Below, piece after piece: positions 1 through 64,000 of a stretch of DNA of 64,000 nucleotides (positions are counted from its first letter, which is position 1; the number at the start of each line of letters is the position of its first letter). The notes beneath the pieces are model-generated. The model saw only the letters and a list, made by a program, of their open reading frames with translations. It had not been told where the DNA came from and ran no database searches. The position numbers and the translations under genes are program-made. Source of the DNA: Felis catus (taxonomy: Eukaryota); the NCBI RefSeq assembly GCF_018350175.1, contig NC_058368.1, forward strand, positions 88,848,001 through 88,912,000, given 5' to 3'.

Positions 1-3000
1 CAGATTTAAGAAGCAGGCTGGCACTTGTTCTGACCCACATTTTGTCTCCATGCTGCTGGCTCGGTCACATGGGACAAGTTTTCTGTGTGCAGATTGGCTC
101 TGGGAGCCCTTGGGGCTAACAGGAAACACTGTGGCCCTCTCCCACTACTCCATCACCTGGGTTTTGGTGGGCTATTCCCCTGACGTTCAGATTTAAGAAG
201 TAGGCTGGCACGTGTCCTGACCCATGTTTCTTCTTGGTTCTCGTGCCTTGGTCACGTTGGCCAAGTTTTCTTTGTATAGATTGACTCTGGGTGCCCTTGG
301 GGCTAACAGGAACACTAGAGCTTCTACCTAGTGAAGAGCATGGCCCTCTGTCACTACTCCATCACCTGTGTTTTGGACGTCTTTTCCCCTGCTGATCAGA
401 TTTAAGAAGGAGGCTGACACCTGTCCTTACCTACATTTCTTCTTACTGCTGGTGACTGGGTCACGTGGGGAAAGTTTTCTTTGTGCAGATTGGTTCTGGG
501 TGCCCTTGTAGCTAACAGGAACACTAGAGCTTCTACCTGCGGGAACACTGTGGCCCCTGTCCCACTACTCCATCACCTGGATTTTTGATGGCTGGCCCCC
601 TGCTTCTCAGACTAAGGGGGAGCCTGGCATGTGTCCTGACACTCGTTTCTTTTCCATGCTGGTGTTTCCGTCAGGTGTGGCAAGTGTTCTTTGTGCAGAT
701 TAGCTCTGGGTGCCCTTGGGGCTAACAAGAACACTAGAGGTTTTACCTGCGTGAAGAGCATGGCTCTCTCCCACTACTCCATCACCTGGGTTTTGTACAT
801 CTTGCCCCCTGCCCATCAGATTTAAGAAGCAGGCTGGCACGTGTTCTGAACCAAGTTTCTTCTTTGTGCTGGTGGCTGGGTCACGTAGGGAAAGTTTTCT
901 TTGTGCAGACTGTCTCTGGGAGCCCTTGGGGCTGACAGAAAAACTAGAGCTTCTACCTGCGGGAACACTGTGGCCCTCTCCCACTACTCCATCACCTGGG
1001 TTTTGAATGGCTGGTCCCCTGATGGTCAGATTTAAGAAGCAAGCTGGTACGTGTCCTGACATACGTTTCTTCTCAGTTCTTGTGGCTTGGTCACGTGGGC
1101 CAAATTTTCTTTGTGCAGATTTGCTCTGGGTGCCCTTGAGTCTAACAGGAATACTAGAGACGCCACATGAGGGCACAGGGCGACCCTCTTCCACTACTCC
1201 ATCACCTGGATTTTTGATGGCTGGCCCCCTGTGGCTCAGACTTAAGGGGGAGCTTGGCATGTGTCCTGACACTCCTATCTGATGGCTCGGTAATGTGGGC
1301 CAAGTTTTCTTCATTCATATTGGCTGTGGGTGCCCTTGGGGCTAGCAGGAACACTAGAGCTTCTCCTTGAACAAAGAGCGTGGCCCTCTCCCACTACTCC
1401 ATCTCCTGGGTTTTGGACGGCTGGCCCTCTGCCGATCAGATTTAAGAAGCAGGCTGGCACGTGTCCTGACCCATGTTTCTTCTCGGATCTCGTGGCTCAG
1501 TCACATGGGCCAAGTTTTCTTTGTCTAGATTGGCTCTGGGTGCCCTTGAGGCTAACAGGAATACTAGAGACTCCACGTGAGGAATACTGGAGACTCCAGG
1601 CTGGCACAGGGCGACCCTCTCTAACTACTCCATCACCTGGATTTTTGATGGCTGGCCCCCTGCTGCTCAGACTTAAGGGGAAGCCTGGCATGTATCCTGA
1701 CACCCCTATTGTCTCCATGCTGATGGCTCAGTCACATGGGGCAAGTTTTCTTCGTGCAGATTGGCTCTGGGTTCCCTTGAGGCTACAGGAACACTAGAGC
1801 TTCTCCCTGAATGAAAAGCATGGCCCTCTCCTACTACTCCATGAGCTGGGGTTTGGACGGCTCGCCCCCTGGCGATCTGATTTAAGAAGGAGGCTGATAC
1901 CTGTCCTGACCCACGTTTCTTCTTAGTGCTGGTGACTCAGTACCTGGGGAAAGTTTTCTTTGTGCACATTGGTTCTGGGTGCCCTTGCGGCTAACAGGAA
2001 CACCAGCGCTTCTACTTGCATGAAGAAGGTGGCCCTCTCCCACTACTCCATCACCTGGGTTTTGAACGGCTGGCCCTCTGCCGATCAGATATAAGAAGCA
2101 GACTGGCCTGAGTCCTGACCCAAGGTTCTGCTTTGTTCCGTTGGCCCGGTCACGTGGGGCAAGTTTTCTTTGTGCACATTTTCTCTAGGTACCCTTGTGG
2201 CAAACAGGAACACTAGAGCTTCTACCTGCGTGAACAACGTGGCCCTCACCCTCTACTCCATTACCTGGGTTTTGGTCGGCTGGCCCTCTGCTGATCAGAT
2301 TTAAGAAGCAGGCTGGCACATGTCCTGACCCACGTTTCGTCTCCATGCTTGTGGCTCGGTCATATGGGACAAGTTTTCTTCATGTACCATTGTCTCTGAG
2401 TGCCCTTGGGGCTAACAGGAAAACTAGAGCTTCTACCTGGGTGAAGAGCATGGCCCTCTCCCTCTACTCCATCACCTGGGTTTTTGACAGCTAGCCCCCT
2501 GCCCATCAGATTTAAGATGCAGGCTGGTACCTGTCCTGACCCACATTTCGTCTCTGTGCTTGTGGCTCGGTCCTGTGGGACAAGTTTTCTTTGTGCAGTT
2601 TGGCTCTGGTAGCCCTTGTGGCTAACAGGAAAACTAGAGCTTCTACCTGCAGGAACACTGTGGCCCTCTCCCACTTCTCCATCACCTGGGTTTTGGACTG
2701 CTGGTTCCCTGACAATCAATTTAAGAAGCAGGCTGGCATGTGTCCTGACCCATGTTTCTTCTAGGTTCTTGTGGCTCGGTCATGTGGGCCAAGTTTGCTT
2801 TGTGCAGTTTTGCTGTGGGTGCCCTTGAGGCAAACGGGAATACTGGAGACTCCACCTGAAGAAACAGGGTGGCCCTCTCCCACTACTCTATTACCTGGAT
2901 TTTTGATTGCTGGCCCCCTGCTGCTCAGACTTAAGGGGGAGCCTGGCATGTGACCTGACACTCGTTTGTTCTCCGTGCTGGTGGCTCGGTCACGTTGGGC

Positions 3001-5610
3001 AAGTTTTTTTTCGTGCAGATTGTGTCTGGGTGCCCTTGGGGCTAACAAGAACACTAGGTCTTCTCCTGCATGAAGAGCATGGCTCTCTCTCACTACTCCA
3101 TCACCTGCGTTTTGGACGTCTTGCCCCCTGCTGATCAGATTTAAGAAGGAGGCTGACACCTGTCCTTACCTACGTTTCTTCTTAGTGCTGGTGACTCTGT
3201 CATGAGGGGAAAGTTTTCTTTGTGCAGATTGGTTCTGGGTGCCCTTGCAGCTAACAGAAATACTAGAGCTTCTACCTGCGGGAACACTGTGGCCCTCTCC
3301 CACTACTCCATCACCTGGGTTTTGGACGGCTGGCCCTCTGCCGATGAGATTTAAGAAGCAGTCTGGCTCGTGTCTTGACCACATTTCATCTCCGTGCTGG
3401 TGGCTCAGTCACGTTGCACAAGTTTTCTTCATGCAGATTGTCTCTGGGTGCCCTTGGGGCTACCTAGAACTTCTACCTGGGCGAAGAGTGTGGCCTTCTC
3501 ACACTACTCCATCACCTGGGTTTTGGACAGCTAGCACATCAGATTTAAGAAGGATGCTGACACCTGTCCTGACCCACGTTTCTTCTTGGTGCTGGTGGCT
3601 TGGTCACATGAGGCAAGGTTTCTTTGTGCAAATTAGTTCTAGGTGCCCTTGGGGCTAACAGGAACACTAGCACTTCTACCTGAGGGAACACTGTGGCCCT
3701 CTCCCACTACTCAATCACGTGGGTTTTGGACTGCTTGCCCTCTGCTGATCAGATTTAAGCAGCAGGCTGGCACGTGTCCTGACCCACGTTTCTTCTTGGT
3801 TCTCGTGGCTCAGTCACGTGGGCCAATTTTCTTTGTGCAGATTGGATCTAGGTGCCCTTGAGGCTAACAGAAATACTAGAGATTCCACATGAGGGTACAG
3901 GGAGGACTTTTCCCACTACTCCATCACCTGGATTTTTGATCGCTGGTCCCCTGCTCCTCAGACTTAAGGGGGAGCCTGGCATATGTCCTGACCCACCTTC
4001 ATCTCTGTGCTGGTGGCTCGGTCATGTGGTGCAAGTTTTCTCTGTGCAGATTGTCTCTGGGAGCACTTGGGGCTAACAGGGAAGCTAGAGCTTCTACCTG
4101 TGGATACACTGTGGCCCTCTGCCACTACTCCATTACCTGGATATTTGATTGCTGGCCCCTGCTGCTCAGAATTAAGGGGGAGCCTGGCATGTGTCCTGAC
4201 CCATGTTTCATCTCTGTGCTGGTTGCCCGGTCTTGTGGGGAAAGTTTTCTTCGTGCAGATGGCTCTGGGTGCCCTTGGGGCTAACAGGAACACTAGAGCT
4301 TCTACCTGCATGAAGAGCATGACCCTCTCCCACTAGTCCATCACCTGTGTCTTTGATGGCTCTCCCCCTCCAATCAGATTTAAGGGGCAGGCTGGCACAT
4401 GTCCTGATCCATGTTTTGCCTCCGTGCTGGTGGCTCAGTCACGTGGGGCAAGTTTTCTTTGTGCAGATTGGCTCTGGGTGCCCTTGCGGCTCACAGGAAC
4501 ACTAGAGATTCTACCTGAGTGAAGAGTGTGGCCCTCTCCCTCTACTCCATCACCTGGGTTTTGGACAGCTAGCTTCCTGCCCATCAGATTTAAGAAGAAG
4601 GCTGGCACGTGTCCTGACCTACATTTTGTCTCCGTGCTGGTGGCTCGGTCACGTGGTGCAAGTTTTCTTTGTGCAGATTGGCTCTGGGAGCACTTGGGGC
4701 TAACAGGAAAACTAGGGCTTCTACCTGTGGGAACACTGGCCCTCCTCCACTACTCCATCACCTGGGTTTTGGACGGCTGGTCCCCTTATGATCAGATTTA
4801 AGAAGCAGCTGGTACGTGTCCTGACCCACGTTCCTTCCTGGTTCTGGTGGCTCGGTCACATGGGTCAATTTTCTTTGTGCAGATTGTCTCTGGGTGCACT
4901 TGAGGCTAACAGGAATACTAGAGAATCCACGTGAGGGTACAGGGCGGCCCTCTCCCACTACTCCATCACCTGGATTTTTGATGGCGGCCCCCTGCTGCTC
5001 AGACTTAAGGGGGAGCCTGGCTTGTGTCCTGACACTCGTTTCTTCTCCATGCTGGTGTCTCAGTCATGTGGGGCAAGTTTTCTTTCTGTAGTTGAGTGCC
5101 AGGTGTGCTTACAGGTTGGAGGAGCAGCTGAGTCTCCACCTGTGTGAACAGAATGGCCCTCTCCCACTACTCCATCACTTGGGTTTTTTACTGCTGGCCC
5201 CTTGCCGATCAGATTTTAGGAGGCTGGCTCGTGTGCTGACATATGTTTCTTCTCCATGCTGGTGGGTTGGTCATGTGGGGCAAGTGTTCTTTGTGAACAT
5301 GAGTACTGGGTGTGCTTACAGGTATGAGAAGTAGCTGAGTATCCACCCGAGGGAATGGTGTGGCCCTTTTCCACCACTCCATCACCTGGGTTTTTGATGG
5401 TTGGCCCCTTGCTCCTCAGATTAAGGGGGAGGCTGCCTAGTCTCTTGACTTAGTCCTCTTCTCCATGGTGGCATCTCCTCTACATGAGGAAAGTTTTCTC
5501 TGTCGGGATGAGCCCCCGGGGCACTTATGGGTAGTGGGGACTGTGGAGTCTCCACCTGTGGGAACAGTGCAACCCTGCCCCACTGCTCCATTCCCTGGGT
5601 TTTGGCAGGT
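1..5610. repeat. Tandem array of ~210-bp units (at least 26 units plus the gene-embedded founder unit), truncated by the left window edge
   Basis: Anchor CAGA(T/C)TTAAG, or a close variant, recurs at ~1,188,397,608,817,1027,1237,1437,1668,1877,2086,2296,2507,2717,2926,3136,3346,3540,3750,3959,4167,4375,4585,4793,5000,5210,5417 (modal spacing 209-210). Each unit shares CCCACTACTCCATCACCTGG, AAGTTTTCTTTGTGCAGATT and GCTAACAGGAA. Confidence 0.97.
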
Positions 5611-7007
5611 GGTGCCTGGATTCAAGGTGGAACTAGCATTTTGTCCAAATACTGGGACGATATTTGTTCCTCCTACACCAGCAGCCCTGCCATCACCACA
5701 GCGATTCCAGGTTGTCTGACCTAAAGTTGGAGCAGAAATGGTTCTTGGTACCCCGTTCAGTCCTGCCTCAAGGTTGAATGCTCTGGATGCCTGTGAATGA
5801 ATGGGGCCTGGGATGTACACACCACTGCCCATAGGGGCTGCAGTTCCGAAAACACATGTTGGCCTGAAGTACTGTCAGCTAATGGTGAGCCACTATCCCT
5901 GGTGCTGGGCATCCCCGTGGCAACTCCAAAGCCTGTTGTGGTAGATACACCAATGGGCAGAATGCCTGGCTTGTCACTGGAAGCCAGCTGGATACTAAGA
6001 GTGGTAATGGATGCAGAACCTGCAAACCTGCCTTCACTGTGTTGTCTCTGGGTAGCTGGGCTACAAGAGCAGTTGGGTCCATAGCTTGTGTTGAGGCTAC
6101 TGGTGTTCCTAACAGGTGAGAATTGTCAGGCTGCTGCCCATTATGATGCCCAGTTGTGGGCTGAGAGGTGATTCCTGGGTCAGAGTGGTTGAAAACTGAG
6201 GTCTGTCCAATGGATGACTTTTTAGGTAAATGGATAGAGTCATGGGCCACCACAGTGCTGCCACAGGGTGGTGTGTTATCAGAACCAGAAAACACCATGT
6301 TAAGTGGGAATGGTTGTCCCTGGACTCAGGGGAGGAACAGAAGATGGAAGCTTGAGATGGTGATGTAGTGTCCATGGCTTCACTGTTACAGGCTGAGTTG
6401 CAGTTTGCAGAGGGCTTGCCTACTGGAGTGGAGGTGACTCTAGAATCCATAGGAGCAAGCTAGTGGAAACAGCAACACTGGCAAGAAGGGCTGTCTTCTG
6501 ATCTCTAGGTGGGCTGGTGAAAACTGGAGACTTTGCAGGGCACCTCTGCTTCAAACTGCAATGGCCCTGGGGAAATGAAGGAGATCCCATTCCGGATTCT
6601 TGGGGAGATCTGAAAATAACAGCCTTTGAAAGGAGAGTGGTGTCCATGTTGACGACACCAGGACCTGACGTAAGCTTGGAGGTAGATGTAGATGCATTGG
6701 CTGCGATGGTAGAAGCAACTGTCTTAGAACTGATGGGCTGGACAATTGAAACAGGGCTATGTGTGGAAGGATTTGGAAGAGGGGTGGGTAGGATAGGAGG
6801 GGGGGAATCTACACACATAGGCACTGGGGATTCTGTGTCGCAGGAGGGTGGCTGTAAGGAGGGAGGTGTTAGGAAGTGTGGTGATGTCAGAAATAAGATA
6901 TGTTACAGCAGTGACTGGCTGAAGCGGGCCTTCTTTCCTCACAGGAATTCCACAAATGAGATTGGAACTAAGATGAGGAACAAAACCAGCAGGAACAGCT
7001 GGAGAAG

Positions 7008-7228
7008 TTTTTTTTTTTTAAGCTATAATAACCTCTTTATTATTTTTTTTCAATATATGAAATTTATTGTCAAATTGGTTTCCATACAACACCCAGTGCT
7101 CATCCCAAAAGGTGCCCTCCTCAATACCCATCACCCACCCTCCCCTCCCTCCCACCCTCATCAACCTTCAGTTTGTTCTCAGTTTTTAAGAGTCTCTTAT
7201 GCTTTGGCTCTCCCCCACTCTAACGTCT
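7008..7228 (-). mobile_element. 5'-truncated L1 (L1_Fc-like 3' UTR) with double poly(A) and a short 3' transduction, inserted in NPAP1L
   Basis: 7051-7228 is the reverse complement of the L1 3' UTR seen at ~38378-38555. T-runs lie at 7008-7019 and 7043-7050. Flanking direct repeats are TGGAGAAGTTTT (7000-7011) and TGGAGAAGATTT (7230-7241). Confidence 0.9.
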
Positions 7229-8490
7229 GTGGAGAAGATTTAGAAACTATCTGTGCTGTCTCCTGACCAATGTTTGGTGTTAAAGATGGAGGGACAGAGG
7301 GAATTGGGGACTTGGCAGATTGGTCAGCCAAGTCATCAGTAGGAATAGGGACTTGCAAAGTGTGACTCCCCAAAAGCAGAGAGTTAGCAGTCTCTGAGGC
7401 AAGTAGGGATAAAGAAGTGGCAGGCTGAGTGTCTGAGCAGTCTCCTTTGATCTCTCTTTTGTCTTCCAAGATCTTATTCCTCTGACATTTGAATTCTTGA
7501 AGGTGTCCAGGTTTTTGTCAATAGCTATGCAAGGAAACTTAGGAAGTGGGGGCAACTGGCCCTGGCCCCACAACTGGGGCGGTGGCAGTAGGCAAGAATG
7601 TGACATGGATATTTTCCATTTGCAGGGCCTACTGCTGGCAGATACAGGGGAAAAAGAGCTCCTTGATGAGATGCCTGAAGGCTCATTAGCCTGTATCTCC
7701 TTCCTGGATAGGTATGATGTGTCCCCAACAGGCTGATGGTTTTCACCCAACACTTCCTTTGTTGATGTCTCCTGCAGTAAGGGGCAGCATGGGGTTGGGT
7801 CGGAGAGCACTGCTGCATCTGTATCAGGCACGACATTTCCGGCTGGGCCATGTGAGGAGGTGACTACGCAGCCTTCAGGGCAGCAGTTCATCAGAGACTT
7901 CTGGGTGTTCTCCCTCAAACCGTCTTCTGGAGGATTAGGATGGAGGTCCAAAGGTGCAGGGCTGCACTGCAAGGAACTGAGAAGTCTACCAGTCTCCAGG
8001 GGACATTTAAATGGTATGTCCCCAACGTTATGGGGGACCCTGTTCCCACCATTCTGCCTTTTGGTCTCTACAAGATCCTCCATCTTTTTTCGGGGATCTT
8101 CCTAGACCTTCTCTTCCACCCCAGATGGGCACAAAAGTGGGAGGTGCCTGGATGGTACTGGCTCCACAGCCTCCTCTACCTTCTCAGATAGTGAATGTGG
8201 GAGAGTGAATTTGCGCCCCATAGGAGGGATCCTTTTGGCTCTGGAGTGTCCAAACATCATGGAATTATGAGCAGACAGCACAAGTTTTTTCGGAGAGTTA
8301 CTCCAGTTCACCAAGGGAAGGATCCCCAGAGGGGTACATGAGGCCTGCCGGATGGGGTACTGCCTCTTTGGCTGGATGTATAAACTAGCTGGTAAAGGCC
8401 CACGATCCCAGTGGAATAGCCCGCGCCCAAGGCCCAGGGCAAGTGAAGGAGCAGCGGGGTGGTCCTGGCAAGGTGGTGGAACAGCATCAC

Positions 8491-8514
8491 GGGGGGGGGG
8501 GGGGGGGGGGGGGG
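8491..8514. repeat. G24 homopolymer (poly-Pro on the minus strand)
   Basis: 24 consecutive G, read directly. Confidence 0.95.
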
Positions 8515-8739
8515 TGGAGGCAGGGGCCGAACACGGCCAGGCAGGGACGTGGCGGGGGTGGGAAATGAAACTTACAAAGCAGGTTGCCCATATTGGGCTG
8601 GTTGTGCACCAAACCATTGCAAGATGGGAGTAAAAAAGCTGGAGAGCACCTCCTGAGCTTCTGACTCCTCTGGCAGTCAAGCAAGCACTGAGCCTGAGTG
8701 ACTGAGCCAGGCCCTTGTGACCCCTCCCCGGAACATGGC

Positions 8740-8870
8740 GCAAACAGGGGCGTGCATGCGCAGCATGGCAAGTGACTACAGCAAAGGGCAAAGGGTGAGG
8801 CCCCAAAGCCCCGCCCCTTAGCCTCCCACGCCTGGGACTTCCCTCTGGCCACCGGTGGCTGGTATATAGA
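8740..8870 (-). promoter_or_regulatory. Putative promoter elements upstream of the NPAP1L ATG
   Basis: GC box CCCCGCCCC at ~8809-8817, NRF1-like GTGCATGCGCA at ~8752-8762 and TATATA at ~8863-8868, within a locally GC/CpG-rich stretch. Confidence 0.3.
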
Positions 8871-10079
8871 TTTCCGGCTGCCTGTGGCAGTTGTATACAA
8901 GCAGCAGGGCCACTGCGTGGGGACTGTGGGGGAGTGAGGTGGTAATTAATTGGCTTCTGCAGTAATTAGCAACTGTAAGGCAAACACTTTGGAGCTGTTG
9001 TAATTGTCTGCATTAGGAATACACCTCTTGTACAGATCTAATTAGCAATTTAAATAGTTCAGAAATTATATGCCCCTTGCCTTTACACTCCCTGAAGTAC
9101 TGTTCATTAATGGGGGAAAAAATTCCTAGTAAATGTCATTTGCATTGTCTTGTGTTAAGGGCTCTACATCAAAGCCTCCTTTGCTGCCTCATACTGAATA
9201 ATTCTGAGCTGTGGCTTGTGGACCAACACAACTGTAATTAGGGGATGATGCCTTTGTAAACATGTGGTACAAAATCTGACAGGAGTTTGTTTTGCTGTGA
9301 GGTATCTCCTTCATGATTTAAGCTACAAATAATAATAAGAAGAACTATAATAGAGGTAGAGCTAAAATAAGTAAATAAAGATTGAAACAGATATTGACTC
9401 TTTGTGGGCCATTGAAGTGATGGTTGAAAAGTTACATTTGAAAGACTTTTCACAAAGTTTTAGCTCCTCATGTGATTTTAGCAATGAAGTTGATATAGAT
9501 ATGAATGAGTATGACTGGGGGAATGGTCAAAATTATGATCTAAGGATTATGTTGATGGTAAAGTAGCTTTTGATGATATTTGTGGTATATAGTGAGAATT
9601 ACATGTAATACGTCAAGTCCACAATGAAAGCCTAACATACAACTCAGGTGCACTCTATTTCAGAAATGCCTCAGTCAGAACTGACATCCCTGATTACCAA
9701 AATTTTGATTTATGCCATTCACATAGTTAAGTATATAGGTGGGTGTCTTCTGTTGTGGATCACAATTTCCAATGTAAAAACATCAAGCAATAAAATGTCT
9801 GGTGGAGACTCTGGAACTTCAGAAGTTTTTAACTCAGTTAAGAATTCTTAAAAAATTAAAACAATAATTTGGGTAAAAAGAAAAAGAGAAATTTGTTATA
9901 TTGTGGATATTAAATCTGGGAGAGATGGTCAAACACAACAGAAGACCAAATCAATATTCAAACTGATATCAACTGGCTGAGATAAAAAATTAAGACACCA
10001 AAGATGAAACAAGCTTGAACTTGTTTCAAAATGCAAGATGTGAATAAGATCTGAGGATCTTTTTAAAAATATATGATCC

Positions 10080-10285
10080 TAGTAAAAAAAATCTTAGTGT
10101 GACATACCGGATGGAAGACAATGAAGTTTTGAGGTGGATTAATAGAAATATAGTATCCTTAAGAAAGGTGAATAATAGTCCCACTGAATTTTGCATTGCC
10201 TACATTGTACACTACGATTCCACTTGGATGCTGTATTTTAAAATGGACACAAACTAATTGGAAGATGTCAAAGAAGGTTAAGCAG
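10080..10285 (+). mobile_element. Ancient L3/CR1 LINE fragment
   Basis: ATTAATAGAAATATAGTATCC..ATAGTCCCACTG..TTTTAAAATGGACACAAACT resembles the L3/CR1 consensus as recalled. Confidence 0.45.
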
Positions 10286-10287
10286 TT

Positions 10288-10501
10288 GGGGTGCCTGGGT
10301 GGCTCAGTAAGTTAAGCATCTGACTCTTGATTTTGGCTCAGGTCATGATCTCACAGTTTGTGAGTTCGAGCCCTGCACTGGGCTCTACACTGACAGTGCA
10401 GAGCCTGCTTGGGATTCTCTCTCCCCCCTCTCTCTCTGCCCTACTTGCCACCCCACTTGCTCTCTCTTTCTAAATAAATAAATAAGCAAAAAAAAAAAAA
10501 A
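10288..10501 (+). mobile_element. CAN-SINE (SINEC)
   Basis: GGGGTGCCTGGGTGGCTCAG head, GTTCGAGCCC B box, (CT)n region, AATAAA/A tail and an imperfect TSD GGTTAA(G/A)CAG. Confidence 0.93.
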
Positions 10502-12218
10502 TGGTTAAACAGCATGGAGCATCTGAAGCCATACCGTGTCTCAGGAGAAAAGGTTGATAAAATTTGTAATGCTACATCAGAAAAGATAACTTCTCTATTA
10601 GCTTCAGAACTGTCATATAGAATGGTTAGAGAATTACATTGCATGGTCTCACCAGACAGACCGGGGATTACTACAGAAATGTTGCTTGATGATTTTAGCT
10701 TGACATCTAAAGAAAAGTTTAAAAATTGGAGGTGGTGGATAATAAGAATGGGTTGCCTTTTAGATTACATTTCTTTCCTGTAACTACTCTTTAGTAAAAT
10801 CCTGTATTGTTAGGAGACAGGACTTACGTTGTCTCAAATTATGATAAAGCAAATGTAGGGAGGAATGTTCATTGCCACCTATTGGTAAAAACACAGAACT
10901 AAAACGGATTCAAGAGCATTTGTTTATTCTGAAGTTAGAATTTATGAGCAGACAGATAATATTTAGTTGTAATTTTAATAATTATATATTAAAATCTGTG
11001 AATGGAAATCATGTGTTTATATTATGCAAGCACCATTTCAATGGAAAAGTCCCTACTTTGAAATTAGCTTAAATGAAATATAAAGAAAGGACAACTGTGT
11101 GATGTGTAAACGAATACATTAAACTGTAAAAATAAGTTAACATATGCATCGACCTTTAAGAAATAAAACAAGAATAGTGGTTATATCATATTTGTGTATT
11201 TAATGTAATTTCTCATCATTTGCTTGTTTATAATATCACAAGAGCACAATATTTTTAAGCTAAAATATTTAGGTACTATTGAAAGATTTTATAAGATGAG
11301 TGATGACATCGCTAAACTTTAATTTCATACTTATGTACTTTTTTGGGGGGTATAAAACGGACTGGTTTTGTGTTTATAATTAACTATGCTTATTGGGATT
11401 ATTGTCAGTGGAGATGATCTATGGGAATTTTGCTGAAGTGTTGAATTATGGCATTCATGAGTTATTCTACATTCAACTGAAGACCCAGTAGATACATATA
11501 AAAATCTCTCATAAACACTTCTTTCATGTTTTCTGTTACGAATAATTTAGCAAGCACCTGCTATATGCCTGGAACCATTGTAGGGGTGGAGGATGGAATG
11601 GGCAATAGGAAAGGTATAGGCCCTTACTCTTGAAGCTTACAATCTATTTTGGGGAGGTAGGGTAGAGATGAATATGCACTCTGGACAACAAGCCAACAGA
11701 ATCATTTCAGATAAATGCAAATGTCTTAAAGGAAATAAAGCAGGGTCATTTATACTGCCCGTCATAGAGCCGGAACACTTGGATTCTGTGGCATGGGAAG
11801 GCCTTTCCTTACAAGGTGCTGTGTTGAAGAAGAGTTCCAAATTATCAGTCACCAGCTGTGCAAAAAGTCTGGGAGAAGAGCACTGCAGGCAGAATAAAGA
11901 GTTGATGTATAAGTTAAATGCTGACAATAAAATTTCAGGTTCAAACAATTGTGAGGGAAAGGAGGAGTATACAGAATACAGAGTAGGACAAATGGTGGAA
12001 AAGTTTGGGAAGATAAGACAGTGGCGAGATCATGTAAAGTCTCATGGGTCAGTTAAAGAACTTGTACTTCATTCTAAGGCAAAGGGAAGCGTTTGGTTAG
12101 TCTTCAGTTAGGGAAGGGGTAGGTCAAATTCAGCAGCATCTTAATTTTTGTAAACAAGTTTTATTGAAATGCTACCACACACTTTTGTTTACCTTCGTGT
12201 ATTATCTGTGGCTACTTT

Positions 12219-12688
12219 TTAAATTTTTTTAAAAAAAAATTTTAACGGGGGCGCCTGGGTGGCTCAGTCGGTTAAGCGTCCAACTTCAGCTCCGGTCATG
12301 ATCTCATTGTCCGGGAGTTCGAGCCCCGCGTCGGGCTCTGTACTGACTGCTCAGAGCCTGGAGCCTGTTTCAGATTCTGTGTCTCCCTCTCTCTCTGACC
12401 CTCCCCCGTTCATGCTCTGTCTCTCTCTGTCTCAAAAATAAATAAACGTTAAAAAAGATTTTTTTAATAAAAATAAAAAAATTAACGTTTATTTATTATT
12501 CAGAGACAGAGAGAGACAAACTGTGAGCAGGGGAGGGGCAGAGAGGGCGGGAGACACAGAATCTGAAGCAGGTTGCAGTCTCTGAGCTGTCAGCACAGAG
12601 CCCAACACAGGGCTCGAACTCACAAACTGTAAGATCCTGACCTGAGCCAAAGTCAGTCGCTCAACCAACTGAGCCACACAGGCCCCCC
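12219..12688 (-). mobile_element. CAN-SINE (outer; body 12487-12688, tail interrupted)
   Basis: Reverse-complement SINEC with TSD TATCTGTG(G/A)CTACTTT at 12203-12218 and 12689-12704. Confidence 0.9.
12247..12480 (+). mobile_element. CAN-SINE (SINEC_Fc-like) inserted in the tail of the opposite-strand SINE
   Basis: GGGGCGCCTGGGTGGCTCAGTCGGTTAAGCGTCC head, with flanking repeats AAAAAA(TT)TTAACG. Confidence 0.93.
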
Positions 12689-13220
12689 TATCTGTGACTA
12701 CTTTCATGCTACGTGGCCGAGTTGGGTATTTGCAACAAAGACTGTATGATCCACATGGCCTAAAATATTTACTATCTGATCCTTCACAAAAACGTATACC
12801 CATCCTTGAGGAGTGATAGCTTTTGTTTATTTTGAGCCATGAAATCTGTAGAGAAAAACTGTAGGGGATATAAAAAGAAGTTAGGAGGCTATTGATATAG
12901 TCTAGGTGAAATGTGATTGTGTTTTAGACTAGGCTAGGAATGGTGGAGGTGGGAGATGGAAAGATGTAGGAGATGTTAGGGAGCCAGAGCTAAAGATAAT
13001 TGCTAACGGCTTATGTGTGGGTAAAATTAAGAGAGAAATCAAGAATAATTCCCAGAATTTTGGTTTGAGCACATGCATGGAAGGTGATTTAAATATAAAA
13101 TTATCAATTATTTATTAAAATTTTAGGACTAAGATTATATTTTTACTGATAAGCAGAAAAAAATAAAACAATTTTTTATCATATAAATTAGCAAGGCCTA
13201 TCTATCGATCTATATATCTT

Positions 13221-13248
13221 TCATCATCATCATCATCATCATCATCAT
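13221..13248. repeat. (CAT)n microsatellite
   Basis: Read directly. Confidence 0.9.
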
Positions 13249-13367
13249 CTATCGTCTATCTATCTATAATTAAAAATATATTACCTTGGACTTAGCCAAA
13301 ACCTGCTTAGTCAAGTATTAGCTAAGGGTCTTGGACAAACTACTTCCCATCTCTGAGATGAATTTTT

Positions 13368-13588
13368 AAAAAAAAATTTTTTTTTCAACTTTTATTTATT
13401 TTTGGGACAGAGAGAGAGAGAGCATGAACGGGGGAGGGGCAGAGAGAGAGGGAGACACAGAATCGGAAGCAGGCTCCAGGCTCTGAGCCATCAGCCCAGA
13501 GCCTGACGCGGGGCTCGAACTCACAGACCGCGAGATCGTGACCTGGCTGAAGTCGGACGCTTAACCGACTGCGCCACCCAGGCACCCC
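13368..13588 (-). mobile_element. Young SINEC_Fc
   Basis: CpG-rich copy with perfect TSD TGAGATGAATTTTT at 13354-13367 and 13589-13602. Confidence 0.95.
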
Positions 13589-13609
13589 TGAGATGAATTT
13601 TTAAAAGTT

Positions 13610-14160
13610 AATATGAAAATGAACAGAGGGGTGTAGATATATTTTCAAAATAGTGATTTCATTTCCTTTTTTTTTTTATTTTTTTTTCAACGTTTATTTA
13701 TTTATAGGACAGAGAGAGACAGAGCATGAACGGGGGAGGGGCAGAGAGAGAGGGAGACACAGAATCGGAAACAGGCTCCAGGCTCTGAGCCATCATCCCA
13801 GAGCCTGACGCGGGGCTCGAACTCCCGGACCGCGAGATCGTGACCTGGCTGAAGTCGGACGCTTAACCGACTGCGCCACCCAGGCGCCCCTCATTTCCTT
13901 TCAATAAATACCCAGAAATGGAATTTCTGGATCATATAGTAATTCTATTTTCAAATTTTGAGGAAACGTTTATACTGTTTTATATAGTGGCTGCACCAAT
14001 TTGCATTCCTGCCAACAGTGTACAAGGTTTCCCTTTTCTACACATCAACACTTGTTATCTCTTGTTTATTTGGTAATAGACATTGTAACATGTATGAGGT
14101 GATATTTCATTGTGGTTTTGATTTGAATTTCTCTGATGGTCAGTAATGTTGAGTACCTCT
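13610..14160 (-). mobile_element. Old L1 (L1M-type) ORF2/3' fragment interrupted by a SINE
   Basis: ATACCCAGAAATGGAATT..GGATCATATAGTAATTCTATTTT..TTGAGGAAAC..GTGGCTGCACCAATTT is typical antisense L1 sequence. Confidence 0.8.
13670..13890 (-). mobile_element. Young SINEC_Fc
   Basis: CpG-rich copy with TSD TCATTTCCTTT at 13659-13669 and 13891-13901. Confidence 0.95.
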
Positions 14161-14186
14161 TTTAGATTTTATATTTATTCATGATT

Positions 14187-14294
14187 ATTTTTTTAAATGT
14201 TTGTTTATTTTTGAGAGAGAGAGAGAGCACACAAGAGCAAGGGAGGGGCAGAGAGAGAGGGAGACAGAAGATCCGAAGCAGACTCTGCACTGAC
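14187..14294 (-). mobile_element. 5'-truncated CAN-SINE
   Basis: Tail and GGGAGGGGCAGAGAGAGAGGGAGACAGA are present; the tRNA head is absent. Confidence 0.85.
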
Positions 14295-14440
14295 TGAGAG
14301 GTAAGTAGGCCTCAGCAGAAATAGCCTGATTAATAGCCATATTAATAACTGCTCCAAGGGTGAGGCAGGAGTCTTAAAACAGTCTTCTGGAGAAGATTCA
14401 TTCATCTGCATCAGAGCAGTGGTGTTCAGGGATCCTCAAC

Positions 14441-14929
14441 TATGTTAGTTTTTTTATTGTCGCTGTAACAAATTACCACAGATTTAACATCTTAAAAAAA
14501 TACCAAGTTATTCTCGTACAGTTATGCAGGTCAGAAGTCTAAAATCAAGGTGTGATCAAACTATTCCTTCTGGAGACTTCCAGAGAATAATCTGTTTCTT
14601 TGCCTTTTTTAGCTCCTAGAGGCCACCTGCGTGGAGTTGTGGCTCCTTCCTTCATTTCCAAGGTCAAATCTCTCTCTCTCTGTCCCGTTTCTTCCATTGG
14701 CATATTGCCTTCTGGGTTGGACCCTACTGTCTCCTCCTCTTATAAAGACCCTTATGATGACATGGGACTCACGTGAATAATCCAGGATTATTTCCCTATC
14801 TCAAGATCATTAATTTAATCACATCTTCAAAGTCCCTTTTACCATGTAGAACAACATATTCACAGGTTTTGGGGATCAGGACATGGATATCTTCGGGGGA
14901 GGGGTGCTATTCTTCTGTGTGCCTTACCA
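14441..14929 (-). mobile_element. MaLR LTR (MLT1C-like)
   Basis: GCTGTAACAAATTACCACA..GGTCAGAAGTC..CTTATAAAGACC..ATAATCCAGGAT..AATCACATCT..AAGTCCCTTT..ATATTCACAGGTT. Confidence 0.8.
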
Positions 14930-15316
14930 GTGAAGGAAGGTAGTTCAAGAACCCACCAAGTACCACAAGAGGAAGAATCAATTTTAAACAGTGCCAGGCT
15001 AAGAGAATATTGGTACCAGCTCAAAAGAGTAAAAATCAAAGAAGACATTTTCTGCCTCTTCCTGCCCCTATTTCTCTTTCCATGACCCCAAAGATAAGAA
15101 ATTTCTGATGATAAGCTAGAAAGGAAGGTAGAAATACAGGCTAGGGAAACAGGGAAGAATGAATCATTTTCTCCTATTGTCCTATTTTAAAATTCCCACC
15201 TAGAGCCACGTTGAGTTGAGGGCAAAGGGAGGCTTTTACTTTGAATAAATTCAAAGTTGATCATTATTGTGAAATGAACATTATAGTTGATGAGTCAGAA
15301 TTACCAGAGAATGATA

Positions 15317-15350
15317 TTGATGATGATGATGATGATGACGACGAAGATGA
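15317..15350. repeat. (GAT)n microsatellite
   Basis: Read directly. Confidence 0.85.
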
Positions 15351-16199
15351 TCTGTGAGTGATCAGACAAGTCATGCCCAGGACTCATGTAAGGAGGTAAC
15401 AAATTGAATCCACAAAGTAGATTTGAATAGGTACTGTCAGTGAGGAGGGAGGTGGGAGAATTAAGCTGTTTCCTTATTGAACTTTGAAGGTTATACTTCT
15501 TCAACATAATGGTTTAATAGTATATTCCCAACTTTCATTGTTTTATGAAAAACATGAAAAACATGAAAAAAACAGATGACTGGAAGATTGATAAAGGCTA
15601 TCATGTGATGGAACAGGTAAGAAAATGTAACCCTGAATTAGAGTTTGATATTTTAATTCCTGCATTTTCCAAAGCTAATAAATGGTTTAATTGGCAGGAA
15701 AAGAGAAAGAAGTGAACATAAAGGCTACAGAGAAGTAATTGCTGACAGTGCAAACAGAAATAGAAACAACTGAAGTGCAAGATATGGAACTACTGATAGC
15801 CATATAAAGTGACACTGAAGTACATAAATTACCATTGGGGAAAAGAGGAGAAAACGTATTAATAAAAACAGAAATGTAGTCTGGGGACATGTAGTGAAAG
15901 GGCACACTTAAACACCCTTCTGTTATTAAGGTCATATAACAAAGGAATGTCAATTCAGTAGCTATCTCTTTTGACTGCTCCATGAAGGACGACTTGTCCC
16001 TTCATACCTTAATTATGTCTGAAATTTCCATTGATCTACAACACAGTACTACACTGATGTTCATGATGTCCTGACCTCGTAAAAAAGAAAGATAATTTTT
16101 TGGAAGTATACCATTTTCTATTGCAGGAACATGAATAACACATTTTAGAAAGATTGCCATTAAAAGGTTCATATAAAAGAACTGCAGTAACTCCAATAT

Positions 16200-16915
16200 G
16201 GTGCTTAATGGTCCACTTCTCCTGGAATTCTTGTTCTCCCTTGTTGAATCAGGGTTTGCTCTGGGTAAACCAATAGAATAAAGTGGAAGTCATGATATAT
16301 GAATTTTGAAGCTAAATGACATTACAACTTCTGCCTTGGTCTCTTGAACCACATGCTCCAGGAGAAGTCAGCTAGCATGCCATGAGAATATTCAAGTAGC
16401 CCTGTAGAAAGGTGCATGTAGACAGGAACTATAGTTCCAATCTAATGGCCAGCACCAATTGTCCAAGCCACATTTGAAAAAGCCCCATTGGAAATGGACA
16501 CTCTAGCGCCAGTCAAGTGCTCTGATAACTACATCCACACTCAATATCTAACTAGAGCCTCATACTAGACCTAGAGACATAGCCCCAACTGTGCAGAATC
16601 CTCATCAATAGAATGTTGAGAGATTATAAATGGTTATTATTTTTTAAAACACTATATTTCTTAAGTGTATTTATTTTGAGAAAGACAGAGACAGCGTGAG
16701 CAGGGGAGGGGCTGAGAGAAAGAAAGAAATAGAGAATTCCAAGTAGGCTCCTCACTGTCCATGCAGAGCCCAATGTGGGGCTCAAACTCACAGGAAAACG
16801 TGAGATCATGACCTGAGCTGAAACAGTCAGATGCTTAACTGACTGAGCCACCCAGGCGCCCCTAAACCACTCTATTTCGATAGTTATTTGTTACATAGCA
16901 ATAAATAATAATATA
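16200..16915 (+). mobile_element. MaLR LTR (MLT1-like) interrupted by a SINE
   Basis: CTTCTGCCTTGGTCTCTTG..GCCAGCACCAA..CCAGTCAAG and a 3' end ATTTGTTACATAGCAATA. Confidence 0.6.
16661..16862 (-). mobile_element. CAN-SINE
   Basis: Reverse-complement SINEC with TSD TAAA(A/C)CACT(A/C)TATTTC. Confidence 0.92.
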
Positions 16916-18190
16916 TTCACCCTTAAAAAGTAAAGTGTGGAAACTAACCCAATCAGATAGCTTTGGACATACTTGTCCAAAAACAAATTCACCAGCAATT
17001 GAATTTGCTCTCTTCTGGTTGAAATTGCTATAAATTCCTAGAGCTTTACTTGCATTCTTATTCTAACTCAGGCATTAACCAGCTGCTTGAGTTAGAACAC
17101 ATTTTAAAACTGTTTTGAGACTTTTTTTTTCATTCATGAAATGGGTTCATACTATCTACCTAACAGTTTGTTGAGAGGATTAAATATGCAACATATTTAA
17201 AGCCTTTGGCATGGCAAGAAAGTTGTCAGAAAATGTTTCTTTATTTCCCCTTTTTCTAAAGCTTTTAGACTGATAAAATCTCAGTTATAATGATTGCACA
17301 TTGAGTAAAATAATTTATGGTATTGATTTTTTTTTAATTCCAGAGGATATTAACAGCCAGTAGGTTTATGTTTTCTGAATATGTTGAAACCATGCTTTGG
17401 GGGGATATAAGATTGATCATGCCTTCACAGTGCTCTGGGGTGCCAAATTCTGCTTATTAAACCAATTGCTATTTGGAGTGCTACGTGGATTTTGAAGAAA
17501 AATTCATATTAATTGCAAGGATTGAGAGAAAATTTTCTCAATGTAGCTTCATATGTTTGGAGGAATATTACAAAATGATAGAAAACAGTCACTAATAAAA
17601 TGATATGTTCCATTTTGAAACATAGTAGTTTGATTAAAGGCAAGCAGGGCGGGAGGGAGGTTCAGAGCTGAGCTGAAATCTATCCAAGTCCATGGCTGAT
17701 ATGGTCTAAGGATTTAGGGAGCTTTATAATTAAAATCTTTAGCCTGCTGTGGAGAATCGATATTCACCTGTAGTTCTTCACTGTTGCTAGAGAACGTCTC
17801 TAAATTTGTTCTCACCTTTGTTTTGCAGCACACCTTAACAAAAAAGGTAAGCCTGTACTGCTCAATCTTTGTATCTGCAAGTTTCTTAGAGTTATTCTGA
17901 GCATTTTCATTACAAGTTAGGCTCCAAAGGATTTAGGTTTGGCCAAACTGAAGCGAGAAAACCTGCCCAATCTAGGCCTGCTCTGTTGGGTCCCCCTGAT
18001 TTTGGGATTAGTCCTATATGTATTCTGTCGTGTTTCATAGCAAACTTCCTGAGGTTATCCCCAACAACTTGGTTCAACTTGCAGCTTCAACGGACCAAGA
18101 ATATGAAAACCACCTGCAGCTCATATAATCTGAACATCCCTGAAATTGGAGATTTTTAAACTACAAAACCAAAAGAGAATCAAAATTCAA

Positions 18191-18400
18191 GGGGTGCCTA
18201 GGTGGCTCAGTCGGTTAAACATAGGACTCTCGGTCTCGGCACAGTTCATGATCTTATGGTGCCTCAGCTTGAGCCCAGTGTCCAGCTCTGTGTGCTGTCA
18301 GCACAGAGCCTGCTTGGGATTCACTATCTTTCTCTCTCTCTCTGCTCCTGCCCTGTTCACGTTCTCTCTCTCTCTCAAAATAAATAAATAAACCTAAAAA
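18191..18400 (+). mobile_element. CAN-SINE
   Basis: GGGGTGCCTAGGTGGCTCAGTCGGTTAA head, (CT)n region and AATAAATAAA tail. Confidence 0.92.
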
Positions 18401-18474
18401 ATTGTCTAGACAGAATTTTTGCAGTTTATTTTGTCCTTAATAAATTACATCTTCTATCTCCTGCATGGGTTCAC

Positions 18475-18538
18475 TTTTTTTTTTTTTAGCACATGAGAGA
18501 AAGAGGGTGTGAGGGTGGGAGAAGGTGATAGGGAGGGG

Positions 18539-18576
<38 letters not shown>

Positions 18577-18706
18577 GAGAGAATCTTAAGCAGGCTCCAC
18601 ACTCAGCACAGAACCAAACTCAGGGCTCAATCCCACACCCCAGGATCATGACCTGAGCCAAAATCAAGAGTCTGATGCTCAACTGACTGAGCCACCCAAG
18701 CGCCCC
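18475..18706 (-). mobile_element. CAN-SINE (short variant)
   Basis: Ends CTGAGCCACCCAAGCGCCCC; has (GA)n and a T tail. Confidence 0.9.
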
Positions 18707-18903
18707 TTCTTTTATATTCTAAATAATTACACTTCTGTTCTTTTCGTATCACATCTACATGTCCCAAATATGATAATGCATATTAAATATGTATTTATAT
18801 GTGTTGAATATATTAAGTATATATCACATGTCGTATGTACTTATTTATAATGTATATAAAATATATATGTATTCATAGATATATATTCAGATATTTAAAT
18901 ATT

Positions 18904-21900
18904 CTTTCATTTAATGTATTTTTTAATTTACATCCAAGTTAGTTAGCATATACTTCAACAGTGATTTCAGGAGTAGATTAATGCCTCTTACCCATTTAGC
19001 CCATCCCCCCTCCCACAACCCCTCCAGTAACCCTCTGTTCTCCATATTTAAAGACTCTGTTATGTTTGGTCCCCCTCCCTGTTTTTATATTATTTTTGCT
19101 TCCCTTCCCTTATGTTTATCTGTTTAGTATCTTAAAGTCCTCATATGAGTGAAGTCATATGATATTTACCTTTCTCTGACTAATTTTGCTTAGCAAAATA
19201 CCATCTAGCTCCATCCAGATAGTTGCAAATGGAAAGATTTCATTTTTTTTTGATTGCCGAGTAATACTTCATTGTATATATATGCCACATCTTCTTTATC
19301 CATTCATCCATCGATAGATATTTGGGCTCTTTCCATACTTTGGCTATTGTTGAGAGTGCTGCTATAAACATTGGGGTATGTGTGTCCCTTTGAAACAGCA
19401 TACCTGTATCCCTTGGATAAATACCTAGCAGTGCAATTTCTGGGTCGTTGGGTAGTTCTAGTTTTAATTTTTTGAGGAACCTCCATACTGTTTTTCAGAG
19501 TGGCTGCACCAGTGTGCATTCCCACCAGCAGTGCAAAAGAGATCCTCTTTCTCCGCATCCTCGTCGACATCTGTTGTTGCCTGAGTTGTTAATGTTAGCC
19601 ATTCTGACAGGTGTCAGGTGGTATCTCATGGTGGTTTTGATTTGTATTTCCCTGATGATGAGTGATGCTGAGCATCTTTTCATGTGTCTGTTAGCCATCT
19701 GGATGTCTTCTTTGGAGAAGTGTCTATTCGTGTCTTTTGCCCATTTCTTCACTGGATTATTTGTTTTTTGGGTGTTGAGTTTGATAAGTGGTTTATAGAT
19801 TTTGGATACTAACCCTTTATCTGATATGACATTTGCAAATATCTTCTCCCAGTCTGTTGGTTGCCTTTTAGGTTTGCTGATTGTTTTTTTCACTGTGCAG
19901 AAGCTTTTTATTTCGATGAGGTCCCAGTAGTTCATTTTTGCTTTTGTTTTCCTTGCCTCTGGAAATGTGTTGAGTAAGAAGTTGCTGCGACCAAGATCAA
20001 AGAGGTTTTTGCCTGCTTTCTCCTCGAGGATTTTGATGGCTTCCTGTCTTACATTGAGGTCTTTCATCCATTTTGACTTTATTTTTGTGTATGGTGTAAG
20101 AAAGTTGTGCAGGTTCATTTTTCTGCATGTCGCTGTCCAGTATTCCCAGCACCACTTGCTGAAGAGACTCTTTATTTCATTGGCTATTCTTTCCTGCTTT
20201 GTCAAAGATCAGTTGGCCATATGTTTCTCAGTCCATTTCTTGGTTCTCCATTCTATTTTATTGATCTGAGTGTTCTTGTGCCAGTACCATACTGTCTTGC
20301 TGATTACAGCTTTGTAATACAGCTTGAAGTCCGGGATTGTGTTGCCTCCTGCTTTTGTTTTCTTTTTCAAGATTGCTTTGGCTATTGGTATCTTTTCTGG
20401 TTCCATACAAATTTTAGGACTGGTTGTTCCAGCTCTGTGAAGAATGCTGGTGTTATTTTGATAGGGATTGCATTGAATATGTAGATTGCTTTAGTTAGTA
20501 TTGACATTTTAACAATATTTGTTCTTCCTATCCAGGAGCATGGAATCTTTTCCCATTTTTTTGTGTCTTCTTCAATTTCTTTCATAAGCTTTCTATAGTT
20601 TTCAGTGTATATATTTTCACCTCTTTGGTTAGATTTATTCCTAGGTATTTTACGGGTTTTGGTGCAATTTTAAATGGGATCGATTACTTGATTTCTCTTT
20701 CTGTTGCTTCATTATTGGTGTATAGGAATGCAACTGATTTCTGTGCATTAATTTTATATCTCGTGACTTTGCTGAGTTCATGGATCAGTTCTAGCAGTTG
20801 TTTTTAGTGGAAGCTTTTGGGTTTTCCATATAGAGTATCATGTCATCTGCAAAGAGTGAAAGTTTGATCTCCTCCTGGCCTATTTGTATTCCTTTTATTT
20901 CTTTGTGTTGTCTTATTGCTGAGGCTAAGACTTCCAATACTGTGTTGAATAACAGTAGTGAGAGTGGACATTGCTGTATTGTTCCTGACGTTAGGGGGAA
21001 AACTCTCATTTTTTCTCCACTGAGGATGATATTAGCATTGGGTCTTTCGTATATGGCTTTTATGATCTTGAGGTATGATCCTTGTATCCCTACTTTCTTC
21101 AGGGTTTTTATTAAGAAAGGATGCTGTATTTTGTCAAATGTTTTCTCTGTGTCTATTAAGAGGATCATGTGGTTCTTGTCCTTTCTTTTATCGATGTGAT
21201 GAATCACAATGATTGTTTTGTAAATATTGAATGAGGCCTGCATCCCAGGTATAAATCCCACTTCTCATGGTGAATAATTTTTTTAATGTATTGTTGGATC
21301 TGGTTGGGTAATATCTTGTCGAGGATTTTTGTGTCCATGTTCATCAGGGAAATTGGTCTATAGTTCTCCTTTTTAGTGGGGTCTTTGTCTGGTTTTGGAA
21401 TCAAGGTAATGCTGGCTTCATAGAAAGAGTTTGGAAATTTTCCTTCCATTTCTATTTTTTATAACAGCTTCAAGAGAATAGGTGTTAATTCTTCCTTAAA
21501 TGTTTGGTAGAATTCCCCTGGAAAGCCATCTGGTCCTGGAGTCTTGTTTTCTAGGAGATTTTTGATTACTTATTCGATTCTTTACTGGTTATGGGTCTGT
21601 TCAAATTTTCTATTTCTTTCTGTTTCAGTTTTGGTAGTTTATGGGTTTCTAGGAATTTGTCCATTTCTTCCAGATTGCCCACTTTGTTGGCATGTAATTG
21701 CTCATAATATTCTCTTATTATTTTTATTTCTGCTGCATTGGTTGTGATGTCTCTTCTTTCATTCTTGATTTTATTTATTGGGGTCCTTTCCTTTTTCATC
21801 AAACTGGCTAGTGATTTATCAATTTTGTTAATTCTTTCAAAGAACCAGCTTATGGTTTCATTGATCTGTTCTACTGTTTTTTTTGTTTTGTTTTGTTTTT

Positions 21901-24900
21901 TGTTTTTTTTTTTTTTTTGGTTTCGATAGCATTGATTTCTGCTCTAATCTTTATTATCTCCTGTCTTCTGCTGGTTTTTTTTTAATATTTATTTATCTTT
22001 GAGAGAGAGACAGAGAGACAGAGAAAGAGCATGAGAGGGTAGGGGCAGAGAGAGAGAGAGAATGGGAAACACAGAGTCTGAATCAGGCTCCAGGCTCCGA
22101 GCTGTCAGCACAGAGCCTGACATGGGGCTTGAACTCACAAACTGTGAGATCATGACCTGAGCCGAAGTCAGACGCTCAACTGATTGAGCCACCCAGGCAC
22201 CCTGGTTTGGGGTTTTGTTTGCTGTCATTTTTCCAGCTCTTTAAGGTGTATATTTGAGACCTTTCTTCCTTGTTTAGGAAGGCCTGGATTGCTATATACT
22301 TCCCTCTTATGACTGCCTTTTCTGCATCCCAGAGGTTTTGGGCTGTGGTGTTGTCATTTGCATTGGTTTGCATGTACTTTTCAATTTCCTCTTTAACTTC
22401 TTGGTTATTCTCCTTCATTCTTTAGTAGGATGTTCTTTTGTCTCCAAGGATTTGTTATCTTTCCAAATTTTTTGTTATGGTTGATTTTGAGTTTCACAGC
22501 GTTGTGGTCTGAAAATATGCACAGTATGATCTCAATCTTTTTGTACTTGTTGAGGGCTGATTTGTGTCCCAGTATGTGATCTATTCTGGAGAACGTTCCA
22601 TGTGCACTGGAGAAGAATGTATATTCTTCTGCTTTAGGATGAAATGTTCTGAATATATCTGTTAAGTCCATCTGGTCCAATGTGCCATTCAAAGCCATTG
22701 TTTCCTTCTTGTTTTTCTGTTTAGATGACCTGTCTATTGCTGTGGGTGGGGTGCTGAAGTCCCCTACTATTATATTATTATCAATGAGTTCTTTATGTTT
22801 GTTATTAATTGATTTCTATATTTGGGTGCTTTCACATTTGGAGCATAAATGTTTACAATTGTTAGGTCTTCTTGGTGGATAGACCCCTTATTCTTCACCT
22901 CTTGTTACAGTCTTTATTTTAAAGTCTAGATTGTCTATATATGTATGGCTACTCCAGCTTTCTTTTGTCGACCATTAGCATGATAGATGGTTCTTCATCC
23001 ACATACTTTCAATCTAAAGGTGTCTTTAGGTCTAAAGTGGGTCTCTTGTAAACAGCATATAGATGGATCTTGTTTTCTTATTCATTTGTTATCTTATGTC
23101 TTTTGATTGGAGCATTTAGTCCATTGACATTTAGAGTGAGAACTGAAAGATATGAATTTATTGCCATTATGTTGCTTGTAGAGTTGGAGTTTCTGGTGTT
23201 CTCTGGTCCTTTCTAGTCTTTGTTGCTTTTGGTATTTTTTTTTCATCTTTTCTCCCCTCAGAGAGTCCCCCCTTAAAATTTCTGGTCACAAACTCCTTTA
23301 ATTTTTGTTTGGGGAATTTTAATCTCTTATTCTATTTTGAATGACAGCCTTGCTGGATACAGACTTCTTGGCTGCATATTTTTTCTGATTCAGCACATTG
23401 AATATGTCCTGCCACTCCTTTCTGGTCTGCCACGTTTCTGTGGATAAGTTTGCTGCAAACCTGATCTGTCTTCCCTTGTAGGTTAAGGATTGTTTTTCCC
23501 TTGCTGCTTTCATGATTCTTTCCTTGCCTGAGTATTTTATGAATTTGACTATGATATGCCTTGTTGATGATCAGTTTTTGTTGAATCTAATGGGAGTCCT
23601 CTGTGCTTCCTGGATTTTGATATCTGTGTCTTTCCCCAGGTTATGAACGTTTTCTGCTATGATTTGCTGACATAACCCTTCTATCCCTTTTTCTCTCTCT
23701 TCTCTCTTCATTTTTCTCTTCACCTATGATTCTGATGTTGTTCATTTTAATGAGTCACTGATTTCTCTAATTCTTAAATTGTGTTCTTTTGCCTTAGTCT
23801 CCCTCTTTTTTCTGCTTCATTATTCTCCATAAGTTTGTCCTCTGTACCACTGATTTACTGCTCTGCCTCATCCATACTTCCTGTGTGGCATCGATTTGGG
23901 ATTGCAGCTTGGTTATAGCATGTTTCATTTTATCCTGACTAGCTTTTACTACTTTTGTCTCCGCAGAGAGAGATTCTAATCTCTTCTTGACCCCAGCTAG
24001 TATTCTTATTATCATGATTCTAAATTCTGGTTCAGACATATTGCTTGTGTCTGTGTTGATTAAGTTCCTGGATGTCATTTCTTTCTGCTCTTTTCTGGGG
24101 GGTTAACTCCTTAATTGTCATCATTTTGAAGGAAGAAAAGGAATTAATAAAGTTAAAAAAATTGAAATTAAAAAATTAAAAACAACACACACACAGAAGA
24201 ATCAAATAAATGATGCTAGATCCTAGGTGTGTTTTGGTCTGGTTGTTGAAAGGAGCTTGATAGATTAAGAGACAAAAAACAAAACAAAACAGGAAAACGT
24301 TTGAAAATTTGAAAAAATGAATACAATGAAGTAAAATAAAACGAAATGATGGAAGTAAAATAGAATTTGAAAAAAAATTACAAAAAGGTAAAAATTATAT
24401 TAAAAAAATTAAAGAAAAAATATTTTTAATAAAAATTAAAAATAAAAATATTTTTTTCTCTTTCTGTATTCAAGAAAAAGAGAAGAAAATTGTATAGATC
24501 GACCAGCAAACAGACTGAAATATGGTTGAAATTACATCGTTTTCCCCTAGAAGTCAACCTATGAAGCAATTTGTAGTCCATAAACTAAGCAGGTAGAGAG
24601 ATTTGTGGTTTTCCTGAAGAGCGAGGTTGGACCAGTTGGGAGAGGCTTAGTGTAGTGGCTCCATTCTCCACTAGATGGTGCTGCTTAACTTACTGGGGTG
24701 GATTGTTGTGGCACTTGTAGGTGTGTATGTGCATGCACCCAAGGGATGAAAATGGCATCACCTAGCTACTCAGTCTCTAGCATAGGAACTCTATTCTCCC
24801 ATGTCAGCAATCATGCACCTGTCCCTTTTCCCTGGCTTCCATCCAGTCTCTGCTTTTACATTGTCCATGACCAAGCCGTCAGGTGGCCAGGCAGCACCTC

Positions 24901-25404
24901 CCTCCTGAGTTTTATCTCAGATTCGGCTGTGTTTCCCAATGCCTCACTTCTGAGGGACTGTGGCTTTGTCCTGCTCTGGCCTTCTGGAGGAGGATCTTGC
25001 CGAGCAATGGCCAGGTGCTGGATGCACCCAGGAATATTCTGGGCACCGTGCTGCTGCCAACGCCCAGGGACTGCAGCTGGGTGCCAGCCCACCCCAGAAA
25101 ATGTTCACATGATCATGTAGCTACAACGTTTCAGGGATTACGGAAAATCTCAACACACATCAGGCACCAGGCTTCACCCTTAACAACCTTGTTCCAGCAC
25201 CAGTGAATGTGGTTGTTCTCCGGGGTCTGCTGGCACCTTTGCCTGCTGAGTTCTGTGGTTCAGGTTGTGCAGATTGTTATGTTAATCCTCAAATAAGTAG
25301 TCTAGGTGTGCAGGATGGTTTAGTGTTGATCTGGCTGTATCTCATGGATATGAGGTGCAAAAAAAAAACTTCCGTGGTGTTCTACCATCTTAGCTTCACT
25401 CCCC
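18904..25404 (-). mobile_element. Full-length older carnivore L1 with decayed ORF1/ORF2
   Basis: ORF2 fragments ([11 protein letters not shown], endonuclease [22 protein letters not shown]-terminal HCWWEC) and ORF1 fragments (23319-24078). The 5' end reads GGGGAGTGAAGCTAAGATGG on the minus strand at 25404. TSD AGATATTT(A/C)AATATT at 18889-18903 and 25407-25421. Confidence 0.95.
21978..22201 (-). mobile_element. CAN-SINE nested in L1 ORF2
   Basis: Reverse-complement SINEC with short TSD CTGGTTT. Confidence 0.92.
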
Positions 25405-25444
25405 ATAGATATTTCAATATTAAGATTAAAAGAAAATTCCAAAC

Positions 25445-25602
25445 TAGCAGTGTCCAATATGGAAGCCTTATGTAAATTAAATTACATTAAAAATTTGAGT
25501 TCTAAATTGTACTAGTCTCACTTCAGATGCTCAGTAGTGGAATTCACAGAAAGTGTAGATTTAGAACATTTCTATCATTGTAGAAAGTTCTGTTAGATGG
25601 CG
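25445..25602. mobile_element. MER3/MER33-like hAT fragment
   Basis: GTGTCCAATA at the start and AGAACATTTCTATCATTGTAGAAAGTTCTGTT near the end. Confidence 0.55.
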
Positions 25603-25677
25603 ATTTAAAAGACAGAGAGAGAGAGATGGCTCTATTCTAGACTCTCAAAGATGCACTGAAGAAGTACTGAATCTTTA

Positions 25678-25713
25678 AATTAAAAAAAATTAATGTTTAT
25701 TTGTGTGTCTCTC

Positions 25714-25748
<35 letters not shown>

Positions 25749-25913
25749 GATCAGGGAGGGGGCAGAGAGAGAGACACACACACAGAATCCAAAGCAGGCT
25801 CCAGGCTCTGAGCTGTAAGCACAGAGCCCGATGTGGGGCTCAAACCCAGAACCATGAGATCATGACCACATCCAAAGTTGGATGCTCTACTGACTGAGCC
25901 ACCCAGGCACCCC
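25678..25913 (-). mobile_element. CAN-SINE
   Basis: Perfect TSD AGTACTGAATCTTTA at 25663-25677 and 25914-25928. Confidence 0.94.
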
Positions 25914-26866
25914 AGTACTGAATCTTTAGACTGTAGTCCATGCTTCCTTTAAGACACAGGTAATGGCAATGACACTTTCAACAAAGTATTCTTATGATGA
26001 GGAAGGTTTAGACAGTAATTGAATAGAAAAAAGACAAAAGGAAAGGGGGAGGGAGAAGGAGGAAGGGAGGAAAGAAGGTGGAAACTTTCTATGTGTTAGC
26101 GCCTTTCTCACATATAGTGCCATATTAAATTTTAATGACAAACACTGGCACTAAGTTTGTTTGAATCCAAGTAAAATACTCCCTCCTCTAATAATCAGCA
26201 TCCTCCTTTGGGATAACTAAATGTTCTACTGAATTTGTCTGTTAGGCTGTGACTGTATAACTATAACATCATCTTATTGGGGAAAACAAACAAACAAACA
26301 AACAAAAATGGTGCTTTCTCCTTGCTGTGTTACATCTTTGTGACTATTCCAAGGACAGTGACTTGGTATTACTACTTGGAGAATGTTAATTAAGATAGCC
26401 CACAGATACGATACAATTTTTCACACTCCTTATGTTCATATAGACATGACTTAAAAGTTTATTTCTCTAAATGGACATTTCTCTGTAAGAGTATAACTCT
26501 AATATAATATTACTACTGCATATTAGTCACAGAAGTATGATATGATTTTGTGTAATTCATGATGAATGAACAGCCCAGGGAAATTTTTCCTTCAAGCCTC
26601 CCTGATAAACATAGTCTGAGCCTCATAGGTATAAAACAATTTTTTATGAACTGGACATTATGGTAAATTTCCTTTATTTTAGCTTTTATACCTGTGTAAT
26701 TATTCCACAGTCTTAATACACCTGAGGTTAAGGTTCTGTTTGCAGAATTTGAGACAAGGGTAGAGGACATAAACGTACAGAGACTCAAACAAAATGTGAT
26801 GTGTGATGTTTGTAATATGCAAAGAGAATATAGTAAGAAAGACATTTTTAAATCATTGCTTCTTTA

Positions 26867-27345
26867 AATTTTTTTTAAATTTTTTATTAAAAAAAGTTTT
26901 TTAGTGTTTATTTATTATTGAGAGACAGAGAGAGATAGAGCATGAGCATGGGAGGGGCAGAGAGAGGAGGAGACACAGAATCTGAAATAGGCTCCAGGCT
27001 CTGAGCTACAGCACACGACACACACGACAGAGCCCGACATGAAATTCCAACCCATAGCTGTGAGATCATGACCTGAGCCAAAGTCGTATGCTTAACTGAC
27101 TGAGCCACCCAGGTGCCTCCCCACCAAAAAAACCCTTTCTTTAATGTTTATTTATTTTTGAGAGAGGCAGAGAGATCAGAGTGCAAGTGGGGAAGGGGCA
27201 GAGAGGGAGACACAGAATGTGAAGCAAGCTCCAGGCTCCAAGCTGTCAGCACAGAGCCTTGATGTGGGGCTCGAACTCATGAACCATGAGATCATGACCT
27301 GAGCCAAAGTTGGATGCTTAACCAACTAAGCTGCACAGGTACCCC
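26867..27345 (-). mobile_element. Two tandem CAN-SINEs (26867-27121 and 27135-27345)
   Basis: Two reverse-complement SINEC bodies with a single outer TSD, AAATCATTGCTTCTT. Confidence 0.92.
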
Positions 27346-27490
27346 TAAAATCATTGCTTCTTAAAACATAAGGCATGACATTGTGAAGATAATGTTCCTG
27401 AGCAGTGCTAGGTCTGGGCAATATTTTGGTGAAGGTGAAGACTACTTTCTAGTGTATTCTCTTTCATTCGTTTTAAAATATTTTTTTTCA

Positions 27491-27700
27491 GAGGGTCCCT
27501 GGATGGTTCAGTCGGTTAATCCTCCGACACTTGGTTTTGGCTCAGGTCATGATCTTATGGTTTGTGAGTTTGAGCCCCTTGAGGGTCTGACACTGCAGAG
27601 ACTGCTTGGGATTCACTCTCTCTCTCTCTGTCTGCCCTGCCCACTCTCTCTCTCTCTCTTTTTAAAATAAATGGATAAACTTTAAAACAAATTAAAAAAT
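27491..27700 (+). mobile_element. CAN-SINE (older)
   Basis: Diverged head GGGTCCCTGGATGGTTCAGTCGGTTAA, (CT)n region and A-rich tail. Confidence 0.88.
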
Positions 27701-28059
27701 CAAGTAATTTTTTTTTCTGAATGCTATATTCTTTAATTAATCTCTCTTCCTCTGTCAAAAGATGACAACTTTTTCAGGCTATCCATAATAGGTGACCCAT
27801 AGCTTTTCACTTCTGTGCCCCAGTAATGGACATTGGCTCAAGCCCTAGATCTTTAGTCTTTTCCAATCACAAAATTGTTTATCCATCTCAGAAAACTAAA
27901 TATTTAATTAAAAAACGTTACTCATTCCAAATAATGTTTAATGTTAACATTTGTTTTCAACTCCAGTTAATAGTGAGAATCTCAGATGTGATAGAAAATT
28001 GTTGGGATCTTTCTTGCTGTGAATGTGTTACTCAGGTGCCTATGAATTATTATTGTGTT

Positions 28060-29930
28060 CTTGATATATAATTCACACACCATAGAATTCATCACTTCAA
28101 GGTGTAAACTTAAATGATTTTTAGTGTGTTCACAAAGTTTTAAGACCATCATCACTATATAATTCTGGAACATTCAGTCACCTTAAAAATAAACTATACC
28201 CATTAGCGTTCTCTCTCTATTCCCCCCTCCTATCATCCCTTAACAATTACTAACCTACTTTCTGTCTCAATGAGTTTACCTATTCTGGACATTTCACATA
28301 AATACAATCATAACACTATATGCCCTACTGTGTCTGGCTCCTTTCACTTAGCAAGCATAACATTTCCAAGATTTATCTGTGTTGTAGCATGTATCTGTAC
28401 TTTATTATTTTTTATGACTGAATAATATTCCTTTGTGAAGGTGTATCACATTTGTTTCACCAATCAGTAGTGGGTTTGGTTTTTGTGTTTTTCCCAACTT
28501 TTAGCTATTATGGATAATGCTGCAATGGACATTTATGTACAGTTGTTTTGTGAACATTGTTAATTTTAAGGGGTATATACATATGAGTGAAATTGCTGGA
28601 TAATATAGTAATTCTGTGTTTAACTTTTAAAGAACTGCCTGTTTTCCAAAGATTATGATGGTTACAGTTTATACAGTTCTCATCAATATGTCTTATTATC
28701 CTTTTATTTTTTTTAAATTTTAGCCACAATAATGAGTGTGAAGTGATATCTCATTATGACTTTAGTTGCATTAACCTAATGATGTTGAGTAGTTTTTCAT
28801 GTGCTTATTGATCATTTACATATTCTATTTGTAGAATTATTGGTTGAAATCCTATGACCATCTTTAAACTGAGTTGTCTTTTTATGTTTAAGGTCTAATA
28901 GTTCCTTATGTATTCAGCTTACTAGATTCTACTAGGTATATGATTTGCAAATATTTTTTCCATCTGTAGGTTGTCTGTCTTTTCACTTTCTGGATGGTAA
29001 CCTTTAAAGCACAAAAGTTTTTAATTTTGATGGAGTTCAATTAATTTTATCTTTTGTCTTGTCTTTGGGCATGTGCTTTTCGTGTATAAGCAACCATTGC
29101 TTATCCAGGTTAATGAAAATTTATGCCTAGGTTTTCTATTAAGATTTTTTGTCATTTTGGCTTTTACATTTAAGGTTTTGATTCATTTTGATTTAAATTT
29201 TGTATATAGTTTGAGGCTCAACTTTATTCTTTTATATGTAAGTATCAAATTGTCCAGCACCACTTATAGAAAAGACTTATTTTTCCTCTATTGAAAATTT
29301 GCCTTGACACTATTGGCAAAAATTAATTAGCCATGAATGTAGAAGTTTATTTTTGAGGTCTCAAATCTGTTAATCTCAGTTTCTTTTATTATGCTAGCAT
29401 CACACTGTTTTGATTACTGTAGCTTTGTAATAAGTACTGAAATTGGGAAGTGTGAGTCCTTGAACTTTCTTTTTCTTTTTAAAGACTGTTCTGGTTATTC
29501 TGAACAGTTCCTCATGAAATGTTATTCTGAAATATCCCATATGATTTTTAAGATCAGTGTGTCAATTTTTTTTAAAGAAAAACAAAGCTTAGATTCTGAT
29601 ACAGATTACTCTGAATCTGAAGATCAACTAGGGGAATATTGCCATCTTAACCATATTAATCCCTCCAGTCGATGAACATAGAACACCTTTTTATTTTTTA
29701 GATCCTCCTTAATTTACTTCAATAATGTTTTGTGGTTTTTGATGTAAGAGTCATGTACTTTTTAATTAAATATTTTCCGATATATTCTATTCTTTTTATG
29801 TTATTAAAATGTTTTTTTTTCTTGATTTTATTTTTGCACTTTTCATTGCTGGTACATTGCAATGCAGTTGATTTAGGTGTAATCCTGCATCCTGCAATGT
29901 TGCTAGAATTTTTCTTTAGTTTGAATTAGT
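28060..29930 (-). mobile_element. Old L1M (L1MB/MA-like) 3' portion
   Basis: Antisense L1 phrases: CCTATTCTGGACATTTCA, TGATTTGCAAATATTTT, TTGTCCAGCACCA, TTGATTACTGTAGCTTTGTAATAAGT. Confidence 0.85.
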
Positions 29931-30582
29931 TTTTATTAGCACATGTCCATTATTAATATTATTTTTAATGCTGTATTTTTGTCCAGAGTATTACTTACTT
30001 TTTTTTTAATAGTTATCAATAAGATACTCAAAATAATGTCATGACATGGTTAGGTCTATATCTTCTCTACAATTGTAATGACAAAGTTCTGAGAGGTTAA
30101 GTTACTTAAGTTCTCATGTATAAATAACTAGTCTATCCAAATGACAACACAGTTGTGGATCTCTTTCAGCTACATATACTTTCAGTGATCTCTTCCCATG
30201 TATGAGGCCCCAATAATGAAGTTGTAGAAACAGCATAGGACTGGGATATGTTGGGAGAGAGGCAATTTTGCCTATACTTCTCTGCTAATCCAGAAGTGAC
30301 ATGACAAAATTTTTCTTCCAATAGTGTGATAACATGACAATGATAGAGAGATCATAAAAAGTCACTAGTATCAAATTCCCAAATCTCCAATTCACCTGAT
30401 TCCATTGAATTGCTTCAATGTCTTTTGGACTGAGGCACGGTCTGTTTATTCAAAGCCAGAAACTAATTGATTTACTACTTGGAGAGAAAGGGATAGTTTA
30501 CTAACATATATGTATATTTTATAAAGATCCTGTTTTCCACTGTGCTGTAAAGCTTATATTGTTTCTTGATTCAATGCATGCT

Positions 30583-30586
30583 TATA

Positions 30587-30620
<34 letters not shown>
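30583..30620. repeat. (TA)n microsatellite
   Basis: Read directly. Confidence 0.9.
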
Positions 30621-30987
30621 GGCATTTATTAGAAAGGATAAACTAACTCAAACTTTGTCTATGGATTGTTAGACACTCACTTTCTTAGCAGGGTTTTAAC
30701 CAATCAATATATTTATAGCATTATCTTTAACAGCAAAACCCATGATCTTGTTGAAGCTAGGTAATTCTTACTTTTGCTGCAAAACTACAAATATGATTCT
30801 GACTTCAATATTTGCTAATAACTATTCCCTATTTGTGGATATTAGATTCATGCTTAACACTAAAATTAGTTCAGCTCAAGGCATAAATGGACTACATTTG
30901 CTCCTTTTGTCTGTCATGCTAACTACTACCAATCTCTATAGACCAGTCAAACATTCAAATTGCCATTACAGTCAGACAAACATTATA

Positions 30988-31050
30988 CGTGCACATGCAC
31001 ATGCACGCATGTGCATGCACGCGTGCACACACACACACACACGCACACAC
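30988..31050. repeat. Alternating purine-pyrimidine (CA/TG/CG)n tract
   Basis: CGTGCACATGCACATGCACGCATGTGCATGCACGCGTGCACACACAC..., read directly. Confidence 0.85.
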
Positions 31051-33574
31051 TCACAGGCTCAACCCAAGAATTGCATTTTTGTTTTACAATATTATAACTT
31101 TACTGAATGATAATGGATATAGCAAAAACTAAATGCATAAAATTTGATATGTACAAATCTTTAGAATGCTGATTTTTAAATTTATACTGCATTGTTCTGG
31201 AGCATGTATATGGTTATGATATTTCTAGATGAAATTTGACATTTACTATTATAATAATAAGCCTATTAATGAAGCCCAAGGTGACTGTGTATGATAGGAA
31301 GTGTTTTATTCATTCTCACCTTGGCTCCTCCATTTTCTGTGTAACCCTGGGCAAATGTTTCATTCTTTCTGGTTCAAGTTTTACATATGTAAAACTGAAG
31401 TAATAATTGCCATTTTTTTTTAAAAAATATCATGAGAACTAATGAGATTATTAGTCAGTAGACCTCCAGGCCATTGTCACTGCTAGGATAAGATTATTGG
31501 CCTCTAGAGGAAAAGGAATGGGAGGGTTGAGGAGGGAGAGAAAGAAACATTCATGAAATGAGAGAGAGATTGGAAATGGAGCCAAGTAATGACATCAGTC
31601 TTTAAAAACCCAGATAAAGGGAGTGAGTAAGAAAGACAGCAAGAAGTTCCTCCATTTCCCCTTGTTCTAATACAAGTCTGTCTTCACTAATTCTGTACCA
31701 CCCAACTCAGACTAGGTTATACGTGTTTCCTCTGTTCTCCATGTAATCTCCAGTGTCTATTCTCCTTACATAATTAATCACAGGAGATTTTTAATACGAC
31801 TTTCTTATCCATTACACTGTGATACCTAAAGACAGATGCTGTATCTTATTTGTCTCTAGGTCCACAGAGTAGAACAAAGGGTCAGGCACTTACTAGTGTC
31901 CAAAAAATTTTTAAAAAATACAATATGGATTTAGATGGTGGGATATTTTGATATCATTGAAAGATGCCATTTGTTTGGAAAGGAGAAATAAATTCATTAC
32001 AGAAACTTCCTATTCTGTAATGAATTTGCTGTGAACAACATTTTTTGGCACTCTGATGGGTATCAGGAAAGGCTTTAATCTAATATTCATTTGTTCATTT
32101 CTTTAATTGCCCAATTGCCAAGCCTTGTTTTCTGTGATGACAGAGAAGCAGGAAGAGCTTCCTATTAAGCTGAAATTGATGTTCAAAGTAAAGGTACTCA
32201 CCACTAAATCTGAATTAGTAATCAACTAATTAGATCAGTCCATATGCTTGATGGTGATGTTTTCGTTAACATTTTCGTTAATCAGCTAATGATGCAATCC
32301 ACTATGCTTGCCTTTCTCGCTTTAAAATTCTTAAGTGTGAAGTCCTCTAATCATCTTTTAGCAAAATATATATCTAAAAGTGGAGAGAGCTTTTTTATTT
32401 TTATACCTAAGCCTAATTTCTATTTTAGTAAAAAAAAAAAAATCAACCTAACCCATTTACTCATTCCTCTTTCTTGCAGAGATTACAAACAATTAAACCA
32501 CTTTGTTTCCCAAAGACCTAAGCTCAAAAGCAAATACCTATTCTAAGCAATCACAAATGATACCATATGCCAACTTGTTCACTGTGACATGTTTCTTCCT
32601 CATCATGGCGCAGGGAACTCATTCCAAAATGCCTGAAGAGAAAGATAGTAGGAGGGAAGATGGCGGCGTAGGAGGACGCTGGGCTCACCGCGCCTCCTGC
32701 TGATCACCTAGATTCCACCTACACCTGCCTAAATAACCCAGAAAACCACCAGAGGATTAGCAGAACGTAGTCGCCGGAGCCAAGCACAGACGAGAGGCCC
32801 ATGGAAGAGGGTAGGAAGGGCGGTGAGGCGGTGTGCACTCCATGGACTGGCGGGAGGGAGCCGGGGCGGAGGGGCAGCTCGCCGGCCAAGCAGAGCCCCC
32901 GAGTCTGGCTTGCAAAAGCAGAGGGGCCTGACAGACTGTGTTCCAACAACAAGCGCGACTTAGCGTCTGGGAGGTCATAAGTGAACAGCTCTGCTCAGAA
33001 AGCGGGAAGGCTGGAGGACAAAGGGAGGGAGAGCTGCTGAGCCCCCGGATGACAGAGCTCAGTTTGGTGGGGAACAAAGGCGCTCGCCAGCGCCATCTCC
33101 CCTGCCCATCCCCCAGCCAAAATCCCAAACAGAACCAGTTCCTGCCAGGGAACTTGCTCGTTCCACGCAAACACCCAACTCTGCGCTTTTGCGGAACCAA
33201 ACCTCTGGCAGCGGATCTGACTCCCTCCTGCTGCCACAGGGCCCCTCCTGAAGTGGATAATCTAAGGAGAAGCTAGTTAAGCCTGCCCCTCGTGCCCCCA
33301 TGCCCCTTGCCTACCCACCCCAGCTAATACGCCAGATCCCCAGCATCACAAGCCTGGCAGTGTGCAAGTAGCCCAGACAGGCCACGCCACCCCACAGTGA
33401 ATCCCACCCCTAGGAGAGGGGAAGAGAAGGCACACACCAGTCTGACTGTGGCCCCAGCGGTGGGCTGGAGGCAGACATCAGGTCTGACTGCAGCCCCACC
33501 CACCAACTCCAGTTATACACCACAGCACAGGGGAAGTGCCCTGCAGGTCCTCACCACGCCAGGGACTATCCAAA

Positions 33575-34467
33575 ATGACCAAGCAGAAGAATTCCCCTCA
33601 GAAGAATCTCCAGGAAATAACAACAGCTAATGAACTGATCAAAAAGGATTTAAATAATATAACAGAAAGTGAATTTAGAATAATAGTCATAAAATTAATC
33701 ACTGGGCTTGAAAACAGTATATAGGACAGCAGAGAATCTCTTGCTACAGAGATCAAGGGACTAAGGAACAGTCACGAGGAGCTGAAAAACGCTTTAAACG
33801 AAATGCATAACAAAATGGAAACCACCACAGCTCAGCTTGAAGAGGCAGAGGAGAGAATAGGTGAACTAGAGGATAAAGTTATGGAAAAGAGGAAGCTGAG
33901 AAAAAGAGAGATAAAAAAATCCAGGAGTATGAGGGGAAAATTAGAGAACTAAGTGATACACTAAAAAGAAATAATATACGCATAATTGGTATCCCAGAGG
34001 AGGAAGAGAGAGGGAAAGGTGCTGAAGGGGTACTTGAAGAAATAATAGCTGAGAACTTCCCTGAACTGGGGAAGGAAAAAGGCATTGAAATCCAAGAGAC
34101 ACAGAGAACTCCCTGCAGATGTAACTTGAATCGATCTTCTGCACAACATATCATAGTGAAACTGGCAAAATACAAGGATAAAGAGAAAATTCTGAAAGCA
34201 GCAAGGGGTAAACGTGCCCTCACATATAAAGGGAGACCTATAAGACTCATGACTGATCTCTCTTTTGAAACTTGGCAGGCCAGAAAGAATTGGCACGAGA
34301 TTTTCAGGGTGCTAGACAGAAAAAATATGCAGCCAAGAATCCTTTATCCAGCAAGTCTGTCATTTAGAATAGAAGGAGAGATAAAGGTCTTCCCAAACAA
34401 ACAAAAACTGAAGGAATTTGTCACCACTAAACCAGCCCTACAAGAGATCCTAAGGGGGACCCTGTGA
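33575..34467 (+). pseudogene. L1 ORF1p, disrupted
   Basis: MTKQKNSPQK start, TAG at 33722-33724, a frameshift near 33890 and a C-terminus [28 protein letters not shown]. Confidence 0.92.
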
Positions 34468-34517
34468 GACAAAGTACCAGAGACATCACTACAAGCATAA
34501 AACATTCAGACATCACA

Positions 34518-37500
34518 ATGACTCTAAACCCATATCTTTCTATAATAACACTGAATGTAAATGGATTAAACGTGCCAACCAAAAGACATAGGGTATCAGA
34601 ATGGATAAAAAAACAAGACCCATCTATTTGCTGTCTACAAGAGACTCATTTTAGACCTGAGGACACCTTTAGATTGAGAGTGAGGGGATGGAGAACTATT
34701 TATCATGCTACTGGAAGCCAAAAGAAAGCTGGAGTAGCCTTACTTATATCAGACAAACTAGACTTTAAATTAAAGGCTGTAACAAGAGATGAAGAAGGAC
34801 ATCATATAATAGTTACAGCGTCTATCCATCAGGAAGAGCTAACAATTATAAATGTCTATGTGCCGAATACCGGAGCCCCCAAATATATAAAACAATTACT
34901 CACAAACATAAGCAACCTTATTGATAAGAATGTGGTAATTGCAGGGGACTTCAACACCCCACTTACAGAAATGGATAGATCATCTAGACACACGGTCAAT
35001 AAAGAAACAAGGGCCCTGAATGAGACATTGGATCAGATGGACTTGACAGATATATTTAGAACTCTACATCCCAAAGCAACAGAATATACTTTCTTCTCGA
35101 GTGCACATGGAACATTCTCCAAGATAGATCATATACTGGGTCACAAAACAGCCCTTCATAAGTTCACAAGAATTGAAATTATACCATGCATACTTTCAGA
35201 CCACAATGCTATGAAGCTTGAAATCAACCACAGGAAAAAGTCTGGAAAACCTCCAAAAGCATGGAGGTTAAAGAACACCCTACTAATGAATGAGTGGGTC
35301 AACCAGGCAATTAGAGAAGAAATTAAAAAATATATGGAAACAAACGAAAATGAAAATACAACAATCCAAACGCTTTGGGACGCAGCGAAGGAAGTCCTGA
35401 GAGGAAACTACATTGCAATCCAGGCCTATCTCAAGAAACAAGAAAAATCCCAAATACAAAATCTAACAGCACACCTAAAGGAACTAGAAGCAGAACAGCA
35501 AAGGCAGCCTAAACCCAGCAGAAGAAGAGAGATAATAAAGATCAGAGCAGAAATAAACAATATAGAATCTAAAAAAACTATAGAGCAGATCAACGAAACC
35601 AAGAGTTGGTTTTTTGAAAAAATAAACAAAATTGACAAACCTCTAGCCAGGCTTCTCAAAAAGAAAAGGGAAATGACCCAAATAGATACAATCATGAATG
35701 AAAATGGAATTATTACAACCAATCCCTCAGAGATACAAACAATTATCAGGGAATACTATGAAAAATTATATGCCAACAAATTGGACAACCTGGAATAAAT
35801 GGACAAATTCCTGAACACCCACACTCTTCCAAAACTCAATCAGGAGGAAATAGAAAGCTTGAACAGACCCATAACCAGTGAAAAAATTGAATCGGTTATC
35901 AAAAATCTCCCAACAAAGAAGAGTCCAGGACCAGATGGCTTCCCAGGGGAGTTCTACCAGACGTTTAAAGCAGAGATAATACCTATCCTTCTCAAGCTAT
36001 TCCAAGAAATAGAAAGGGAAGGAAAACTTCCAGACTCATTCTATGAAGCCAGTATTACTTTGATTCCTAAATCAGACAGAGACCCAGTAAAAAAAAAAAA
36101 GAGAACTACAGGCCAATATCCCTGATGAATATGGATGCAAAAATTCTCAATAAGATACTAGCAAGTCAAATTCAATGGCATATAAAAAGAATTATTCACC
36201 ATGATCAAGTGGGATTCATTCCTGGGATGCAGGGCTGGTTCAACATTCGCAAATCAAACAACGTGATACATCACATTTAGAAAAGAAAAGATAAGAACCA
36301 TATGATCCTGTCAATCGATGCAGAAAAGGCCTTTGACAAAATTCAGCACCCTTTCTTAATAAAAACCCTTGAGAAAGTCGGGATAGAAGGAACATACTTA
36401 AATATCATAAAAGCCATTTATGAAAAGCCCACAGCTAACATCATCCTCAATGGAGAAAAACTGAGAGCTTTTTCCCTGAGATCAGGAACACGACAGGGAC
36501 GCCCACTCTCACCGCTGTTGTTTAACATAGTGTTGGAAGTGCTAGCATCAGCAATCATACAACAAAAGGAAATGAAAGGCATCAAAATTGGCAAAGATGA
36601 AGTCAAGCTTTCATTTTTTGCAGATGAGATGATATTATACATGGAAAATCCGATAGACTCCACCAAAAGTCTGCTAGAACTGATACATGAATTCAGCAAA
36701 GTTGCAGGATACAAAATCAATGTACAGAAATCAGTTGCATTCTTATACACTAATAATGAAGCAACAGAAAGACAAATAAAGAAACTGATCCCATTCACAA
36801 TTGCACCAAGAAGCATAAAATACCTAGGAATAAATCTAACCAAAGATGTAAAAGATCTGTATGCTGAAAACTATAGAAAGCTTATGAAGGTAGTTGAAGA
36901 AGATATAAAGAAATGGAAAGACATTCCCTGCTCATGGATTGGAAGAATAAATATTGTCAAAATGTCAATACTACCCAAAGCTATCTGCACATTCAATGCA
37001 ATCGCAATCAAAATCGCACCAGCATTCTTCTCGAAACTAGAACAAGCAATCCTAAAATCCATATGGAACCACAAAAGGCCCCGAATAGCCAAGGTAATTT
37101 TGAAGAAGAAGCCCAAAGCAGGAGGCATCACAATCCCAGACTTTAGCCTCTACTACAAAGCTGTAATCATCAAGACAGCATGGTATTGGCACAAAAACAG
37201 ACACATAGACCAATGGAATAGAATAGAAACCCCAGAACTAGACCCACAAATGTATGGCCAACTCATCTTTGACAAAGCAGGAAAGAACATCCAATGGAAA
37301 AAAGACAGTCTCTTTAACAAATGGTGCTGGGAGAACTGGACAGCAACATGCAGACGGTTGAAACTTTCTCACACCATTCACAAAAATAAACTCAAAATGG
37401 ATAAAGGACCTAAATGTGAGACAGGAAACCATCAAAACCCTAGAGGAGAAAGCAGGAAAAGACCTCTCTGACCTCAGCTGTAGCAATCTCTTACTCGACA

Positions 37501-38334
37501 CATCCCCAAAAGCAAGGGAATTAAAAGCAAAAAGAATTACTGGGACCTTATCAAGATAAAAAGCTTCTGCACAGCAAAGGAAACAACCAACAAAACTAAA
37601 AGGCAACCAACGGAATGGGAAAAGATATTTGCAAATGACATATCGGACAAAGGGCTAGTATCCAAAATCTATAAAGAGCTCACCAAACTCCACACCCAAA
37701 AAACAACTCAGTGAAGAAATGGGCAGAAAAAATGAATAGACACTTCTCTAAAGAAGACATCCAGATGGCCAACAGGCACATGAAAAGAAGCTCAACATCG
37801 CTCCTCATCAGGGAAATATAAATCAAAACCACACTCAGATATCACCTCACTCCAGTCAGAGTGGCCAAAATGAACAAATCAGGATATTATAGATGCTGGC
37901 GAGGATGTGGAGAAACGGGAACGCTCTTGCACTGTTGGTGGAAACGCAAATTGGTGCAGCCACTCTGGAAAGCAGTGTGGAGGTTCCTCAGAAAATTCAA
38001 AATAGACCTACCCTACGACCCAGCCATAGCACTGCTAGGAATTTACCCAAGGGATACAGGAGTACTGATGCATAGGGCCACTTGTACCCCAATGTTCATA
38101 GCAGCACTCTCAACAATAGCCAAATTATGGAAAGAGCCTAAATGTCCATCAACTGATGAATGGATAAAGAAATTGTGGTTTATATACACAATGGAGTACT
38201 ATGTGGCAATGAGAAAGAACGAAATATGGCCCTTTGTAGCAACGTGGATGGAACTGGAGAGTGTGATGCTAAGTGAAATAAGCAATATAGAGAAAGACAG
38301 ATACTATATGTTTTCACTCTTATGTGGATCCTGA
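34518..38334 (+). pseudogene. L1 ORF2p (endonuclease/reverse transcriptase), disrupted
   Basis: Endonuclease motifs [21 protein letters not shown] and SDHN. TAA at 35796-35798, frameshift at the A-run ~36089-36100, TAG near 36278 and further shifts near 37365. The RT motif reads FADE instead of FADD. Confidence 0.95.
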
Positions 38335-38703
38335 GAAACTTAACAGAAACCCATGGGGGAGGGGAAGGAAAAAAAAAAGAGGTTAGAGTGGGAGAGAGCC
38401 AAAGCATAAGACTCTTAAAAACTGAGAACAAACTGAGGGTTGATGGGGGGTGGGAGGGTTGGGAGGGTGGGTGATGGGTATTGAGGAGGGCACCTTTTGG
38501 GATGAGCACTGGGTGTTGTATGGAAACTAATTTGACAATAAATTTCATATATTGAAAAAAAAAAGAATTGCATGCAAACAGAATCACACAAATTCCAGAC
38601 TTTCGTAAGTGCCTTCTCTTAGTGTTTAGATGCTTGTCCACATTGTCACACAGTGCTGCTGGGTAGGACCCTGTTGTTGGATGTGTCCTGGCATGGGGAC
38701 CCA

Positions 38704-38740
38704 TTGGACGCTTAACCGACTGAGCCCCCCAGGTGCCTCT
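38704..38740 (-). mobile_element. Isolated 5' head (~37 bp) of a CAN-SINE
   Basis: Reverse complement reads AGAGGCACCTGGGGGGCTCAGTCGGTTAAGCGTCCAA; no body or tail follows. Confidence 0.8.
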
Positions 38741-41700
38741 GCATGTAGAGCATTTAGAATTTTTTGTATTCCACCCGTCATGATGAAGAGCAAGGTGGCA
38801 GAGGAAGACCCTTCCCTCTGTGCTGGGAATTGGAGGTTGGGTGCAGAAAGGCGGAGAGCACCGTCTAGATGTCCAGGCCACGTTCAGTGATTGCCTGTCA
38901 GGTGCAGGCGTCAGTGAGCTGATGGTAGAATTCTCATGACGTGAAGGAAGCATGCTTTCTCGTCCAGTTAGTCGTTCAGCAGGAAGGACTTCATCACATA
39001 ATAATCTGTGGCTAGTATGAGGACAGTCCCTCCTGCTAAAAAGATATGTCTGTATTCTATTTTCCATTATTTCTGTGGATCACACTTGGATGTCACTGAC
39101 AAACTGAGGTGATTGGAAGGGGGAAGAAGAAGCCATGTAAATGCAGAAGATCACTGGCTGATCAGTCTACTCACTCGGTGTCCTTAAGTCAAAAGTGAAA
39201 ATTCTTGGCAATTGTGCAGCAAAGAATGTGGTGGTCTTTTCTTCAACAAAATTGAAAGCCACAACAATTTCAAAAGTATTGAATGTTGAAAACAAATACA
39301 AGAAGAACTACAGGCAACAATCTGGGAAAACCTTTTGGAGATGCATTTGAAATCTCGGGTTCTGTTTGGGTTTCAACAAAGCAAATGAAAGAACCAGAAG
39401 CCGGGACATGTCGGGACATGTGGGAGAAGACGGTGGGACTTGGAGCCGTGGTGGTGTTTCCACAGGGTAAGAGCAGGAAGAAGCACGAGTTCTGACGAGT
39501 GAGGCACCACGGGGGAAGAGTCTGGACGTCGTCACCAGTGTTTCCGATACCAGCGTGACTACCCCAGGCCTGACCAGGGTGAAGAGTTGCTGCTTGCGGG
39601 GGAGGTTGCCTATTTCACAGCTAGGAAAGTGTGGGGAAAGTTGGATGTCCTGTGTTTAGCACCACGTTAAGATTCATGCAAAGGTTTTTCCCCTCCCTCT
39701 TTTTTAATTCTGTGAATTCTCTGTAAAAGGACTCAACAATACAGAAAAATGAAAAGGGTCTATTGGACTCAGATGACGAATGATGGGTATGTTTCCTGAT
39801 ACGCTGTGGGTTCCTGGAAGGTCTAGTGAGTAGTCTCCACGGGGTCCCCTGGGGTGTCCGAGAGCCTTCTGGAAATGTGGACTTAGAGTCACTGCAGGTC
39901 AGTGTCAGATGGGCTTGAGGGGTGTTTCTGCATGGCCTCTGACGTGGCCAGGCTCCTGAAGGCAGTGGTGACCCCCGGTTCTTGTTTCTAAGACGGTGAG
40001 TGGCAGAGAGGGATTGTGTCGCCTTCCTGAACTCAGGGCAAATCTGGTGACCTTTTTGGCTTTGGGGGACCCAGGTGGGTGGTCCTCTGCAGACAGGCTA
40101 CTTCCTGTAGGGTTGGGGCTTGTGTGTGCTTTGCAGATAGCCAGCTGATTCTTCACAGTTAAACACTGGTGTTGTGCTAAGTTAACTCACAAAACCCAGA
40201 CCTGGATGGTCAGCCCTTTCTCCCTCTTCTTCCCACTCCCTGGAAGAAAAAGGAGACCTTAGGATTGTTTCAGCAGGAGTACCCACTTCAGGCGTGTCAG
40301 GGGCTGTGCCCAGTGTGGTATGTGGATTCAGTCTGGAAAAGGATTCCATGTTCCAGCCGGGAGAGCCAGACTCATTAAGTGAAGACAACCGTCCAAGGTC
40401 ATGGCGCCTTTCAGCAGGTTGGACTCCAGGCCTGGGAGGAGTCAGGGATACCGTAGATCTTTCATTCTTCCCTTTTTCATTTGGAAATCAGGCTGCTCTG
40501 GATGCTGGTCACATTAAATATTAGCAATGGAGCCAGCTTTGTTTTAAATTTGTTTTCAGCTGTTTCTTTCCTCGTTCTTTATAAAGATGTCTTACTGACT
40601 TCTGAAGGCCCCAAGCATCCCCACCGCTGCTGATTTCTTTGGGGAGTTTCAGGGACTCTCTTGTGGGTAATTAGAAATGGTTACTCTGCTTACACTCGTG
40701 GCTGCCTGGCAATGCCATTAATGTCAGGCGTCTAAGGTCGGGCTTCAATAATAGGAATTGAATAGTATTCAAGAAGGATTCAAATGATATTAATATTTAA
40801 GAGTCTTTTTGGATCCAGAAAGTGCCCACGAAACCCTTCTGGATGTAATGTATGCAGCACATGTCAATTAGGAAGACGGACGGGGCACACTTGGCTCCCC
40901 GTCCGTAGAGGCTTAATGTGAGCACTCGGCCCTCCAGCCTCCCAGGGGCATCCTCACCGACAAATCGTGCTTTTTCTTCCCTTGCTGCTCCTGAATAGAT
41001 CTGTGTCCCAAGCACAAAGGAAAATCAATTTAATTACTTATGAAACTTTTCCTTAAGGGCAATGGAAATATGAGGAAGAAATGAAGTATCTGTCATTGGT
41101 AAGTTTATTTTGGGGCTGAACATGAGACAAATTCATTTCATTATGAAGATTAGGTGTCTGTTGGTTGATGAAAATACAGACAGAGCGTGCACAAAGAGGT
41201 ACGTTCACCCAGAACCACAGGGTGGGAAAGCTTTGTGCTTCTGGGGCCACACAGAAGGCGAGCATGCGTTCTGACATCGCCAGGAGAGTGGCGTTGAACA
41301 GAAGCCAGAGGATGTCTGCAGGTGTCAGAGCAAAGGAATTAGGAAGGAAGAGGGAGCTGACTGTAATTAGGAGGAGAGAGAGACGTACTCAAGGGGAGCT
41401 GCCTGCCTCACTTCTGGTGGAGGCCAGCCTCCCAGCCTCCCTATGGGCCGCTGTCTCCATGCAACTTATGAGCCTCATCGCCCCCCGCACCAGAGCTGGC
41501 GGTGGTGGGCCACCTGTCATTGGCCCCACAGCCCTTAGCCGGGCATGGGAGCTGCTTTGTGTTTTCTCTGCAGGTGACACAGCTTTGCAGTGCATCTCTT
41601 TGAACACAGACCGGCTCAGAACAAAGTTGTCTTGTAGCTGAGGCCTTAAATTTCCACCTGTCAAGGACATCAGAATGGGACAATGGAGTTCACCACTGGC

Positions 41701-41839
41701 TGGCCAGGACCGGAGCAGGACTGGGATTGAAAAGGGATAGTAAATCAGCTCTTCCTGTCCCCTGCTGGTATAGGCAGTCTGGTCTGGTGACTGGCTGATC
41801 AGTCCGTCCACCTACTTGCCTACACAGGCACCCGGGTCT

Positions 41840-42510
41840 CTTTTAAGGTGTGTAATTCAGTGGCTTTTAGTGTATTCACAGAGTTGCGTGACCATGACCT
41901 TTTCACATCTTAGGAAAAAACCCTCATGCCCATCAGTGGTCAGTCCCCAGCCCTCCTTCCCCCAGCCCCCAGCAAGTTCCAGTTTACTTTCTGTCTCTGT
42001 GGATTTGCCTAGTCTGGGCATTTCATACAATGTCTGGAATTGTACAACATGTCGCCTGTAGCGACTGACCTCTTTGACCTAGGTCATCTGTTTGAGGTTA
42101 ATCCAGGTTGTAGCATGAGTCAGAAAGCCAGGCCAAATAATATTTCACAGTATGGGTAGGACCACATTCTGTCCATGCAGCAACTGAGGGACGTTTGGGT
42201 TGTTTCCACAGTTTGGCGGTGACAGGTAGTGCCACCGTGTGTAGTAATTGTGTGGTCGCGCGTGTTCACTTCTCTTGGGTGTATCCCTAGGAGTGCTGTT
42301 GTGGGGTTCCATGGCAGCTGTGCGTGTAAGGGGGGCGCTGCCAGGCTGGTTTGCAACCAGATCAGAGCCCTCCGTGCTCCCCCAGCAGTCCTCACCCGCA
42401 CTTGTTAGTGTCTGTCTTTTCCATTACCACTGTGCCAGCAGGCCCGAGGGGTGGCTTGTGCTTTTGATTTGTATTTCCCTGGTGACTAGAGTGCCTTTTC
42501 ATGTGCTCAT
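41840..42510 (-). mobile_element. Old L1M 3' fragment
   Basis: TACTTTCTGTCTCTGTGGATTTGCCT..TTTGGGTTGTTTCCA..TTCTCTTGGGT..CTAGGAGTG..TTTGATTTGTATTTCCCT. Confidence 0.75.
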
Positions 42511-42511
42511 T

Positions 42512-42730
42512 AAAAACATTTTTTAATGTTTTTTTAAATTTATTTTTGAGAGAGAAACAGAAAGTGCAAGCAGGGGAGGGGCAGAGAGAGAGAGGGAGAC
42601 ACAGAAACCGAAGCAGGCTCCAGGCTCCCAGCTGTCAGCACAGAGCCCAATGCCTGGCTTGCCACAAACCGTAAGATCATGACCTGAGCAGAAGTCAGCC
42701 ACTTAACCAACTGAGCCACGCAGGTGAGCC
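42512..42730 (-). mobile_element. CAN-SINE
   Basis: Reverse-complement SINEC with TSD core TCATGTGCT. Confidence 0.9.
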
Positions 42731-42861
42731 TCATGTGCTGAGTTTATAAAGTGGCCATATGATGCTGATTGGATTCATTTAAAAATATTTTTAAAATTTA
42801 AATTCTTTCACTAGCATTAAAGTCTGTGCACTCTGTGCTCTTTTTGGTTTTTAAAGAAACG

Positions 42862-42895
42862 TTTTTCTTTTCTTTCTGTTTTAATATTTATTTAT

Positions 42896-42927
<32 letters not shown>

Positions 42928-43086
42928 CAGGGGAGCTGTAGGGAGACCAAGAAAGAGAATCCCAAGCAGACTCTGCACTGTCCACAGAGAGCCCAACAGG
43001 GGGCTCCAACCCACAAACCCTGAGATCCTGACCTGAGCTGAAATCAAGAGTTGGATGCTTAAGCAAGTGAGCCACCCAGGCGCCCC
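42862..43086 (-). mobile_element. CAN-SINE
   Basis: Reverse-complement SINEC ending GAGCCACCCAGGCGCCCC. Confidence 0.92.
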
Positions 43087-43703
43087 TAAGCCAACTTTTT
43101 TCATTCCATGCTTTTTAACATTACAACTTTCAGGAATTGGTCTCAGATTTTGTAAAATTAAAATACCTTTTTCATTATTATTACTTTTTTTAAGGAAAAC
43201 GTATCTCAGATGGATACAAAAATTTGATTTATTTTCTAAATCCCCAAAACTGAAAATATAGGTTGATTTTTTAAGATCAAGATATACATTTGCATAGAAA
43301 AGATTATTTCTGTCATCTTGTGCCTGAGGCTGACTGTCAGACAGCTTCGGAGGGAGAAACCACCTTGTCTAACTTTATAGCCTCACGCTTCCAGCAGCTG
43401 AGTGTCCTCAGAATCCACGGGTTGGCTGTGACTTTAGTCCCTGTTTTCTGGTCTCCTTGTGATTTCAGTCAATTCCATAGATTTCCATGAAATCCCTCCT
43501 GGCAGTCAGATCTCAGTACTGAGACATGTGAGCCAGAGCCTTTACTCTTAGGTAGTTTCATTTCAGGAGGGATCATTGGTCCTTTACTGTATTCAGTCGT
43601 TCAGTAGTTATTGAGAAACAGAGGTGGCACTAGTTATGATGGTGGCCACAGTGGCGATGGAGGCTAACCTTTACTTGGCACTTACTTTGCTCCAGGAACT
43701 TTT

Positions 43704-43943
43704 CTTTTTAAAGTAGGCCTCACACCCACCGCAGAGCCCAGTGAGGGGCTTGAACTCTCGACACTGAGATCAAGCCCTAAGCTGAGGGGCGCCTGGGTGG
43801 TCAGTCAGTTGAGCGTCTGGCTTTCCCTCAGGTCATGATCTTTCAGTTGGAGCCCCGCATCAGGCTCTGTGCTAACAGCTCAGAGCCTGGAGCCTGCTTC
43901 AGATTCTGTGTCTTCCTCTCTCTCTGCCCCTCCCCTGCTCGCG

Positions 43944-43985
<42 letters not shown>

Positions 43986-44064
43986 CATAAACATTAAAAA
44001 AAAAACAGATCTGAGCTGAGATCAAGAGTTGAACATTCAACCTGTTGAACTACCCAGGTGCCCC
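43704..44064 (-). mobile_element. Short CAN-SINE split by a plus-strand SINE
   Basis: Halves lie at 43704-43785 and ~44008-44064, with outer repeats CCAGG(A/C)ACTTTT. Confidence 0.8.
43786..44005 (+). mobile_element. CAN-SINE nested in a SINE
   Basis: GGGGCGCCTGG head, (CT)n region, A tail and flanking CT(A/G)AGCTGA repeats. Confidence 0.9.
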
Positions 44065-47000
44065 GTGCCAGGCACTTTTACAGACCTTTCCTTGTACTGT
44101 CTCACTCCTCCTCAGGTCAGTGCTGCTATCCCCAGGTTTCAAATCTGCAAAGCGAGGCATGAAGAGATTCAGTTGATAAGGGTCTTCATCTGATGCTCAG
44201 AGCTGGCATCCACACCCAGGCTGTCTCCTGCTTCCCTGAGGGTATTTCTTTCTCCTGGGGAGAGGTGCAACAGGAAATCTGAGATCAGAGACTCTAGACC
44301 ACCTGGGCTGAGTCCTGGGCTCTGGACTCTTCCTCTGTCTCCTCTGCGGGCCTGCGTGGGGACAGAGTTCATAGGGGTTCCCTCTGCCAACGCACACTCT
44401 TTATGGATGACATTCTGACTCCTCACTTGCAGGGGTGGTTCCTGCCCTCCTGCTGGGCTCAGGGGTTCTGGCCTTCAGCAGGAGGGATTGAGGCGCTGAG
44501 GAGGTAAGTAACTCATCCACACTCCTGCAGCTCAGACCTGGTTGCAGTGAGCTGCTTCTTTGTGCTGACTGTTTTCAACACGTTGCATTAGGTTTGTTTT
44601 TCTGTTGAGTACAGCAGAACTGTGACCCAAAGTACTTCAGAATAATTTTTGTCCCTGGTCGAAGCCACACCACTGTCCCATGCAGTTCCAGCCCTGGTTT
44701 GAAGGGCAATGTTGTTCACTACCTAACGTCTGACCTTAGGCTCTCAGTCACCCCTCAGATGTGTGGACATGGCTTCCGAAAATAAGGGAAGGCGTGTTTT
44801 TGTTGATTTTACCAACCCACTCTGTTGAGGCATTGAGGTTCATTTCCTCTGTCCTAGGCCAGCAACATCCTCAAGTGCGCTGTAGAAGCTGCCTTCGTGG
44901 CCAAGCCTGTGTGGTGGGTGCCTGCTCAGGCCACCATGTTGTGGACACGCTTTGCCCCAAACATTCCCATCCTGACCTGCAAAGAGTGTGCCAGGTGGAA
45001 GAGGGAGCGGCCAGAACATACAGATTCTCCCTACCCCAAGACTGAGTGTGGTCAGTGAGGGGCTGGGGAGACAGTGTCCCTGACGTGCTGGGGCCTAGAG
45101 GTCTCTCACCCTGTCTATGGCTCAGTCAGGCCCTGGGGACCTGAGGACCCTCTGCAAATTGGAGCTTTGCAGTCAGAAAGTCTGGTGGAAAGCAGATGAT
45201 AGCATTAGGATGGCAGGGACAAAGGTCCACCTCACTGTGCTGGCCCACAAAGCGCTCAGTGCTGCCCAGGAAGGGCCTCGTGGATGGCGGGCACAGGCCC
45301 TTGTGGTGTTGCGAGGTTTCACAGGTGGTTTTCATTTAGGATGAAGGTGTTTCATTCATGCAGTCTGTGCCCTGTACCACTTTATCCCCAAGAGCACAGC
45401 ACCGAGAACGAGTCCTGGGTCTCCTCTCCAGCTTTGCCTTCACATCAGCAGGTTGGGCTGGGTCAGGAAGACCACGTGTGGCGGTCCCTGAGGCTTTCCT
45501 GAGGCGTGATCACACCCCTGCTCTTAGGTTGGCGTTTGATGTGGCCCCAGTGCTCCCTCCTGAGCGGTGCATGTCTGGCACCATCCAGCTGTGTCGTCCT
45601 GTTCTGGGGTCTGCGTGAAACAGTGGCCTTCCCCAGGAGGAGTGGGCCTTTGTCAGAGCACTTCAGGCCCAAGGTCTGTAGGTGCTGTGGGGCCATCTGT
45701 GCTGTGTGGATGAGGTGGTGTGACCTGCCAGGTTAAGGGACTCATGCACCAAGTTAAGGGTGCTGCTGGGCACTGGGTCCCTGCTGCATGCCCTCTGTGG
45801 GTGTCTGCCTCTGCCCAGTGAGTTTACTTTCTGTAGGGGATGCTGATTAGTACCCAGTTTAAGAAGGGTTCACTCACCATATCAGCTGGCTTTCCTCGGA
45901 CCATCCGTTCTCCTGGGGTTGTAGTGCTCTATGGATGTGGTCCATGGACCCTCCTTGGTTACGCTGGGCTTAGGTGCGCGAGTTTGGACCGCAAATGCTG
46001 TCCGAGGTTGTGGTCCTCAGTGTGCTGTGGGTGTCACAGGCATGGCCCTCCTTTAAGAAGCTGCGTGTGTTACCGGGGGACAGCAGGGGTCTCTGGGATC
46101 AGTCGCTTCCCTGACCTCACCTTACAGGTGGGGAAGAAAGGGCATGAGTGGGTGCATTTACCCAGGTGGCTGCAGGCAGTGCGCAGGCAGGCCTCCAGGT
46201 CACAGCATCCTCATCGCAGTGACTGAGTGTTAGCACATTTCAGGGCCTTGTGGAAGCCGTGTCTGTCATTCACCACTTGTCCACCTGTCTGTCCGTTATG
46301 TTGCATCTCCTGGTTTTCTTCAGACGTTGACTCCAGCCATGTTGTGTGCAGCTCTCTCTCTCCCCTCTCTCCCTCTACCCCTCCCCGTCTCTCTGTATCT
46401 ACATCTGAGGCATATAGATTTACCTGTGTTGGGCTTGGGGGTGGCCGGGGCCTCCTGCCCAGGGAACACGGCCAGAGGTCATGAAAACATGTGACCCTCT
46501 GCATTCTCAGCCTGTTCAACAGTGTGGCTGTTCTCCCTGGTGGTTCTACCACTGCCTTCCATTCTGTTGCTAAGTTGGGGGACCTGCTTGCTTAGATCTT
46601 TCTCCTCAAGACAGACCCAGAAAAATTACCAGAGCTTCAGACTCCTGCTCTCACCTGATAAACTTGCCCTTAAGTGCCAGCTATGGGAGAGGGATGCTCT
46701 TTGTATCTTGCACAGGCAAGGTGTTTGGAGCCACTGCGGGTTGTCTAAGAAACATGCCTGTGGAGGGCTGCGAGGAGGAGGGACTGAGGTTTCAGCACCA
46801 ATGAGAGAGAGCAGTGAGACCATGCAAATAGAAGTAACGAAGTGCTCATCTTCAAATAAAACAGTGTAGGTGAAAGAGGGAACAAGAAATCAAAGCATTT
46901 TCAGCAGAAGAGCTTCTGTTTATAATTTAACCCTGAAATTGACAAGGCAGATGCTATCTTTACTTTGCTTCCTGTGTGGTTGGTTCTGTTCCAGAAGAAG

Positions 47001-47749
47001 ACTTCCATAAGGAAACAGGAGCAGGTTGTCTCTAAAGACCTCTGGAGTAGCTGCCTGTCAGCGTCCTTTGTTCTCCCAAGTAGACTCTGCAGGAGTCCCC
47101 ATGCTTGGTCTTGCCCCTCACAGTTTGTCATCCACACGCTCCTCTCTGTGGGACAGGGCCACTTCCATCAGCCTTGGTCACAGCTGTGGGCCCCTGGCCA
47201 GACATCCACCTCCCACTGCACGCCAGCACACACATCGTGTGTGAGTCTTCTCTGTGGCGGTAGTCACTTGGCTTGGAACTCCTTTGATAGGGTACAGAGG
47301 ACATCTCCTCCACATGGCCTGTGTCCCTGTGGGTCAGAAGCTACAACTTCTCAAGAAGAAAGGAAGAACCGTCATTTAAACTGAGCCCATCCCTGCCACC
47401 GGGAGACCCCATGAGACAAGGAAAGACTCCTTTCTCCCCAGAAACACTTCTGTCTTGCAAACACTGCTGAACGAAGGCCTGCAGATGGGTTCTGGAAGTC
47501 AGAACATCTGGGAGATACACATCACAGATGTGCTTCCCTTGTGCAGATTCAACCTGATGTGCTGGGACAACAGACAGACACCAGCACGTGTACGTAAGCA
47601 TGTGAGACTGGGCATGGTAAGCAGTTTGTCCACAGTTCACCGAGGGAGCAGGTGCCCTGCAGGGAGCACGACATGGGAGCCGTGACACCAAGGATTCTTC
47701 CCTGGCCCATCTCGGACCTCAGTGAGAGGGAAGGATAGGTCTCTTCATA

Positions 47750-48400
47750 AAGCATGGCCTCTAGGTGAGTCAGTTCTCATCTGCTGTTCTGAGCAACAGT
47801 GACGATTCTGAGGTGGCCCAGCTGGCCTGAGGGCCTACACGGAGGCCTGTGTGACCAGAGAAGTGATTGCCAAGCCGTGATGGCCCAGGTCCTGTGGGAT
47901 GTGTGAGCCATTAGAAGGGCGTTGGATTTTGATCCGGAAGAGAGCAGGTTCTAAAAGAGTGTGAACGTGACTTCCTCTGTAACAAGGGAGGAGCTGTGTG
48001 GATCTCCTGTGACCAGGGGAAAAGGGAGGAGCTGGGTGGATCCTCCATGATGAGGGAGGAGGGGAACCCAGTGGGTCTGGGGAGAACAGCGAGGTCAGGG
48101 AGCTCATTCAGGTGCTGGCTCAGAGCACGGTGGTTGGATTTGACTGGTTTGGAGGTCGACCTGAAAGGGTTTGCTGGGAGGTGAGATGAAAGTAAGAGAG
48201 GATGTGGTTGCAGATGACCCCACGGTTCCCCACGCTCGCGGGATGGATGGTATCGCTGCTTCAGAGAAGGTGGTCGGGGAGAGGCTCCGGCTTTGGAGAG
48301 ACGTTGGGAACCCCGCCTTGGATGTGCCCTGCGGGTCCACGCGAGGTGAGTCTTCTAGAGGCTGATGCAAGCATGCGTGGAAAGTCACGGAACAGCAACC
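47750..48400 (+). mobile_element. Degenerate L2 fragment
   Basis: TTGGATTTTGATCC..GAGATGAAAGTAAGAGAGGATG..GATGACCCCACGGTT..ATGGATGG resembles L2. Confidence 0.4.
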
Positions 48401-50699
48401 CCTGCTACACTGATTCCACCTTGCCTCTCTGTCTGGTTTATGGCACGGTTTTGATATTTCCACTCGCTCATGTTCCCTGTGAACACCCAAGATGGGGGTT
48501 TGTGGTGAGGGGTGTGTGGGAGCGCACATGCACATCCGTGGGCCAAGTAAGTTAGCAGAGTTCCAGCCCCGATCGTTCCTGAGCATGGCCACAGGCCTGC
48601 CCACCCTCTGCTCCCCCACCGTAGCCTTGCCAACTGCCAAAGAGAGACAATACTTCTAGCTTTTCTTCTTGTTGGGAGGCTAATGATTGAGTATAGTACA
48701 GTGCTGGGAAGTCTTTGAAATAAAATCACAGAGTGCGTGTGCATTATTATTATAGCTCTGATGGTATTTATATTTAAATCATTATGATTGCAATAATAAT
48801 ACACCATTTTGCCAATAAAACACAAAACCACTTCAGAAGAACATGCTAAAATGATAGCATTTTCTGGGGCCAGGCAGCAGTATCTAATTTTGGGTCTCCA
48901 CAGTTGGTTTTGTGATTCATGTATTATGGATCTGCAGAGAATAATCCAGGCTGGGCGGCCCTGCCCAGGGCAGTGAGTGTGGAAATACGTGGTTGGTGTG
49001 ATTGTACCGGGAACAGGGGGATGTCAACATTGACACGGATGTATTTCACTTGGGCTGGGGGCTGCCTTTGTGCCCGCAGCACTTGACTTTGTGACAGTGC
49101 ATCTGAGGGCCAAGTGCCTTTTGTCAGCTGTCCAGTTAGGCAGGCACGTGGGGCAGGCAGGTGTCTTAGCTGTGACTGATGGGTTTTCTTTCAGATCCAT
49201 GGACCAAATTCTAAACCTGAGGGATGTGTGCTGCTTGGAGCACAGGCAAGAATGCAGAACTTTCTTTAGTGGGAAGTGCTCTGGGGCCCGAGACGTGCAG
49301 AGGCTGCCTCTTGATGCTGGAGGTGATGCTGGAGGCTGGCTGCCCCCTTCCCTCTCATTTCACTGGGAATCTCTCTTGGCTTATCGGAGTTGGACCAGTT
49401 ATTACATTTAGCTGGAATCTCTAAGGAGACAGAGTGGAGAGAGGAGGCTGTTTAATATTAATTTTGGAAACTGAGCCCATGGCCTGTGGGCGTCCAGTGG
49501 GGTGGTCGCCACCAGAGGCTCGGTGACAGTTGCTACCAGAGGCTCGGTGATGTCACTAGTGACCACCCCTCCTTGACCTTTGCAGCTGATGTGATGTGCA
49601 GCTACCCTCCGTAGCTTGTCCTTTTGCTGACCACTCCCTCCCTCCTCAGAGTTTTCCCGTTGGCCAGCTCAGGATGGCAGTCCTCCTGACCTCACTTCCC
49701 TGGTGTCCCCCTCCCCACCCCAGTTGCCTCAATCCTAGGTTGTCAGAACCCTCTCTGCTCTCCTGCTCCACTCGGGTGGCCTCTTACCTGTTGGTGGCTT
49801 TACCACTCCCATGTTGTCCAATGTGGTGGTTTTTCAGCAGGTTTCGGAACCTCCTGAAATGATACCAAATACTCCACGTTTGTTTTTCTGGAGAGGGGAG
49901 GCATCATTTTCAGCAGGCTTGGATGGGGGAGGGCTGGCCTGCAAGGTTGTGATCTAGTGTTCTCAGCTGCTAGATTTCAGAACAGCCCCAACTCTGCTCC
50001 CCTCTGTCTCCTTGCCTCCTGGGCCCGTCCTGCTAGGTGCAGGAGTTGCAGTGTGCCCTTGGGGCTGATGCAGCATGCTGTCCCACACCTGCTACCCGCC
50101 GGTGTCCTTTGGCTCCAAGCAGCTGTCCCGTGCCCCATTTGGACACCTCAGAGGGGTCCTGCCCTGCTCTTTCCCTTCCCCCTCATACTGTCCGGGTCTT
50201 GCCCATCCTGATCTGACTGCTGGATCGGGACCCTCTCCTTACCTGTCACCCTGCCTCTGGCCTGGCTTCTCAGCAGCTTGTCCTGGCCCATGTTCCCAAG
50301 GCAAGCTTTCATCCTGTGGGAAGGGGCGTGACCTGCTTCAGTAGCCCCCACTGCTCCCAGTTACACGGCCTCCAGGACTGTCCCTGAGGTCGTCAGGTTG
50401 TCACCCCGACCCCTCCCGCTGATACACCGCCCCTGCCAGCTTCCTGGCCTGGCTGTGACAGTGCCCCCTGGGCACTGAAGGACCCAGGTGGGGACAGCTC
50501 CCATGTGTAGCACCACCCACACCCCGGGTGCACTCTCCTTCTCCATAGTGCTGTTGCCCTCAGGGCACTGTCTGGGACCAAGGGTGTCAGGGAGGACCCC
50601 AGGCCCTGTGGGTCACTGTCTTAGTCCCACAGCCAGAGGCCCAGATGCAGTGGGATGGCTGGCCTGACACAGGGCTCCCTTCTCGTGCCTTCCTTTAGA

Positions 50700-52450
50700 T
50701 TAATTGAGTTCTTTTTACAAGTCTGTATTATCTCCTGGATTGGCTCTTTACTTACATGTGTTTTTAATTTTTTTTTTTTTACTTTTTACAGCTTGTTCTA
50801 GGGTTTACAGTACATGTTTTTAACCTGTCACAGCCTAGCTTCCAATAATACTTTACCACTTGACACACGGCGTGAAACTTCACAGCATAGTGCACCTGTT
50901 TCCTGTCTCCTGCCCCACAGGGCTCGTGTATATATGGCCTGCTGTCATAGAGTTCGATTGTGGGAGTTATCGTTTTGTTTTTTACACAAACTTTAGATTT
51001 TAGAGCAGTTTTTGAGTTGTAGAAAAGTGTAAAAAATAGTCTGAGAGTTCCCTCTGCCCATAGACCCTGCTGTTAATGTCATACCAGAGAACATTTGTCT
51101 CAACTAAAGAGCCAAAATTGGGAAATTATGATGACCTATATTTAGATTTCCTTGGGTTTTTTCTCATGTCGTTTTCTGTTCCAGGAGCCCATCCGGGAAA
51201 CCACGTGACATCTGATTGTCATGCCTCCTCAGGCTCCTCTAGCCTGGGACAGTTTTTCAGATTTTCTTGATTTCTAGTGACTTTGGCAGTTTGAGTACTT
51301 GCCAAGTATTGTGTACAATGTCCCTATATTTGGGTTTGTCTGATGCTTTTCTTGTGATTAGACTGGGTTATGGGTTTTTGGGTGGAATGACACAGAAGGA
51401 AAGTGGCCTTCTCATCCCATCCCGTCAAGGGCACATGCTATCAACATGATTTATCGCTCTTGGTGTCGACCTTGCTTGCCCGGCTGAGGTGTGTTTATCA
51501 GGTTCTCCATGGAAAAGTTACACTTCCTTCCTCCCCTTCCCTCCTGTCCCCTCTAGCAGTAGGTCACAATGCACCCACATGTCCTCCTCCAAGTCCTTGA
51601 GGGTACAATGTCTACATAAGTTATTTAGAGTTCTTCTGCAAGAGAGATTTGGTTTTTTTTCCCCCATTTGTTAATTGGTTCAACCATTTACATCAGTCTG
51701 GACTCATAGATTCTTGTTTTACGTTTTGGGTATAGTCCAGTACTATGCCATTCTGTTGCTCATACTTGTTTTTTGAATGTTTATTTTTGACAGAGAGAGA
51801 GAGAGCACGAGCAGAGCAGACAGCGAGGAGGACATAAGATCTGAAGCAGGCTCTGTGAGCACAGAGCCCGATGTAGGACTCGAACTCGAAAGCCATGAGA
51901 TTATGACCTGAGCTGAAGTCAGATGCTCAACCGACTGAGTCCCCCGGGCATCCCAATTGCTCACACTATTTCAGGTTTGGCCACTGGGTGCCCTTTCTGT
52001 TGGTGCCAGGGCCCCTCTGTGTGTGTGTGTGTGCTGGTCCTCCCAGGGGCCCGGCTCCTCTGACTGGAGCAGCCTCCCAAACCCAGATCTGTGTGTGTGG
52101 TGTGCCCGTTGTTAATTCTCTTCAAGTAGGTTGTAAGGCTGGACAAATACCTGTTTTCATTTACCCCCGTCTTTGTCATTACCCGTCTTCTTCATGTCTT
52201 TGTGTAGCTCTTTATTTCTACCTTGTATCATGTTTTTTTCCAGAAGAACTTTCTTTAGCCCTTCTTATACTGTGGCTTTTGTTTGTGTGAAAAAGTATTA
52301 TTTCTCTTTGTGACAGATGTTTTAACTAAGTAGAATTTTGGATGGACGGTTTTTTCTTTCCCTACTATAATGATGTCATTCCATTGTCTTTTGTCCTGCA
52401 TAGTTTCTGTGGGAAATCTGCTGTAATTCCCATTTTTGTTCCACTTGCTA
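50700..52450 (-). mobile_element. Old L1MC/ME-type fragments
   Basis: TTAGAGCAGTTTT, TTTGGGTTTGTCTGATG..TGATTAGACTGGGTTATGGGTTTTTGG, GTAGAATTTTGGATGGAC and TTCCATTGTCTT. Confidence 0.65.
51767..51954 (-). mobile_element. CAN-SINE
   Basis: Reverse-complement SINEC with TSD core TTGCTCA(T/C)ACT. Confidence 0.9.
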
Positions 52451-55400
52451 GAAATTCGTAGAACCCTCTGGAATTAGCCAGTGCCAGTGAGAACATTTAT
52501 CGAGTGCTTACTTGGATCGGGTGCTTTGTTTCCCGTGACTGCTTGTGCGTTTCTCCCCAACCCCTTCAACAGGGAGGTGTTGCTGATGGCAGTAAAGGTT
52601 ATAGGAAAGAAGCCGAGGGTTGTGGAGATGAACAGGTCTGCTCATGGCTGCTTCCAAGAGGCACGGGGCCTGGCTGCCTGACCCCAGAGCCTGAATCCTA
52701 ACCAGAGCACTCCATTCAGACCATGCAGAAGCTTGAGGAGCAGACTGAGCTCATCCGCATCTGGGTAAAATGCCATTTCCATTCTCAGACGTGCTAGGGC
52801 ATTGCAGTGTGGGAGATGGGCCTATGCTGCATTCCTGCTTAGCTTTTCACAGGCTCTGTGACTTTGCGTGTGTCCTGTGGCCTTGCTGGGTTTACCTTTT
52901 CACCTCTAAAATGGGTGAGGGTGGCTGGCTGCCTGCCATTTGCTCTGGGTTAGGATTAAGTTGTGTGGCCTGTGGCACATCAGCTGCATAGCGCCTGGCG
53001 CTGCAGTCAGCCCATGGAGGGTCTCTTTGTTGGGCTTTGCTCAGGGCACATCAGTTGAATCGGTGAATTGAGTGTTTGCTCAAACCACATCGGTTTCCCC
53101 ATTCACAGCCTAGAGTTGCAGCTTACAGTGCACACCCCAGTGTCCTGCCTCAGGCAACATCCTCTGATCGGCTCCTCCTGCTGTGCTTGCCTTTCTGGAG
53201 CATGGCCCTAGCAGCGTCATTTCAGAGCTCACTGAGTGGCTTTCTGTGGTTCCTTACTCAGATACAGAGTGCTGCTACCCCAGAGCAGTGACCATGGGCG
53301 GGCCCCCACCTTCCTCCTGCCTCGTACCTTCTGCCTGTGGTTCTGAGAACCTGCTTCGTGGTCATACCAACCTCAGGGCTCCTGTGAAGTGTACTTCCTT
53401 TGATTAAAACCTTACTTCCTAGAATCATCTATATTAAAAAACAACAACAAAACCCCATAGACCTCATTTAATAGGAAATACTTTATAAACCATAAAGCCC
53501 TGGGTAAGCATTTGATGTTTTCATCTGTGCTCCTTGTGCCTGTCTCCTCCACAAACATTTTTAAGTGCTTTCCCTGGGCTGAGCACCACACCGGGCCTGG
53601 GGCCCTGGTTCTTGGGGAGCTCCCAGTACCCCAGTGTCTGCAAGCAGATTTCATGGTCATCCTTCACTACCGGGGAGGCAGTGTGCTTACTCTGGGGCTG
53701 TGAGTGGTGGGCAGGGCAGCCATCCAAGGAGGGCCTTGGCAGAGGAGGGAAAAGGTGTGAGGCAAACAAGTGGCACCCGTGAGCCCTGGGGTCCCTGCGT
53801 GGGGGTTGTTGCTGGTGTCTGGGGTTTCCTTGTGGGGTCCCAGGGAAGCTATGGGACAGTAACTTCTCGGGAAATCAGTTGGTTGGGAGCACATACCTTA
53901 AAAACTCTGCCTGTTTATCATTCAAGGCCTGAATCTGTGGGCTCCCTCCTCCATGAAGCCTGCCTAAGCCTCCCTCCTTGGAGGCCAGCGGTCTGGTTGC
54001 CTCTCTCTCCATCCAGCCTGCAGCCAGTGTACCTAGGGCACCTGTTCGGTGACTTTGTGCAGGCTGTCCCTCCCCAGGTCTTTGGGAGCCTGCACTTTAT
54101 TAGGCAAGACCCACACGAACATAGATAGCTACACGATTACTGGATGACAGTAGTGATAGAGATTTTCCAAAGGAGAAGACCAGGCTTGTGTGGGCTTGTG
54201 TGAATGTGTTTAGTAGACAGCGGGGCATTCAGTGAGTCCCCCAGGCTTGCTGAGTCCCGTCCCCTCACTGCCGGATGTCACCAACACCGAGCAGGTAGGG
54301 TTGTTGAAGATGGATGGCGCTCTGGCCGCGTGCAGCCCAGCGCATGGCATCTGGGTCATGATTGATGATGAAGGAAAAATAGCATGGTCAGTAGTTAAGT
54401 CTTGCCTTTTGTCTCAGTCATCTCTCACTTCTAAGTCCCTTGAAGGGAAGCCCCTGTCTCTGTACCTGCTGCAGCCCCAGTCTTGGGGTGGAGAGGGGGA
54501 GCGTGGGGTGCCAAGCTAGGGGATTGGAGGAGAGGACAGGCCACAGCAGCTGGACCAGGTTAGGTATTAATGTCTGCATTCAGCTGACTGGCTGGACAGG
54601 ACTGAGGTGGGTCATCTACATTGCAGATCTCATTGAAAATAACGAATACAGCAACTCCTGAACAATTTTTGCATAAGTTAGAAATATGTTTCAGAATGTT
54701 CTATCCATGTGAGATGGGGATGACTGAGCCCCAGGGAAGGGTAAGTAGAGCATTCTGGAATAACCAAGGAAGAGTTTCGAAGGGGTTATACTTGTAGTAT
54801 TTTATTGAACCACAAAATGTTATTTATAACCCATGCCAGGGGCAATTAAACTGATTGATGATTAAGAAAGTCTAATAGTTGAATAATAAGATGCAGTTCT
54901 TGACAGCTATTTTTTCTCATTTTGGAAGCATATGAGTCTAATAAGGGTGTGGAGGATGCACTGTGGAATATATTGTGGTGTAATTATGTGGCGGTGATAC
55001 AATATTCAGTGTAGTGTTAGGTGCTACATTACTTACAAAAATTAAAATACCAATTATGGCTTTCTGATTTATTATTGAGGTGGTGTGTTAATTTTGACTT
55101 GCCCCAAGCAGGGTTAATTAGTACATATTGACATATTTGATTAAAAGTCCCCTACTGTTGAATTGAATAAGAAAGGTCAAACAAGTAACTTGTTTTCCCT
55201 GGCCACCCCGCGTGGTGTGAGAATTCCAGCAACTTCCATGGGCCTACCTGAAGGGTTTGCTTGGATTGGTAGCTCCCTCCGTGCCCTGGGACCACTGAGG
55301 CCTGCCCTCTATTGTTAAAGCGGCCCTTGCCTCTCTCCTTGGTGCGTGCCAGGGTTTTGTGTGGTGTTTCTCTTTAAGAACCACTTCTTAATGTTTGTAA

Positions 55401-55863
55401 AAAGCAGACATATGGTTAAAAAATGCTTTTTAAAAAAAGCAGAGATGTTACAAAGTCGCAAACACAATGACTAATAAACTAAAAGTGTAGCTTTGTAAGT
55501 AATGAAAATGCAAATTGAACCAAGAACGCAGTTCTATTTTTGTCTATCAAATTAGCCACTATTAATAAGGCTAATACTCGGTGCTTTCAGGTGAGGTGAG
55601 ATTGACACCCTGTAATCTTCCAGTGGAACTTCTCTGGGAAGCACTTTGGTGCTCATTGGAAGGCCTGTCAGAAGGCCGGTGCCACCTTGTCTGCAGGAAG
55701 TAGAGAGATGCCGGGGAGACTGGGGTGTGGGAACTCATGCCGTGGCGTTTGATCCAGTAGGAGCTGTAGACGGCGCCGATGCCCAGCCTTCAGGGGAGTT
55801 CCAACCAGTTGTGGGTCAGTGATGTCCATGCAGGCTTAAATCTGATTTCCTAAGAAATGCTTT

Positions 55864-56055
55864 TCCTCTTTTAATGTTTATTTATTTTTAGGAGAGAGAG
55901 ACAGACAGAGCGTGAGCAGGGGAGGGGCAGAGAGAGAAGGAGACAGAATCTGAAGCAGGCTCCAGTGAGCCCGATGAGGGGCTCAAACTCATGAACTTGA
56001 GATCATGACCTGAGCCGAAGTCAGATGCTTAACTGACTGAGCCACCCAGAGCCCC
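55864..56055 (-). mobile_element. CAN-SINE
   Basis: TSD AAGAAATGCTTT at 55852-55863 and 56056-56067. Confidence 0.93.
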
Positions 56056-56171
56056 AAGAAATGCTTTCTCAAGAAGGAAAAGGTGACCAGGGTATGAATA
56101 AACCGATAGGACAGAAAGCTTTATAGGTAGTCTCAATTCTGGGTTATTAAAAAAATGTGTGTACATATGAA

Positions 56172-56516
56172 TATTATGGACTAAATTGTTTTCCTTCCCC
56201 AAATTCATCTGTTGGGCATCTAAGCCCCAGAACGTCAGAATGTGGCTAAATTTGGAGAGGCGGTCTTTACAGAGACAAGGTTAAGCGAAGTCATAGAGAG
56301 GCCCTAATCCAGTATGAATCGGCCTTGTAAGGAGAGGAGGTCAGGACACAAACACAGAGAAAACCCTGTGAAGACGCAGGGAGAAGACGGACTCCTGCAA
56401 GCTGGGGAGGGACCAGCACTGGTCACTATGGGACCTCTAAACCTGCAAGATAATGAATGTCATGTAAGCCACCTGGTCTGCAGGACTCTGCACAGTGGCC
56501 CTCGCAACCAAATACA
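56172..56516 (+). mobile_element. MaLR LTR (MLT1B-like)
   Basis: TATTATGGACTAAATTGT..CCAAATTCAT..CAGAATGTG..GTCTTTACAGAG..GGCCCTAATCCAGTATGA..TAAGCCACCTGGTCTG..AATACA. Confidence 0.8.
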
Positions 56517-59500
56517 GTGACGTGTACCAAGGGGTCAGCAGTGCCTACGTGGCGTATTGATGGATGCTTTGCTCTTCCTTTGCATACTTTTCTGTGTCCA
56601 CTGGATTATTTATAAGAATCAAGTATTGTCACAAAATCTTGTGTATTGTCACAAAAGTGTTGTTAGGAAGGTTGCTTCCACATCCGGATCGCGAGCTGGA
56701 GTAAGCTCCTCTTCTGGAAGCCAGCCTGGTCACCCTTAAGGGGGACTTGCCCTGGGGTGTACGTCATGTCTTCTCCAGCCCCAAGGCAGTCTGATTCTCA
56801 GGGTGTGGTGTCAGGAAGGCACGTGGAGGCTGTTGTCCGCGGGCCAGGCAGGTGCTCTGTCTAGTGAGGTGGCGGCACAGCCACCAGATGGTGAGCGCAG
56901 CCCAGTGTTGTGAGGGAGGGTCTGCCGGGCTCTGGTGGGTCATCTCTCCCCTCCCCTGTCGTGTGAGGGCTTTAGTGGGGAACCACCATGCATGCTTGAG
57001 CTCTGGCTCTCTGGGATCTGAGATTTTCTGAGATTTACATCCTCTCTGTTGCCGAGGCTTGGAGCCAGACCCAGCCTGAACCAGGTCCCAGAAGGATGCC
57101 CCGGGGGTTAGTCCGGAGGAGAAAAAGGAAGCCTGAGGAGGCAGGGCCACAGTGGTGGGGCCAGGAGGTGAAGCAGGGCAGTCAGGGGCTCTCTCTGACA
57201 TCTGGAGGGAAGCATGAAAACTTCATAGGATGGTTGCGGGGGGACGGGGGGAGTGGTCTCCAGCTTCTAGCCAGCCATGTGGCCAGTATAGGCATCAAAC
57301 GCCGGGGTCTGTGGGACCCATTGAGAGCGCCCCTCTTTGCCTGTGCATATGATAGTTTAGAGAAAATGAAGGCCTGGCAGTGGAGGCCACAGTCGCTCTG
57401 TGGGTACTGATGTGGAGCCCTGGGGAGGCCGTCCTGGTGGAGGGTGGCACGCACCCATACCTTGGCCGAGAGACCAGCTTGCCTCCACCAGAAAGGGACA
57501 GCTGTCCTGGTGAGGCGTGGGGCGGCATCCCTGACAGATGCTGGAGATAGGTTCTCTGTAGAAGGAGCTCTGTGCCCATCCCCTCACCAAAAGGCCCCCC
57601 ACAGCTCCTGCATTCCAGGTGGGAGACAGTGCTGTGACGTGGCAGAGCTGTGGGAATGCCGGGACATGAGCCCCCAGAGGTGGTGGCACAGTGTGTGGTG
57701 GCTCGTCAGCGGGTCCTGAGGGCACCGCCCAAAGGCCTTGCAGTTCCTTCAGTGTCCATCCATGCCTCGGGTCCCCTGGGGTGGCACAGAGCCAGAAACT
57801 TTAAACCCAGATTCGGTCTTTCTGGTTCCCTTGTTGCGGGGGTCTGGGGGCTGGCAGAGCTTGCCACCCTGGCCCTCCGCAGCGCCCCTGGTGCCCTCGG
57901 TCCCACTGTGTCGTTGGGTGGGGGTGGGGCCCCGGCCGTGTCCTGCGGGTGGCACTCGTGCTGTCAGAGAGCTGTGATTTATGGGCAGTTGGAACTGTGC
58001 ACGTGTGTTCACTCGGTGTGGCCCCTTCTCCTACCATCAGGTCCCTGCGGGGCATCCACCATGAGCTCTTCGTGTGTCGGCAGTGCCACGTGCCCAGGCC
58101 CTTCCCTCGGGGTTCCAGGAATACAGTGCCTCATGGCCCCGTGCAGCCCCCTGCCCCTCCTTTGACTCCTCCCAGTGCAAGAGGAACAGGCACTCCTTTC
58201 TGGTGACCAGAACCCTCTCATGCCCTGGCCGGGCTTCTCGTGCGTTTGGGCTCTTGCACGAACCCCACGGAGAAAAAAGATGTTTTCCTTTGAGCTCCAC
58301 CCTGGGTCACTTTTTCCATCTGACTGGAGTGTGGAGCTTTGCTTTTCATTAAGTATGAAACAAGATCTGTATCGGCTGTGGCCCACTGAGGCAGCCCCAC
58401 GATGAGAACGTGTCCCGACTGTCCCCCGCTCCCCCCTCAACCCCCCAGCCCTCAGCCAGCATTTTTCTGCTGCTTCTTGAACTGCAGGGCCTGGGGGTTG
58501 TGGCCTGCCCTTTCCAGGTCATACAGTGAAACAGTAAAGGGAAAACGGCCCAGAAGCTATGTGAGTGACAAGTGGGGCATTGGCTGGGGCTCCCATATGT
58601 CGGTTTTGTCACAATCTCTGTCCGCGGTCACCCTGCCAGAAGGGAGCGGACAGATAGGAACCGGTGGTGGTGGGGAGGAGACGCCTCGCAAGGGGGGGCT
58701 CCTTGGACTCAGCCGCCTGGGGGATGTGCACTGCCCTGGAGGATGGGTGTGGGCCGGCACGGCCACCCCTCCCTGGTCTGCAAGGCCTGCAGGGGCCCAG
58801 GCTGTCCCCCTGTGGCCACACACAGGCCGGGGGCCTCTGAAGGGAGGGCCCACCACTTCACTCCCCTACCCCTGGCCTCTCTCTCTAGTGCTGCACCCGG
58901 GAGTTCACGTGACCCTGCTTCTGCGCTGGTCGGAGCTGACCAGGGCCCCCCTGTCCCCACACCCTCTTTTCTGAGCATCCTGGCACTGTCACTGTGCTCA
59001 CTTGTGCTTTGGTATGTTTCTGTGTTATTTTAGTTTTCTGACATATTTCATGTCTTAGGTCCTTTTGAGCATCAGCATGGCCTTGGCCTTTTCCGATTCC
59101 CTCATTGTATTGACCTGAGTCCATGCGTGCCTTCGGATTTCAGTTGGCTCTGTGATCCTTAGAGAAGACTTGCGTTATTTCGCCTTCTGGCTCTACCCCC
59201 AGGCACCAAATGCCTCCGTGATGTCCACAGTCTCCTTGCGCAGTTTTCTGCCCACACACAGATCATCGAGGGTGGTGTCAGAGGCTAAGACCTAGTTTTG
59301 TCTCCAGTGCCTGGAGAAGGCGAATCCCAGTGGCAACTGGCTGCTGGGGACCGAGTATAAAACAGGTCAGGCACCTCAGCTGCTACTTCCGATTGAACCA
59401 GTTCTCTCCCTACTATGACTGACAGGAGAGCCAGGTGGCCTGTGTCCTGCTCGTTGGCAGCATATGTCGCTATGACAAAGGTTGAACGAGATGCAGCATT

Positions 59501-62500
59501 GGACCAGAAAACAGAAATCTATTTTCTCTTGGCATCTTTATGACACTTGGCTCCAGGGCCCTCCCACTGACCTGTGTGCAGGTGCAGGCACAGTGCCTGG
59601 TTAGTACCCTGTGCCCCCTGCTGAAAACAGCAGGATGACCCTCTCCACCGAAGAAAATAAATGTTGTCAAAACAACAAAAAACTCACTCCCAGGGTTCCT
59701 AGCCAGAGAAGAATCTCATACGGTCAGCGGGAAATGACCAGAAAGTGATTCAACACAGATACAGGCCTTTGAGGCTTTGCTGGGGGTGTTCGCCCCTTCA
59801 CTTGCCCAGAAGCTAGTGCTGGTTGGGGTTGGTTCACCTCTTATCCCAGGTAGTGTTAGTGCCGAGTCCTGCCCTCTTCTCTGCCCTGGAGAAAACACAC
59901 TCACTTGTTACACTGGTCAGTACACAAGAACAGTCTCACCTTCAAGAAGCCGGTGAAGGATTTCAGAAAACATAGTGGATGGCCATCGGGCATCACCTGA
60001 GTGGTGCGGACCCGTGCTTGGGCTCGCCCATGACTGCACCCTGCTGATCACCTGCAGACCACAGTGGGTGTCTGTGACATCCTACCTTCACAGGGCAGTC
60101 AGATCTTTAGGTCTGAACCACCCGCTGTTAGGCCCAGCCACTGAGCTTGTACCCACGTGACACAAATACAGAAACTGTGTGTCGGAAGTCACTGGATTGC
60201 CCCAGGGTTTGTAACATCCGGTGCTGCGTCCTCCATCATGCGTCTTACGATCCAGGTACAGACAGGACAAAGAAGCCCAAAAGCCATTTCTCAGGCAGTG
60301 TGGTTGGTGGGGACCCAGAAGACTGTGAACCCAGCCCCTCGGTCAGCAACAGTTTCGCATCACAGAGGCTCTGCTGGCAGCAGGTGGGCTTGCTCAGTTC
60401 ACGGAGGGCTAATGGTGCTGGGGGTGTGGGCACAGTCGTCCCTCTGCAATGGCCAGGAACAAGTGTGTGCCCCACAGAGTTTGCTGGTCAGATGGGGTGA
60501 CTGTATGGGGACCGTGACATGTTAACCCAGCCATAGTAATGTGGGTCGCTTAGTCTCTTGCGGGTTTTCCACAGTGACTGGGCTCCTGCATGTTTGGTGA
60601 GCCGCCTGGGTGGAGCACACATGCCCGAGCCCGGTGGGCAGCCTGGAAGAGGTGCTCTGCCATGTAGTTCTGCCCGTGTGGAGTGTGCTTTCCTGCAGGA
60701 AGACACAGGTGTCTGAACCCCAACCAGGGAGAGCCCTTCCTGGGGTGAGGAGAACCCTCCTCCTGCTTTGTGTGGCCACCAATGGGGACCAAGTGAATGA
60801 AGAATGACTTCAAGGAACAGTCACAAAGACACTTGCGGACACAAAGTCATACTTCACCACAAAATACAGAAATGCACATTAAGCCTCATTCTCTTGAGTT
60901 GTTTGTGCCTTTGCGGTGAGTGGAGATGGGAGAGATTGGTGAGGACAGTGGTCTTAGAAGACACGGGCTGTAGCATGAATCGTGAGCCCTCCTTGAAAGT
61001 GTTCCTCAGTATCTGTCAGGAGCCCTAAAATGCCCTTACTCTTTACCTGCCAATTTCATTTGAGATGTTTATCTCGAGGAGCTGATTCTCAACGTAGATC
61101 ACATCCTTCCTGAATGAAGGACGCTTATGGGGCATTCCTTGTTGTAGGAAGGGCCTGCGCGAGTAGGGCTGTGGCCCACAGTTGGTTCCACAGCCTCCTG
61201 CACACCTTCCTAAAGCATGGCTCCAAGTAGTGTCCACAAATTGGAAAATTCTCATCACAAATGTCAGATCTCAATAGCATACAAATTTATCTTTACAGGA
61301 CAACTGTAGTCCCGTAAAAGCTGAGCAGAAAGTATGCGCAGAAAAGATTGGAACGCAGCCCTGAGCCCTGATGTTCCTGAGGCCTGGGTGCTCGTGGTGC
61401 GGCCACCATGTGGTGGTGTCCCGGCCAAGTTTGTTGGCTCTGAATGGAACAGCCACGGACCCTCAGTTCCCAGTGTGCTTTCGGTTTACCTTGAGGGAAA
61501 TAGAAACCTCCTGGGACACAATGTGCTCTGTGGGCTCCAGCAGGAGGGGCCGTTGAGACCCCACTGTGATGCCAGATCTTCGGGACTGGAGTGTGGGCAG
61601 CAGTGGTTGCTGGTAGAGGGGGGAGTGGCCCCCCCTACCCCCCCCCCCACTGTCAGCTGTCGATTTCCTGGCAGGTGCCGAGGCGTTGCCTTGTGCTGTG
61701 GGTTGGAGCCCTGGCTCAGTGGCACCTGTGTAGGAAGGCCTGGCAGCCTGGGACACCCACTCTGTCTGCAGGCTTCTCAGGGCAGGGAGGGGGCCCGCAG
61801 AGCTGTGTGTACATCAGCCGGCTGTCGCTTAGCAAGGGGTTTCTTTGTTGGCCTTTTCCATAGTCGTGCCTTCTCAGTGTGCAGCAGCTGCACTGGCCCT
61901 CCTGACTCTGGTGACATGTAGCATTCATGGCGGCCATCAGCCAGGGAAGGGAAGGGCCCCATATTTTAAATGAAGTTGGCATGTTCTTTTCAGGGGGACA
62001 TGTTTCTTTTTTACCGACATTTGGAGCCACACAGTGGATACAGTTCTTTACAGCAGGAGTAGGTTTCAGAAAAAGCAAGGAAGTGTCCCATTTTGCTCTG
62101 ATCTTGTGGTCCAGTGCACAGACCACGTGTCCAGATTTTGTCAGTGCCACAGGCCCTTTCCATGGTAGTGTTCCACCAGTTGGGATAGTTACAGTGTAAG
62201 CAGTATTTTACTCCCCATTTATGGTTCATCTGCTGGCTGTAATACAGAGGGAAGAATGTGCTGAAATGTATTAATTCCTGATTGATGGGCTGCCAGGGCA
62301 TTGCCAGGGCTGCTGAAATCGTGGCTTGCCAGCCTGGCTCCTGGCAAGGCCGTGCCTGGGGAGTGACCACAGACAGCCTGTACACAGGCGTATGCGAATT
62401 GCTGCAGAGGCCATGGCCATAAACCTCATTTTAGTCTTTGTGCGTGAAACCCAGAAGCTGGGCACTGGGGAGGGCCACACCCCAGTCTAGCTGTGAGCTG

Positions 62501-64000
62501 GGTCAGAGGACTCCCAACTGGGGTGTAAGTAGCATGAAGACATGAGTGGGCTTTGGGAGTTGATGTGTCTGAATGACTGATCGAGGACCAAGAATGGAGA
62601 GTGAAAGCAGCTTAGTCTTTTGTAAATGGCCCCAGCCGGCATTGCCTTGTTGGAGCTGTCAGTGAGAGCTGGAGTGTCCATCAGAGCAGCAAACTCTTCC
62701 AGTTAGCCGGTACTTTCAGATCCTACATCATCTCCACAACAAAGGTATTTGGAACATGGCTTTCTGCAAGTGAATTTCTTGGCTTTTCGCTGTGTTATTA
62801 CTGGTAAAGTGTGATGGCATCTTGTGCAAGTAACCTCCCATTTCACCATCCAACTCGGGGGGCACATGGGTGGCCTGCTGGTTCTCATTTAGCACCAGGA
62901 CTCGCGCCTTCAAGCCCAGCCCCCCGCCAGACTGTGAGCCATGCATGTGAGGGCCGGGCCATATTCCGCCGCATCCCACTGCTCCCCTCACATGCCTGGC
63001 ACACCATCTGGGCTCAGTGGAGCTCGTGGCTTCTCAAGGGCTCTGACATCTTCTGTCAGGTGGTTTTTCAGAACCCATTTATCGTTTCCTTCACAGACGA
63101 TCTGTTGCCCATTACTGGTATCGCAGTGGGTATTTTAAACGTTGACAGTTGACCAGTTTATAAAACAGGTGAATGCTGTACCTCATTATATGTTTTTGAA
63201 TGTGTTTATGGCTAGTGCTGTTGACCATTCTTTATGTTTTGAACTGATTTACTTTCATAAGTAACTTTCTTGGGTAGTTTTCAGCAGGCTTATATATATT
63301 TTCTCATTGCACAGTAATTTTTGGTAGAGTTTTCACAAATGCAGATGTTTCCCCAATTTGTTTTACTTTCTAATTCTTTTCCTACTTGACACCATTTAAA
63401 ATTTGTATATGGTGATGTAGACCAGTTTTCCTTATGTCCCGGACTTTTCCTTGGGAGGATTTTTCTCACCTGTGCACACGAGCAGTCAGGAGTCTCTGGG
63501 GCTGACACTGCAATCTGGCTGTCATCATCACCCTGGGTGAGATGTCTGCTCATGTTTGGGTGACATTTCAGCATGGGGAGCACCCCACATGCACCCCTTG
63601 ACCCCCCTGGAGGTCGTGCACCCACACTTTCAGGAATGTGCAGTCTTGTGATGGTTAATCTTTCTTTCCATTTGGCTATATTATTAATAGTTTGAGTGAG
63701 ACAGCATTTTGCTGATTGATTTAAAGACCCATTTATCCTTCGAGGAATTATTTTTGACTTAATTAGGTTAAAGGGAGTAAATCAGTTTAATGGATTGATT
63801 TATAATCAGTTTGTGCTTTCAGATTATCATGACTCAGGCAAGCTTACTGTCTGTAAAAATGTCTGCCATCTGCCTTCTGAAGGATGGGAGTCTTTATGGT
63901 CCCCTGATGGCAACACAGCCCACGAAAGAAGGTAGCCTGCCCCTTTCTACTTGTGTTTCTTTGTGTCCCTAAATGCTGTGACTGTATGTGACTGAGCGCT

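Follow-up and report, generated by a model that had tools for sequence, protein, structure and literature searches.

A relic minisatellite derived from NPAP1L coding sequence in a pseudogenised segmental duplicate of the cat genome

Coding minisatellites are variable-number tandem repeats (VNTRs) located inside exons, such as those of mucins or the zinc-finger array of PRDM9, and the macrosatellites D4Z4/DUX4 and DXZ4 are arrays that carry gene sequence; DXZ4 has reportedly been studied in cats. The gene family that is relevant here, NPAP1L, is POM121-derived and intronless, and is characterised by association with the nuclear pore and by the lack of the POM121 transmembrane segment. According to Neumann et al. 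(2014, Genome Biol Evol 6:344, PMC3942032), the cat NPAP1L is located on a scaffold with TLE1, adjoining NPAP1L duplicates are found in dog and elephant, and primate NPAP1 is under positive selection; the word "repeat" occurs 0 times in its text, and the paper describes neither the 70-amino-acid module considered below nor its changes in copy number.

The window analysed here is a 64,000-nucleotide stretch of the Felis catus genome (assembly GCF_018350175.1, contig NC_058368.1, positions 88,848,001 to 88,912,000 of the forward strand). The tandem array that begins in it is a relic gene-derived minisatellite inside a known gene family and not a new kind of system. Its module is present at four loci in the genome, which we refer to as C31A and C31B (two tandem genes), C1 (the copy in the window) and C2.

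The array and the gene copy that contains it

The array unit, read on the minus strand, is 210 bp long, and TRF reports it at window 125-5422 with a period of 210, 25.3 copies and 76% matches. When one unit (window 800-1009, minus strand) is used as the nhmmer query, 27 minus-strand matches tile the window from 5604 down to 1, and 47 such matches, from -4190 to 5604, are obtained when the neighbouring genome sequence is included. The full array consists of 47 units and 9,799 bp (window -4190 to 5608, minus strand); it overruns the left window edge by 4.2 kb and has its far end at window -4190 (G000:C1:88843810). A head-to-tail arrangement of units of at least 100 bp over kilobases places it among minisatellites and macrosatellites. 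The part inside the window comprises the internal units u01 to u26 (1..5399, minus strand; TRF, nhmmer tiling and unit table), with u26 straddling the window start, and the first unit u00 (5400..5608, minus strand; nhmmer, identity matrix and a clade support of 100/100). The first-pass annotation had taken the latter for the end of the gene and had proposed that the array is homologous to it. The homology holds: u00 is matched at 5404-5604 over unit positions 5-206 with 52 bits and an E-value of 1.4e-16, which means that the supposed gene end is itself a diverged unit and no chance match. Its identity to the unit that comes first in the C31 and C2 paralogs is 92%, vs only 62-70% to the internal units. 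Pairwise identity among the units of C1 ranges from 61 to 93%, and there is no homogenisation, the units averaging only 79% alike.

A length of 210 bp, i.e., 70 codons, is modal (17 of the 47 units), as was first noticed from the sequence, and is followed by 209 bp (11 of 47). The peptides quoted in that reading are found in the ORFs at 5437-5874 and 700-1314 of the minus strand and the quoted DNA at ~5575-5601. The 210-bp consensus has no stops in the gene frame vs 6 and 3 stops per unit in the other two sense frames, and it is additionally open in one antisense frame. As had been claimed, the gene frame also stays open over about three units at 700-1314; the open stretch comprises 204 codons.

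Upstream of u00 lies a broken NPAP1L-like gene head (5609..8591, minus strand, with the ATG at 8591-8589), which was delineated by alignment to C31A, to which it is 91.5% identical at the DNA level, and by Pfam. The POM121 family PF15229 matches 7280-8101 of the minus strand with 47.1 bits at a cut-off of 27; for the homologous protein of sea lion the score is 81.3 bits, and the intact C31A protein gives no match to PF15229 at E<=0.1. What had been read as an NPAP1L ORF upstream of the array is a string of fragments in differing frames; the head and u00 together contain nine frameshifting events and two nonsense codons relative to C31A. One nonsense codon is a TAG at codon 166 (8102..8104, minus strand), where C31A has CAA (Gln) in the codon-guided alignment. 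The other is the TAG at 5437..5439 (minus strand), which had been mistaken for the gene's own stop at 5437; in the codon-guided alignment with the C31 proteins it is a CAG-to-TAG nonsense change, the intact paralogs having CAG (Gln, codon 985) at this position. Among the nine frameshifting events is a 230-bp retroposon insertion (7008..7237, minus strand), a very high-copy interspersed repeat recognised from the alignment gap, its sequence and read depth. It shows a run of T on the plus strand, has the direct repeat GGAGAAG on either side and is missing from the C31 and C2 paralogs, and its read depth is hundreds to thousands of times that of neighbouring bins, with 91-93% of the reads continuing into unlike sequence. 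On the other side of the array, ~4.67 kb left of the window, the 3' tail of the gene and its native TAA are still recognisable, and the tail has indels of +1, +1 and +9, all private to C1. The C2 copy contains five frameshifts and three stops, all different from those of C1, and because the two copies have no disabling lesion in common over ~3.6 kb of non-repeat coding sequence, their ancestor was intact.

The upstream flank (8592..10459, minus strand) is shared with the C31 paralogs to ~8942 and with the C2 paralog to ~10459 (blastn), so that the copy arose by duplication at the DNA level and not as a new retrocopy. Downstream, homology with C31 and C2 extends through ~3.9-4 kb of flank or more, and the flanks of the three loci differ by ~5.5-5.8% substitutions. 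The window copy is an unprocessed pseudogene and a segmental duplicate. Since it lies on contig C1 and TLE_N exons flank the C31 genes only, it is a dispersed paralog; the NPAP1L ortholog itself would be expected beside TLE1, at a position orthologous to human 9q21.

The units themselves are no longer coding: 25 of 47 are frameshifted, 28 of 47 have in-frame stops, only 10 are clean, and of 35 indel events, 30 have lengths that are not divisible by three. Sister units have a dN/dS of 0.93 in the gene frame vs 0.80 and 0.83 in control frames; the module also gives a dN/dS of ~1.09 (on 28 changes only) in the intact C31A/B pair, and thus dN/dS cannot discriminate here. The CpG observed/expected ratio is 0.26 in the array vs 0.51 in the C31 repeats, and the low value may reflect decay under germline methylation.

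Intact genes with the same module

C31A and C31B are located at 21.74-21.78 Mb with TLE_N exons on either side, at 21.10-21.14 Mb and 22.85-22.88 Mb, and this pair between two TLE-type genes is the syntenic NPAP1L locus. Both genes have intronless coding regions, with uninterrupted ORFs of 1517 and 1520 codons from stop to stop (1490 and 1493 amino acids from Met). Each reads through six units in the very frame proposed by the first-pass annotation, and so a paralog with an open read-through frame, which was envisaged there, does exist. The units are followed by a unique ~190-amino-acid tail and the native TAA; with these ~190 additional codons behind it, the module is an internal piece of NPAP1L-type coding sequence, and the array did not arise from the C-terminus or from a 3' region of the gene, as initially suggested. 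All 12 units of the C31 genes are clean and all seven indels in them are multiples of three, and the module in the predicted proteins appears to be a frame-keeping coding tandem repeat. All four loci share a first unit and a truncated last unit that are orthologous by position, and only the number of internal units differs, being 45 in C1, four in each C31 gene and zero in C2. The module of the intact genes is basic and rich in Gly, Ser and Pro. An AlphaFold2 model of the C31A repeat region, built from a shallow alignment of 14 rows, has a mean pLDDT of 38.3 with no residue at or above 70 and no secondary structure, which is compatible with disorder.

A search with the C31A protein returned 23 homologs; those with names are mostly annotated as "nuclear pore-associated protein 1-like" and come from carnivores and ruminants, among them proteins of tiger (91% identity) and pinnipeds (E-values of 1e-220 to 1e-262). 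The sea lion protein has two modules, those of monk seal and hyaena have three, the cat proteins have five to six, and a 1907-amino-acid homolog has 12 in one ORF. The internal units of carnivore proteins cluster by species, and the module has undergone a separate expansion in each carnivore lineage, to between 2 and 12 copies in annotated proteins. Two near-identical proteins have five units with differing breakpoints vs six in the C31 genes, and the database cat protein contains a 69-amino-acid gap that deserves a check. A word-based protein search with the repeat region alone found two proteins, and an all-against-all representative search found five at E<=0.001, one of which was spurious; P0026, a 2100-amino-acid protein with nine stretches, turned out on reading its sequence to be an unrelated repeat protein and a spurious match. 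As to the initial remark that no description was known, we found none of the 70-amino-acid module in the literature searched, but module-bearing proteins are already present in public databases under automatic names.

Origin of the array

We consider it highly probable that the array represents an internal 70-codon NPAP1L module that was amplified to 47 units (9.8 kb) in a pseudogenised segmental duplicate. The structure of the array preserves traces of this process. Identity between units peaks at a lag of five across the array (0.810, a peak reached in 0 of 5000 permutations) and climbs to 0.841 in u29-u45, and the longest self-alignments are found at offsets of 5, 10, 20, 25, 30 and 35 units; the array has a five-unit (~1,050-bp) higher-order period and, superimposed on it, a younger duplication of a block of 12-14 units. 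About five internal units would have been amplified together, approximately ninefold, through unequal exchange around the time when the paralogs separated, the growth of the array would have continued after the frame was interrupted, and the array would have decayed neutrally since then, with no present function. The module is predicted to be disordered in the intact genes and changes its copy number fast among carnivores.

The stage at which most of the units were added is where the evidence is divided. If the five-unit block was amplified in a working gene, either the C1 paralog or a common ancestor, felid ancestors would have had an NPAP1L-type protein of ~4,400 amino acids with ~45 internal modules, and the death of the gene and contraction in C31 and C2 would have followed. 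The intact ancestor of C1 and C2 would allow this, and so would the 1907-amino-acid homolog with its 12 units, which demonstrates that large coding expansions occur in the family. Further, 24 of the 30 frameshift events of C1 are private to one unit, with three position classes each found in two units, and nearly private frameshifts together with the open consensus imply that most of the amplification used frame-intact units and could predate the loss of coding. Units of the same type are ~10% divergent at non-CpG sites vs ~5% for the flanks of the paralogs, and this twofold difference, taken at face value, dates the amplification before the split of the loci. This dating argument is, however, weakened by the young C31A/B pair, where internal units also outpace the flanks, at 2 to 3.5 times the rate of the sequence around them. 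Against expansion in a working gene, the C31 units u02-u04 form a clade of their own and do not pair with the unit types of C1, and no protein with more than 12 units was found among those of 0.55-1.75 times the query length, up to 2419 amino acids. Moreover, within the youngest block duplication there are three sister pairs whose two members have in-frame stops in common: u11 and u24 with TAA at codon 54, a change that does not involve CpG, u18 and u32, and u19 and u33 with TGA at codon 44, indicating that this duplication copied units that already carried stops. Thus, we regard expansion in a working gene as unlikely. An equally doubtful but broader version of the same idea makes the module a hotspot at which amplification has recurred, lineage by lineage, in Carnivora, with an A1-type felid paralog as the extreme while it was still translated (~4,400 amino acids and ~45 modules in five-module super-repeats). 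In that case the array would preserve, as a fossil, a giant and rapidly evolving nucleoporin-like protein; it would not be a satellite that grew post mortem.

Amplification of a coding module in a dying duplicate also accounts for the array better than a present role at the DNA or RNA level, either as a macrosatellite that acts in chromatin or as a source of long non-coding or antisense transcripts, to which we assign a very low probability. In favour of such a role one may cite the long retention of a 9.8-kb array, the consensus that is open in one antisense frame, a 484-codon antisense ORF (window -2814 to -1363) and an ENA-derived ORF of 190 amino acids, 93% identical to window 703-1314 (minus strand), which shows the array in another source. 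However, the array contains 49 antisense stops and 42 sense stops, i.e., both strands decay alike, and because antisense stops are as frequent as sense ones, the 484-codon ORF is judged to be a chance run. Depletion of CpG relative to the C31 repeats and the low similarity of the units likewise argue against maintenance. A DXZ4-like reading was rejected: a CTCF-type consensus with at most one mismatch has a single match in the 64 kb, at 24668, outside the array, where 0.66 are expected by chance. The raw RNA runs X24 and X21 (tissue unstated, ~2/100 and 1/100 of the runs sampled) gave no reads on the array and none in 28 of 30 bins, their only reads falling into bins 6878-7475 over the interspersed repeat, and the contigs of runs X7 and X1 cover the array and the pseudogene evenly and at a low level, as genomic DNA would. 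The RNA runs provide no evidence of array expression, and the sampling is too shallow to exclude expression. The least credible explanation, to which we give almost no weight, is that a long array was mis-assembled from short C31-type repeats. Tandem arrays are error-prone in assembly, and in one X1 contig 4343 is followed, after 30 other letters, by 3538, a joint that is also the only hint at a copy number varying between individuals; but units that are 61-93% identical are each unique at read length, stretches along the array are matched by contigs of independent runs with 0-5 differences, and C1 is 5-10% different from the C31 copies in its units, its flanks and its head.

Comparison with known systems

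The cat genome shows an internal module both as a variable-number coding repeat and as the source from which a 10-kb non-coding array grew. NPAP1-family genes evolve fast and their function is poorly known, and a basic, predicted disordered module that varies from 2 to 12 copies is a concrete trait to test. For annotation purposes, the "ORF plus repeat" in the window should carry the label of a pseudogene.

In the C31 genes the module resembles coding minisatellites, as its unit length is a multiple of three, its indels keep the frame and its copy number differs between close relatives, but the NPAP1L repeat differs in its long unit of 210 bp and in the age and divergence of its units, which are 79-86% identical. 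The C1 array shares with D4Z4/DUX4 and DXZ4 a kilobase-scale organisation of gene-derived units with higher-order structure; unlike in these macrosatellites, its unit is a 0.21-kb fragment of a coding region and not a whole gene of several kilobases, and no CTCF-type motif, homogenisation or expression was seen in it. The C1 copy resembles unprocessed pseudogenes in that it has flanks in common with the parent locus, frameshifts and nonsense codons of independent origin and an inserted retroposon, whereas the approximately tenfold amplification of an internal module in a dead or dying copy is unusual for them. Among the POM121-derived retrogenes NPAP1L, NPAP1 and UPF0607, the affiliation is evident from the named homologs, the POM121 match in the window and the intact intron-free C31 ORFs, and the C31 pair adjoins TLE genes in agreement with PMC3942032; the window copy differs from NPAP1L in that it is dead, located off the syntenic locus and a dispersed duplicate made at the DNA level.

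The array and the broken gene beside it

The repeat reported by the first-pass annotation is real and far above chance: all of its quoted peptides and DNA words are found in the window, as are the TAG (5437-5439) and the run of 204 open codons (700-1314). Tandem Repeats Finder places the array within the window at 125-5422, with a period of 210, 25.3 copies and 76% matches. When one unit (800-1009, minus strand) was used as an nhmmer query, 27 unit matches fully tiled the sequence from 5604 down to 1, and the stretch 5404-5604, which had been taken for the end of the gene, is itself one unit match (52 bits, E 1.4e-16, unit positions 5-206). The window covers C1:88848001-88912000, and the array overruns its left edge. 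With 10 kb added on that side, it comprises 47 units from -4190 (negative positions lie left of the window start) to 5608, i.e., 9,799 bp, and the modal unit length of 210 bp holds (17 of 47 units, followed by 209 bp in 11 of 47).

The gene head to the right of the array is broken. Minus-strand ORFs in 5437-8965 occupy differing frames; Pfam POM121 scores 47.1 bits (cut-off 27) on the fragment 7280-8101, and the seven other translations submitted gave no Pfam match. Compared with an intact paralog, the sequence that starts at the ATG (8591) and includes the first unit carries nine frameshifting events (eight 1- or 5-bp deletions and one 230-bp insertion), three in-frame deletions and two nonsense changes on the minus strand: at codon 166 (8102-8104) TAG replaces CAA, and at codon 985 (5437-5439) it replaces CAG. 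The latter is the TAG that had been read as the stop of the gene, a reading that fails because the intact paralog carries CAG at this codon. The insertion (7008-7237) contains a T-run, is flanked on either side by the direct repeat GGAGAAG and is missing from the paralogs on contigs C31 and C2. Read depth on it exceeds that of neighbouring bins by a factor of hundreds to thousands, and 91-93% of the reads there continue into unlike sequence; this is an interspersed repeat of very high copy number. The sole Rfam match in the window is a tRNA at 22114-22198 on the minus strand (33 bits, gathering score 29), which we take to be, probably, a SINE head of tRNA origin.

A search of the genome (2.43 Gb, 71 contigs) found the unit at four places, with at least 56 matches: the array of the window's contig (C1), two short arrays on C31, 29.8 kb apart, and one on C2. 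A maximum-likelihood phylogeny of the 61 units (210 columns) unites the first units of all four loci in one group and the truncated last units in another, each with 100/100 support. These end units are 89-93% identical between loci and just 61-72% identical to internal units. It is the number of internal units that varies: 45 on C1, four in each of the C31 genes and none on C2. The first internal unit of the C31 genes, u01, clusters with eight C1 units (u03, u08, u13, u19, u21, u33, u38 and u43; support 100/97), most of which are spaced five units apart. Mean unit identity is highest at a lag of five, being 0.810 over the whole array (equalled in 0 of 5000 permutations) and 0.841 in u29-u45, and self-alignment of the array gives its longest matches (1.8-3.2 kb, 80-83% identity) at offsets of 4.9, 5.0, 9.9, 20.1, 25.1, 30.0 and 35.0 units. 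A five-unit block of ~1,050 bp was thus the main source of the array. A later block duplication with offsets of 12-14 units lies in mid-array. All C1 unit copies are old: pairs share 79% identity on average and 93% at most. One contig of sequencing run X1 jumps from position 4343 to 3538, with 30 intervening letters of other sequence; the contig may be chimeric, or it may come from another individual whose array has a structural variant.

An internal module of intact NPAP1L genes

The origin of the unit becomes clear from the two C31 genes, here called C31A and C31B. Their stop-to-stop ORFs span 1517 and 1520 codons (1490 and 1493 aa from MGNLLCKF), and both traverse six units in the frame in which the first-pass annotation had read the repeat, so that a continuous ORF of NPAP1L plus repeat does exist. 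Past the six units each ORF runs on through ~190 unique codons to a TAA. The proposed derivation of the array from NPAP1L coding sequence thus stands, but its placement at the C-terminal end does not. A protein search of the genome returned the same four loci, of which only the two on C31 are stop-free, although weak matches could be missed by such a search. C31A (C31:21741679-21746148) and the Felis catus entry UniRef100_A0ABI7WHW5 are identical at 1421 of 1421 aligned residues, the entry lacking exactly one unit (69 aa); the gap stems either from an allele with five units or from an intron introduced by annotation. This identity marks the genome as that of the domestic cat or of an extremely close relative. 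The Pfam POM121 model, which scores 47 bits in the broken window copy, yet gives no match at E<=0.1 in the 84%-similar counterpart region of the C31A protein (L011 2949-3671, minus strand); HMMER filtering or divergence at the core motif of the family may be the cause.

The C31 genes form a ~10-kb tandem duplication with 98.3% identity. In Neumann et al. 2014 (PMC3942032), NPAP1L is defined as a POM121-derived retrogene adjoining TLE1, and a cat scaffold carrying both genes is recorded. Exons encoding the TLE_N domain at 21.10-21.14 Mb and 22.85-22.88 Mb of C31 bracket the genes at 21.74-21.78 Mb, and therefore the C31 pair is the syntenic NPAP1L locus and the window copy a dispersed paralog. 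Homology between C1 and C31 extends on the 3' side far past the coding region, to the end of the compared sequence, and stops on the 5' side near 8942 of the window; sequence common to C1 and C2 reaches 10459. Since these non-coding flanks are held in common, the copies are DNA-level duplications rather than new retrocopies. Their downstream flanks (~3.9 kb) differ by 5.5-5.8% among C1, C2 and C31A.

The window copy retains the tail 3' of the array, with the native TAA at about -4.67 kb. Tail indels are specific to each copy (+1, +1 and +9 on C1; -1 and +16 on C2). The head on C2 has five frameshifts and three stops, none in common with C1, and the sole head indel that the two have in common is one in-frame 3-bp deletion. 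With no disabling head lesion in common, the C1 and C2 copies died independently. The C2 pseudogene (C2:60558135-60558520, L015 5135-5520) retains only its two end units, the first and the truncated last one, and lacks internal units, which represents either collapse of an array or an ancestral two-unit state as in the sea lion.

An HMM built from the twelve C31 units was run on 32 proteins (30 stored proteins and the two C31 translations). The highest count was 12 units, in an unnamed 1907-aa UniParc/MetaClust protein, followed by six in each C31 gene, five in the Felis catus UniRef entry, five in a 98.8%-identical ENA protein (the absent unit having different breakpoints), three each in the monk seal and two hyaena proteins, two in the sea lion and two in a tiger model that stops within the second unit; among these 32 proteins, none from canids or ruminants reached the HMM threshold used. 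A tree built on 26 units of five proteins separates the cat's internal units (99/98) and the internal units of the 1907-aa protein (98/96) into a clade each, pairs the second and third units of the monk seal (98/94), and joins first units between species, cat with hyaena (99/96). This branching may reflect either separate expansion in several lineages or concerted evolution that wiped out a common history. The AlphaFold2 model of the C31A repeat region (mean pLDDT 38, no secondary structure) fits a disordered segment, as predicted from a shallow 14-row alignment.

Decay, coding potential and the timing of expansion

The consensus of u01-u45 (210 bp) has no stop in the gene frame, six and three stops in the remaining two sense frames, and likewise none in one antisense frame. 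Individual C1 units are in a different state. Frameshifts affect 25 of 47, in-frame stops 28 of 47 (42 stops in all), and only 10 of 47 are free of both; 30 of 35 indel events are not multiples of three. The corresponding numbers on C31 are 0/12, 0/12, 12/12 and 0/7. The CpG observed/expected ratio is 0.26 in the C1 array vs 0.51 in the C31 repeats. That the array encodes protein today is thus not borne out. Pooling eleven C1 sister pairs gives a dN/dS of 0.93 for the gene frame, as against 0.80 and 0.83 for the two control frames, a test of limited power. Between C31A and C31B the module also stands at 1.09 (28 changes), and the head of these two genes at 0.38. Left of the window, at about -2814 to -1363 on the plus strand (L009 7186-8637), there is a 484-codon antisense ORF, in the antisense frame in which the consensus is likewise free of stops. 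It looks like a chance run, antisense stops over the array being about as frequent (49) as sense ones (42). In one oligo-dT bulk and one single-cell RNA run of the species (raw reads; ~2/100 and ~1/100 read), depth was zero in 28 of 30 bins and reads were confined to interspersed repeat bins; at this shallow sampling, no sign of transcription was seen. Contigs of two further runs cover array and pseudogene at an even low depth resembling genomic DNA.

Whether the array grew before or after its frame was lost can be argued both ways. Expansion of frame-intact units is favoured by the mostly private frameshifts: 24 of 30 frameshifting events on C1 are confined to a single unit, and three position classes each comprise two non-sister units. 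Growth after the frame broke is favoured by in-frame stops common to sister pairs, namely a TAA at codon 54 in u11/u24, which arose by a non-CpG C-to-A change, and a TGA at codon 44 in u18/u32 and in u19/u33; all three pairs belong to the 12-14-unit block duplication. Non-CpG difference is ~10% between units of the same type vs ~5% in the flanks. Such divergence does not fix the order of events because internal units of the young C31A/C31B pair outpace their surroundings 2- to 3.5-fold in divergence (identity is 95.7-98.1% in units, 98.3% in the duplicated block and 99.2% in the head). We conclude that the bulk of the amplification took place around the time of paralog separation, with at least its final step following the death of the gene. 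It is rather improbable that a giant form of the array, which the first-pass annotation had envisaged as one of two alternatives, was ever translated.

Relation to known genes and repeats

Neumann et al. 2014 (PMC3942032), the one paper in the searched library that names NPAP1L, nowhere uses the word "repeat". A literature search on nuclear pore-associated protein 1 and tandem repeats returned nothing relevant, and one on Felis catus macrosatellites returned, at the level of titles and abstracts, DXZ4 and other arrays. Proteins bearing the module are already public in databases under automatic names.

The earlier interpretation is supported in part and its observation confirmed. What was amplified in the array is an internal coding module of NPAP1L, in a duplicate of the gene that is now dead, and the array is most likely functionless today. 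The gene family is already known, as are coding minisatellites and duplicated pseudogenes, the two kinds of element seen here; the module, the dynamics of its copy number and the 47-unit relic appear to be undescribed. They provide an instructive case of a coding repeat turned into a satellite-like array and draw attention to how fast a module changes in an obscure gene family related to the nuclear pore.
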